Part shown: piece after piece, positions 1 through 28,377 of the stretch | Layout of the letters: every line of letters begins with the position of its first letter | Numbering within the stretch: the stretch's first letter is position 1 | Origin: a virus | Lineage: Duplodnaviria; Heunggongvirae; Uroviricota; Caudoviricetes | Length of the DNA: 28,377 nucleotides | IMG/VR virus record: IMGVR_UViG_2675903575_000014 | Span: 1-28,377 of that record | Strand: one strand, 5' to 3' | Notes under the pieces: model-generated | What the model was told of the DNA's origin: nothing | Seen by the model: only the letters and a program-made list of their open reading frames with translations | Database searches by the model: none | Program-made: the position numbers and the translations under genes

Positions 1-1020
1 CTACTTACTGACCACAAGCGGCAAATCCAGTGTTGGTGTTATTTTGGTTTTACGATCGTAAATCAACACCTGATTTTCTGTTTTGTGTCCACTGAAAATT
101 TGTTTGTCGCGACTGCTGCCTTCGTAATCTGAAATCCCTTTGGCTTTTATGTCATGGAAGTTGCACCCAAACGGAACGCCGGCTTTTTGCTCGGCTGCAC
201 GTTTAGCCTGATTCCACCAGTTGTTCAGCGTCTTGGCTATTACCTTCCCGCCTTTGGTTGTGTTGATCACATACTCGCATGTGCCGGAAGATACATTTCG
301 GGCTAACTGGATCGCCGTACGTAATCGCGGAGACCATTCCTTGATTTGTTTAGTGCCGGTCTTGTTTTGCTCAATGTAAATCCCTTTCTCCATAATATCC
401 TGCCATTTCAGCTCGAGTACATCACCGAGCCTTGCCGCACAAAGATAGGATATCTCCATTGCAATACGTAACTGTGGAATTGCTTCCGCATATATTGCAG
501 CATACTGTTCATCGGTGATGTAAACAGTACGGGCTTTAAGTGTGAATTTTCTGACTCCTTTGCATGGATTATTTTTCACATACCCACGCTCATATCCCCA
601 TCCGTATACACGGCTCAGACTTGCCAGTTCATGGTTTGCTTGGGTCTTGCTCTCAAGTCCTCGCTTATCCATGAAAATTCTTACCTGTTCAATTTTTACA
701 TTATCAGCAAGCACTTTTCCGAATACTGCCAACAATGCCCTTTGATGTTGCCGATAATCTTTTTGGGTTCGGGGGGCCAGTTCTGTAAATGCAGGGGAGT
801 CCATAAACATGTGCCATAATTTAGCTACTGTCATTATGTTGTGGAGTTTTGCTTTTTCCAGCTCATAATTTTGCCAGACTTTAGCTACGCTGGTTTCCCG
901 CACTCTTCCGAGCCCTATAGTTCTTGTGCTTCCTTCGGGTTTCCATACGTAACTGTAACCATTCGATCTAACACGCGGTGGTAGTGCATTATCTTTTTTG
1001 TTTTTTCTTGGTCTTCCCAT
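1..1020 (-). CDS. int: Phage integrase, tyrosine recombinase family (339 aa, complete; stop at 1-3)
   Basis: Basic Arg/Lys-rich N-terminus MGRPRKNKKDN..., typical length and att-proximal position at the prophage end; 5' end overlaps the excisionase-like ORF as in lambda int/xis. Confidence 0.85.
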   Translation of the reverse strand: MGRPRKNKKDNALPPRVRSNGYSYVWKPEGSTRTIGLGRVRETSVAKVWQNYELEKAKLHNIMTVAKLWHMFMDSPAFTELAPRTQKDYRQHQRALLAVFGKVLADNVKIEQVRIFMDKRGLESKTQANHELASLSRVYGWGYERGYVKNNPCKGVRKFTLKARTVYITDEQYAAIYAEAIPQLRIAMEISYLCAARLGDVLELKWQDIMEKGIYIEQNKTGTKQIKEWSPRLRTAIQLARNVSSGTCEYVINTTKGGKVIAKTLNNWWNQAKRAAEQKAGVPFGCNFHDIKAKGISDYEGSSRDKQIFSGHKTENQVLIYDRKTKITPTLDLPLVVSK

Positions 1021-1240
1021 TGTTCAGCGCCTCAAAATCGGGTTCAGCGGAAACCAGTTCAGGTGCTTTTGGCATCGTAGTCAGTCCGTGTGGAATATCC
1101 CTGCGAAGAACTATTGGTTCGTTTTTAGGACCGATTACAAATGGGATACCGTGCAGCCTTAACTGGTGTTGCTGTTTTGTGTATCGCTCGTATTTCGTGA
1201 TCTCTTGAATCTCTGCTGGCGATAGAGTTAATTCGTACAT
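989..1240 (-). CDS. xis: Putative excisionase / small DNA-binding recombination directionality factor (83 aa)
   Basis: Small basic ORF directly upstream of int, overlapping it by 32 bp; lysine-rich C-terminus (GKTKKKQKR). Assignment is by position and size, not by recognised sequence. Confidence 0.5.
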   Translation of the reverse strand: MYELTLSPAEIQEITKYERYTKQQHQLRLHGIPFVIGPKNEPIVLRRDIPHGLTTMPKAPELVSAEPDFEALNNGKTKKKQKR

Positions 1241-1306
1241 GTGGTCACGTGCCTTACAGCATGACCGCCGCCAATATAATTCGGGGACGGCGATCAGGGT
1301 TGAACA

Positions 1307-3778
1307 TTAAAAATCAACCGGATTCGGGATCAGTTTTTGCCAGATTGCTGAAACGTATTTTGCCTGGTAACGGGCGTCATCAAGTGCATTATGGCGCTCA
1401 CCTTCGAATGGAATAGCCATTCTGGCATCGAAGTCTATGGCTTTCCCCAGCTCAACGATTGTGCGTACATCGCGATCGTTGTAGTAACGCCACGGGCAGG
1501 GGATCCCCTGCCGTTCGTATGAACGGCGCAAAATCGTGTTGTCGAAGTTGGCTCCATTTCCCCAGACCTGAACAAAAAATTCACCGGAGTTTTCGTCGAT
1601 AAATTCCCGCAATTGTAACAGTGCATCATCTAACGGGATTTCATCGGTCATAATGGCAGATTGCGCTTCGCGTGATTGCTTAAGCCACCATTTAATGGTG
1701 TCCCGATCAATGACTCCGCCAGCAGTTTCCAGATCGATAGTCTTACTAAATTCCGGTCCCATATCTCCGGTTTGCGGATCGAAAAATATTGCACCTATTG
1801 AGATAATCGGGGCATCAGGATTTTTTCCCATGGTTTCAAGGTCGATCATTAGATGGTCACACGTCCTGCTGGTGGATGTGATAACGTGATGACCGTTCAC
1901 CGTAATTAAGGGATCTGCCGTCTCGCCAGTTTCACTATCGCTGGCGTGATCCTGAGCGCTGCCAGCATTCTCTTTGTGTGGATGTTCAGCGCCTTCCATT
2001 TTCTCCGAATCGTCTTCCTGAACTTCAACCTGGTTCTTGTCATCGAATGTTTCCTGGTATGTTGCGTCGCCCATCACCGCACCACAATCAGGGCAGTTGC
2101 CGCCGCCGGTCTGACCGCAGGCGGTGCAGACTTTTTCCGCTTCCTGTTGCGCTACTGGCTCAGGTTGTTTCGTTTCTGGCTCGTTTTGTAACGCATTTGG
2201 GCTGTTTTGTTCCGCTTTCTGGTCGTTCTGTTCCGTTTCTTGCTGGTTCTGATTCACTGAATCGCGGGTTTCAATCCCCTTCACCCATTTCGGATCATTC
2301 GGGTCGCTAATCCCTGCAACAAATTCACCACGTGATACAGCAAGCAACTTATCGGCGTCAGGCTGGCTGATATTGGCTGCCTGCATAATTTTGTTTACTT
2401 CGTCAGCGGTAACTTTTACCGGCTCTGGTTGTGCGGTCGTGTCAGATGCACCAGTATTTTGTTGTGAACCTGAGTATGTACCGTTTTTACGGGCAAAATA
2501 TTCTTCTTTCGTGATTTCAGTAGCCCCTGCAGTCAGCGCCTTATTCAGACCAGAAAGTTTGTTTGCGCGACCATATTTTTCGCCATCCTTGTCGGTGAAG
2601 AGGAAGTAGAACGGCCCCTCACGCTCTACAGATGGTTCGACTTCCACTTTGCATTCGGTTTTTTCGTTGTCCGGAATTGCCGTTTCCACTGCATCAGTTT
2701 CTGGTACTGGCGACGAGAGAGTATCAGTTGCGCTCTGATTTCTTCCTTCATCTTCAAACACGCCCTTTGTAGTCAGGTATTCAGTAATGTATTTGTTCAG
2801 TGCCACAGGGTCTTTGTGAATGTCGATCGGACGTTCACGGACAAGGCCAAAAATAGTCTGGCGGTCGTAGCGAAGGGCATCAGGCTGTTTGCGCATTGAT
2901 GCCGAGATACGCTTCCAGTCTTCGCGGTCGTTGTCGATAACTTCATTTTTTGCCCAGCGATGGATGCTGCCGTCAATGTTTCCGGCATCCACATCACCAG
3001 GCCAGAGAGCGTAGGCCAGTTCGTCATCCAGTGTTTTCCATGTCTGCTTGTATTCGCGATGAGTGGCAGCAATGACCGGGCTGATTTTTCCTGTTGAATT
3101 GTCAGTGTACTGTTGATTGGCTCTGGCGCGGGCGAGATCAACAACAGACGTGTATTTTCCGGTTTCCTTGCGTTCACCTTCGCGACGTTTTTTCCAGATG
3201 CGCATCTCTGCCTGAATTTCGGGCCATTTAGCACCAGGAATACATTTATGCTTAACCCACCCAATGGCGTGCAACTTAAGCTCCGGATACATGGCGTTAA
3301 CTTCTGGCATTTTCATCAACGCTTCAACGATATGTCCGTCGAATGTTGCCATGTCTTCCTGCAACAATTCCTGTGCGCTAATAACCATATCAACGGTGAT
3401 GTTTTCACATGTGTCGAACTTAACCAGGACCGCGTTCTGTACTTCAGGGGACAGCTTGTCAAAATTGACGTTCATCGGATCGGATTCTGGTTCGACCGGA
3501 ATAAAGGAAGCGGATTCCTCATCCCAGCAGTTTTCCTGCATATATTCGGTATCCCAGGAGTCGATGGCAGGGCGGGGCATGCCGGGTTTATCCTCGCAAA
3601 CAAGAAATTTATAAGCGCAGTCCTGAGCAGCCGGATATTGCTCCAGGAATTGCCAGGTAAATTTGGCTCGGGCGCGGCGTTCGTCGCCGGCTTCAATGGC
3701 AGTGGCTACAGCGACTGCACCTTCTTCCTTTATTGCCTGTTCGTCCGGAATGGCGGCGCAAATAAAGACTTTACTCAT
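1307..3778 (-). CDS. Large exonuclease-family protein (823 aa) with a C-terminal DnaQ-like (DEDDh) 3'-5' exonuclease domain
   Basis: C-terminal ~180 aa carries DLETMG ... NGANFD ... HNALDDA motifs typical of DEDD exonucleases. The middle is acidic and low-complexity (Q/E/N-rich), with a CxxC-x8-CxxC zinc-ribbon-like motif (CTACGQTGGGNCPDCG). It occupies the lambda exo / Rac recE position. Confidence 0.7.
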   Translation of the reverse strand: MSKVFICAAIPDEQAIKEEGAVAVATAIEAGDERRARAKFTWQFLEQYPAAQDCAYKFLVCEDKPGMPRPAIDSWDTEYMQENCWDEESASFIPVEPESDPMNVNFDKLSPEVQNAVLVKFDTCENITVDMVISAQELLQEDMATFDGHIVEALMKMPEVNAMYPELKLHAIGWVKHKCIPGAKWPEIQAEMRIWKKRREGERKETGKYTSVVDLARARANQQYTDNSTGKISPVIAATHREYKQTWKTLDDELAYALWPGDVDAGNIDGSIHRWAKNEVIDNDREDWKRISASMRKQPDALRYDRQTIFGLVRERPIDIHKDPVALNKYITEYLTTKGVFEDEGRNQSATDTLSSPVPETDAVETAIPDNEKTECKVEVEPSVEREGPFYFLFTDKDGEKYGRANKLSGLNKALTAGATEITKEEYFARKNGTYSGSQQNTGASDTTAQPEPVKVTADEVNKIMQAANISQPDADKLLAVSRGEFVAGISDPNDPKWVKGIETRDSVNQNQQETEQNDQKAEQNSPNALQNEPETKQPEPVAQQEAEKVCTACGQTGGGNCPDCGAVMGDATYQETFDDKNQVEVQEDDSEKMEGAEHPHKENAGSAQDHASDSETGETADPLITVNGHHVITSTSRTCDHLMIDLETMGKNPDAPIISIGAIFFDPQTGDMGPEFSKTIDLETAGGVIDRDTIKWWLKQSREAQSAIMTDEIPLDDALLQLREFIDENSGEFFVQVWGNGANFDNTILRRSYERQGIPCPWRYYNDRDVRTIVELGKAIDFDARMAIPFEGERHNALDDARYQAKYVSAIWQKLIPNPVDF

Positions 3779-3858
3779 TTTGTTTTAACCTCATTACAGA
3801 TTTAAGGGTGAACAAATCCCTGCCATTGCTGGCATATAAAAATGAAACCGGATATTAA

Positions 3859-4068
3859 TTACGGTGCTGTTTTAAGTCCTGCCGGGATTTCGTTATTGTC
3901 CATGCGAATAACTTTATCAACCGGATAACAGTTGCCGGGAATTTTCTGTTCCGCTGCGGCAGCCATGCATTCTTTCATTGAGTCATGTATACCAATAACA
4001 AGATCGACTGGCTCGCCTGTATTAAGAAAAACCGTCAGAACGAGTGCAAATACTGTATTCATTGTCAT
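3859..4068 (-). CDS. Small hypothetical protein with hydrophobic N-terminus (69 aa, MTMNTVFALVLTVFLNTGE...)
   Basis: Its ATG overlaps the stop of the upstream gene in an ATGA arrangement (translational coupling); signal-peptide-like N-terminus. Confidence 0.45.
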   Translation of the reverse strand: MTMNTVFALVLTVFLNTGEPVDLVIGIHDSMKECMAAAAEQKIPGNCYPVDKVIRMDNNEIPAGLKTAP

Positions 4069-4247
4069 CGTCCTTTTTGCATCAGGCGTAAACGGGCCAG
4101 CATTGAAACAATGCATATTTGATTTAATAGCTCCCGTTCGTGTTTTCTCTTATTAATGGCATCTTCAGTAAATACAGGGTTACTGATTCTGACACCAATT
4201 TCAAAACAACCTTCAGACGTATTGACGTTTGGTAATAACGTTTCCAT
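4065..4247 (-). CDS. Small early-left protein (60 aa), possibly Kil-like host-division inhibitor
   Basis: GAGGA Shine-Dalgarno 7 nt upstream of the ATG at 4247. Size and position fit a kil-type gene; sequence similarity to lambda Kil is only a vague impression. Confidence 0.35.
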   Translation of the reverse strand: METLLPNVNTSEGCFEIGVRISNPVFTEDAINKRKHERELLNQICIVSMLARLRLMQKGR

Positions 4248-4430
4248 TATCGCATCCTCAACAATGAATTTTGTGATGCGGTGCCTGGTGCCTCCAGGTG
4301 ACGTTAACCAGTTAATAATTAACGCCGGATACAGAGAACCCACCCATAAGAACCAATACGGAAGTCAACTGGCCTTTTTAACTGTTCCGCGTGCGCTGAG
4401 CCGCATTCACCGCATCACAAAATTCACTTT

Positions 4431-4476
4431 AAAAAGGGCGGGTATCACAAGGGAAAACAAAAAACGGATACCCGCC
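4431..4476 (-). terminator. Putative intrinsic terminator / attenuator on the leftward transcript
   Basis: 10-bp perfect stem GGCGGGTATC / GATACCCGCC with a 20-nt loop, followed on the minus strand by a T-run (plus-strand AAAAAG at 4431-4436). Confidence 0.4.
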
Positions 4477-4719
4477 AAAAGGTAATCAACATGGGTTGTT
4501 GCAGCGGGGTTGTCACTTAAGCGTATGGTCAACCTGACAACCCGGTGCCACTAATGGGGTAAGGATAACCCCGCCATACTTACCGCCGCGCCATTTCGCG
4601 GATTGCCACAACCGGAAGTGCACGGTCGACGAAAATTTAACGACAGGCTATCTATGAACCAGCTACCTCGCCGTACGCTTTCGCGTTGTGTGCCTGCTTT
4701 TAACCACGTCAGGCGAGGT

Positions 4720-4758
4720 GGTTCCTGTTATTCCCCAACAACAAGAAATTTGTATAAT
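4720..4758 (+). promoter_or_regulatory. Putative promoter with extended -10 (TGTATAAT at 4751-4758)
   Basis: A TGnTATAAT element sits about 35 nt upstream of the GTG at 4793, with a purine-rich SD-like GAGAAGAG between them. Confidence 0.4.
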
Positions 4759-4792
4759 CCGGATATCCCCAACAACGAGAAGAGTACTCAAC

Positions 4793-5248
4793 GTGATAGC
4801 AGAACTGTCAGCGGCTATGGCTGCGATAAAGGAGACAGCTGGTCTCGCTAAGGTTATTAATGACGCAAAAACGGATGCAGAAGTTAAAGCCGCAACTATT
4901 GAACTTCAGAACAAACTAATCACGCTTCAGGCGGAATGCTTCTCTCTTTGCGATGCGATCCGCTTTCGTGATGAAGAGATAATGCATCTCAAAGCAAAAA
5001 TTGCAGAGACAGAAGATTTTCAGCGACAGGCGGAAGGTTACAAGCTTAACAAGCTTGATTCTGGAACCCTTGTATATTCCAAGAAGCAATTTATAGGCGA
5101 TACTGAGATAACTGTGTATCTTTGCCCACAATGTTTTGGAAAAAAGGTAATATCTGTACTTCAGCCAATGGAAATAATGCGCTTTGATGCTCATTTTCGT
5201 ACTTTTTGCCCCGCTTGCAATAATAAGTTCTGGATGAACTCAAGATAA
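4793..5248 (+). CDS. Hypothetical coiled-coil protein with C-terminal C4 zinc ribbon (about 151 aa from GTG 4793; alternative ATG at 4817)
   Basis: Plus-strand ORF inside the otherwise minus-strand early-left operon. N-terminal half is heptad-like and charged (AEVKAATIELQNKLITLQAE...); C-terminus has CPQC-x23-CPAC. The upstream 4688-4792 part of the track ORF is probably non-coding leader. Confidence 0.55.
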   Translation: MIAELSAAMAAIKETAGLAKVINDAKTDAEVKAATIELQNKLITLQAECFSLCDAIRFRDEEIMHLKAKIAETEDFQRQAEGYKLNKLDSGTLVYSKKQFIGDTEITVYLCPQCFGKKVISVLQPMEIMRFDAHFRTFCPACNNKFWMNSR

Positions 5249-5383
5249 TTAACCGTTTAAATAAGTTGGGACTATCCAGATTTTTAAAGAACGTACCGGA
5301 TGCTCACCCGTGTCCGGCGCACGCACTCCACCTGACCCGTGAAGAACTCCTTAATTACCAACCTTAGCTTCGTTGGTTAGCTA

Positions 5384-5602
5384 TTAACGCGGGTATGAAA
5401 TCATTCTGGCAATGCTTAATGCCGCTGCTTTTTCCAGCCTGGTGATATCCTGCTCCAGAGCGGACAGATTTTCAGCCTGCTTAGCCCTGGCTTCATTGGC
5501 CCATTTCAGATCCTGCGCTGCATTAATTTTCTGGCGCATCCACTCATAAAGTTCATCATCGGTATAGTCTGGCGCGATGATGACGGGTTCTCGTTTCTGC
5601 AT
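5384..5602 (-). CDS. Hypothetical small protein (72 aa)
   Basis: GAGGA SD 6 nt upstream of the ATG at 5602; charged helical composition; sits in the early-left operon. Confidence 0.5.
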   Translation of the reverse strand: MQKREPVIIAPDYTDDELYEWMRQKINAAQDLKWANEARAKQAENLSALEQDITRLEKAAALSIARMISYPR

Positions 5603-5631
5603 ACTGATTCCTCGCGGTGCTGCTTCGCTTA

Positions 5632-5760
5632 TCAGCCGTTAGATTTTGCCGAGCTGGAAAGCGCCTGTTTAAACTCACTGAAGCTGAGAGCTTCTTCGCC
5701 TTCGGCAAGGCCTTCGAAGTATTCTTCGTAAGCCTTTTCCATGATTGTGTCGAAATCCAT
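5632..5760 (-). CDS. Small acidic protein (42 aa; MDFDTIMEKAYEEYFEGLAEGEEALSFSEFKQ...)
   Basis: Found by manual translation (too short for the ORF track). Start is 2 nt after the stop of the upstream gene, with a GGTGAG SD-like sequence; 11 of 42 residues are acidic. Confidence 0.35.
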   Translation of the reverse strand: MDFDTIMEKAYEEYFEGLAEGEEALSFSEFKQALSSSAKSNG

Positions 5761-5761
5761 A

Positions 5762-5995
5762 TCACTCACCTGAGTTTCTTTCCAGCCAGCGACGCGCGCC
5801 AGATTCGGTTTTAAACGTTTTGCTTTTGGTATACGTCATCGCAGTGAACGTGCCGTCCTGGTTGGGGAACACGCCACATACCAGAGATTCGCTGTTGCCA
5901 AGATCGATAGTATCCATGCTGACCTCATTTCCCCTTAACGCCGGGGTGGCGGAACAAAAACCTGCTGCATAGTTAAAGTTGAACCCTGCCGTCAT
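5762..5995 (-). CDS. Hypothetical small protein (77 aa; alternative start at internal Met, plus coordinate 5917)
   Basis: First ORF downstream of the putative PL; GAGG SD before the ATG at 5995. Confidence 0.45.
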   Translation of the reverse strand: MTAGFNFNYAAGFCSATPALRGNEVSMDTIDLGNSESLVCGVFPNQDGTFTAMTYTKSKTFKTESGARRWLERNSGE

Positions 5996-6095
5996 GTTCT
6001 TACGCCTCGGGCTGGCTACTTAACCCCTGACCACTGCCTGGTAACTCGAAGTATTGCCCTGCGTTCTGTGGGGCGGGGTGAGGTGGTATACCATA

Positions 6096-6124
6096 AAACT
6101 AAATCTATTTAGTTTTATAGTCAA
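6096..6124 (-). promoter_or_regulatory. Putative PL promoter with overlapping operator (CTAAATCTATTTAG at 6099-6112)
   Basis: Minus-strand -35 TTGACT (plus 6119-6124), 17-bp spacer, -10 TAGTTT; the 14-bp palindrome CTAA-N6-TTAG overlaps the spacer and -10. Confidence 0.4.
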
Positions 6125-6142
6125 GTGTGATCTAGATATATT

Positions 6143-6167
6143 TAAAAAAGGTCGACAAAGCCGACCT
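6143..6167 (-). terminator. Putative intrinsic terminator downstream of the repressor gene
   Basis: Stem AGGTCG / CGACCT with a 7-nt loop, followed on the minus strand by a T6 run. Confidence 0.45.
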
Positions 6168-6190
6168 CTGATTGAAAAACAAAGTGGAAG

Positions 6191-6841
6191 CTATAGGCTG
6201 AACTGCACACCTTTTGCTACAGCAACAATTTTACATTCAGGTGTCAGTAAGGACGATTGATAGCGAGGATTGAGGGGGCTTAAATACACGAGTTTTCCGT
6301 CGATGACTAATTTTTTTATAGTCATAGATGGTTCGTTTGTAAGCGGATCTGGGACTATTACAGCGACGATACTACCATTTTTATATTTTTCTCTAGGCCT
6401 CATGATCACTGTGGCACCAACCGGAATGCTTGGCGACCCTGATGGGTTGTGCATAGTGTCATCAGGCATTGAAACGGCAAAATCCCCCTCCTTGACGTCA
6501 AAGAATGTGGTGATTCTGTCGGCATTTCCCATAGTTTTCTCTCCTTCTAAAATTAGGAAAGAAATTGCTTCCCCCCATGAAAGATAGGGGATTTGGGTGC
6601 CTGAATTGTTCTGCACAAGGGTAGGTTCAGTAGACGATACTCCATATAGGAGATAGGACTCAGTAGTTCCTAGTGCTTGGGCTAATTTACTAAGAGCTTT
6701 GCTACCGGGTTCGTTTAGGTCTTTCTCCCAGTACCCTATAGTTACCCCTGTTACGCCAGAAAGCTTGCCCAGTTCGACTTGGGTCAGTCCCTTGTCTTTT
6801 CTGAGTCTCTTAAGCCTAATGCCAAGGCTTTCCATCATCAT
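6191..6841 (-). CDS. cI: CI-type prophage repressor (HTH_XRE N-terminal domain plus LexA/S24-like autoprotease C-terminal domain)
   Basis: N-terminal LKRLRKDKGLTQVELGKLSGVTGVTIGYWE is a classic XRE helix-turn-helix. The C-terminal domain has a Ser in the AVSMPDDTM context and a Lys in TIKKLV, consistent with the S24 catalytic dyad. Three tandem ATGs; the third (6835) has the best SD spacing. Divergent from cro. Confidence 0.85.
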   Translation of the reverse strand: MMMESLGIRLKRLRKDKGLTQVELGKLSGVTGVTIGYWEKDLNEPGSKALSKLAQALGTTESYLLYGVSSTEPTLVQNNSGTQIPYLSWGEAISFLILEGEKTMGNADRITTFFDVKEGDFAVSMPDDTMHNPSGSPSIPVGATVIMRPREKYKNGSIVAVIVPDPLTNEPSMTIKKLVIDGKLVYLSPLNPRYQSSLLTPECKIVAVAKGVQFSL

Positions 6842-6865
6842 CTCCCGTGAATTGAATATAAATTA

Positions 6866-6918
6866 TTTTAGATTGCATTGACCTAAAAAAAATTATCCTT
6901 TAATCTAAAAATACTTAG
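6866..6918 (+). promoter_or_regulatory. PR promoter and OR operator region
   Basis: -35 TTGACC (6878-6883), 17-bp spacer, -10 TAATCT (6901-6906); a 14-bp palindrome CTAAAAATACTTAG (6905-6918) with the same CTAA-N6-TTAG architecture as the OL site; GGAGGG SD before the cro ATG. Confidence 0.5.
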
Positions 6919-6933
6919 TTTTAGGAGGGTGAA

Positions 6934-7161
6934 ATGCGAGTTGATGAACTTGTCCAGTTTTTTGGCTCTGTTCAGAGAGTTGCCGATTTTTATGGGATAA
7001 CCCGTGAAGCTATATACATGTGGCGCAAACGTCCTGGTGAAATAGTTCCCAAGGGGAGGGCCGCGGAAGCTGCCGCATACTCCAAGGGAAAATTATCTTT
7101 GAACCCAGAACTTTACAAAAAGAAGGATAACACCTTGAACGAAGGAAAGAATGATTCATGA
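6934..7161 (+). CDS. cro: Cro-like transcriptional regulator (YdaS/Cro family, 75 aa)
   Basis: Small HTH protein divergently transcribed from the repressor gene; motif FYGITREAIYMWRK; its stop overlaps the next gene start (ATGA). Confidence 0.75.
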   Translation: MRVDELVQFFGSVQRVADFYGITREAIYMWRKRPGEIVPKGRAAEAAAYSKGKLSLNPELYKKKDNTLNEGKNDS

Positions 7162-7583
7162 AAATCAAGCATGAACACATCCGCATGGCGATGAATGCCT
7201 GGGCGCGTCCTGATGGCGAAAAAGTTCCAGCAGCTGGAATAACCCAGGCTTATTTTGAGTTGGGTATGACGTTTCCTGAACTGTATGACGATAGCCATCC
7301 GGAAGCCCTGGCTCGCAATACCCAGAAAATTTTCCGCTGGGTAGAGAAAGACACCCCTGATGCAGTTGAAAAAATTCAGACGTTGTTACCAGCGATCGAA
7401 AAGGCAATGCCACCTTTGCTGGTGGCCAGAATGCGCAGCCACAGTTCAGCTTATTTTCGGGAGCTGGTGGAGACGCGGGAGCGACTGGTGAGAGACGCTG
7501 ATGATTTTGTCGCAGTGGCAATCGCCGGTTTCAATCAGATGAACCGTGGTGGCCCGGCAGGAAATGCTGTGGCAGTACATTGA
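7158..7583 (+). CDS. YdaT-family protein (Rac-type CII functional analogue, 141 aa)
   Basis: Position immediately after cro and size match Rac ydaS-ydaT. I recall the MKIKHEHIRMAMN... N-terminus as YdaT-like, but this is from memory and unverified. Confidence 0.6.
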   Translation: MKIKHEHIRMAMNAWARPDGEKVPAAGITQAYFELGMTFPELYDDSHPEALARNTQKIFRWVEKDTPDAVEKIQTLLPAIEKAMPPLLVARMRSHSSAYFRELVETRERLVRDADDFVAVAIAGFNQMNRGGPAGNAVAVH

Positions 7584-7654
7584 CTGACAATAGCCATATC
7601 GAATCACTTCCGGCAACTCGTGAGTAAAAAGATTCGGTATCAGAAGAGGTGAGT

Positions 7655-8674
7655 ATGGCTAACGCTTGGCTCAGATTATGGCATGACATGCCAAATGACC
7701 CTAAGTGGCGAACAATTGCCAGGGTGTCAGGGCAGCCAATTGCAACAGTGATGGCAGTGTATATCCACCTCCTGGTGAGCGCGTCACGAAATGTCACGCG
7801 AGGTCACATTGATGTCACGACAGAAGATTTGGCAAGTGCGCTCGACGTGACAGAAGAGGTAATTGATTCAATTTTGCAGACGATGCAGGGGCGGGTACTT
7901 GATGGTGATTTAATCACTGGATGGGAAAAACGCCAGGTACTGAAAGAGGACAATGGCAACGTTTCACAAACCGCGAAATCCCCGGCAGAGCGCAAGAGAG
8001 CGCAGCGCGAGAGGGAAAAATTACGAAAACAGAATGAGGGGTGTCACGACGAGTCACGCATATGTCACGACATGTCACGACGAGTCACGACAGATAAAGA
8101 TACAGATAAAGAATTAAACCCCACACATAACGCGCGCGTGCGCGAGAGAGCTACGACCAGTGAGTCGAACGGTACGCCATCGCAGACACCGGAGCCCGAA
8201 TATCTGGACGGCATGAGCGAACCCATCGGGAAATTTCCGATGACCGATGGCTGGCATCCGTCGCCGGATTTTCGACGACGGGCTGCTCTGTGGGGAGTGG
8301 CTCTGCCTGAGCCGGAATTTACACCAGCTGAATTTGCAGCCTTCCGGGACTACTGGGCAGCGGAGGGGAAAGTGTTCACGCAGATTCAGTGGGAGCAGAA
8401 ATTCGCCCGTCACGTAAATCACGTCAGGGCGCAGGTTAAACCAGTCAGCAAGGGGGTAAACCATGCAGCAGCACCAGGTGGCACCGCATCACGAGCAGTT
8501 CAGGAAATTCGGGCAGCACGTGAGCAGTGGGAACGTGAAAACGGATTTATCAGCGACGGAAACGGCCTGGAAGCTGTGGGAACTCATGGGGGAGGTTTAT
8601 TCGAACCGCTGGACCCAGAAGAACGGGGCCGCACCTTCGAAGCTCTGGATTGCACAGATTGGCGCGATGACTGA
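7655..8674 (+). CDS. Replication initiator (O-like replisome organiser with DnaT-like C-terminal domain)
   Basis: ATG at 7655 with GAGGTG SD. N-terminal MANAWLRLWHDMPNDPKWR... resembles phage replisome-organiser N-domains; C-terminal PEFTPAEFAAFRDYWAAEGKVFTQIQWEQKF resembles DnaT-like domains. Contains two iteron clusters. The last ~70 codons overlap the P-like gene in another frame. Confidence 0.75.
   Translation: MANAWLRLWHDMPNDPKWRTIARVSGQPIATVMAVYIHLLVSASRNVTRGHIDVTTEDLASALDVTEEVIDSILQTMQGRVLDGDLITGWEKRQVLKEDNGNVSQTAKSPAERKRAQREREKLRKQNEGCHDESRICHDMSRRVTTDKDTDKELNPTHNARVRERATTSESNGTPSQTPEPEYLDGMSEPIGKFPMTDGWHPSPDFRRRAALWGVALPEPEFTPAEFAAFRDYWAAEGKVFTQIQWEQKFARHVNHVRAQVKPVSKGVNHAAAPGGTASRAVQEIRAAREQWERENGFISDGNGLEAVGTHGGGLFEPLDPEERGRTFEALDCTDWRDD
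7783..7819 (+). repeat. Iteron-like direct repeats, cluster 1 (four GTCAC(G/A) copies at 10-bp spacing)
   Basis: GTCACG at 7783, 7793 and 7814 and GTCACA at 7803, one helical turn apart, inside the O-like gene. Confidence 0.45.
8043..8094 (+). repeat. Origin iterons, cluster 2 (five GTCACG(AC) copies at 10-11-bp spacing, followed by an AT-rich stretch)
   Basis: GTCACGAC at 8043, 8064, 8074 and 8084 and GTCACGCA at 8053, then AT-rich cagataaagatacagataaagaattaaa. This is the classic lambdoid ori-within-O arrangement. Confidence 0.6.
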
Positions 8675-9128
8675 GCAGCAAATCCGTCAGGTCTGCCGCC
8701 AGTGCATGGACCGCTGCCGGACGGGTGAAACATGGCCTCCGGACCTGGCTGAGTTTGTGGCGCTGATTTCGGAGAGTGGGGCAAATCCATTTGGTCTGAC
8801 GGTGGATGCTGTGATGGAGGAGTACCGCCGCTGGCGCAATGAGTCCTGGCGATACGACGGAAGTGATAAGTACCCGTGGTCTCAGCCTGTGCTGTATCAC
8901 ATTTGCCTCGAGATGCGTTCAAAGGGGATTGAGCGCCAGATGACCGAAGGGGAGTTAAAACGGCTTGCAGAATGGCAACTGACGAAATGGGCAAAGCATG
9001 TTGGTAATGGCCTGAGCATTCCGCCAGTCCGGCGACAACTGGCAGCACCAAAACGCCCGTCGGGACCAACGCCAATTGAGTTGCTGAAACAGGAGTATGA
9101 ACGCCGGAAAGCGGCTGGTTTTGTTTGA
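8463..9128 (+). CDS. Replication protein P-like (helicase loader family, 221 aa)
   Basis: AAGGGGG SD then ATG at 8463. Residues about 40-150 align by eye with lambda P (lambda ...EIRRQWVLAFRENGITTMEQVNAGMRVARRQ... vs here ...[31 protein letters not shown]...; lambda YPWKSNAHYWL vs here [11 protein letters not shown]). Confidence 0.7.
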
Positions 9129-9162
9129 GTTGAGAAGTAATTTTTACCGGGAGGAAATTTTA

Positions 9163-9933
9163 ATGGAAACCGTTTTTGATGCACTGAAAGCAATGGGAAA
9201 AGCCACGTCGGTAGAACTGGCTGCGCGACTTGATATCAGTCGTGAAGAGATACTGAACGAGCTGTGGGAACTGAAAAGAAATGGCGTCGTTGATAAAACT
9301 GGTCACACCTGGTTTCTGGCTGGCGAAGGTGAATCCGGGGTAACCGAAGAGCAGCCAGCACAATCTGAAGTACCGGATGTGCTAACCGGGGTGGTCGAAC
9401 AAAAAGTTACCGCTGACATGATGATTGAGTTTATCGGTCAGGAGGGGGCTAAAACGTGTGAGGAACTGGCGAGTAAGTTCGGTGTCAGCACTCGCAAGGT
9501 TGCTTCCACGCTGGCGGTAGTAACCGCAACGGGGCGGCTGGCACGCGTTAATCAGAACGGTAAATTTCGTTACTGCCTGCCGGACGGTAATTTACCAGCA
9601 GAGCCGAAAGTTGTATCGGTAGCGAAAACACCTGGTAAAGGCTTTCCTCAGCCAGCCGGTTTTGCGTTACCAGTACAGGACGCGGCAACACAGGAAGAAA
9701 TTAAAACAGAAACTGTGGCGGACCTTGTGCAGTCACTGCCATCGTTCACTGAAACGCGAGCGAATGGCCTGATTTTACCATCGCTGCATATGGCAAACCG
9801 TGAACTGCGTCGGGCGAAAAGTCATGTCCAGAAGTGGGAGCGAGTCTGCGCCGCGCTGCGGGAGCTGAACAAGCACCAGGATATTGTCCGACAGATTGTC
9901 GATTCCTCCAGTCGTATTGTGTCGGAAAAGTGA
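9163..9933 (+). CDS. Hypothetical protein with tandem winged-helix-like segments (256 aa)
   Basis: GGGAGGA SD before the ATG at 9163; two helix-turn-helix-like segments ([26 protein letters not shown] and [22 protein letters not shown]). Confidence 0.6.
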
Positions 9934-9949
9934 TTCCTGGGGAGGGCTT

Positions 9950-10372
9950 ATGGCAAAAGTATTTACACAGAAAGAGCGAGAAAAAATTAAAGGGCAGATT
10001 GTTGATCTCGTACGCCAGAGCGGGCGAGAGACGTTACGACAACTGGAAGCTAAAACGGGGGCGACAAGATATCTGATAAGCGTTCTTGCCAGAGAGTTGG
10101 TTGCGAGCGGTGATGTATACAACTCTGGCTGCGGGTTATTCCCGTCTGAACAGGCTCGTAAGGACTGGCAAAACGCCCGCAAAAAGCTCTCAAGGGCAAA
10201 GGTGAAGAAAACGGTTGTGGTTGATCCGGACCTTATCTGGTCATTACCTGACGGAGAAATACGTCGCTACGACAGTCGTCTAAACATAATCTGTCGCGAG
10301 TGCCGGAAGAGCGAAGTTATGCAGCGCATACTGGCATTTTATCAGGGAAATGTTTGGTATTTATTGAAATGA
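9950..10372 (+). CDS. Hypothetical protein (140 aa) with N-terminal winged-helix-like segment and C-terminal CxxC
   Basis: GGGGAGGG SD before the ATG at 9950; basic; conserved nin-region position. Confidence 0.55.
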   Translation: MAKVFTQKEREKIKGQIVDLVRQSGRETLRQLEAKTGATRYLISVLARELVASGDVYNSGCGLFPSEQARKDWQNARKKLSRAKVKKTVVVDPDLIWSLPDGEIRRYDSRLNIICRECRKSEVMQRILAFYQGNVWYLLK

Positions 10373-10564
10373 CGAGATTAAAGAGCATTAGTTCAGATAT
10401 TAATTGACACTTCGGTTGCATAAGACTAGAACTACTGTGATTGGCATCTTTGTGCCAAAAACGGACATTACAGTGTATGGTTAATTCTGCCTGTCAAATA
10501 ACTTACATTCATCAAATGTTCGAAATTATGACTTAGCTCAACAATTAGGTTTAGCATGGGTCAT

Positions 10565-10596
10565 ATGACTAGAGTGCAGCAACTTTCTGCTATAAT
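10565..10596 (+). promoter_or_regulatory. Putative promoter with extended -10 (TGcTATAAT) for the KTSC gene
   Basis: TATAAT at 10591-10596 preceded by TG; AAGGA SD and ATG at 10613 follow. Lies in an AT-rich intergenic region. Confidence 0.4.
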
Positions 10597-10612
10597 TTAA
10601 TAAGGATAAAAA

Positions 10613-10840
10613 ATGCCAGCTTATGCTAATAAAGGCGGTAATTCGGGTATAGTGTTTTATGAGGTTACTCCAGATGCTATCACAGTACAGTTTAAAGATG
10701 GATGGAAATACGTTTACGATTCTACAAAACCAGGGGCTTTAACGGTCTCTAGGATGAAAGAGTTAGCCCAGGCTGGGCATGGGCTAAATAGTTTTATTAG
10801 TAGTGTGGTTAAGAAAAATTTCTCACGTAAATACCTTTAA
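10613..10840 (+). CDS. KTSC-domain protein (75 aa)
   Basis: Size and motif pattern (GIVFYEVTPDAITVQFKDGWKYVYDS...) fit the small KTSC domain family found in phages; AT-rich codon usage. Family assignment is by eye. Confidence 0.6.
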   Translation: MPAYANKGGNSGIVFYEVTPDAITVQFKDGWKYVYDSTKPGALTVSRMKELAQAGHGLNSFISSVVKKNFSRKYL

Positions 10841-10847
10841 TTTTAAT

Positions 10848-10874
10848 TGAGGGTGGGAAGGACTATCACCCTCA
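10848..10874. terminator. Hairpin between convergent genes (possible bidirectional terminator)
   Basis: 8-bp stem TGAGGGTG / CACCCTCA with an 11-nt loop between the KTSC gene (+) and the OLD gene (-); weak T-tract. Confidence 0.3.
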
Positions 10875-10993
10875 TAATTCTTCACCATTCAATCAAGAGC
10901 AATTCAAGGTGATTTTTTCTGTACATAGTCGGTTAGTTAGCACTTCGTAATTTATTGAATAGAAGGCTTTTGGAACAGTATCTTCACTCGTGC

Positions 10994-12874
10994 TTATCGC
11001 CCAGCAGATTTAGCAAGAATAGTCTCGAGCATTTCTGGTACGTTGCCTTTAGCATTGATAGTTGCTGTTCGGTAAGCTAGTTGATTTTTTGAGAGATTGA
11101 TTCCTGTAAGTGCTTCAATTTCGTTGCAGGCCTTACCCCATTCTACCCAGTTTTCAGACAAAAAAGATTCAAGATGATCCGCAAATATAGCAATATCATT
11201 AGTAACTGTTGCAGCTGGAAAATCCTCTTCGGGCATACCAAAGTATCTAAGCAGACTTCGATTCTCCATTGCGTGATTATTCCGCTCGGCATCGATAGCT
11301 CCCTGCATTTTATTTTTCGCTTTGGCACGAGCTTCAAAACCCGCATCTGCATCGAAAAGCGCGAAAACAGGAACGCCAATTGTACTTAGAATCGCATGGG
11401 CAAGTGGGATTGATGTCTTTGAACCTACAGGAACAATAGAGATGCCAGCGGCTTCAAGCGAGCCGTGTGACTTCCTGTCGCCAATTCCATAAAACACCGA
11501 TAATTCTGTTGTCCCTTCTACCAGAAAAGCTCTTTGGGCAAAGAGAGCTATTGAAAGCTGATCAGCTACATTATGGCCAAGCCTTCTATCAACTACTTCG
11601 GCATTAACAATTCCTTTTAATTTATCTTTGACATCTTCGATGGTTGCAAAGTGAACAGAAACAACGGGGTTTGCATCAGATGTTCGTGTCAATCGTCTAA
11701 TCTGGTTGAAATGGCGAGCTTCAAGAAAGTATGGGCTGTGAGTCGCATATGTTATCTGTATGCGCTTATCCGCATCTTCGGCGAGTTCTCTGAGTACTTT
11801 TGCAAATGCTTGTGCTTGGATCGGATGCTGAAATAATTCTGGTTCTTCGATCGCAAGGCAAATAACACCTTCGGTAGAGGCTGCACCAGACTGAGCTAAT
11901 AATTGGAGAGCAGAGATCAGTATCGTGCGTTGAAAGCCGTGCCCTTGCCTTTCGACTGCTGTTTCGGTTGTGCCATCAAGCACAGAAACTTCGAATGTGG
12001 TCTTGGGGGCCTTCAGTTCGATATTTGCAGGGGTAACTGTAACAGCACGACCGGGGGAGTAAGTCGTAACTACGGCGTTCAACTGCGCCGTCATATCCGC
12101 AAGTTGGGTTTCGAATTTTTCTTTGTAGACTTTCTGCTGCTGGACTCGGGATTCTTCAACAATCTTTGCAATTTCCTCATCTGCGGCGGTGCGATCAATC
12201 GAACGTTCAAGAATTCGACCAATAATACTCGCCTTGCCATCGAGAGACTCTTCACTGGCACGAAGATCTGCTGTTACCAAAACGTAATCAAAGAGACCGC
12301 TCATCTTGCCGCCACTGTTGAAACCGAAAAAGTTGGTTTGTAGGGATTCAAGTGCCTCATGTAGTAATTCTGTATGTGATGCTTCCCATGCAGTCATTGC
12401 TTCTTCGACAGCAAGCCCGGTCTTGGCAACGGGAAGATTGAATTCAGGATGTGCTTCTCGAAGAGCGTTGTACAAATCCTTCTTCGCTGTTGCTCCATTA
12501 GCAGCTTTAATATCGTTAAAATAAGGGAAACTTTTTGCGTTGGCAGAAAGCCTTTCTGAACCGTCGGGCGCGCGTAGCCTCCAGGCAGTGAATGTTGCTG
12601 CTCCCTGCGGAGCGTATTTGCCAAGTGCTTCACGATCTCTCTCAGTGAGGTTTGAGAAGGTAACCTGTACCTCAATATCTTTATCAATAGTTCCAAATGA
12701 GCAATCTTTTTCATTTAACATCCCGACCTTACCGTTGAAGAACCAATCAAGTGCTCGGAGAACAGTAGATTTACCTGCCCCATTCGGGCCAATGAACGTT
12801 GTAACGGAATCGAAGGGAATATTTATATCTGTCAAAGTACGAAAGTTTTTTATCCTAACGGAATGAATTTTCAT
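10994..12874 (-). CDS. OLD-family ATP-dependent nuclease (N-terminal ABC-type ATPase plus C-terminal Toprim; 626 aa); class 1 OLD or fused PARIS AriA-AriB-like
   Basis: Walker A GPNGAGKST (residues 30-38); Walker B-like VICLAIEEPELFQHP; H-loop-like YATHSPYF; C-terminal Toprim-like FLVEGTTE, VPVGSKTS and FALFDADAG. No adjacent UvrD-like helicase gene. AT-rich relative to flanking phage genes. Confidence 0.8.
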   Translation of the reverse strand: MKIHSVRIKNFRTLTDINIPFDSVTTFIGPNGAGKSTVLRALDWFFNGKVGMLNEKDCSFGTIDKDIEVQVTFSNLTERDREALGKYAPQGAATFTAWRLRAPDGSERLSANAKSFPYFNDIKAANGATAKKDLYNALREAHPEFNLPVAKTGLAVEEAMTAWEASHTELLHEALESLQTNFFGFNSGGKMSGLFDYVLVTADLRASEESLDGKASIIGRILERSIDRTAADEEIAKIVEESRVQQQKVYKEKFETQLADMTAQLNAVVTTYSPGRAVTVTPANIELKAPKTTFEVSVLDGTTETAVERQGHGFQRTILISALQLLAQSGAASTEGVICLAIEEPELFQHPIQAQAFAKVLRELAEDADKRIQITYATHSPYFLEARHFNQIRRLTRTSDANPVVSVHFATIEDVKDKLKGIVNAEVVDRRLGHNVADQLSIALFAQRAFLVEGTTELSVFYGIGDRKSHGSLEAAGISIVPVGSKTSIPLAHAILSTIGVPVFALFDADAGFEARAKAKNKMQGAIDAERNNHAMENRSLLRYFGMPEEDFPAATVTNDIAIFADHLESFLSENWVEWGKACNEIEALTGINLSKNQLAYRTATINAKGNVPEMLETILAKSAGR

Positions 12875-13295
12875 TTTGCTTCCCTTCCCAATATTGTGCC
12901 TTTTGATCAGTTATCTGATTAGATGTCGGAAAAATCACCCATGGGTATAGACTATGCGAAAAGCCATTGGTTGACTACCTCAATGTATCCTGTATCAACA
13001 ATGAAAATGTCCGTTCTTCGCTCACAGAGTTAGTGCGACAGCTTCGCACCAAGAGCTGACATTGTAATATCCGACAGGCTATTGCCTGTCAGTTAAGGGA
13101 GCAGTTACGTGTTATAAAAGGTCAGGCGGGATCCTGACTAGGCGTGTTTAAAGAAGTGCTGGTGGTGAGCGGGTGTTGTGTCCAATTTCCACAGAAAAAA
13201 AATCTGAGAAACTATACCCAATAGTTGTATTGAATCACTGACGAGACAGCCTCATATTTATCAGGACTGGCGTACGTCCAATTCAGGAGGTTGTC

Positions 13296-13385
13296 GTGCT
13301 GGTTCTCAAATGTGCGCTAGCTATTGCGGCTGTAATGGCAATTTATTGTCTTGCTGTTGTTCTTACGGATCGCCTTTCTGATTGA
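13296..13385 (+). CDS. Candidate small hydrophobic peptide (29 aa; VLVLKCALAIAAVMAIYCLAVVLTDRLSD from a GTG start)
   Basis: Perfect AGGAGG SD 5 nt upstream of the GTG; single predicted transmembrane helix followed by a charged tail, like type I toxins or a truncated Hok N-terminus. Confidence 0.3.
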   Translation: MLVLKCALAIAAVMAIYCLAVVLTDRLSD

Positions 13386-13469
13386 TTTTATATTGGCGAG
13401 GTGACGTGAGTTAAGTAGAATTGCTGCGGGTGCTTGAGGCTATCTGTCTCAGGCATGAACACCAAAGGC

Positions 13470-13560
13470 AGATAGAGAAAAGCCCCAGTTAACATTACGC
13501 GTCCTGCAAGACGCTTAACATTAATCTGAGGCTCAATCTATGAACGGCAAATCTAGGTTA
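13470..13560 (-). ncRNA. Predicted Sok-like antisense RNA of the hok locus (position approximate)
   Basis: Inferred from hok/sok family architecture. The leader (gcttgaggctatctgtctcagg ... ggcagatagagaaaagcccc) resembles, from my memory of R1, the hok mRNA 5' region. No explicit promoter was mapped. Confidence 0.25.
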
Positions 13561-13596
13561 GCCTCTTACGTGCCGAAAGGCAAGGAGAAGCAGGCT

Positions 13597-13752
13597 ATGA
13601 AGCAGCAAAAGGCGATGTTAATCGCCCTGATCGTCATCTGTTTAACCGTCATTGTGACGGCACTGGTAACGAGGAAAGACCTCTGCGAGGTACGAATCCG
13701 AACCGGCCAGACGGAGGTCGCTGTCTTCACAGCTTACGAACCTGAGGAGTAA
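13597..13752 (+). CDS. hok: Hok/Gef-family type I toxin (51 aa; MKQQKAMLIALIVICLTVIVTALVTRKDLCEVRIRTGQTEVAVFTAYEPEE)
   Basis: Single transmembrane helix followed by the conserved Cys-containing periplasmic tail typical of Hok/Gef; I recall this as matching E. coli HokD/RelF, unverified. An in-frame upstream ATG at 13540 gives a 70-aa mok-like extension. Confidence 0.85.
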   Translation: MKQQKAMLIALIVICLTVIVTALVTRKDLCEVRIRTGQTEVAVFTAYEPEE

Positions 13753-13820
13753 GAGACCTGGCGGGGGAGAAATCCCTCGCCACCTCTGATGTGTCAGGCA
13801 TCCTCAACGCACCCGCACTT

Positions 13821-13842
13821 AACCCGCTTCGGCGGGTTTTTC
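13821..13842 (+). terminator. Rho-independent terminator after hok
   Basis: ACCCGC-TTCG-GCGGGT hairpin followed by TTTT. Confidence 0.6.
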
Positions 13843-13967
13843 GTCGCATTATGAGGTTGTAATTTTAGCTACCATTAGACTATCCTAAGGATCTCAAACA
13901 GATCTATTTTGCATCAAATTTGGTGCATGGCTTTGCCAATAATCGGAAAACAAAAGGACTCATTAGT

Positions 13968-14147
13968 ATGAGCTGCCCACTCAAAAAACACACGCGGTTG
14001 AGTATTCCGCCTCGCGATAAAAGCGTTGTGGCAGTCCCTCGCCCAGCGATTGATGAAAACTGCGCACATCGTGAACAAGTGAAAAATGCTTTTGATTTCG
14101 GTTTTTCTCGTTATGAGAAAGCCATGGAAGAACTTTCAAAAGTGTAA
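13968..14147 (+). CDS. Candidate antitoxin for the Doc-like toxin (59 aa)
   Basis: Small ORF 19 nt upstream of the Doc-like gene; AAAGGA SD. No clear similarity to Phd; assigned by position only. Confidence 0.4.
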   Translation: MSCPLKKHTRLSIPPRDKSVVAVPRPAIDENCAHREQVKNAFDFGFSRYEKAMEELSKV

Positions 14148-14165
14148 TGATGGGTATTGTGCTCT

Positions 14166-14651
14166 ATGGCTGAGATTGTTGAAGGAGTGCATTACCTTAC
14201 GGTTGATGATCTTGTTGAAATCAATCGTTCCCTAATTGAATTACAGACGCCAGATGAGCCCGTTGGTGTTCTGAGTCCAGATAACTTAAGTTCTTCTCAG
14301 GCCCGTCCCAGCATGGTTCGATGGTATGAACAGACTAATGACATGTTTGTACTGGCATCGGTATTGATTGAAAGTCTGATTCAGAATCATCCGTTTGCTA
14401 ATGCGAACAAACGAACAGCTATGATGGCTGGTTACGTCTTCTTGTTGTTGAATGGCTATGAGTTAACAGCACCAGGCGATGAAATCGTGGAAATGGCAGA
14501 GGGACTGGCCTGCAAAACCTATACTCGAGAAGATCTCGAGAACTGGTTGTGTTATTGGTCTCGCGCGTATGACAGCCGGGAATTATGTAAAACAGGCGCA
14601 ACTATTGTTTTGTATGAAACTATCAAGCTTAGAATAGAACAGCAAAACTAA
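14166..14651 (+). CDS. doc: Doc-family toxin (Fic/Doc fold, 161 aa)
   Basis: HPFANANKRTA matches the Doc signature H-x-F-x-(D/N)-(A/G)-N-K-R (P1 Doc has HIFNDANKRTA). Size is appropriate and it is followed by a terminator. Confidence 0.8.
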   Translation: MAEIVEGVHYLTVDDLVEINRSLIELQTPDEPVGVLSPDNLSSSQARPSMVRWYEQTNDMFVLASVLIESLIQNHPFANANKRTAMMAGYVFLLLNGYELTAPGDEIVEMAEGLACKTYTREDLENWLCYWSRAYDSRELCKTGATIVLYETIKLRIEQQN

Positions 14652-14666
14652 AGGCGCTTCCAATGA

Positions 14667-14696
14667 AAACCCGCTTCGGCGGGTTTTGTTTTTTCC
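14667..14696 (+). terminator. Rho-independent terminator after doc
   Basis: AAAACCCGC-TTCG-GCGGGTTTTGTTTTTT; same hairpin core as the hok terminator. Confidence 0.6.
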
Positions 14697-14766
14697 GGGC
14701 ATTCTGGTTTACAATCTGCACGCCAGCCTGAACAACTGGCACCTGCTGCGCCAGCAGAGAAAACAG

Positions 14767-15045
14767 ATGGCGCACAAGACCAAATTACACAATTCTGATA
14801 ATTCAGCCGCTTTTGCCAGCAGGCACGGGCGGCGTTCTCATGTATTCAAATCTGACTGGTACCAGCATCCCCCATGCACTGAAGAACAGGCCGAATGGCT
14901 GATTCAGTGTTACGGCAGGCGCGGATACGAGGTTAAGAAAGCCCTCAGCCTCGATTATCGTCACTGGATAATCTCTGTCAGGCTCCCTTATTCCGAACGT
15001 CCACCGCGTCCATCCCGCACATACCAGCAACGTATCTGGAGGTAA
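14767..15045 (+). CDS. Hypothetical basic protein (92 aa)
   Basis: ORF ending 1 nt before the GTG of the next gene, whose GGAGG SD lies within its 3' end; weak own SD. Confidence 0.35.
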   Translation: MAHKTKLHNSDNSAAFASRHGRRSHVFKSDWYQHPPCTEEQAEWLIQCYGRRGYEVKKALSLDYRHWIISVRLPYSERPPRPSRTYQQRIWR

Positions 15046-15046
15046 C

Positions 15047-16096
15047 GTGCGGGTATTACTTCGACCTGTTCTGGTACCGGAACTCGGGCTGGTGGTCCTT
15101 AATCCGGGCCGTGAATCCATGCCGGTATTTTACAATACCCGGGTGTTGGTGGAGCCGGAACCGAAAAACATGCGGGCGCTGCCATCAGGAGAGGTTCCCG
15201 CTGTTCGCCAGCCGCTGGCGCAAGACAAATCGTTACTGCCATTTTTCAGCGATGAGCGGGTGATCCGTGCTGTAGGTGGTGCAGGCGCACTGTCTGACTG
15301 GCTATTACGTCACGTGAAATCCTGCCAGTGGCCACACGGCGATTATCATCACAGCGAAACCGTCATACATCGTTACGGTACTGGCGCGATGGTGTTGTGC
15401 TGGCACTGCGACAACCAGCTGCGGGAGCAGACATCTGATTCACTGGAGCAACTTGCTCAGCAGAATCTGGCTGCCTGGATGATTGACGTCATACGTCACG
15501 CAATGAATGGCACACAAGAGCGGGAATTATCGCTGGCTGAATTATCCTGGTGGGCGGTCTGCAATCAGGTGGCGGACGCGCTACCGGAGGCAGTATTACG
15601 TCGCTCTCTGGGATTACGTGCGGAAAAAATCCACTCGGTGTATCGCGAAAGTGACATCGTACCGGGAGAGCAGAGCGCCACCAGCATACTGAAGCAGCGC
15701 ACAAAAAATCTTGCGCCGTTGCCTCATGTCCACCAGCAACAAATCCCGCCACAGGAAAAGACGGTGGTCAGCATTGCCGTTGATCCGGAGTCTCCTGAAT
15801 CTTTCATGAGGCGACCTAAACGTCGCCGTTGGGTAAATGAGAAATATACGCGCTGGGTGAAGACACAGCCGTGTGCGTGTTGTGGTCAACCAGCCGACGA
15901 CCCCCATCACCTGATTGGTCACGGTCAGGGTGGAATGGGAACAAAGGCCCACGATATTTTTACGTTACCGTTGTGTCGTAAACATCATAACGAGCTTCAT
16001 GCAGATCCGTTGGCGTTCGAAGAAAAGCATGGTTCTCAGGTTGATTTAATTTTTCGTTTTCTTGATCACGCCTTTGCAACCGGCGTGCTTGGATAA
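15047..16096 (+). CDS. DUF968/YdfU-like protein with C-terminal HNH-like zinc-finger motif (349 aa)
   Basis: C-terminal CACCG-x-PADDPHHLIGHG...CRKHHNELH resembles an HNH-type motif. Length and position (upstream of rusA and Q) match Qin YdfU, recalled from memory. Confidence 0.65.
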   Translation: MRVLLRPVLVPELGLVVLNPGRESMPVFYNTRVLVEPEPKNMRALPSGEVPAVRQPLAQDKSLLPFFSDERVIRAVGGAGALSDWLLRHVKSCQWPHGDYHHSETVIHRYGTGAMVLCWHCDNQLREQTSDSLEQLAQQNLAAWMIDVIRHAMNGTQERELSLAELSWWAVCNQVADALPEAVLRRSLGLRAEKIHSVYRESDIVPGEQSATSILKQRTKNLAPLPHVHQQQIPPQEKTVVSIAVDPESPESFMRRPKRRRWVNEKYTRWVKTQPCACCGQPADDPHHLIGHGQGGMGTKAHDIFTLPLCRKHHNELHADPLAFEEKHGSQVDLIFRFLDHAFATGVLG

Positions 16097-16108
16097 AAGA
16101 GGTTACTG

Positions 16109-16468
16109 ATGGGGATAGAATTTGTTTTGCCTTACCCGCCGACGGTGAATACCTACTGGCGTCGTCGTGGCAGCACATATTTTGTATCAAAAGCAGGGGA
16201 GCGTTATCGCCGGGATGTGGCGCTTATTGTTCGCCAGCAGCGACTGAAATTAAATCTGTCCGGAAGGCTGGCAATAAAAATTATTGCAGAGCCGCCGGAT
16301 AAGCGCCGTCGTGACCTGGACAATATTCTGAAAGCACCACTGGATGCACTGACACATGCGGGACTGATTATCGACGATGAGCAGTTTGATGAAGTTAATA
16401 TTATGCGCGGTCAGGTTATTCCCGGTGGTCGGCTGGGGATAAAAATCACAGAACTGGAGTGCGCATGA
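16109..16468 (+). CDS. rusA: Holliday junction resolvase RusA (119 aa)
   Basis: Motifs PPTVNTYWRRRG and PDKRRRDLDNILKAPLDALTHAGLIIDD align with E. coli RusA ([23 protein letters not shown]). Confidence 0.85.
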   Translation: MGIEFVLPYPPTVNTYWRRRGSTYFVSKAGERYRRDVALIVRQQRLKLNLSGRLAIKIIAEPPDKRRRDLDNILKAPLDALTHAGLIIDDEQFDEVNIMRGQVIPGGRLGIKITELECA

Positions 16469-17130
16469 ATAACCAGTATTTACAGTTTGTGCGTGAGCAG
16501 CTCACGATCGCCACCGCTGATTTGAGTGGAGCAACAAAAGGTCAGCTTGAAGCCTGGCAGGAGAATGCCATGTTCAATACAGGGCGTTACAGACGTAAAA
16601 AAATCCGGTGCCGCGATAAGGTCACTGGAAAAATAGTAACGCTGGATAATCCACCGATCCCGGGAAAGCAATCGCTGGTGAAAGGTTCATCAATTGCCCT
16701 GGTCAGTCCGGTTGAGTTTTCGACATCATCATGGCGACGCGCCGTTCTGTCTCTTGAAGAACATCATAAAGCCTGGCTGCTGTGGTGTTACAGCGGTAGC
16801 ATTTGCTGGGAGCATCAGATCGCGATAACGCAGTGGGCGTGGACTGAATTTAATGCTCAATCCGGTACCAGAAAAATTGCAGGAAAAACTCTGGTGCGCC
16901 TGAAGACGTTGATCTGGTTGGCGGCGCAGGCGGTAAAAGCTGAGCTTTTTGGTGGGGAAGGTTACGAATACCAGGAACTGGCGTTACTGGTGGGAGTAAC
17001 AACCAAAAACTGGTCCAAGACATTTACTGGTCACTGGGTTGCAATGAAACACATTTTTCATCGGCTGGATGGTGAAGCTTTATTGTTGGTGGAGGGAACA
17101 CGTTCAAAACAAAAGGCGGCATTTTCATAG
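16465..17130 (+). CDS. Putative late-gene antiterminator (Q-like, 221 aa)
   Basis: Position immediately after rusA and before the pR'-like promoter and terminator; Cys/His/Trp-rich central region; ATGA overlap with the rusA stop. Assigned mainly by synteny. Confidence 0.55.
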   Translation: MNNQYLQFVREQLTIATADLSGATKGQLEAWQENAMFNTGRYRRKKIRCRDKVTGKIVTLDNPPIPGKQSLVKGSSIALVSPVEFSTSSWRRAVLSLEEHHKAWLLWCYSGSICWEHQIAITQWAWTEFNAQSGTRKIAGKTLVRLKTLIWLAAQAVKAELFGGEGYEYQELALLVGVTTKNWSKTFTGHWVAMKHIFHRLDGEALLLVEGTRSKQKAAFS

Positions 17131-17137
17131 CAAAGTA

Positions 17138-17166
17138 TTGCAAAAGTAGATAAAAAGGCATATATT
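17138..17166 (+). promoter_or_regulatory. Putative late promoter pR' (-35 TTGCAA, 17-bp spacer, -10 TATATT)
   Basis: Good sigma-70 hexamers directly downstream of the Q-like gene. Confidence 0.45.
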
Positions 17167-17214
17167 TCGTGTGAGTCTGATATTTTGCCGTTTTTATACG
17201 TGATGGCAAAGCTA

Positions 17215-17244
17215 GTAAAACCCGTGACCGAGCGGGTTTTTTTA
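17215..17244 (+). terminator. Putative tR' terminator
   Basis: AAAACCCG-TGACCGAG-CGGGTTTTTTTA hairpin with a T7 run, about 50 nt downstream of the putative pR'. Confidence 0.55.
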
Positions 17245-17383
17245 TCCCTAAAAAATGGCATAGACATTAAACGTGATGATGATTGTGCCAATACTTTCTC
17301 CATCAATGACGCCCCTTGACTGCATGGAATCCAATTTGTTATGTAATATGTGTTGATATTTTTGAGTTGTTAATGGTGTTACT

Positions 17384-18097
17384 ATGGATGACAGTGCTCT
17401 GCTCAGAAACTCTTCACTTTTTGTTGCTTATATGGGCTGTCTAGGATGGGGAAGCGCTTATTTCTATGGATGGGGTACTTCATTTTACTATGGCTTTCCA
17501 TGGTGGGTTGTCGGGGCTGGTGTCGATGATGTAGCACGAAGTTTGTTTTATGCTGTGACAGTTATCGTTATATTCCTTATTGGATGGGGAGTTGGTATTG
17601 TTTTCTTTTTGGGCATAAAACAAAAGCGCAATATACAAAATTTGAGTTTTATCCGGCTTTTTCTCGCGATATTGCTGCTTTTTATTCCACCTGTTCTGGA
17701 GTTTTCGGTAATTCATCAGCATGTTGAGCCAGATGTACTGATTTTCTGCATTCTTGCTGCCTTTACAATCACGCTTTTTGTCAGGTTTGGAAGAAGACTT
17801 GTTTCAGTCAAATGTTTTTCGGAAATGTCTTTTATTCGTCATCACCGAATTGAGTTCATGATGGCTGGGTTTATGATTTATTTCTGGGCATTCTCTCTTA
17901 TTGCCGGTTGGTACAAACCACAGTTTAAGAGGGAATATCAGGCGATCCACTATGAGAATGTATGGTATTACATTATTGCGCGTTATGATGATCGTCTGGT
18001 GTTATCGAAATCATACAGGAGTGGGGGTAAGAAATTCGTTATATTTAATAGCGGAAATATTAATGATTTTGAAATTAATACAGTCAGAGTGCGTTAA
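17384..18097 (+). CDS. Hypothetical polytopic membrane protein (237 aa), AT-rich late-region moron
   Basis: Five or six predicted hydrophobic helices, rich in Trp/Tyr/Phe; AT-rich codon usage unlike flanking genes; sits where lambdoid phages carry cargo such as stx. Confidence 0.6.
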   Translation: MDDSALLRNSSLFVAYMGCLGWGSAYFYGWGTSFYYGFPWWVVGAGVDDVARSLFYAVTVIVIFLIGWGVGIVFFLGIKQKRNIQNLSFIRLFLAILLLFIPPVLEFSVIHQHVEPDVLIFCILAAFTITLFVRFGRRLVSVKCFSEMSFIRHHRIEFMMAGFMIYFWAFSLIAGWYKPQFKREYQAIHYENVWYYIIARYDDRLVLSKSYRSGGKKFVIFNSGNINDFEINTVRVR

Positions 18098-18270
18098 AAT
18101 TTCTTGAGTAACAAAGATTTTTACCGCCCGCCATTGAGAGGTTTTTTATGCCAGAAAAATGGTTCGGTACATAAAATGTGCAGGTGGTTATTAATACCGG
18201 TCTTTCAGCTTGCTGGCTTTTTCGACAAGAGTTATTGGTATGTCACGTTAACCAATAAAGAGAAAAAGAC

Positions 18271-18468
18271 ATGCTAAAACAGCAGGATATGACCGAAACA
18301 GCCAGAGTGGTGTTTAATGAATTAAGCGTCACTGAACCGGCAACAGTTGGGGAAATTGCGCAGAATACTTACCTTTCACGCGAACGCTGTCAGTTAATAC
18401 TGACCCAGCTTGTTATGGCGGGTCTGGCAGATTATCAGTTCGGTTGTTACAGACGCCTTCCGCAGTGA
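18271..18468 (+). CDS. Hypothetical small protein (65 aa), possible winged-helix regulator
   Basis: AAGAGAAAAAGAC then ATG; the TVGEIAQNTYLSRERCQLILTQL segment resembles an HTH recognition helix. Confidence 0.4.
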   Translation: MLKQQDMTETARVVFNELSVTEPATVGEIAQNTYLSRERCQLILTQLVMAGLADYQFGCYRRLPQ

Positions 18469-18618
18469 AGGTTTTTTCATTTGTGGTAATGGGCGGCTGG
18501 TGGGTGTTAGCGGCACCTGCCAGCCATCTGCTCATGCGTTAGGGTCACAAGCAAACCTCAGGCCCATCTGCTTTGCGCAAAAGCGGTATGAGCCTATCAG
18601 AGAAGTGCTTATTGATCT

Positions 18619-19704
18619 ATGGTTGATACTGTAAAAATATCCAGTTGTGAGTTAATCAACGCTGATTGCCTGGAATTTATCCAGACCTTACCGGAAAACT
18701 CTGTCGATCTGATAGTCACAGACCCGCCATACTTTAAAGTGAAGCCCGAGGGCTGGGATAACCAGTGGAAGGGCGACGATGATTACCTGAAATGGCTGGA
18801 TCAGTGTCTGGCTCAGTTCTGGCGGGTACTGAAACCTGCCGGAAGTCTCTACCTGTTCTGTGGTCATCGCCTGGCATCTGACACCGAAATCATGATGCGT
18901 GAGCGCTTTAATGTGCTGAACCACATTATCTGGGCGAAGCCATCCGGACGCTGGAACGGGTGCAACAAAGAAAGCCTGCGGGCGTATTTCCCGGCAACAG
19001 AGCGCATTCTGTTTGCCGAACATTATCAGGGGCCATACCAGCCAAAAAATGATGGCTATGCGGCAAAGGAGCGCGAGCTTAAACAACACGTCATGGCCCC
19101 GCTGATTTCTTACTTCCGTGATGCGCGTGAATCACTGGGGATAACGTCCAAACAGATAGCGGAAGCCACCGGAAAGAAAAACATGGTGTCGCACTGGTTT
19201 GGTACCTGTCAGTGGCAGTTACCGAACGAAGCTGATTACAGAAAACTGCAGGCGCTGTTCGCGTGTGTTGCAGAAGAAAAGCACCAGCGTGGGGAGCTGG
19301 CAACGCCACACCAGCAACTGGTCAGCACATACAGTGAACTGAACCGGCAATATGCCAGTCTGCTTGAGGAATACAAATCTCTGCGGCGTTATTTTTCTGT
19401 ATCGGCCGCCGTTCCTTATACGGACGTCTGGACGCATAAGCCCGTGCAGTATTATCCGGGTAAGCATCCCTGCGAAAAACCGGCGGATATGTTGCGTCAG
19501 ATAATTTCTGCCAGCAGTCGTCCGGGGGATGTGGTTGCGGATTTTTTTATGGGATCGGGGGCAACAATAAAAGCAGCAATGGGATTGGGGCGTCGCACGA
19601 TTGGGGTTGAACTTGAGTCCGGGCGTTTTGAACAAACAGTTGGTGAAATATTGGTGCTGAACGATAAATTGCGAAATGCACAATTAGATAAGAACAGGAG
19701 CTAA
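18619..19704 (+). CDS. Orphan DNA methyltransferase (N6-adenine/N4-cytosine, beta class; 361 aa)
   Basis: DPPY catalytic motif near the N-terminus (TDPPYF) and an AdoMet-binding FxGxG motif near the C-terminus (DFFMGSGAT); no adjacent restriction endonuclease candidate. Confidence 0.85.
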   Translation: MVDTVKISSCELINADCLEFIQTLPENSVDLIVTDPPYFKVKPEGWDNQWKGDDDYLKWLDQCLAQFWRVLKPAGSLYLFCGHRLASDTEIMMRERFNVLNHIIWAKPSGRWNGCNKESLRAYFPATERILFAEHYQGPYQPKNDGYAAKERELKQHVMAPLISYFRDARESLGITSKQIAEATGKKNMVSHWFGTCQWQLPNEADYRKLQALFACVAEEKHQRGELATPHQQLVSTYSELNRQYASLLEEYKSLRRYFSVSAAVPYTDVWTHKPVQYYPGKHPCEKPADMLRQIISASSRPGDVVADFFMGSGATIKAAMGLGRRTIGVELESGRFEQTVGEILVLNDKLRNAQLDKNRS

Positions 19705-20222
19705 TCCTCGATTAATATCTAAGCCAAGCAGGATGCTAGGAAGTTCTGATATATTCTGATCGTTTTTCGATGCTTTAAAATGATTTGTGCTGGTTGCGAA
19801 AGCACGTGGTCGGGCACTGCGTTCACGCATCTGGAGGGTGTGAAGCCAGCTTTTTTGTGTGTATTCAGATGGCGTTCTGATTCTATAACGAGTTACGTGG
19901 ACATCAGGGATGGAGAGAATAGGAACGCCATCTTAATACATTTTCCCCGTTTATTTGATATATCTTCCGGATAAGGGATTAGGTCTGGTTTTTTATGTCA
20001 TTCAATAACGCTCTTCTATACTGTATACAATACTTTATCCTGGCAGTGTGTTTAAAACCTGAACTTATCCTTTGTTTCGTTTATAGACAGAAGGGCTAAT
20101 GTCGACTTATCATCAGCAGGATGGCAATAGATGTGTAAGTAGCTGGTCACCAGCTATACTTCAGTGGTACTTCTGAGTGCTTCTCTCCGTGAAATGATTA
20201 TCATCCAGATGGCAGGAGTAGA

Positions 20223-20501
20223 GTGAATATTGATGATATTTCCAGGTGCTCCAGCTTGTTGCAGCGTATTGAGGATGTTAATGCTGAACGAGCCAGGGCC
20301 TTTAGTCGTTTGACAGTTATATTTTCTACCCCTGATCGCCTTTCAGGAAAGAACATTGTTTTATTAAACAGTGATGCCATCCATAAGGTTTTTGAAGAGT
20401 TCATGGCTGCTAATTCAGAATTGCTGGCTCTTGTTGAGGAATACAACGAGATAGCCAGCCGTGTCGGTATGGATGAATTCAACGTCATACTTCGTGGATA
20501 A
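20223..20501 (+). CDS. Hypothetical protein (92 aa)
   Basis: ORF (probably GTG start) followed at 20525-20548 by a strong intrinsic terminator. Confidence 0.4.
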   Translation: MNIDDISRCSSLLQRIEDVNAERARAFSRLTVIFSTPDRLSGKNIVLLNSDAIHKVFEEFMAANSELLALVEEYNEIASRVGMDEFNVILRG

Positions 20502-20524
20502 AAACATGCTTCATATTTTCTGTT

Positions 20525-20548
20525 AGCTCGCTACTGCGAGCTTTTTTG
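20525..20548 (+). terminator. Rho-independent terminator
   Basis: AGCTCGC-TACT-GCGAGCT followed by TTTTTT. Confidence 0.55.
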
Positions 20549-20859
20549 TATCTGAGCCACATCAGGCGCACATCAAAAACACAGAGCCTTTCAGGGCGGG
20601 GAGGGGGCTCTTGCCGTTACACCGTAATGCAAAATAACAGCATACAAAAGGTATCGGTGATGGTTGTTATTGGTGTGGTTTATTAAAAAAGTGTAAGAAA
20701 ATTATGAGCGTTGTAGTTGAACAAAATGGTGAAATTGTATGAGCTCGGCATAATGAAAGTTCTGAAGGTATTGCCTGCACACGCTGTGTAAAGGACGGCA
20801 CGCAACTGCGACTCGTTGCCGTCCTTGAGGACGCATTTACTCAGGCTAAAGGCGAGTTG

Positions 20860-21195
20860 CTATGCTGGGATGACGGAAATGGAGTGCCGAATAGCTGCAC
20901 TTCCGCCTCCTAAATCAATTGTAATATTCCAGTAACCTGAATGCGGTACATGAAGGTGGGCCGGTAATCTCTGAAAAAAACCGCCACCACCGTGATGATG
21001 AAAGCTTCTTGCGTTGCGGTAGTTATTAAAGTTTGTATCTGTCATCAGCAAAATATTGCACTGATGAGAGCAGTCAACCACTACCGTATCTCCTGCATTT
21101 AAATGCATTCTTTTATGTAAAAACTGCATGTGATTTCCCTGATCAGAGGTAATCAGCCATCCCTCTTTCTCTATGATGAGCCAGCGTCCCACCAC
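20860..21195 (-). CDS. Hypothetical protein (111 aa) with His/Gly-rich tract
   Basis: Minus-strand ORF just upstream of the lysis cassette; contains HHHGGGG; a stem-loop (20791-20828) lies downstream. Confidence 0.45.
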   Translation of the reverse strand: MVGRWLIIEKEGWLITSDQGNHMQFLHKRMHLNAGDTVVVDCSHQCNILLMTDTNFNNYRNARSFHHHGGGGFFQRLPAHLHVPHSGYWNITIDLGGGSAAIRHSISVIPA

Positions 21196-21328
21196 TGGCG
21201 GGCTGAATGCTTAACATATCCAGGGTTCAGAAAACGGTAAACCCTGATAAATATCCATATCTTCAAACGTTAATAAAATGTCAGTTACGGGGCCGCTGAT
21301 GGTCCTTTTTATTTACAGGAGAATAAAT

Positions 21329-21718
21329 ATGTCTGAACCCTTATCCGGTTCCAGCACTGCTGTGGCGCTCGGCGGGGCGACGGTATTCGGGCTGTTTACC
21401 GGGACGGATTTCGGGATTGTGTTTGGCGCGTTTGCCGGGGCGTTGTTTGTGGCCACGATGCCACAGGTGATTTCTGTCTGGCGTGTGGCGGCGCATTTTC
21501 TGGTGTCGTTCATTGTTGGCGTGCTGGGGGCGGATGTCCTTGCGTCCTGGCTGGTCGAAAAATTGAATCTCCACAGCACATCTCTCGACGCGCTTTGTGC
21601 GGTACTGGTATCGGTGGTGTCGGTGAAGATTCTCTCATTCATCCACCAGCAGGATATCGCATCGCTGGTATCCGGGCTGTTCTCCCGTCTGCGGGGTGGA
21701 GGCGGTAATGTTAAGTAA
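21329..21718 (+). CDS. Putative holin (129 aa, three predicted transmembrane segments)
   Basis: AGGAG SD; Gly/Ala-rich hydrophobic helices; located immediately upstream of the endolysin. Confidence 0.6.
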   Translation: MSEPLSGSSTAVALGGATVFGLFTGTDFGIVFGAFAGALFVATMPQVISVWRVAAHFLVSFIVGVLGADVLASWLVEKLNLHSTSLDALCAVLVSVVSVKILSFIHQQDIASLVSGLFSRLRGGGGNVK

Positions 21719-21986
21719 CCTTCCCGGATTACTGAATGTGGTGTTAAGCACGGTTATCGTGCTGACGCTCTTTTTTTATCGTCGTGGTGAGTCGAGACAT
21801 AAACCGCTGATGTCGTGGCTGGCCTGGCTGCTGATGCTGCTTTATGCCTTTGCGCCGCTTTGTTATCTGTGTGGTCGCTTTCCACCCGGTAACTGGCTGG
21901 TCGTCCTGATTAACCTGGTGTTCTGCGTGCTGGTGATACGAGCACGCGGGAACGTATCAAAAATCCTTGTATTACGAAGGCGCTGA
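21708..21986 (+). CDS. Second small membrane protein of the lysis cassette (92 aa; holin or antiholin-like)
   Basis: GGAGG SD; its ATG overlaps the holin stop; two or three hydrophobic segments; its stop abuts the endolysin start. Confidence 0.5.
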   Translation: MLSNLPGLLNVVLSTVIVLTLFFYRRGESRHKPLMSWLAWLLMLLYAFAPLCYLCGRFPPGNWLVVLINLVFCVLVIRARGNVSKILVLRRR

Positions 21987-21987
21987 T

Positions 21988-22533
21988 ATGAAGTCGAAAG
22001 ATGAAATTTTTGACGAAATTCTGGGAAAAGAGGGCGGTTACGTCAATCACCCGGATGATAAAGGTGGTCCGACTAAATGGGGCATCACTGAAAAAGTTGC
22101 CCGTGCACACGGTTATCAGGGCGATATGCGTGACCTGACGCGTGGGCAGGCGCTGGAAATACTCGAGGCGGACTACTGGTACGGACCACGATTCGACCAG
22201 GTTGAGGACCTGTCTCCGGATATTGCCGCAGAGTTGTGCGATACGGGCGTGAACATGGGGCCAACTGTGGCGTCCAGAATGCTTCAGCGCTGGCTGAACG
22301 TTTTCAACCTGCGCGGGAAACTCTATCCGGATATGGATGCTGATGGACGCATCGGGCCGCGTACTCTTAATGCATTACGGGCATATCTGAAAAATCGCAG
22401 CAGGGATGGTGAACTGGTACTGGTGAAAGCCCTGAACTGTACGCAGGGCGAGCGTTATCTGGAGCTGGCAGAGAAACGCGAGGCCAATGAGTCGTTTGTC
22501 TATGGCTGGATGAAAGAGCGCGTGGTGGTTTAA
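21988..22533 (+). CDS. Endolysin, glycoside hydrolase family 108-like with C-terminal peptidoglycan-binding domain (181 aa)
   Basis: N-terminal EGGYVNHPDDKGGPTKWGIT is the GH108 signature; C-terminal region resembles a PG-binding domain (GRIGPRTLNALRAY). Confidence 0.85.
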   Translation: MKSKDEIFDEILGKEGGYVNHPDDKGGPTKWGITEKVARAHGYQGDMRDLTRGQALEILEADYWYGPRFDQVEDLSPDIAAELCDTGVNMGPTVASRMLQRWLNVFNLRGKLYPDMDADGRIGPRTLNALRAYLKNRSRDGELVLVKALNCTQGERYLELAEKREANESFVYGWMKERVVV

Positions 22534-22626
22534 AAACTGACACTGAAGTGCTGAACACCCTCAACTCATGCAGGCTCTTTTCTGGGGCTACGATGAGCGA
22601 AAGTAAGGGGCATAGCATCAGATAGC

Positions 22627-22665
22627 AAAAACCCCGGCTGCGGTAACAGTCCGGGGTTTTCTGTT
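22627..22665 (+). terminator. Rho-independent terminator after the endolysin
   Basis: AAAAACCCCGG-13-nt loop-CCGGGGTTTTCTGTTT. Confidence 0.55.
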
Positions 22666-22693
22666 TCTGGCCTTGGGTAAGGCAAAGGAGAAC

Positions 22694-22876
22694 ATGAGGA
22701 AGTATAAACTAATTCTGTTGAGGTTGACTATGAAAAACGGCCTTGAATTGAAAGCGCCTGTAACTGATGACATCAGCAGAGCGGTGGCTTTTGCCATTAA
22801 GTGGGTGGCGGTCGGTATCGCTGTGTCTCCGATGCTGTATGGGATGGCAAAATTGCTCATTGCTGTGAAATCGTAA
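22694..22876 (+). CDS. Small hypothetical membrane protein (60 aa)
   Basis: AAAGGAGA SD; C-terminal hydrophobic segment WVAVGIAVSPMLYGMAKLLIAV. Confidence 0.35.
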   Translation: MRKYKLILLRLTMKNGLELKAPVTDDISRAVAFAIKWVAVGIAVSPMLYGMAKLLIAVKS

Positions 22877-22893
22877 GTGGGGCAGGGGTAAAT

Positions 22894-23028
22894 ATGTCAG
22901 ATAGCATTATAAAACTGGCGCGAATTCTCTGTGTGGTTGTTGGCCTTTCATTTTCAGCAATGTTGGTTGCCATTTTCATTTCCACCGCCTGGCGAGTATT
23001 GAGCTTATCCGGATTGATTGGTGGATAG
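22894..23028 (+). CDS. Small hypothetical membrane protein (44 aa)
   Basis: GGGGCAGGGG upstream; hydrophobic core LCVVVGLSFSAMLVAIFI. Confidence 0.3.
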   Translation: MSDSIIKLARILCVVVGLSFSAMLVAIFISTAWRVLSLSGLIGG

Positions 23029-23032
23029 TGAG

Positions 23033-23215
23033 ATGAAGCGAAAACACTGGACACACAGAATGCCGCGAACGGCGGCGAAATGGGCACTGGTAGCGATACT
23101 GGTGCCTTTTTTCCTGGTGGGATGCGTCAGCCTGGATAAGGCGCGCCAGCTTTTCGATACAGCTTCTCAGGTCTGTGAAATTGTCGACGGTGTTCGGCAG
23201 TGTATGCAGAACTGA
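23033..23215 (+). CDS. Small putative lipoprotein (60 aa)
   Basis: Signal peptide with lipobox-like LVGC (ILVPFFLVGCVS); mature part has two further Cys. Confidence 0.45.
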   Translation: MKRKHWTHRMPRTAAKWALVAILVPFFLVGCVSLDKARQLFDTASQVCEIVDGVRQCMQN

Positions 23216-23302
23216 TCGCCTGTAAGAGCAGAATATTGTTGAATCTAAATTTACTTTGAACAGTGGCCCGGATGGAAAGGGCATCTAAATAGGAGCAGAA
23301 AA

Positions 23303-23512
23303 ATGTTAACTGTAAAAGTCATGTCTCAAAATGGTGGGGAAGAGATCCATTGCGGGCGTAGCATTGGCTATCATCCTGAGCAGCGGAGTATTGCCGTATC
23401 GGGAAAGGATGGGAAAGTCATTCTGAAAGATGGAGATATTGCTTATGTAATGAACCAAAACGCTCAAATAATATCTGTTTATCGGCCCAATAATAGTCAG
23501 AAAAACATTTGA
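23303..23512 (+). CDS. Hypothetical small protein (69 aa)
   Basis: AGGAGCAG SD then ATG; beta-rich composition. Confidence 0.4.
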   Translation: MLTVKVMSQNGGEEIHCGRSIGYHPEQRSIAVSGKDGKVILKDGDIAYVMNQNAQIISVYRPNNSQKNI

Positions 23513-23635
23513 ATTTCGCAAGGCCAAAGTTCAGTGGTGATCGTTATCAACTAATTGAAATAACAAGCTTATGTTTGTGTAATTGGTGATATAGCATGTT
23601 AATGCTGAATATCAGCGTCAACATGGAGTTATACA

Positions 23636-23851
23636 ATGGTTTTTAAACACTATTACGTGAACAAAAATGCTCAGAGCAATGGCGATCATGAGGTGCATGC
23701 TGAGGAATGTTCATATCTTCCTGCTGTAGCTAACCGCGATTACCTTGGTTACTATAGTGATTGTTCTTCGGCGGTAACAGAGGCAAAGGCCAAAGGATAT
23801 TCCCGGGTGAATGGTTGCTATTGGTGTGCCAATAAGTGCCACACGTCTTAA
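23636..23851 (+). CDS. Hypothetical small Cys/His-rich protein (71 aa)
   Basis: ORF with a CxxC...C...H C-terminus (NGCYWCANKCH), followed by the terminator at 23871-23892. Confidence 0.5.
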   Translation: MVFKHYYVNKNAQSNGDHEVHAEECSYLPAVANRDYLGYYSDCSSAVTEAKAKGYSRVNGCYWCANKCHTS

Positions 23852-23870
23852 TCAATTGTCAATAAACCAT

Positions 23871-23892
23871 AAAGGCCGCTCTGCGGCCTTTT
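23871..23892 (+). terminator. Rho-independent terminator
   Basis: GGCCGC-TCT-GCGGCC followed by TTTTT; further hairpins follow at about 23920-23950 and 23962-23995. Confidence 0.55.
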
Positions 23893-24297
23893 TCATGTTA
23901 AAAAAGATTGCGGCATTACAGCAGCCCTTCACTCTAAGGGGCTGCTGTAATGTGAGAAATAAAAAACCGGTCCAGCTACACAGAACCGGCCGGCGAAGAC
24001 CGCCAATACCACCCATGCATTGATGCAACATACTAATGACAATAGCCGCTATTGATGTAAATGCAATGTTATGCATCGACGAAAATAAAAAACCGGCAGG
24101 GGAAATCCATTGAAGATTTGCCGGTGGCAAAAGAGGGCCATGCTTTTAACCTTAGTCGCAGAGTTACGGAGTGCAACAACGACCGTCGCCGTTATCTTGC
24201 TGAAAGGCGTTTCAATGATTTTCATCAATTTATTCATCAGCAATGGTGATAATCACTCTCATTTGTGCGGGTCCTTCCGGTGGGGTGGCCTGCCACG

Positions 24298-24309
24298 GGG
24301 CGGCGACCT
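24298..24309 (+). other. cosN cohesive-end sequence (lambda-type GGGCGGCGACCT) within the cos region (about 24250-24510)
   Basis: The 12-nt GGGCGGCGACCT followed by CGCGGGTTTTCGCTATTTA matches, from memory, the phage lambda left end; Nu1 starts about 200 bp downstream as in lambda. Confidence 0.75.
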
Positions 24310-24514
24310 CGCGGGTTTTCGCTATTTACGAGTTTTTTTGAGGTGATGGTTGTTGTTTTATCGTTTGATATATCTACTTGATAAGTAATAAGAAAGAAAA
24401 ATAAACACAACAACCTGATGATCTTTCTTATACGAAAAAGCATGTAAAATCAGAGGGTTTTACAAAAAACGTGGTTGTTGTATTGCTTTTTTGCCGGTGG
24501 TTTATGGAGGGGCT

Positions 24515-24992
24515 GTGGCCTTTTTATTGAATAAAAGCGACATGGCCTCCTCCATCGGTATCTCTGTACAGGCATTTGATAAATGGGGTGTTCCTCCTGT
24601 TGAGCGCCGGGGGAGAGAGGTTTTCTATGACGTTAAAACTGTACTGGAGATAGATCGCGAGCGACGTCAACAAAACCAGAAATCTTCAGGTGGTGAAAAT
24701 GATCTTGAGGAAAGGCTACTTCAGGCCAGGGTTAACCTGACGGAAGAACAGGCTATTGCTCAGCGGTTAAAAAACCAGGTTGCAGAGCATAAGGTGATTG
24801 ATACAGCTTTCTCTATTTTTGCCCTGTCCCGGTTATCCGGAGAACTGGCATCTGTTTTGGACAGTATTCCGCTTTCGATGCAAAGAAAATTCCCTGAATT
24901 GACAGGCAGACAATTGGCTTATCTAAAAGAGCTGGTTGCGAAGGGGGCTAATAAATGCGTTGAGTCTGCTGAAAAAATGAAGGAATTTGCGG

Positions 24993-25021
<29 letters not shown>
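24515..25021 (+). CDS. nu1: Terminase small subunit (Nu1-like)
   Basis: Aligns with lambda Nu1 (SIGISVQAFDKWGVPPVERRGREVFYDVKTV vs lambda FGASIRTIQNWQEQGMPVLRGGGKGNEVLYDSAAV; LSMQRKFPEL vs LSVQRRFPEL). GTG at 24515 has a GGAGGGG SD; TTG 24527 and ATG 24542 are alternatives. Confidence 0.85.

Positions 25022-28377
<3,356 letters not shown>

Follow-up and report, generated by a model that had tools for sequence, protein, structure and literature searches.

The hok locus of this Escherichia coli prophage is probably best explained as two independent, adjoining units placed in a moron/defence slot that has the replication genes on one side and the nin/Q region on the other. One unit (window positions 13408–13844) has, as judged from its sequence, all the parts of a complete and canonical hok/mok/sok type I toxin–antitoxin cassette, an element that is already known and ordinary. 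The other is a 29-codon open reading frame (ORF) directly upstream, which appears to be a real gene belonging to the ECs_5710-like family of small membrane proteins and whose product would be an independent small inner-membrane moron protein. The evidence considered here consists of homology at the sequence level, the conservation of ORFs, RNA folds and genomic contexts, from which we infer the transcription starts, the expression of Sok, the translation of the 29-codon ORF itself and every functional step.

Genomic context of the locus

The window, meaning the whole stretch of 28,377 nucleotides that was analysed, is an E. coli lambdoid (lambda-like) prophage, and its positions 13100–13900 share 100% identity with the chromosome of strain N61. 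The annotated neighbours are, in order, DUF1376, P, DUF1627 and DUF977 (replication genes), a divergent gene for a 626-aa ATP-dependent nuclease, and hokD; after hokD follow a Doc-type toxin gene, DUF968, RusA, Q and the lysis genes. Around the finding itself, the PGAP annotation calls the 51-aa hokD alone and misses mok, Sok and the small gene, and the locus thus illustrates systematic under-annotation.

The hok/mok/sok cassette

The identification of a Hok locus in the initial annotation of this DNA is borne out at both the protein and the RNA level. The Hok domain (PF01848) is recognized in a 70-aa ORF at E=3e-23, with profile positions 1–42 of 42 covered, and the leader of the hok mRNA matches the Rfam family RF01794 with 110 bits (gathering score 59) over model positions 1–157 of 157 (window 13428–13602). 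The reading frames described there, a 51-aa hok with an upstream in-frame ATG, also stand. The hok toxin gene occupies 13597–13752 on the plus strand and encodes 51 aa identical to HokD (WP_000813254.1), as given by the PGAP annotation of the identical sequence. The upstream ATG at 13540 opens mok (13540–13752, plus strand), a 70-codon ORF that is in frame with hok and amounts to a 19-aa N-terminal extension of it. This ORF overlaps hok, and its start codon lies within the Sok-complementary region, at a position identical to that of the annotated mokW.

Transcription of hok is predicted to start from a plus-strand promoter at 13393–13421, detected by the promoter scan and consisting of a -35 element TTGGCG, a 17-nt spacer and a -10 element TAGAAT, the latter hexamer ending 7 nt upstream of the Rfam-defined 5' end of the mRNA at 13428. 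On the basis of the RF01794 match and the minimum free energy (MFE) fold, the full-length hok mRNA would extend over 13428–13841 on the plus strand and close with a terminator hairpin at 13821–13841. In the MFE fold of the predicted mRNA (13428–13845), the 5' sequence GGGUGCUUGAGG, which forms the tac element (13428–13439, plus strand), pairs with the 3' sequence CCUCAACGCACCC, which forms the fbi element (13802–13814, plus strand), and the terminator hairpin comes next. The fold of the full-length mRNA has a free energy of -173 kcal/mol and a z-score of -7.7. Closure of the full-length mRNA by tac–fbi pairing is a feature known from plasmid R1.

The RF01794 model falls on the hok-sense strand here, as it likewise does at the K-12, 933W and R1-type loci, opposite the annotated sokC and sokW; the match therefore proves homology of the leader, not expression of Sok. 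Regulation by a Sok-like antisense RNA had been left unverified in the initial annotation, and homology now points to its place: the 71-nt sokW of phage 933W maps to 13478–13548 on the minus strand, where a putative Sok RNA of ~71 nt would be encoded. This RNA is predicted to fold (z=-5.6) into a long hairpin between a single-stranded 5' tail over mok codons 1–3 and a U-rich tail. Its probable promoter spans 13555–13583 on the minus strand, with a -35 element TTGCCT (13583 to 13578), a 17-nt spacer and a -10 element TAACCT (13560 to 13555). This element was read from the sequence and was not flagged by the consensus promoter scan; the start that it predicts is 13548, and its spacing fits the 5' ends of sokW and sokC. 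The Sok promoter of R1, which we take to be TTGCGC-17-TATCCT (letters read from the R1 sequence), lies at the same position.

The extent of the cassette is evident from 80 IMG/VR loci that encode the same Mok–Hok. Homology common to these loci covers only ~13408–13844 and the contexts outside this interval differ, which therefore defines the boundaries of the cassette.

Reading frame of mok relative to hok

In plasmid R1, mok was said to lie in another frame than hok, and this is confirmed by the R1-type locus L216, where mok occupies 416–628 and hok 474–632. Mok of the R1-identical locus begins MSSPHQ, and the R1 sequence is found with 100% identity in more than 2600 plasmids. The implication that the in-frame mok of the window is a departure has to be given up, as the same arrangement is annotated for mokC/hokC of K-12 and for mokW/hokW of 933W. 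An in-frame mok extension of 19 codons is present in all 119 distinct prophage hok loci extracted, and the 70-aa Mok–Hok product is encoded on at least 1000 contigs of public databases, under the names 'Hok family toxin' or 'regulatory protein'. An in-frame mok is the usual arrangement for hokC/D/W-type loci and gives an N-terminally extended Hok. In the R1-like plasmid pMTY1886, moreover, mok is in frame with an identical Hok through a 1-nt length difference, and the frame of mok is therefore labile; it is presumably unimportant for the mechanism.

Relationship to known hok systems

The mokW/hokW/sokW system of the Stx2 phages 933W and VT2-Sakai (Sp5) shares 93.3% nucleotide identity with the window over 95% of the cassette. 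In 933W, as in the window, mok (213 nt) and hok (156 nt) have one common stop codon and are thus in frame, and the 71-nt antisense sokW (671–741 of the 933W locus, minus strand) overlaps the first 9 nt of mok, a geometry that is the same here. The 933W/Sp5 and window cassettes both reside in lambdoid prophages, but their prophage positions and neighbours differ. Mok codons 2–6, which correspond to the Sok 5' tail, are also different, with MNGKSR in the window versus MLNTCR in 933W mokW, and 933W is without a gene of the 29-codon ORF family upstream of its cassette. The hokW–sokW pair of Sp5 is known from experiments to form a toxin–antitoxin system of type I that depends on RNase III and Hfq; HokW is made after prophage induction and phage release is raised, and it is for this close homologue that killing or arrest of cells by Hok, and its counteraction by Sok, have been demonstrated (PMC8621323).

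The hokD gene (relF) of K-12, located in the cryptic prophage Qin, encodes a Hok protein identical to that of the window. At the DNA level, the two are 98.8% identical only from the hok Shine–Dalgarno (SD) sequence to the terminator (window 13583–13841); the K-12 locus has lost the leader, including tac, the mok start, the Sok target and the hok promoter, and carries relBE in its place. Since the homology is limited to 13583–13841, the intact form of hokD is the one in the window. The cassette would accordingly represent the intact ancestor-type of K-12 hokD and appears to be a close relative of hokW/mokW/sokW.

The hokC (gef)/mokC/sokC locus of K-12 resembles the window in that mokC (16751–16960) and hokC (16751–16903) share a stop codon and are in frame, and in that sokC is an antisense RNA overlapping the mokC start, with the same geometry of the Rfam match. 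Its nucleotide identity with the window cassette is ~74%; the hairpin of its Sok region is 18 nt shorter, and IS186 interrupts the K-12 copy on its downstream side. The R1 hok/mok/sok locus (parB) has the same elements in the same order, and the Rfam leader model matches both; however, mok is out of frame in R1 and the Hok sequence has diverged. R1 is a plasmid locus for post-segregational killing, whereas that of the window is a prophage locus.

The 29-codon gene and its coding constraint

The 29-codon ORF reported ~300 bp upstream with an AGGAGG is confirmed at 13296–13385 on the plus strand, where it starts 301 nt before the hok ATG; its start codon is GTG, not ATG. The product, MLVLKCALAIAAVMAIYCLAVVLTDRLSD, is a small protein of the ECs_5710-like family predicted to cross the membrane once, with a GRAVY of 1.72 and a best 19-residue window of 2.56. 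The Shine–Dalgarno sequence AGGAGG (13285–13290, plus strand) ends 5 nt before the GTG. Among 94 homologous loci, the GTG start is present in every one and AGGAGG in 82, the remainder having AGGGGG, AGGAGA, GGGAGG or AGAAGA. Upstream of it lies a promoter-like element (13230–13258, plus strand) composed of a -35 TTGAAT (13230–13235), a 17-nt spacer and a -10 CATATT (13253–13258). This element is weak by consensus (8/12) and was not flagged by the consensus promoter scan. CATATT is nevertheless kept in 94/94 loci and TTGAAT or TTGAAG in 76/94, with TCTCAT at the -35 position in 17/94 and a spacer that diverges in distant relatives; the conservation of these hexamers therefore suggests that the small gene has its own weak promoter.

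Judged within a single sequence, the ORF would attract little attention: the combination of AGGAGG, a start codon and at least 25 codons arises ~1.1 times per dinucleotide-shuffled 28-kb window and is observed 2 times here. The SD sequence and the length are therefore at chance level, and it is the comparative data that support the ORF. A plus-strand 'terminator' call at 13320–13339 falls within the ORF and was treated as chance, and a minus-strand promoter-like match at 13414–13385 occurs at chance frequency and is not kept in loci without hok. Pairing of the 5' UTR of the ORF mRNA with codons 6–9 is only partly kept in L086, a locus that lacks hok.

Relatives of the 29-aa peptide were sought by exact look-up, tblastn and a degenerate DNA pattern. 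Of 5426 complete E. coli genomes, 2644 contain DNA homologous to the ORF region, and the ORF is intact in all motif-retrieved homologous loci, including those of 79–86% nucleotide identity, although part of these intactness counts stems from retrieval by motif, a procedure biased towards intact copies. In the subfamily to which the window belongs (subfamily 1), 20 distinct coding sequences occur among 89 copies, with polymorphic sites distributed over the three codon positions as 6/5/15. There are 17 synonymous versus 12 nonsynonymous variants at 22 versus 62 sites, respectively, which puts the omega-like ratio at 0.25 (p=2e-4 by a binomial test). In relatives of 79–86% nucleotide identity, the coding sequence is 86–91% conserved, compared with 55–62% for the 80 nt upstream. 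The hydrophobic single-helix peptide ORF that was initially noted is thus substantiated, by codon-position bias and conservation, as a genuine conserved coding sequence.

In a contig scan of GTDB species representatives with the degenerate pattern, Shigella flexneri (E. coli clade) alone had a member of the family; four further matches, in Collinsella, Segatella, Oscillospiraceae and Bacteroidales, fit the number due to chance, as estimated by hand from the information content of the pattern. On these sequence comparisons, the 29-aa gene family is conserved and restricted to E. coli/Shigella. Neither the 29-aa ORF nor its 34-aa relative has a match in Pfam, NCBIfam or PADLOC, and PHROGs returned only a non-significant match for the small ORF (E=2.4). 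YnfS of K-12, which is also 29 aa long and also encoded in Qin, is unrelated to the peptide.

The sister subfamily ECs_5710

A sister subfamily (subfamily 2) with a 34-aa product, MSDDISLAMEGALAVVAVVGVYCLVVFLMDRLGN, is represented by ECs_5710, a hypothetical protein encoded in the lambdoid prophage Sp6 of O157:H7 Sakai, 188 nt upstream of an in-frame mok–hok. Its homology to the 29-aa peptide is indicated by a Smith–Waterman score of 73, which is reached by 0 of 2000 shuffles (shuffle mean 22.5, p<0.0005). The two peptides are 52% identical overall and 60% identical over 24 shared residues; the YCL and DRL motifs are kept, and the core can be written A-L-A...Y-C-L...D/E-R-L. Amino-acid identity between the subfamilies is 60% at a nucleotide identity of 67%, and subfamily 2 has a coding signature of its own, with polymorphism of 1/1/8 by codon position and an omega-like ratio of 0.21 (p=0.012). 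ECs_5710 starts with ATG, in contrast to the GTG of the 29-codon gene, and is extended at its N-terminus by an acidic stretch (MSDDIS); it is without its own promoter and comes after a DUF551 gene and another small ORF, and a palindromic hairpin stands between it and hok.

ECs_5710 corresponds to XECs145 of Hucker et al. 2017, predicted there to be an inner-membrane protein with one transmembrane helix (PMC5597208). In LB, XECs145 showed an RNA RPKM of 79, a RIBOseq RPKM of 346, a ribosomal coverage value (RCV) of 4.35 and a coverage of 0.99, in a study that took ORFs of at least 30 aa and whose reads may multi-map among prophages (PMC5597208). The RIBOseq signal belongs to the Sakai homologue, the 29-aa form being under the 30-aa cut-off. 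A full-text literature search with the peptide strings retrieved no paper, and the homologue surfaced only in supplementary tables (PMC5597208).

Alternative interpretations of the small gene

The peptide had been likened to the N-terminus of Hok, and a degenerate hok duplicate was one of the identities offered for it. The ORF does adjoin hok, and both peptides have a hydrophobic helix that holds a Cys-Leu pair and is followed by charged residues; however, Smith–Waterman alignments of the 29-aa peptide with HokD, HokC and R1 Hok are no better than those of composition-matched shuffles (p=0.09, 0.46 and 0.53, respectively), no HOK_GEF (PF01848) match is obtained at E<=10, and the ORF region shares no DNA repeat with either the leader or the coding region of hok. 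Purifying selection acts on the ORF in its present form; the ORF is therefore not decaying, and its derivation as a degenerate duplicate or truncated relic of hok is scarcely credible. The other identity offered, an independent type I toxin-like peptide, would mean a membrane toxin with an unrecognised RNA antitoxin. Such a role would suit a small, very hydrophobic (GRAVY 1.72), prophage-borne peptide whose gene adjoins other toxin–antitoxin genes (hok, Doc), but the antisense strand offers neither a promoter-like site above chance nor a stable structure (z=+0.63), and no Rfam family is found over the region even at E<=1. The fold of the leader is not significant (z=-1.8), and the SD sequence lies in a weakly paired loop instead of being strongly sequestered. 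Furthermore, the Sakai homologue is well translated in growing cells (RCV 4.35), which is hard to reconcile with a toxin and therefore argues against toxicity, albeit indirectly. As neither an antisense promoter nor an RNA family nor a leader of significant structure was found, this identity is improbable. It is also highly unlikely that the ORF is untranslated and owes its conservation to some DNA or RNA element, for example sequence upstream of the hok promoter or a recombination-prone flank. This possibility would agree with the chance-level occurrence of the SD sequence and ORF in a single sequence, with the omission of the ORF from the PGAP annotation in nearly all genomes, and with the existence of hok loci that keep just the last 20–60 nt of the ORF. 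It is opposed by the third-position bias and the synonymous excess in the ORF's own frame in two subfamilies, by the amino-acid identity of 60% retained between them at 67% nucleotide identity, by the invariant GTG start and the conserved SD sequence, and by the RIBOseq signal of the Sakai homologue.

The position of the gene next to hok raises a different question, namely whether the two units work together. Among the family members retrieved as IMG/VR pattern matches, ~110 of ~125 (~90%) lie directly upstream of a hok cassette, with the spacing constant in a given subfamily (+49 nt for subfamily 1, +81 to +83 nt for subfamily 2), and Sakai Sp6 has the same arrangement. The recurrence of this placement at ~90% in two subfamilies of 52–60% amino-acid identity is more than would be predicted from pure coincidence and could indicate functional coupling. 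The 29-aa protein might then act in the membrane as a modulator or antidote of Hok within a three-part module; or else the expression of hok or Sok might be tuned as the ORF, whose end lies 8 nt ahead of the hok -35 element, is transcribed or translated. Coupling in either form would be compatible with the lack of a terminator between the ORF stop codon and the hok promoter (in the sequence and by scan) and with a third variant in which the ORF runs into the hok promoter. On the other hand, hok is widespread without the ORF, as in plasmids, about half of the sampled prophage hok loci (where the upstream context is another), R1, K-12 and 933W, and ~10% of family members are without hok. In two loci of the latter kind (L085 and L086), the small ORF is followed by a convergent TehB/DUF1971 gene. 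The subfamily of the ORF does not covary with the Hok or Mok variant, the same variants being found behind every upstream context, and in several loci hok is retained while the ORF is cut down to a 3' stub. Taken jointly, the two forms of coupling have a small chance of being correct, and the linkage is most likely attributable to common ancestry of the prophage slot combined with homogenisation of the hok cassette.

Proposed function and biological significance

By homology to characterized systems, the hok mRNA would be a stable transcript that is kept inactive by pairing of the 5' tac with the 3' fbi, and 3' trimming would free translation of mok, which in turn would permit that of hok. The unstable 71-nt Sok RNA would pair across the mok start region and block mok translation, so that Hok would be made upon decay of Sok; as in the Sp5 prophage after induction, Hok may then damage the inner membrane. 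The upstream unit (13230–13385) would be a small moron gene with a weak, conserved promoter-like element, a strong SD sequence and a GTG start. Its product, a predicted single-pass inner-membrane protein of 29 aa, is likely to be expressed in lysogens and unlikely to be toxic. As do most characterised small membrane proteins, it would most likely bind another membrane protein. That the small gene stands beside hok would most likely reflect a slot ancestry in common, not a mechanism in common.

Toxin–antitoxin biology gains little from this locus, as the cassette is of the textbook hokD/hokW type and an in-frame mok is usual outside R1. What the window does show is the intact form of the hokD that is rearranged in K-12. 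The 29-aa gene, for its part, belongs to a sporadically annotated family, of which one member has ribosome-profiling support and which is linked to hok to a striking degree. A more consequential, albeit unlikely, reading is that the ECs_5710-like family constitutes an unrecognised third, protein component of prophage hok/sok modules, which would explain why two diverged subfamilies lie directly upstream of hok in ~90% of cases. If true, such a component might buffer leaky membrane Hok or determine at what threshold Hok-assisted lysis occurs upon induction. The conservation of the family and its linkage to hok make the 29-aa gene a cheap target for knockout or overexpression.

Genomic setting of the small gene and hok

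The OLD-family nuclease, a 626-aa protein encoded at 10994-12874 on the minus strand, combines Pfam AAA_15 with an OLD-like TOPRIM domain and is matched by the PADLOC 'Old' model at 1e-55; its gene is transcribed divergently from the 29-codon small gene (13296-13385, plus strand). Its slot carries different cargo in related prophages: an 82-aa hypothetical protein in L002, SIR2 with an NTP pyrophosphatase and an amidohydrolase in L085 (a locus with the small gene and no hok), and QueH in L086-L088. The slot looks like a variable defence/moron hotspot whose right boundary is formed by the small gene and hok.

To the left of the small gene, a terminator-like hairpin occupies minus-strand positions 13121-13138, with the sequence GTCAGGATCCCGCCTGAC and then CTTTTAT. 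It sits at the left limit of the conserved block: homology to other prophages sets in at about 13136. The putative -35 element of the small gene, TTGAAT, is replaced by TCTCAT in 17 of 94 loci (L010, L042, L043 and others). The result, in the region homologous to 13228-13246, is the perfect palindrome TCTCATCA/TGATGAGA; it may be an operator-like site or no more than a lineage variant.

In other prophage contexts, too, unrelated small hydrophobic ORFs were observed directly upstream of hok, approximately 30-120 nt before the start of the hok mRNA (loci L005-L084). One encodes a 27-aa protein (MTWPEA...ICRWG) and has its own ATG overlapping the stop codon of a DUF551 gene; another specifies a 32- or 59-aa protein ending in CIEYWR. 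Contexts of subfamily 2, the 34-aa sister group within the 29-aa ORF family, present a tandem of two small transmembrane ORFs ahead of hok.

Immediately downstream of hok lie a 59-aa ORF without a family match (13968-14147, plus strand) and a Fic/Doc-family gene (14166-14651, plus strand; PF02661, 6.6e-12), the latter annotated as a death-on-curing toxin. Together, they probably constitute a type II toxin-antitoxin pair.

Rfam matches on the hok transcript

The Rfam 'sok' model (RF01794) matches the hok-sense strand at 13428-13602, as it also does at the K-12 sokC locus, in 933W and at the R1-type locus, and this strand is opposite to that of the annotated sokC and sokW. The match is a marker of the hok leader and not of the antitoxin RNA strand. 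A sub-threshold isrK match (26 bits, where the gathering score is 50; E=0.0017) at 13761-13842 on the plus strand spans the hok 3' UTR, the fbi element and the terminator, and probably reflects a common 3'-end architecture rather than an sRNA gene.

Variation in mok

The frame in which mok is read is labile in evolution. In the plasmid pMTY1886, an R1-like locus with an identical Hok, 57 nt separate the mok and hok ATGs (L004, 340-400) and mok is therefore in frame, whereas the 58-nt spacing of the classic R1 type (L216, 416-476) places it out of frame.

Among 123 distinct hok cassettes, variability sites lie at 13538-13550 and 13458-13467, and the sharpest internal hotspot is the former (entropy 0.9 versus a mean of 0.22), corresponding to mok codons 1-4, which are also the Sok 5' tail. 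Mok N-terminal variants include MNGKSR, MLDTCR, MLNTCR, MSHKCR and MLYTRR, while the remainder of Mok, unlike its N-terminus, is near-invariant. This variation may reflect diversified specificity of Sok-hok recognition between the several copies present per genome.

Follow-up and report, generated by a model that had tools for sequence, protein, structure and literature searches.

A 59-residue protein encoded directly upstream of a Doc-family toxin in a lambdoid Escherichia coli prophage is probably its minimal antitoxin

The DNA analysed here, a stretch of 28,377 nucleotides that we call the window, is a lambdoid (Rac/Qin-like) E. coli prophage, and it encodes a Doc-family protein of 161 amino acids preceded by an ORF of 59 amino acids. 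The two genes are predicted to form a type II Doc toxin-antitoxin pair, which we regard as the probable reading, with an antitoxin that would consist of a neutralising helix and a conserved proline-rich N-terminal motif. The N-terminal half of the small protein appears to have no Phd-like or AbrB-like domain, and its C-terminal half resembles Doc antitoxins. Precedents exist for such an arrangement: as a SUMO fusion, the Phd-C element neutralises a Doc toxin, and some known antitoxins are made of a neutralisation element alone (PMC10440598); the prophage antitoxin PaaA2 lacks a DNA-binding domain (PMC8630535). The genes and the elements discussed with them are as follows.

13954–13958, + strand: Shine-Dalgarno sequence AAGGA, 9 nt before the small-ORF ATG (read from the sequence).
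13968–14147, + strand: small ORF, 59 aa, putative minimal Doc antitoxin.
14067–14141, + strand: predicted Doc-neutralising helix, small-ORF codons 34–58 (AF2, hhalign and the lowest dN/dS, 0.11).
14166–14651, + strand: Doc-family toxin, Fic-fold kinase, 161 aa (profile, PHROG and PDB matches).
14388–14414, + strand: Doc catalytic motif, H75-PFANANK-R83.

We hypothesize that this is a two-gene toxin-antitoxin cassette carried as a moron by the lambdoid prophage. The Doc kinase would phosphorylate EF-Tu and stop translation, as its motif and the analogy with P1 Doc suggest. Helix 34–58 of the small protein would dock in the groove of Doc and inactivate it, a role that homology, linkage and the direction of gene decay point to and that is modelled on the C-terminal helices of Phd and of the AbrB-type doc_partner antitoxins. 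The small protein would then be a 'linear', neutralisation-only antitoxin with no recognisable DNA-binding fold. Were the prophage lost, or host expression shut off by an infecting phage, antitoxin supply could cease; free Doc would then arrest growth, and the outcome, speculatively, would be prophage stabilisation or abortive infection.

Judged by its profile matches, the 161-residue protein is a Doc-family toxin with an intact catalytic motif. Its ORF runs from the ATG at 14166 to the TAA at 14649–14651, with an in-frame TTG at 14157 as an alternative start. The signature HPFANANKRTA, by which a sequence-only reading had assigned the protein to the Doc family, covers residues 75–85, and H75PFANANKR83 is an exact fit to the published Doc consensus HxFx(D/N)(A/G)NKR (PMC4177925), with the kinase-type Lys at position 8. 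The H, F, N, N, K and R of the motif are invariant in 19 members of the Doc subfamily. That assignment is borne out by NCBIfam TIGR01550 (DOC_P1), which matches at 1.5e-37 with 128.5 bits, far above its cut-off of 38.65; Pfam Fic (PF02661) matches at 6.6e-12 with 46.6 bits (cut-off 24), and PHROG 577 'Doc-like toxin' also matches. PHROGs places the Doc family under 'moron, auxiliary metabolic gene and host takeover'. Among PDB sequences the best match is E. faecalis Doc (9vzc_A, 4.7e-13), and P1 Doc (3k33_A) is found at 5.6e-5. Residues ~127–161 form a conserved, subfamily-specific C-terminal extension of ~30 aa (WLCxWSRxYDSRxLC plus a variable tail), which always occurs together with the small-ORF family and is missing in AbrB-partnered Docs, P1 Doc and E. 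faecalis Doc (EFDoc). An AF2 model of Doc alone, built from a shallow alignment, reached a pLDDT of 54 and was left out of the fold search.

The small ORF extends from the ATG at 13968 to the TAA at 14145–14147 and encodes MSCPLKKHTRLSIPPRDKSVVAVPRPAIDENCAHREQVKNAFDFGFSRYEKAMEELSKV. It ends 18 nt before the Doc start. The antitoxin position proposed for it earlier holds, as does the earlier observation that it lacks a Phd-type N-terminal domain: searches of the ORF against Pfam and NCBIfam gave zero matches even at E ≤ 1, and 45 family members gave none even at E ≤ 10 against Phd/YefM, AbrB, ribbon-helix-helix (RHH) and other DNA-binding or antitoxin models. PADLOC models likewise gave zero matches to the ORF. 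RefSeq names the product 'hypothetical protein' (WP_001277774), and PHROG 2208, 'unknown function', matches it over its full length (6.9e-41). A word-indexed search recovered 15 clusters of homologues, and an exhaustive HMMER search of 1.84 billion representatives recovered only 38 proteins at E ≤ 1e-3, most of them 47–95 aa long and none with an added recognisable domain.

Comparative sequence evidence identifies the small ORF as a genuine gene, maintained by purifying selection. Its amino-acid sequence is conserved from E. coli to Pseudomonas, and dN/dS is ~0.14 overall (0.11 in the C-terminal half and 0.23 in the N-terminal half), in a between-genera comparison in which synonymous sites are saturated. 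In alignments the C-terminal half hardly varies (QVKNAFxFGFSRYEKAMEELSKV); substitutions are commoner in the N-terminal half, yet it holds the conserved motif RLxIPPRDK...P(R/K)P, with I13, P14 and R16 at least 90% conserved across 45 sequences. An ORF so short, with no family annotation and 7–18 nt before Doc, might be thought to act in cis only, as a leader peptide or through translational coupling for Doc, or to be spurious. Low dN/dS from E. coli to Pseudomonas, the near-invariance of the C-terminal half, a confidently predicted helix and a Shine-Dalgarno sequence of its own make this highly improbable.

When one genome of each species was scanned with the Doc subfamily, 25 loci were recovered. 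Wherever Doc was at least 45% identical, a small-ORF homologue of 55–59 aa lay directly upstream (22 of 22 genome loci), and these linked loci come from Enterobacterales, Gilliamella and Pseudomonas/Stutzerimonas, in three bacterial orders. Flanking genes are mostly unrelated among the genome loci, and the pair therefore appears to move as a unit. Both genes are full length and 7–18 nt apart in all 80 of the 80 IMG/VR viral loci. The cassette occurs in 125 complete E. coli genomes, and both genes are annotated intact in each of 60 sampled records. In the Pseudomonas phages Sirocco and LPPA56 the pair sits just downstream of the integrase gene. Three phage records give the small gene no annotation or call it 'hypothetical'. 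Upstream of the three most divergent Docs of the scan (33–41% identical) lie AbrB/MazE-type antitoxins instead, which are members of NCBIfam TIGR02609 'doc_partner'.

Two decayed loci, in Proteus penneri and Arsenophonus nasoniae, have a broken Doc and an intact small ORF, which is the direction of decay expected for a toxin-antitoxin pair. A read-assembled Yersinia contig, in which the small ORF is frameshifted and Doc is intact, counts against the antitoxin reading; it is a single sample, and the frameshift may be an assembly error.

Strict linkage proves partnership and not inhibition, and the small protein could instead be required by a Doc-like enzyme in some other capacity, for example as a folding or 'fold-complementation' chaperone, as a substrate adaptor or as an activator; that enzyme would serve the phage in host takeover or exclusion and would not be a self-poison. 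The PHROGs category of the Doc family, the conserved C-terminal extension that this Doc subfamily has of its own (absent from P1 Doc and EFDoc) and the lack of annotation of the small protein in all records examined are in line with such a role. We nevertheless consider it improbable: the upstream position, small size, short gap and C-terminal homology all fit an antitoxin, the decayed pairs lost Doc and kept the small gene, and the catalytic motif has the canonical kinase form (PMC4177925). The sequence-only reading had left a choice between a divergent antitoxin class and no antitoxin at all; linkage and purifying selection favour the former and speak against the latter.

The structure predicted for the small protein is consistent with the antitoxin reading. 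An AF2 model based on a 45-sequence alignment has a mean pLDDT of 81 and consists of a single helix at residues 34–57 with no globular domain; block-mean pLDDT values are 82, 91 and 94 over residues 31–59. Residues 1–33 are extended and proline-rich with no regular structure, and the conserved residues I13, P14 and R16 within them have pLDDT values of 77–84. The helix is amphipathic, with F42, F46, Y49, M53 and L56 forming a stripe. A Foldseek search of the model against the PDB gave no match, a single helix being uninformative in such a search. An RHH fold, considered on account of a beta-alpha-alpha-like pattern, found no support from family models or AF2.

Profile comparison connects this helix with the tail of the doc_partner antitoxins. 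When a broad small-ORF alignment was compared by hhalign with TIGR02609 at full length, residues 34–58 aligned to 50–73 (P=5.3e-5, probability 67%), in both cases the extreme C-terminus of the family. With the C-terminal halves only, the match strengthened to P=7.4e-7 and a probability of 92%. Controls gave P=0.21 for the small-ORF N-terminal half against the doc_partner tail and P=0.47 for the C-terminal half against the AbrB domain. A narrower small-ORF alignment matched doc_partner at P=0.0022 with a probability of 13% over 16 columns. With a tail HMM, small-ORF members rank just after the true AbrB matches, and individually they are weak (best E=0.03). The similarity spans only ~24 columns, and amphipathic helices can converge. 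We regard homology between the two C-terminal tails as probable at the profile level, short of certain for so short a match. The sequence-only reading had quoted part of the small protein (...QVKNAFDFGFSRYEKAMEELSKV) as showing no obvious Phd-like N-terminal domain; this is correct, and the relationship of the C-terminal tail to doc_partner, at the profile level, had escaped it. The N-terminal half was also considered as a decayed AbrB domain (RLxIPPRDK compared with GVILPKE), and this was rejected at an hhalign P of 0.83.

Structural work on related systems suggests how such a tail could bind. The best PDB match of the doc_partner profile is 9vzc_B (1.1e-5), residues 52–79 of which form a bent helix inserted in the concave groove of E. 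faecalis Doc (PMC13034048); its partner chain, 9vzc_A, is the best PDB match of the Doc in the window. Salmonella Phd, 73 residues long, has its hot spots at F56, M60, H63, L67 and L70, the first and last of which are called 'gatekeepers' (PMC9207808). The stripe F42, F46, Y49, M53, L56 follows the same 4-3-4-3 pattern and, like the hot spots, stops three residues short of the C-terminus; the P1 Phd sequence was verified for the hot-spot comparison. A search of PDB sequences with the small-family profile did not retrieve Phd or EFPhd, and gave only a chance match to ribosomal S25 (E=0.2).

The region upstream of the small ORF contains the following regulatory candidates.

13876–13927, + strand: leader with weak regulatory candidates (read from the sequence, putative function).
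13876–13881, + strand: possible -10 element TAGACT, with no convincing -35.
13882–13892, + strand: short leader palindrome ATCCTAAGGAT (read from the sequence).
13890–13904, + strand: short leader palindrome GATCTCAAACAGATC (read from the sequence).
13910–13927, + strand: short leader palindrome TGCATCAAATTTGGTGCA (read from the sequence).

A sigma-70 consensus scan upstream of the small ORF in the window identified no promoter, and perfect palindrome arms in this leader reach only 5 bp. Across the family, 15 of 21 loci have a palindrome with arms of at least 6 bp in the 110 nt preceding the module, compared with 4.2 expected, an enrichment matched by 0 of 300 shuffles. In Providencia and Morganella, a -35 TTGACT and a -10 TATAAT flank a perfect palindrome; that of Providencia is TAATGTAACTTAACTTACATTA. 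No shared operator consensus was found across genera, and the palindromes are enriched but heterogeneous. They point to a DNA-binding regulator, which the neutralisation-only model does not have; nor does that model give the strongly conserved N-terminal motif a role.

The small protein could supply that function itself, as a complete autoregulating antitoxin whose C-terminal helix neutralises Doc and whose basic, proline-rich N-terminal segment (RLxIPPRDK) binds the palindromic operators. Binding might involve a beta-ribbon formed on dimerisation, or might occur only when scaffolded by a Doc dimer, and EFDoc is dimerised by its own antitoxin (PMC13034048). Besides the upstream enrichment and the promoter palindromes of Providencia and Morganella, the lack of any other protein in the cassette and the conservation of I13, P14 and R16, with pLDDT values of 77–84, speak for this. 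Against this, DNA-binding families match no member at E ≤ 10, the N-terminal half fails to align with the AbrB domain, AF2 gives it no fold, and the palindromes vary by genus in sequence and position and may represent RNA hairpins or targets of regulators from host or phage; in the window, perfect arms reach only 5 bp and there is no clear promoter. Autoregulation by the small protein strikes us as doubtful, and a neutralisation-only antitoxin remains the reading that we prefer.

A more ambitious form of the antitoxin reading, which we put forward tentatively and judge unlikely, is that the 59-aa protein founds a hitherto undescribed class of minimal antitoxin, with RLxIPPRDK as a new functional element. 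One possibility is that this motif is a DNA-binding arm that is competent only on the Doc scaffold, with the toxin supplying the dimerisation that an antitoxin would normally contribute; the other is that the motif acts as a sensor or degron by which Doc is set free when a phage infects. It may pair with the subfamily-specific C-terminal extension of Doc. If the sensor or degron version were true, hok, Doc and OLD together would form a defence island of the prophage whose effect is exerted through EF-Tu phosphorylation.

The genomic setting of the pair is that of a discrete insertion, with the following boundaries.

13821–13843, + strand: left copy of the 20-nt terminator hairpin AACCCGCTTCGGCGGGTTTT, the hokD terminator and left cassette boundary.
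13841–14687, + strand: 847-bp cassette downstream of hokD, comprising leader, small ORF, Doc and its own terminator copy.
14666–14697, + strand: intrinsic terminator, the right copy of the 20-nt repeat followed by a T-run (terminator scan and repeat analysis).

The two copies of AACCCGCTTCGGCGGGTTTT form an exact direct repeat, 847 nt apart, that brackets the cassette, and the cassette encodes no other protein. E. coli EC42405 carries an identical copy of the studied stretch, and the prophage genes that RefSeq annotates there are an integrase, an exonuclease, dicB, an immunity region of the cI/cro/ydaT type, replication genes and hokD, and further WP_001277774, the 'death-on-curing family toxin' WP_000818168, DUF968, RusA, Q, lysis genes and terminase. 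In cassette-free genomes a single repeat copy joins hokD directly to the sequence found from 14688 onward. This empty site, searched for as a synthetic junction, occurs uninterrupted in at least 2918 of 5426 E. coli genomes; with the empty site this common and the cassette in 125 genomes, the cassette behaves as a moron inserted after hokD. A megablast search of the cassette against the phage collection returned nothing, and an Rfam scan of the module gave only sub-threshold matches, at the terminator hairpins (13755–13842 and 14600–14795) and none within the ORFs. The sok element belongs to the neighbouring hokD.

APEC O1 and O104:H4 have the cassette in the same slot after hok, and in O104:H4 a RelE/ParE-family toxin gene with an adjacent HTH gene comes next. 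In the window an OLD-family nuclease is encoded just upstream. Toxin-antitoxin and defence genes seem to have accumulated in this region, and for this reason an abortive-infection or prophage-stabilising role of the pair is plausible, if speculative.

Public annotation of the records examined names only the toxin. This applies to 125 complete E. coli genomes, including O104:H4 outbreak strains, O157:H7, ETEC and APEC O1, and to related Salmonella and Pseudomonas prophages, which by annotation in effect carry an 'orphan' Doc. If the upstream 59-aa gene is the antitoxin, the module is complete and PHROG 2208 gains a function. It would also be a natural example of a near-minimal, neutralisation-only antitoxin, relevant to the question of how portable toxin-binding peptides come to be built into antitoxins, and to peptide inhibitors of Doc.

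Set beside known systems, the pair is an extension of known biology and not a new principle. Among the closest are the doc_partner systems, namely the composite MazE-Doc/TasA-TasB (PMC1626090) and E. faecalis EFPhd-EFDoc (PDB 9VZC; PMC13034048). The toxin of the latter (9vzc_A) is the closest solved relative of the Doc in the window, and the antitoxin gene likewise lies directly upstream. The Doc in the window has the NGYELTA segment of AbrB-partnered Docs, and the tail of the small protein ends, like those of doc_partner antitoxins, in RY-x-x-A-[LM]-x-x-L-[SA]-[KE]. Unlike them, the small protein has no AbrB/MazE/SpoVT swapped-hairpin domain (no match to TIGR02609 or PF04014) and is 59 aa long as opposed to 73–83 aa, and the Doc in the window has an extra C-terminal extension of ~30 aa that doc_partner Docs do not have.

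Phd-Doc of P1 and Salmonella (PDB 3K33/3DD7; PMC9207808) is likewise a phage-borne two-gene module with the antitoxin first and the same kinase motif, and Phd ends, as the small protein is predicted to, in an amphipathic helix with 4-3-4-3 spacing and three residues after the last Leu. The small protein differs from Phd in having no Phd/YefM N-terminal domain (PF02604), in matching Phd 52–73 at only 4 of 22 positions (counted by eye) and in a helix that AF2 predicts to be straight, whereas that of Phd is kinked; the Doc in the window is only distantly related to P1 Doc (5.6e-5). PaaA2-ParE2 of the E. coli O157:H7 cryptic prophage CP-933P (PMC8630535) offers a small antitoxin without a DNA-binding domain in a lambdoid prophage; its toxin is ParE, and a third gene, paaR2, is the regulator there, whereas the 847-bp cassette has no third gene. 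The concept of a portable neutralisation element is shared with PanA_Phd-C, paired with Doc D6 (NetFlax; PMC10440598): a short helical element at the C-terminus suffices to neutralise Doc and combines with various N-terminal parts. Elsewhere such elements are carried on folded domains such as Panacea, YefM or AbrB, and here the element would be carried on a proline-rich segment of 33 residues. Isolated Phd-C needed a SUMO tag to work (PMC10440598), and the N-terminal segment of the small protein may therefore serve to stabilise its helix.

The Doc cassette, an 847-bp unit at window positions 13841–14687 comprising a leader, the small ORF, the Doc gene and a terminator copy, lies among the following features of the prophage.

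6191–7583: immunity region, with genes for a LexA/cI-type repressor and a Cro-like protein plus one of the 'YdaT family'
10994–12874, minus strand: OLD-family ATPase/Toprim nuclease, 626 aa (PADLOC)
13428–13752: hokD/sok type I toxin-antitoxin, directly 5' of the Doc cassette
13821–13840 and 14668–14687: 20-nt exact direct repeat of a terminator hairpin, bracketing the Doc cassette

The site without the cassette has one copy of the 20-nt terminator repeat, and gain or loss of the cassette may therefore occur by recombination between such terminators. The sok element matches Rfam at 13428–13602 (9.3e-26), and the Hok ORF spans 13540–13752 or is a shorter form starting MKQQKAML. The OLD-family gene stands by itself on the minus strand, flanked by replication genes and hokD, and its product has Old (3.9e-55), AriA (1.6e-43) and GajA-like matches in PADLOC. 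In E. coli EC42405, whose prophage is almost the same elsewhere, two unrelated plus-strand hypothetical genes occupy this position, which is therefore a variable defence slot. In the immunity region, the RefSeq name 'toxin YdaT' is probably misleading, since YdaS and YdaT are Cro/CII analogues and not a toxin-antitoxin pair (PMC8630535).

In the E. coli O104:H4 outbreak strain C227-11, two further genes come after the Doc cassette.

Locus L111, 3235–3864, strand opposite to the Doc cassette: RelE/ParE-family toxin gene and HTH gene

Here hok, Doc and RelE/ParE-HTH form three adjoining toxin-antitoxin-type units ahead of the nin genes.

Providencia/Morganella copies of the module (L003, L005, L008, L010 and L016) have a strong promoter (TTGACT-17-TATAAT) approximately 60–95 nt 5' of the small ORF. 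Loci of this group carry a 22-nt palindrome between the promoter hexamers, e.g. TAATGTAACTTAACTTACATTA, and a second palindrome, ATACGCATCGTAT, shortly 3' of it. The motif ATAC-N5-GTAT is found again in Serratia, Yersinia and Hafnia. In a Yersinia-like copy (L029; Logan SRR17333919 contig, 205–870), known from a single read assembly, an intact 158-aa Doc lies beside a small ORF that is frameshifted and has lost its C-terminal helix. If real, this frameshift would speak against an essential antitoxin.

The Doc protein itself ends in a subfamily-specific region.

14544–14648: Doc-subfamily extension, Doc residues 127–161 (alignment A2)

Across the subfamily alignment this region is conserved as W127-L-C-x-W131-S-R133-x-Y-D136-S-R-x-L140-C141, followed by a variable tail, and it occurs together with the small-antitoxin family. 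P1 Doc, EFDoc from E. faecalis and the AbrB-partnered Docs, in contrast, are without this C-terminal extension.

What the first reader, a model, noticed from the sequence alone, without database searches (positions are those of the whole stretch)
17250..18468. AT-rich polytopic membrane protein and small HTH-like protein inserted downstream of Q/tR'
This is the late-region cargo slot (the stx position in Shiga-toxin phages). The 237-aa protein has multiple transmembrane helices and an aromatic-rich composition, and its codon usage is far more AT-rich than the flanking genes. A 65-aa ORF with a possible HTH follows. Membrane-protein morons at this position can act in superinfection exclusion, abortive infection or host fitness.
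Basis: partly seen in the sequence, partly recalled or inferred. Interest (0 to 1): 0.55.

Follow-up and report, generated by a model that had tools for sequence, protein, structure and literature searches.

The report
TfpB-family membrane-protein moron after phage Q
Just downstream of the late-gene antiterminator Q, this E. coli lambdoid prophage carries an AT-rich, roughly 900-bp cassette encoding an inner-membrane protein of the catalogued but functionally unstudied TfpB/STM1630 family; the cassette is real and mobile, is already common in databases, and its function is still unknown.

Summary
ORF 17384-18097 encodes a 237-aa protein with 38.9% GC (flanking genes 47.5-53.7%) and 20% aromatic residues. 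It has five predicted TM helices and a periplasmic C-terminal beta domain, and it is under purifying selection (dN/dS 0.12-0.21).

Comparison with an "empty-site" prophage puts the insert at about 17246-18141, directly after the tR' hairpin. The 65-aa winged-helix ORF is not part of the insert. It is 100% identical to phiP27 L23 and travels with the downstream DNA methyltransferase.

The membrane protein is identical to a RefSeq "STM1630 family protein". It matches phrog_1521 (E 1e-84), and its relatives carry Pfam PF27470 "TfpB", named after the ORF in the Moraxella pilin-inversion region. It is also in phage 434 and O157:H7 prophages, and about 22% of complete E. coli genomes have a homolog. 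In about 70 of 80 viral contigs it is the first gene after Q, behind at least four Q types.

Other copies lie beside eltAB, cdtABC, sseJ and an RTX-type exporter. I found no enzyme motif, defence-system match or structural analogue.

My best guess, at low confidence, is a lysogen-expressed envelope protein that gives exclusion or immunity. The family is already catalogued, so interest is modest.

The parts
16459..17130 (+). Late-gene antiterminator Q (Q82/434-like)
   Evidence: PF06323 Phage_antiter_Q, E 2e-89. 74.5% nucleotide identity to the phage 434 Q region.
17138..17166 (+). PR'-like late promoter (TTGCAA-17-TATATT)
   Evidence: Consensus scan hit. The position between Q and the terminator fits lambdoid PR'. 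No test of function was made.
17216..17245 (+). tR'-type intrinsic terminator (AAAACCCGU..GCGGGUUUU + U-tract); left boundary of the insert
   Evidence: RNA fold of 17172-17248: -22.4 kcal/mol, z -2.9, 0 of 200 shuffles as stable. Homology to the empty-site prophage L043 ends at 17245.
17246..18141 (+). Mobile AT-rich cassette (moron) of about 896 bp carrying the TfpB-family gene
   Evidence: Absent from the Q-orf65 junction of E. coli O145 RM8988. The same cassette (86% nucleotide identity, window 17221-18112) lies behind an unrelated 273-aa antiterminator and ahead of tRNAs and a holin in UPEC 26-1. GC is about 0.37-0.41 against 0.49-0.55 outside.
17316..17345 (+). Conserved promoter-like block, TTGACT-N18-TATGTA preceded by TG
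   Evidence: The block CTCTTGAC(T/G)GCAT.GAAT...TTTGTTATG is shared with UPEC 26-1, phage 434, Escherichia sp. and the LT plasmid. In the plasmid, homology begins at the -35. The consensus scanner did not call it, so promoter function is inferred.
17384..18097 (+). TfpB/STM1630-family inner-membrane protein, 237 aa: 5 TM helices plus a periplasmic SH3-like beta domain
   Evidence: phrog_1521 E 9.6e-85. All homologs carry PF27470 'TfpB'. The identical RefSeq protein WP_000342735.1 is named 'STM1630 family protein'. AF2 model. Topology from positive-inside counts over 63 sequences. dN/dS 0.12-0.21.
18122..18149 (+). Decayed second copy of the tR' stem and U-tract (CCGCCCGCC..AGGTTTTTTATG); right boundary of the insert
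   Evidence: It resembles the empty-site terminator CTGCCGCCAGGCGGTTTTTTTATG of L043. GGTTTTTT occurs at 17235 and at 18140. It does not fold stably.
18271..18468 (+). 65-aa winged-helix (TrmB/MarR-like) protein, identical to phiP27 L23; part of the flanking module, not of the insert
   Evidence: 100% identical to phiP27 P27p23 and 94-98% to SfV and Stx2-phage copies. phrog_331 E 1.4e-37. Weak TrmB/MarR/HTH_24 hits.
18455..18482 (+). Terminator-like hairpin plus T-run overlapping the orf65 stop codon
   Evidence: The only terminator-like site called in 16900-18800. Its fold is not better than shuffles.
18619..19704 (+). Orphan N6/N4 DNA methyltransferase, always linked to the 65-aa ORF
   Evidence: PF01555, E 1.5e-42. 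PADLOC MTase_II, E 8e-153. Syntenic with orf65 in phiP27, SfV and Stx2 phages.

Best explanation
Established: window 17246-18141 is a self-contained moron cassette inserted exactly after the late terminator tR' of a lambdoid prophage. It encodes one 237-aa inner-membrane protein of the TfpB/STM1630 family (PF27470, phrog_1521). Predicted topology is N-terminus in the cytoplasm, five TM helices, a conserved aromatic periplasmic loop (YYGFPWW..DD), and a periplasmic SH3-like C-terminal beta domain. Inferred mechanism: the gene is transcribed at a low level in the lysogen from its own conserved TTGAC-type promoter, and strongly after induction, because it is the first gene reached by Q-modified RNA polymerase reading through tR'. 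The protein has no catalytic signature and its conserved face is periplasmic. It most likely acts by binding rather than catalysis at the inner membrane-periplasm interface, and needs no phage-encoded partner. I propose that it protects the carrier cell, either by excluding superinfecting phages at the DNA-entry step or by giving immunity to another envelope-targeting agent. The 65-aa winged-helix protein and the methyltransferase downstream are a separate, older module.
For: Insert and boundaries: empty site in L043 and the same cassette behind a different Q in L044. Composition shift. Real gene under purifying selection. Family identity: PF27470 'TfpB' on all homologs; RefSeq name; Moraxella pilin-inversion ORF recovered and named 'protein tfpB'. 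Fixed position: in 80 IMG/VR loci the gene lies 210-260 bp after Q in about 70, behind at least four Q families and with varied downstream genes. The same holds in phage 434 and O157:H7 prophages. Works alone: single-gene copies occur on ETEC LT plasmids, in Salmonella and Citrobacter chromosomes, and in Pasteurellaceae and Neisseriaceae housekeeping contexts. Own promoter: conserved upstream block retained in the plasmid copy; Salmonella STM1630 has its own -10 box whose mutation silences it (bioRxiv 10.1101/689075). Topology and absence of conserved catalytic residues. A Klebsiella/Enterobacter subfamily sits in prophage-end accessory clusters beside umuDC and, in one of the loci shown, a reverse transcriptase, a typical place for defence and moron genes.
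Confidence: 0.35

Rival explanations
1. It is a host-interaction (lysogenic-conversion) factor: an envelope protein that helps mucosa-associated bacteria during colonisation or intracellular life, or that is functionally tied to neighbouring toxin or effector genes.
For: Nearly all named carriers are animal-associated: Enterobacteriaceae, Pasteurellaceae, Neisseriaceae and Moraxella. Homologs lie next to eltAB on ETEC plasmids, cdtABC in Glaesserella parasuis, an HlyB/HlyD exporter in Mesocricetibacter and sseJ in Salmonella. There are hits on 106 Shigella plasmids. STM1630 clusters with SPI-2-co-regulated genes and is expressed in macrophages.
Against: Deleting STM1630 did not change intramacrophage replication. 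Adjacency may only reflect shared AT-rich insertion hot spots. Phage 434 and many commensal prophages carry the gene with no toxin nearby. The toxins concerned use unrelated export routes.
Confidence: 0.2
2. It is a type IV pilus or pseudopilin accessory protein, as the family name suggests, that modulates assembly or dynamics of T4P/T2SS filaments and so could also block pilus-dependent phages or affect LT secretion.
For: The founding member lies inside the Moraxella pilin inversion segment, between piv and the pilin genes. A distant member (L005) is two genes from an N_methyl prepilin-type protein. Many carrier taxa are piliated and naturally competent. LT, whose genes neighbour the plasmid copies, is secreted by a T2SS (established knowledge).
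Against: Only the Moraxella copies, out of 27 genome loci, have a prepilin-motif gene within 6 kb, and the window has none. M. lacunata and M. equi copies are truncated to 195-197 aa. The studied pilin accessory proteins TfpY/TfpZ/FimB have a different architecture, three TM helices plus a periplasmic mixed sheet (PMC11841053). They were not recovered by an exhaustive profile search that found only 75 representatives.
Confidence: 0.1
3. It is a phage late function that tunes lysis timing or membrane physiology during the lytic cycle, for example as an antiholin-like or holin-modulating protein. That would explain why it is the first late gene.
For: It is consistently the first gene after Q/tR' and upstream of the holin and endolysin genes. 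It is a polytopic inner-membrane protein.
Against: It is absent from closely related prophages with the same Q and lysis genes. Single-gene copies on plasmids and in non-phage chromosomal sites are conserved under purifying selection. Downstream lysis cassettes vary freely.
Confidence: 0.1

Closest known systems
TfpB of Moraxella bovis/lacunata (Pfam PF27470) and Salmonella STM1630 ('STM1630 family protein')
   Same: Homologous over the full length: 26-31% identity to the Moraxella, Pasteurellaceae and Neisseriaceae proteins and 48% to the Salmonella protein. They share the N-terminal AY.YGWG..YYG.PWW...ARSL motif, five TM helices and a C-terminal beta domain.
   Different: The Moraxella gene sits inside the pilin inversion segment and STM1630 sits next to sseJ, whereas this copy is a prophage late-region moron. 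No member has an established function.
Phage 434 CPT_434_68 'putative membrane protein' and its O157:H7 prophage orthologue (WP_001302581.1)
   Same: Same family (55.7% identity). Same slot immediately after a Q82-like Q and its terminator, with a conserved upstream TTGAC block.
   Different: In 434 and O157 it is followed by DUF3927/TciB, small membrane proteins and an esterase or holin. Here it is followed by the phiP27-type wHTH plus methyltransferase module.
Classical lambdoid morons and superinfection-exclusion membrane proteins (HK97 gp15, P22 SieA, T4 Imm, lambda RexB)
   Same: It works like a moron: a compositionally distinct single gene with a promoter-like element, inserted between genes that are adjacent in related phages, and encoding an inner-membrane protein.
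   Different: No sequence or fold similarity to any of them was found, and there is no PADLOC match. The exclusion phenotype is untested.
Pilin accessory proteins TfpY/TfpZ/TfpX/FimB (Pseudomonas, Dichelobacter)
   Same: Small polytopic inner-membrane proteins of about 235-245 aa with a periplasmic C-terminal domain, some of them linked to pilin genes (PMC11841053).
   Different: They have three TM helices and a mixed-sheet domain, against five TM helices and a five-strand domain here. The profile search did not detect them. There is no pilin gene in the window.

Membership tests
TfpB / STM1630 family (PF27470; phrog_1521) | Significant full-length match to the family profile | tested here: met
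   phrog_1521 E 9.6e-85 over residues 17-237. Every homolog found carries a precomputed PF27470 hit. The identical RefSeq protein is named 'STM1630 family protein'. A profile built from the window protein's relatives recovers the Moraxella tfpB loci. PF27470 itself is missing from the local Pfam copy, so a direct hmmscan gave nothing.
TfpB / STM1630 family (PF27470; phrog_1521) | Shared architecture: N-terminal aromatic/glycine motif, five TM helices, C-terminal beta domain of about 60 aa | tested here: met
   Alignments A1, A2 and A5. AF2 model with pLDDT 77. Charge distribution over 63 members.
Moron (Hendrix/Juhala sense) | Present or absent between genes that are adjacent in related phages, with deviant base composition | tested here: met
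   Empty site in L043. The same cassette lies behind a different Q in L044. 38.9% GC against 47.5-53.7% for the flanking genes.
Moron (Hendrix/Juhala sense) | Own promoter and own terminator | tested here: inconclusive
   A conserved TTGACT-N18-TATGTA block was not called by the consensus scan. The sequence at the 3' end is only a decayed terminator copy that does not fold. Transcription was not measured.
Known anti-phage defence / exclusion proteins (PADLOC-DB 2.0) | Match to a defence-system protein model | tested here: not met
   No PADLOC family at E <= 0.1. No fold match in the PDB or BFVD.
Type IV pilin accessory proteins (TfpY/TfpZ/FimB-like) | Encoded next to a major pilin gene | tested here: not met
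   No prepilin N-methylation motif anywhere in the window. Only the Moraxella loci have one within 6 kb.
Type IV pilin accessory proteins (TfpY/TfpZ/FimB-like) | Three N-terminal TM helices plus a periplasmic mixed beta-sheet domain (PMC11841053) | tested here: not met
   The model has five TM helices and a five-strand C-terminal domain. Direct sequence comparison with TfpY was not possible because no TfpY sequence was available here.
Stx/LT-type toxin cargo at the post-Q slot | Toxin gene in the cassette | tested here: not met
   The cassette holds only the TfpB-family ORF. The window has no tRNA genes.
TrmB/MarR winged-helix regulators (for the 65-aa ORF) | Pfam match above the gathering threshold | tested here: inconclusive
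   TrmB scored 18.0 bits against a cut-off of 25.6, and MarR_2 14.7 against 27. RefSeq names the homologs 'TrmB family'. No PDB sequence match.

The most novel reading that the evidence does not exclude
The TfpB/STM1630 family could be a new class of single-gene, mobile-element-borne envelope protein. It might be a superinfection-exclusion or immunity factor, or a factor functionally coupled to toxin and effector loci. Either reading would explain two things: its selection as the first Q-dependent late gene behind at least four unrelated antiterminators, and its recurrence beside eltAB, cdtABC, sseJ, an RTX exporter and the Moraxella pilin switch.
Probability: 0.2. Interest if true: 0.6.

Novelty: already known. 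Interest (0 to 1): 0.3.

Why it matters
The exact protein is on at least 1000 public contigs, and a DNA-detectable homolog is in about 22% of complete E. coli genomes, O157:H7 included. The family is also in phage 434, one of the classical lambdoid phages. It nevertheless has no assigned function. It occupies the most strongly induced position of the late operon, the region that makes Stx expression induction-dependent in Stx phages. It also recurs next to major toxin genes. A demonstrated role in phage exclusion, envelope immunity or host interaction would annotate thousands of prophages and ETEC and Shigella plasmids at once. As it stands, the window adds one more copy of a catalogued cassette.

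Tried and rejected
- Direct scans of the 237-aa protein against Pfam, NCBIfam and PADLOC gave nothing. The local Pfam copy predates PF27470.
- The first AlphaFold2 run, with 27 close homologs, was too poor to use (pLDDT 60). Adding distant relatives raised it to pLDDT 77.
- A PDB sequence search with the family profile found nothing. Pfam scans of 63 members gave only scattered single hits such as TraS and bPH_10, which I reject as noise.
- Alignment A2 was too diverse for a locus search, so I used A3 instead.
- I tested whether the gene is a pilin accessory gene and rejected this for the window.
- I tested whether orf65 belongs to the insert and rejected it.
- The 42-aa (17316-17444) and 57-aa (18104-18277) ORFs have no family support. 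I treat them as spurious.
- Literature searches for Moraxella tfpB, the phage 434 genome paper and eltAB-flanking genes found nothing usable.

Full report
**Context.** The window is a lambdoid (Rac/Qin-like) E. coli prophage, read from the integrase to the terminase. In order it holds:
- integrase, 1-1020 (-)
- RecE-like exonuclease
- CI-type repressor
- YdaT
- DnaT/O-like and P replication genes
- DUF1627
- an OLD-family nuclease
- hokD
- a Fic/DOC gene
- DUF968
- RusA
- Q
- the region under study
- a DNA methyltransferase
- DUF1883 (-)
- two holins
- a GH108 endolysin
- Nu1
- gpA

Near-identical DNA for 17100-18650 occurs in 179 of 5426 complete E. coli genomes, many of them porcine ETEC or bovine isolates.

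**Observation.** Both ORFs exist as described. The 237-aa ORF (17384-18097) has 38.9% GC and 36.1% GC3. Its neighbours have 47.5-53.7% GC. Aromatic residues make up 20.3% of the protein. The gene is real:
- it matches phrog_1521 at E 9.6e-85;
- it has 104 homologs in the 5.8-billion-protein set;
- its exact sequence is on at least 1000 contigs;
- pairwise dN/dS against the UPEC 26-1, LT-plasmid, 434 and O157 homologs is 0.12-0.21.

Upstream, Q (PF06323, E 2e-89) ends at 17130. A PR'-like promoter lies at 17138-17166, and a strong hairpin plus U-tract lies at 17216-17245. That is the standard Q-PR'-tR' arrangement.

**Insert boundaries.** E. coli O145 RM8988 (L043) has the same kind of Q-PR'-tR' region joined directly to the 65-aa ORF. 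Its homology to the window runs 16700-17245 and resumes at 18142. The insert is therefore about 17246-18141, roughly 896 bp, which coincides with the GC trough.

The right end carries a decayed copy of the empty-site terminator (CCGCCCGCC..AGGTTTTTTATG, compared with CTGCCGCCAGGCGGTTTTTTTATG). The cassette is therefore bracketed by GGTTTTTT(T)AT on both sides. The decayed copy no longer folds.

In UPEC 26-1 (L044) the same cassette, at 86% nucleotide identity over window 17221-18112, follows an unrelated 273-aa antiterminator and precedes four tRNA genes and a holin. The cassette therefore moves as a unit.

The 65-aa ORF is not part of it. It is 100% identical to phiP27 L23. In phiP27, SfV and many Stx2 phages it is always followed by the same N6/N4 methyltransferase. 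In phiP27 the stx2e genes lie further downstream, after the methyltransferase and the tRNAs. "The stx position" is therefore only approximately right.

**Family identity.** The local Pfam, NCBIfam and PADLOC libraries gave no hit. Every homolog nevertheless carries a precomputed PF27470 match, and that family is named "TfpB". RefSeq names the identical protein WP_000342735.1 "STM1630 family protein".

An exhaustive profile search of 1.84 billion representatives found only 75 hits, so the family is small. A genome scan recovered members in these groups:
- Moraxella bovis, M. lacunata, M. equi and M. oblonga;
- Pasteurellaceae (Aggregatibacter, Glaesserella, Actinobacillus, Pasteurella, Avibacterium, Mannheimia);
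- Neisseriaceae (Conchiformibius, Neisseria animaloris and N. zoodegmatis, Uruburuella);
- Salmonella, Citrobacter, Klebsiella, Enterobacter, Cronobacter and Yersinia.

In M. lacunata the gene lies between the piv invertase with a partial pilin segment on one side and the expressed pilin gene on the other. The Moraxella cluster carries the source name "protein tfpB". From memory, this is the tfpB ORF of the Moraxella pilin inversion region described by Fulks et al. (1990). I could not retrieve that paper here.

**Structure.** With a 63-sequence alignment, AlphaFold2 gave pLDDT 77 and pTM 0.71. The model has helices at 10-36, 47-78, 89-111, 116-138 and 155-180, followed by five strands at 184-235. 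K+R counts over the 63 sequences place the N-terminus, loop 2 and loop 4 in the cytoplasm. They place the aromatic, acidic loop 1 (YYGFPWWVVGAGVDD), loop 3 and the C-terminal domain in the periplasm.

**Genomic behaviour of the family.**
- Phage 434 carries a 55.7%-identical copy directly after its Q82-like Q and terminator. O157:H7 prophages have the same lpxR-ylcG-Q-TfpB-DUF3927-holin arrangement.
- Of 80 IMG/VR loci, about 70 have the gene 210-260 bp after an antiterminator from one of at least four families. Downstream genes vary: orf65/MTase in 40 loci, and otherwise holins, DUF3927 or an esterase. The remaining loci examined are degraded (for example hokD, then about 1 kb, then TfpB).
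- About 1197 of 5426 complete E. coli genomes have a DNA-detectable homolog, with up to four places per genome.
- Outside phages, a 75%-identical copy lies about 870 bp from eltAB, in divergent orientation, on ETEC plasmids. That protein is listed in 1285 blocks of the contig index.
- tblastn hits fall on 106 Shigella and 12 Klebsiella plasmids.
- Chromosomal copies lie beside sseJ in Salmonella, beside a split lpxR in C. rodentium, beside cdtABC in Glaesserella parasuis and beside an HlyB/HlyD exporter in Mesocricetibacter.
- A divergent Klebsiella/Enterobacter subfamily sits in an SRAP-TfpB-umuDC module close to a prophage integrase or a reverse transcriptase.
- In the Pasteurellaceae and Neisseriaceae loci examined it is a lone gene among housekeeping genes.

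**Expression.** A block, CTCTTGAC(T/G)GCAT.GAAT..TTTGTTATG (window 17316-17345), is conserved among the E. coli prophage copies, phage 434 and the LT plasmid. In the plasmid, similarity to the phage cassettes begins at the -35. This supports an autonomous promoter of the form TTGACT-N18-TATGTA with an upstream TG. The -10 is imperfect, however, and the scanner did not call it.

Salmonella STM1630 has its own promoter, and two -10 SNPs silence it in ST313 (bioRxiv 10.1101/689075). Because the gene lies just past tR', Q antitermination must also drive it after induction. That follows from established lambdoid biology and was not tested here.

**Functional evidence.** It is thin. STM1630 groups with SPI-2-co-regulated genes (PMC2639726). 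It is expressed in macrophages, yet deleting it did not affect intracellular replication. A screen scored its deletion as hypermotile (PMC4219756). A follow-up study with clean deletions re-tested it, but the passages retrieved give no result for it (PMC4534456).

The studied pilin accessory proteins TfpY/TfpZ/FimB have a different predicted architecture (PMC11841053). My profile search did not pick them up. Only the Moraxella copies are next to pilin genes, and the window has no prepilin motif.

**Interpretation.** Four points are solid:
- the region is a mobile moron cassette;
- it encodes a TfpB/STM1630-family inner-membrane protein;
- it is inserted at the tR' terminator;
- the wHTH and methyltransferase genes are a separate module.

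The mechanism is inferred. The protein works alone, is non-enzymatic and has a conserved periplasm-facing surface. It is probably expressed in lysogens and boosted by Q. I put exclusion or immunity at the envelope at about 0.35, a host-interaction or toxin-linked role at 0.2, pilus or pseudopilus modulation at 0.1 and a phage late or lysis function at 0.1. The rest is unknown.

**Verdict.** The finding is genuine but already catalogued: identical RefSeq proteins, a Pfam family, a PHROG, and an annotated gene in phage 434. Novelty is low and interest modest (0.3). The open question is what this widespread family does.

Noticed in passing
window 10994-12874 (-): A 626-aa OLD-family nuclease (AAA_15 E 7e-43 plus OLD-like TOPRIM E 2.6e-15) on the opposite strand within the early region. 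It is a likely anti-phage defence moron.
   Followed up: no
window 13597-13752 (hokD) and 14157-14651 (Fic/DOC): A Fic/DOC-domain ORF (E 7e-12) lies in an ~880-bp stretch between hokD and DUF968. That stretch is absent from the otherwise collinear prophage L001, so it is a second variable cargo slot.
   Followed up: partly
L003/L036-L041 (ETEC plasmids), L018, L013, L020: TfpB-family genes sit next to toxin or effector loci in four genera: eltAB (plus estB/astA nearby), cdtABC in Glaesserella parasuis, an HlyB/HlyD exporter in Mesocricetibacter and sseJ in Salmonella arizonae. Whether this is more than shared AT-rich islands is unexplained.
   Followed up: partly
L046-L049 (Klebsiella/Enterobacter): A roughly 20%-identical TfpB subfamily lies in a conserved SRAP(YedK)-TfpB-umuC/umuD module near a prophage integrase/excisionase, a resolvase and, in one locus, a reverse transcriptase.
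   Followed up: no
L011, L012, L015 versus L010: tfpB is truncated to 195-197 aa in M. lacunata and M. equi but full length (261 aa) in M. bovis. That argues against an essential role in piliation.
   Followed up: no
L002 (phage 434), L050 (O157:H7), L042 (C. rodentium): lpxR lies just upstream of ylcG-Q-TfpB in 434 and O157 prophages. A split lpxR abuts the chromosomal TfpB copy of C. rodentium, which suggests that the islet is a remnant of a prophage Q region.
   Followed up: no
window 19705-21277: The interval between the methyltransferase and the holin, where phiP27 carries tRNAs and stx2e, holds only a 92-aa ORF with no family (20223-20501) and a DUF1883 gene on the minus strand (20860-21195). 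The window has no tRNA genes.
   Followed up: partly
H140, NZ_CP062203.1: In one swine E. coli genome the same gene (99.6% identity) is interrupted by an IS1 element, so it is dispensable for that host.
   Followed up: no

Follow-up and report, generated by a model that had tools for sequence, protein, structure and literature searches.

Organization of the lysis region

The window analyzed here is the whole stretch of viral DNA, 28,377 nucleotides in length, and belongs to an E. coli prophage. Its lysis region comprises two holin genes, an endolysin gene, and three small ORFs (ORF1, ORF2, and ORF3), together with two terminator-like hairpins, T1 and T2 (Table 1). The preliminary description of this DNA had reported a holin, a second membrane protein, and a GH108 endolysin, followed by an intrinsic terminator and ORFs of 60, 44, and 60 amino acids (aa). 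Pfam and PHROG profiles agree with the first three assignments, and the hairpin with its U-tract at about 22627 to 22666 folds stably. The same three ORFs are called by RefSeq/PGAP in E. coli chromosomes with 100% identity to the window, where exactly ORF1, ORF2, and ORF3 are annotated, each as a "hypothetical protein."

Table 1. Features of the lysis region and position of the Q gene in the window
Feature	Position	Strand	Description	Evidence
Q gene	16459-17130			
Holin 1	21329-21718	+	129 aa, Phage_holin_8	Pfam PF16931, E = 1e-22; phrog_198 "holin," E = 3.5e-41
Holin 2 (second membrane protein)	21708-21986	+	92 aa, Phage_holin_3_7	Pfam PF05449, E = 8e-21; phrog_217 "holin," E = 3.7e-35
Endolysin	21988-22533	+	181 aa, GH108 and PG_binding_3	Pfam PF05838 and PF09374, each E ~1e-26
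T1	22627-22666	+	Intrinsic-terminator hairpin: A-tract, 9-bp G+C stem with one bulge, U-tract	Fold energy
ORF1	22694-22876	+	60 aa, cationic small membrane protein	phrog_1115, E = 1.1e-40
ORF2	22894-23028	+	44 aa, single-pass membrane peptide	phrog_4906, E = 1.6e-19
ORF3	23033-23215	+	60-aa prolipoprotein	phrog_7528, E = 3.8e-38
ORF3 signal peptide	23033-23122		Codons 1-30, lipobox LVGC	
T2	23082-23112	+	Terminator-like hairpin within the ORF3 signal-peptide codons: 11-bp stem, GNRA loop GCGA, U6	Terminator scan
ORF3 Cys31	23123-23125			

All three small ORFs are real genes under purifying selection, with pN/pS values of 0.41 (ORF1), 0.10 (ORF2), and 0.20 (ORF3) and values of 0.11 to 0.43 for the holins and the endolysin. 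The PHROG profiles cover essentially the whole of each ORF and represent families of unknown function. Scans with Pfam, NCBIfam, and PADLOC revealed no informative match for ORF1, ORF2, or ORF3, and the PADLOC anti-phage defense models gave zero matches for ORF1 to ORF5 (E ≤ 1). Relatives of the three proteins in the databases are named "hypothetical protein" or "lipoprotein" and nothing else.

The T1 hairpin (CCCCGGCUG...CAGUCCGGGG plus the U-tract) folds with −33.3 kcal/mol (z = −2.2 for the 101-nt interval 22600-22700). It was missed by a simple terminator scan because its stem contains a bulge. No promoter-like site was found on the + strand between positions 20500 and 25000.

ORF1 and ORF2 belong to a separate mobile module

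T1 forms the 5' end of a mobile ORF1-ORF2 module. Cassettes of the order S-R-ORF1-ORF2-Rz carry a hairpin with another stem sequence at the T1 position upstream of ORF1, followed by an identical spacer. The module was detected in 723 of 5,426 complete E. coli genomes (13%), mostly between the lysozyme gene and Rz, as in PhiR12_3 and three sampled E. coli chromosomes; it is missing from K-12 Qin. ORF1 is present in about two-thirds of the ORF3 loci and ORF2, which is invariably accompanied by ORF1, in about one-third. ORF3 directly abuts the endolysin gene, with neither ORF1 nor ORF2, at a minimum of 25 loci (at least 25). These distributions show T1-ORF1-ORF2 to be an independent mobile module. 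It would insert between the endolysin gene and whichever gene for the outer-membrane step comes next, this gene being ORF3 in the window and Rz/Rz1 in most E. coli prophages. The three ORFs had initially been treated together, and all of them do encode small envelope proteins; they are two separate units, ORF3 and T1-ORF1-ORF2, and not one system.

The ORF1 protein has a net charge of +7, a C-terminal hydrophobic segment, and an alternative start at Met13 that would yield 48 aa; it is called a hypothetical protein in all sources. The two tiny inner-membrane proteins ORF1 and ORF2 most likely modulate lysis and do not replace a spanin. Lcc6 of Shewanella LambdaSo, a 65-aa transmembrane lysis factor, was considered as an analog of ORF1/ORF2 and rejected. 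It has an N-terminal TMD topology and another genome location and therefore serves as a precedent only.

ORF3 is the constant fourth gene of its cassette type

Analysis of about 150 related loci revealed ORF3 just downstream of the endolysin gene in every one with covered upstream sequence, often 0 to 21 nt from the endolysin stop codon. The preceding endolysin is of the GH108, M15, or CHAP type, and the holins are of two kinds. In a set of 84 ORF3 loci (80 IMG/VR loci, phiP27, phiSTEC1575-Stx2k, and two E. coli chromosomes), the order holin1-holin2-(GH108 or M15)-ORF3 was observed wherever upstream sequence was covered. ORF3 starts 21 nt past the M15 stop codon at 24 loci, and in the basal arrangement (locus L054) its ATG overlaps the GH108 stop codon as ATGA. 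A divergent ORF3 subfamily, with about 38% identity over the mature part, is located 4 to 12 nt past an M15, GH108, or CHAP endolysin gene and is accompanied by holins of the Phage_holin_8/3_7 or the lambda-S type. ORF3 is the constant fourth gene of the cassette type holin(s)-endolysin-ORF3.

ORF3 was found in 314 of 5,426 complete E. coli genomes (~6%). A scan of one genome per species added just three loci, from Salmonella, Citrobacter, and Lelliottia, and the gene arrangement was identical in all of them. ORF3 is carried by phiP27, phiSTEC1575-Stx2k, and vB_Apl-pPE4, all of which were deposited as complete phage genomes, and the gene was found in Stx2e-, Stx2k-, and LT-II-associated prophages. 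In GER2, the sole ORF3-bearing phage found with Rz, ORF3 is a pseudogene with three in-frame stop codons. Rac-SA53 has the same holins and endolysin but carries neither ORF3 nor a spanin.

ORF3 encodes a short prolipoprotein

The LVGC lipobox and the two further Cys residues noticed earlier in the last ORF were confirmed as Cys31, Cys48, and Cys57. No other ORF in the six frames of the 28-kb window has a lipobox. The mature part of ORF3 consists of 30 aa, CVSLDKARQLFDTASQVCEIVDGVRQCMQN, and ends in CMQN; it has no Asp at position +2, and sorting to the outer membrane is therefore expected. Cys31 and Cys48 are invariant across the family, and Cys57 is nearly invariant. Of 155 ORF3 copies, 153 are intact. 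The pN/pS value of 0.20 was computed over 50 alleles, and the mature part considered separately showed a synonymous diversity of 0.123 versus a nonsynonymous diversity of 0.076 per codon comparison, which indicates purifying selection. Conservation between the subfamilies is higher in the signal peptide than in the mature part (~81% versus ~38% identity), and the lipobox, Cys48, and Cys57 are retained in both despite the low identity of the mature domains. Mature ORF3 is mildly anionic (net charge, −1) and weakly amphipathic (muH, 0.31 to 0.42, with 4 to 9% of shuffles as high). The AlphaFold2 model predicts a single long, featureless helix at low confidence (pLDDT 69).

Searching for characterized relatives of ORF3 in Pfam gave no match at E ≤ 1, including the Lysis_col, Entericidin, Rz1, and LysC models. 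The earlier suggestion of an entericidin-like lipoprotein thus holds for the architecture only, as neither the Entericidin nor the Lysis_col model matches at that threshold. All PHROG matches of ORF3 are to families of unknown function. A profile built from the ORF3 alignment and searched against 1.84 billion representatives gave only 24 hits. Most of these are short members of the ORF3 family, and a few are obvious fusions or repeat artifacts; this search recovered the second subfamily and no link to any known family. Mimicry of Braun's lipoprotein Lpp was also considered. The hydrophobic heptad positions 7, 10, 14, 17, 21, 24, and 28 of ORF3 match the Lpp register, and there is no sequence similarity (p = 0.83); Lpp mimicry is kept as a remote idea only.

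The ORF3 signal peptide is related to that of Rz1

BLASTP comparison of the ORF3 N terminus with Rz1 proteins revealed similarity to Rz1 of SfV (E = 1e-7) and of 118970_sal3 (E = 3e-8), and SfV Rz1 in turn matches phrog_7528 at E = 4e-5. The homology between ORF3 and SfV Rz1 is confined to residues 2 to 33. Like ORF3, Rz1 of the SfV/118970_sal3 type (LysC, PF23793; phrog_456) is a lipoprotein encoded directly after the endolysin, and both have periplasmic Cys residues and a homologous N-terminal extension and signal peptide (HW[ST]HRxPR..KW ... L[VT]GC). As judged from these alignments, the N termini are shown to be homologous, and the ORF3 signal peptide descends from an Rz1 of the SfV/LysC type.

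The mature parts differ. That of ORF3 has 30 aa and is predicted to be helical and is not proline-rich, whereas that of SfV-type Rz1 has about 73 aa, with no detectable similarity between the two. Unlike SfV-type Rz1, ORF3 has no Pfam LysC match, is not embedded in or overlapping an Rz gene, and has no i-spanin nearby. Smith-Waterman comparison of mature ORF3 with Rz1/o-spanin C termini revealed no similarity beyond that of shuffled sequences (p = 0.48 for SfV, 0.98 for 118970_sal3, 0.51 and 0.54 for the Yersinia and Klebsiella o-spanins, and 0.06 for lambda). Homology to the Rz1 C terminus, which an identity of about 40% by eye had suggested, was rejected on the basis of these values (0.06 to 0.98).

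A second hairpin lies within the signal-peptide codons

The conserved T2 hairpin folds with −24.4 kcal/mol (z = −3.9), and none of 200 shuffles was equally stable. In the 4-fold codons of ORF3, synonymous diversity is 0.03 in the T2 stem versus 0.18 elsewhere (Mann-Whitney p = 0.004). Although 97.6% of the cells are paired, covariation is not significant, as 70 of 500 shuffles reach the observed score; support for T2 therefore consists of its stability and the suppressed synonymous variation. Part of the conservation of the signal peptide may serve the embedded RNA hairpin instead of the protein.

ORF3 occupies the spanin slot, and no i-spanin was found

Sister cassettes with homologous holins carry spanins straight after the endolysin, as seen in Salmonella 118970_sal3, Cronobacter ENT39118, Klebsiella ST13-OXA48phi12.2, and Yersinia vB_YpM_39. 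Their holin 1 and holin 2 homologs are 45 to 49% and 38 to 44% identical, respectively, to those of the window. The window endolysin shares 81% amino acid identity with its vB_YpM_39 counterpart, behind which a canonical spanin pair is encoded. Reading of the Salmonella, Klebsiella, and Yersinia cassettes revealed an overlapped o-spanin ORF in each, and for ENT39118 only the annotated Rz-like spanin was considered; the SfV Rz/Rz1 pair and the Yersinia pair match PHROG families of Rz-like spanins. In gene order, the ORF3 slot corresponds to the spanin slot of these relatives.

To the preliminary description, the cassette had lacked recognizable Rz/Rz1 spanins, and none of the three small ORFs resembled an i-spanin. 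This was borne out for the i-spanin. No type-II membrane ORF of the i-spanin type was found in any frame of the window lysis region, and the six-frame scan of the window revealed no embedded or out-of-frame spanin pair, an option that was rejected; there is no u-spanin either. On the + strand of the 84 ORF3 loci, no i-spanin-like ORF was found and ORF3 was the only lipobox ORF. Seven i-spanins used as queries, namely lambda/Rz-like (PhiR12_3, a UPEC prophage), RzpQ, SfV, 118970_sal3, ENT39118, Yersinia vB_YpM_39, and Klebsiella ST13-OXA48phi12.2, gave no hit within 4 kb of ORF3. The statement that no spanin component is recognizable did not stand for ORF3, whose N terminus is homologous to Rz1 and whose phiP27 homolog was catalogued in 2018 (PMC6139136). 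ORF3 has the features expected of an o-spanin, a lipobox lipoprotein next to the endolysin, and no i-spanin was found beside it.

The phiP27 genome has no annotated spanin anywhere. In the survey of Kongari et al. (2018; PMC6139136, supplementary file 5), its ORF3 homolog (20706-20861; 95% identical to ORF3, one protein family) is listed as a separated o-spanin, paired with a 64-aa ORF with a TTG start (20348-20542) as the i-spanin. This 64-aa ORF is present in 3 of the 84 ORF3 loci and absent from the other 81 and from the window. It has no PHROG match and runs antisense to a phrog_36812 gene (E = 5e-20), and it was rejected as the ORF3 partner on these grounds. As the i-spanin is not conserved and lies antisense to a conserved gene, the phiP27 pair does not represent a conserved system, and the i-spanin entry in the spanin catalogue is probably a spurious false positive. 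The combined periplasmic domains of two-component spanins span 62 to 300 residues in that survey (PMC6139136). The 30 mature residues of ORF3 are below this range, and the minimum of 62 is that of the doubtful phiP27 pair itself (30 + 32 periplasmic residues).

Comparison with other lysis proteins

The colicin lysis proteins or bacteriocin release proteins (BRPs; Lysis_col) resemble ORF3 in that they are very small lipoproteins encoded by the last gene of a lethal operon and reached by read-through of a terminator. Their mature length of about 28 to 33 aa is close to the 30 aa of ORF3. ORF3 has no sequence relationship to them (no Pfam match at E ≤ 1) and, unlike BRPs, has two extra conserved Cys residues and a predicted helix and would act alongside a holin and an endolysin. 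[quoted passage not shown] Of the features that define BRPs, which include quasilysis with PldA activation, ORF3 shows the small size, the lipobox, and the location behind a terminator.

In phiKT, a coliphage without spanins, their role is taken over by one small protein, the disruptin gp28 (bioRxiv 10.1101/515445). It is made in the cytoplasm, hydrophilic, and cationic and has no signal sequence, whereas ORF3 is a predicted exported lipoprotein with a net charge of −1; ORF3 therefore falls outside the disruptin definition (small, about +7, hydrophilic, amphipathic-helical, and without export signal). With the unimolecular spanin gp11 of T1, ORF3 shares a single gene, an N-terminal lipobox, and the location in a lysis cassette. 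In u-spanins, a long periplasmic domain rich in beta structure is combined with a C-terminal transmembrane domain (PMC6139136), in contrast to ORF3, which has no C-terminal hydrophobic segment and only 30 mature aa.

Proposed role of ORF3 and alternative explanations

The location in the spanin slot, the signal peptide descended from Rz1, and the lack of an i-spanin led us to read ORF3 as an "orphan" o-spanin derivative. We tentatively regard ORF3 as a stand-alone lipoprotein of the outer membrane that derives from Rz1 and either carries out the final lysis step or contributes to it; this falls somewhat short of an even chance. An Rz1 ancestor would have kept its signal peptide while its proline-rich periplasmic domain was swapped out. 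Both units would be transcribed solely within the Q-antiterminated late lysis operon; the Q gene, the lack of a promoter-like site on the + strand, T1, and T2 speak for this late-only expression. The ORF3 prolipoprotein would be lipidated and then cut by signal peptidase II at Cys31. The resulting peptide of 30 residues, mostly helical and carrying the conserved Cys-x8-Cys pair, would reside in the inner leaflet of the outer membrane and weaken this membrane after the endolysin has removed the wall. From the data above we infer its outer-membrane localization, late-only expression, role in lysis, and mechanism.

With 30 residues, ORF3 cannot bridge the periplasm. The most plausible mode, by analogy to the colicin lysis proteins, would be that a small lipopeptide accumulates and destabilizes the outer membrane locally, rather than membrane fusion of the Rz/Rz1 type. 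Several points count against the preferred reading. ORF3 does not resemble a classic membrane-lytic peptide (net charge −1, weak amphipathicity), it has no Pfam match to Lysis_col, Entericidin, Rz1, or LysC, its helix model is of low confidence, and Rac-SA53 has neither ORF3 nor a spanin. An o-spanin alone is nonfunctional in the systems studied (lambda Rz/Rz1). [quoted passage not shown] The non-canonical outer-membrane disruption system proposed at the outset is the best reading for ORF3; it does not extend to ORF1-ORF2, a separate module mostly found with Rz. A more specific version, in which the ORF3 family is a further unrecognized lysis solution, namely a partner-free, Rz1-derived, BRP-like lipopeptide that possibly activates PldA and whose dose is gated by T2, is conceivable, if on the unlikely side.

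It appears unlikely that ORF3 is the o-subunit of a true two-component spanin with an unrecognized partner, such as ORF1, ORF2, a holin, or a protein of the host or another prophage. This is essentially the SpaninDB reading of phiP27, where the homolog is listed as a separated o-spanin (Kongari et al. 2018). It would account for the Rz1-homologous N terminus of ORF3 and for its two periplasmic Cys residues, which fit the spanin disulfide rule, and the authors consider type-I or other topologies conceivable for i-spanins (PMC6139136). An ORF1-type gene is also located directly 5' of ORF3 in about two-thirds of the loci. Nevertheless, no partner is constant: ORF1/ORF2 are missing in at least 25 loci and mostly accompany a complete Rz, and ORF3 itself occurs with two holin systems and three endolysin types. 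The i-spanin ORF of phiP27, which only 3 of the 84 loci contain and which runs opposite to a real gene, would with its 30 + 32 periplasmic residues form the shortest pair of the 2018 survey (PMC6139136), and mature ORF3 is unlike the Rz-binding C terminus of Rz1 (shuffle p = 0.06 to 0.98).

A similarly low probability applies to ORF3 as a remnant of a deleted Rz/Rz1 that hitchhikes with the endolysin gene, in phages that are spaninless and in which the T2 terminator is what is conserved. The T2-bearing signal-peptide region is indeed far better conserved between subfamilies than the mature part (~81% versus ~38%), synonymous variation is suppressed in the T2 stem, and some cassettes of the same type have neither ORF3 nor a spanin. 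Lambda spanins are dispensable when divalent cations are absent, which also counts for a remnant. The mature part is nevertheless under purifying selection (0.123 versus 0.076; whole-gene pN/pS, 0.20), both subfamilies retain the lipobox, Cys48, and Cys57, 153 of 155 copies are intact, and coupling of the ORF3 start codon is seen with three endolysin genes that are unrelated to each other.

That ORF1 carries out the outer-membrane step in the manner of phiKT gp28, with ORF3 being secondary, is improbable. ORF1 lies in the lysis cassette and is like gp28 (56 aa, +7; bioRxiv 10.1101/515445) in size and in its charge of +7; gp28, however, is hydrophilic, whereas ORF1 has a C-terminal, transmembrane-like hydrophobic segment, mostly coexists with an intact Rz/Rz1, is missing from about one-third of the ORF3 cassettes, and is under the weakest purifying selection of the three ORFs (pN/pS, 0.41). 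Lysogenic conversion, an option raised earlier, is likewise disfavored: small phage lipoproteins with conversion or exclusion roles do occur near lysis genes (lambda bor adjoins Rz) and toxin morons adjoin the cassette in related phages (stx2e in phiP27 and LT-II in Rac-SA53), but it is quite unlikely that ORF3, possibly with ORF1/ORF2, is a prophage-expressed conversion or superinfection-exclusion factor like Bor, Cor, or Llp, given the lack of a + strand promoter-like site, the terminators upstream of ORF1 (T1) and within ORF3 (T2), the ORF3 start that overlaps (ATGA) or abuts the endolysin stop, the lack of a PADLOC match, and the location of ORF3 within, and on the same strand as, the Q-dependent late operon.

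Significance

The phiP27 homolog of ORF3 was already known as an o-spanin entry from 2018 (PMC6139136). The present analysis corrects the reference spanin catalogue with respect to a probable false-positive i-spanin (phiP27), and the widespread ORF1-ORF2 pair is recognized as a separate accessory module of lysis cassettes. The ORF3 family bears on the question of how the outer membrane is opened by phages that lack a complete spanin; the 2018 survey includes 31 genomes with a lipoprotein but without an i-spanin (PMC6139136). The family is a tractable case, as it occurs in E. coli, in about 6% of the complete genomes, with the gene right after the endolysin. [quoted passage not shown]

The lysis cassette has ORF3 as its constant fourth gene

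The window is a lambdoid E. coli prophage, and several E. coli chromosomes were 100% identical to the 1-kb stretch around ORF1 to ORF3, the three small ORFs located 3' of the GH108 endolysin gene. The positions of the Q antiterminator, terminase and cos sequences put ORF1 to ORF3 where the Q-dependent late lysis region ends, immediately ahead of cos; lambda has the same layout. The cos match points to the right end of the virion chromosome as the location of the cassette. Two further ORFs lie between ORF3 and cos; one of them, ORF5, carries no PGAP annotation in an identical E. coli chromosome. A match to sok antitoxin RNA implies a putative hok/sok-type type I toxin-antitoxin locus in the prophage early region.

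Features of the lysis region and its setting (window coordinates)
Feature	Position	Strand	Description
sok antitoxin RNA	13428-13602	+	Rfam RF01794, full-length match, 110 bits, E = 2e-24
Q antiterminator	16459-17130		PF06323, E = 2e-89
holin1	21329-21718		Phage_holin_8
holin2	21708-21986		Phage_holin_3_7
Endolysin	21988-22533		GH108/PG_binding_3
T1	about 22627-22666		Stable hairpin, A-tract 5', U-tract 3'
ORF1	22694-22876	+	60 aa; full-length PHROG match, E = 1e-40
ORF2	22894-23028		44 aa; full-length PHROG match, E = 2e-19
ORF3	23033-23215		60 aa; full-length PHROG match, E = 4e-38
T2	23082-23112	+	ORF3 codons 17-27; terminator-like; 11-bp stem, GNRA loop, U6 tract
ORF4	23303-23512		phrog_3909
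ORF5	23636-23851	+	71 aa, 7 Cys; phrog_4298, E = 4.5e-32
cdtI-like stretch	about 24084-24314		Matches right end of phage cdtI; overlaps cos match
cos region	about 24247-24331		Matches lambda-like cos ends (lambda, HK630, DE3)
Terminase subunits	24491-26918		Nu1 and gpA, lambda-type

The PHROGs matched by the three ORFs are families of unknown function, and PGAP called precisely these ORFs, each as a hypothetical protein. Among distinct alleles, pN/pS was 0.41 for ORF1, 0.10 for ORF2 and 0.20 for ORF3, compared with 0.11 to 0.43 for the neighbouring holins and endolysin. The PHROG matches and pN/pS values indicate that all three are real genes. The preliminary description of a terminator followed by ORFs of 60, 44 and 60 aa was thus borne out, and the terminator hairpin (T1) folds stably. 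The last product does carry the LVGC lipobox (Cys31) and two further cysteines (Cys48 and Cys57). A six-frame scan of the whole window revealed ORF3 as the sole lipobox ORF and no type II membrane ORF of possible inner-membrane spanin (i-spanin) kind in the lysis region. The cassette therefore lacks recognisable Rz/Rz1 genes, as had been claimed, and the same scan, other frames included, detected no overlooked canonical spanin pair.

The window was compared with 84 loci encoding ORF3 (80 from IMG/VR, phiP27, phiSTEC1575-Stx2k and two E. coli chromosomes). The order holin1-holin2-endolysin-ORF3 was found in every locus whose upstream DNA was covered, the endolysin being either GH108 or an M15 peptidase. 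The M15 stop and the ORF3 start are 21 nt apart in 24 loci, and in one locus (L054) the ORF3 ATG overlaps the GH108 stop as ATGA. Such stop/start overlap is a classic sign of translational coupling. Since ORF3 adjoins the endolysin gene in other loci, the 500-nt gap in the window represents an insertion state.

When 1.84 billion representatives were searched with a profile, 24 hits were obtained in all, among them a second subfamily whose mature part is about 38% identical and retains the lipobox and two spaced cysteines. Here the lipoprotein gene starts 4 to 12 nt after that of an M15 or GH108 endolysin with Phage_holin_8/3_7, or of a CHAP-domain enzyme or GH108 with a lambda-S-type holin. 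The family thus stands behind endolysins of three unrelated types, with holins of two systems. ORF3 was present in 314 of 5426 complete E. coli genomes and also in Salmonella, Citrobacter, Cronobacter, Yersinia and Lelliottia; 153 of 155 copies in viral loci were intact.

ORF3 occupies the spanin slot and carries an Rz1-like signal peptide

Both holins have homologues (holin1, 45 to 49% identical; holin2, 38 to 44%) in four more distant cassettes, those of Salmonella phage 118970_sal3, Cronobacter ENT39118, Klebsiella ST13-OXA48phi12.2 and Yersinia vB_YpM_39. In all four, a spanin gene lies directly 3' of the endolysin gene. Reading of the Salmonella, Klebsiella and Yersinia cassettes gave an overlapped lipobox outer-membrane spanin (o-spanin) ORF in each; for ENT39118, the annotated Rz-like spanin alone was examined. 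Both members of the Yersinia pair hit Rz-like spanin PHROGs (E about 1e-31 and 1e-33), and the Yersinia endolysin is 81% identical in amino acids to that of the window. The stop of this endolysin gene and the i-spanin start overlap as ATGA, the same arrangement as GH108/ORF3 in L054. By this synteny, the slot of ORF3 is that of the spanins.

Escherichia phage GER2 contains an unannotated, decayed ORF3 copy with three in-frame stops (L090 3001-3168), a pseudogene separated by about 760 bp from a canonical Rz gene upstream of it; this single case fits redundancy. The holin1-holin2-GH108 cassette of Escherichia phage Rac-SA53 (L091 3001-5438) is followed directly by LT-IIa enterotoxin genes, and neither an ORF3-type lipoprotein, a spanin nor any other visible gene for the outer-membrane step was found in that stretch.

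The ORF3 N terminus (MKRKHWTHRMPRTAAKW...LVGC) aligned with Rz1 of SfV and 118970_sal3 (MQNSRSHWSHREPRKISKW...LTGC), with BLASTP E values of 1e-7 and 3e-8, respectively. SfV Rz1, a member of Pfam LysC and phrog_456, also matches the ORF3 family profile (E = 4e-5). The homology ends two residues past the lipidated Cys, and the 5' end of ORF3 descends from an Rz1 gene. The mature 30-aa part revealed no significant similarity to any Rz1 or Lpp and no Pfam match. It is predicted to be helical with heptad-spaced hydrophobic residues (AlphaFold confidence low, pLDDT 69), has a net charge of -1 and is moderately amphipathic.

The published i-spanin partner in phiP27

That ORF3 works with an unrecognised partner is unlikely, although Kongari et al. 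(2018) list its phiP27 homologue as an o-spanin (20706-20861). Their catalogue gives phiP27 a "separated" two-component spanin with an i-spanin at 20348-20542, the shortest pair of the survey at 62 combined periplasmic residues (PMC6139136). The listed o-spanin is 95% identical to ORF3 and starts from an internal Met. The listed i-spanin, however, is a 64-aa ORF with a TTG start (L001 3733-3927) and no PHROG match; it is antisense to a 90-aa gene of phrog_36812 (E = 5e-20) and occurs in 3 of the 84 loci, phiP27 itself being one. By these comparisons, the published phiP27 i-spanin does not appear to hold. RefSeq CDS L32 of phiP27 (20630-20785; L001 4015-4170) is in a different frame from the conserved lipoprotein ORF (20679-20861), and both this CDS and the listed i-spanin look like annotation errors. 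No spanin is annotated in the complete phiP27 genome.

The i-spanins tested were two lambda/Rz-like ones (PhiR12_3 and a UPEC prophage), RzpQ and those of SfV, 118970_sal3 and ENT39118; those of vB_YpM_39 and ST13-OXA48phi12.2 were also among them. In no locus did a homologue of any of the seven tested occur within 4 kb of ORF3, and a feature-based scan of the plus strand of the ORF3 loci detected no conserved type II membrane ORF.

A conserved hairpin lies within ORF3

The hairpin T2, within the ORF3 signal-peptide codons, folds at -24.4 kcal/mol (z = -3.9) and is nearly invariant in both subfamilies, the sole loop change being GCGA to GCAA. Synonymous diversity at 4-fold codons was 0.03 in the stem versus 0.18 elsewhere (p = 0.004), and pairing was kept under single substitutions in 97.6% of cells; formal covariation was not significant. 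T2 is the probable reason for the signal peptide being better conserved than the mature part. That ORF3 is vestigial, its conservation serving the hairpin, is improbable; the intact reading frames and low pN/pS concern the protein itself. T2 could terminate or attenuate transcription, or stabilise an mRNA 3' end. T1, T2 and the absence of detected plus-strand promoter-like sites suggest that only Q-modified polymerase produces full-length ORF3 mRNA. The amount of this mRNA may also be limited, a possible likeness to colicin lysis genes lying behind a terminator.

ORF1-ORF2 is a mobile module of its own

T1 folds at -33.3 kcal/mol in a 101-nt window (z = -2.2). Homology to other phages starts just past its stem and stops at the ORF2 stop. 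Rz-type cassettes have a hairpin with a different stem sequence at the T1 position, followed by the same spacer and ribosome-binding site, so T1 is part of the ORF1-ORF2 module. In PhiR12_3 and three sampled E. coli chromosomes, ORF1-ORF2 lies between the lysozyme gene and a 152- to 155-aa Rz. The module was found in 723 of 5426 complete E. coli genomes, mostly at about 85% identity, and not in K-12 Qin; among ORF3 loci, ORF1 (two variants) occurs in about two-thirds and ORF2 in about one-third. ORF1-ORF2 is thus a separate mobile module unrelated to ORF3. Of the suggestion that the three ORFs form one system, only the part giving ORF3 a possible outer-membrane role was retained.

Because they are mostly found beside complete spanins, ORF1 and ORF2 are not spanin substitutes. 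ORF1 is a cationic protein (+7) whose C-terminal segment is hydrophobic, and ORF2 is barely more than one transmembrane helix; the libraries and databases searched gave no functional assignment for either. They may be regarded as accessory lysis-cassette membrane peptides, for which small lysis-modulating membrane proteins of other phages are a precedent. A disruptin-like action of ORF1 is quite improbable: it resembles phiKT gp28 disruptin (56 aa, +7) in size and net charge, but gp28 lacks the hydrophobic C-terminal segment, and ORF1 usually lies beside Rz/Rz1.

Proposed function of ORF3

The comparisons demonstrate a conserved, selected, endolysin-coupled lipoprotein gene in the spanin slot without an i-spanin, its 5' end being, by homology, from Rz1. 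We tentatively propose, at somewhat below even confidence, that ORF3 is a late outer-membrane lipoprotein aiding outer-membrane failure after wall degradation. It would be exported, lipidated and, having no Asp at +2, sorted to the outer membrane; it would be made late in infection and contribute to outer-membrane failure once the wall is degraded. Bridging and fusion of the Rz/Rz1 type are unlikely, as 30 residues are too short for the periplasm. Among working analogies, the colicin lysis protein comes closest: a very small lipoprotein whose gene is the last in a lethal operon, it brings about quasilysis and activates outer-membrane phospholipase A (PMC9517006). The comparison is an analogy only, since ORF3 was not a member of that family by sequence. 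A lysogenic-conversion or exclusion lipoprotein is a very doubtful reading of the gene.

Databases already contain the ORF3 family, under phrog_7528 and as the phiP27 o-spanin of SpaninDB, and a "lipoprotein without an i-spanin" was noted in 2018 in general terms (PMC6139136). What is new is that the lipoprotein family is consistently solitary, independent of endolysin and holin type and interchangeable by position with full spanins. Also new are its chimeric origin, with a novel mature peptide behind an Rz1 signal peptide, the conserved terminator-like hairpin embedded in the gene, and the recognition of ORF1-ORF2 as an unrelated mobile module.
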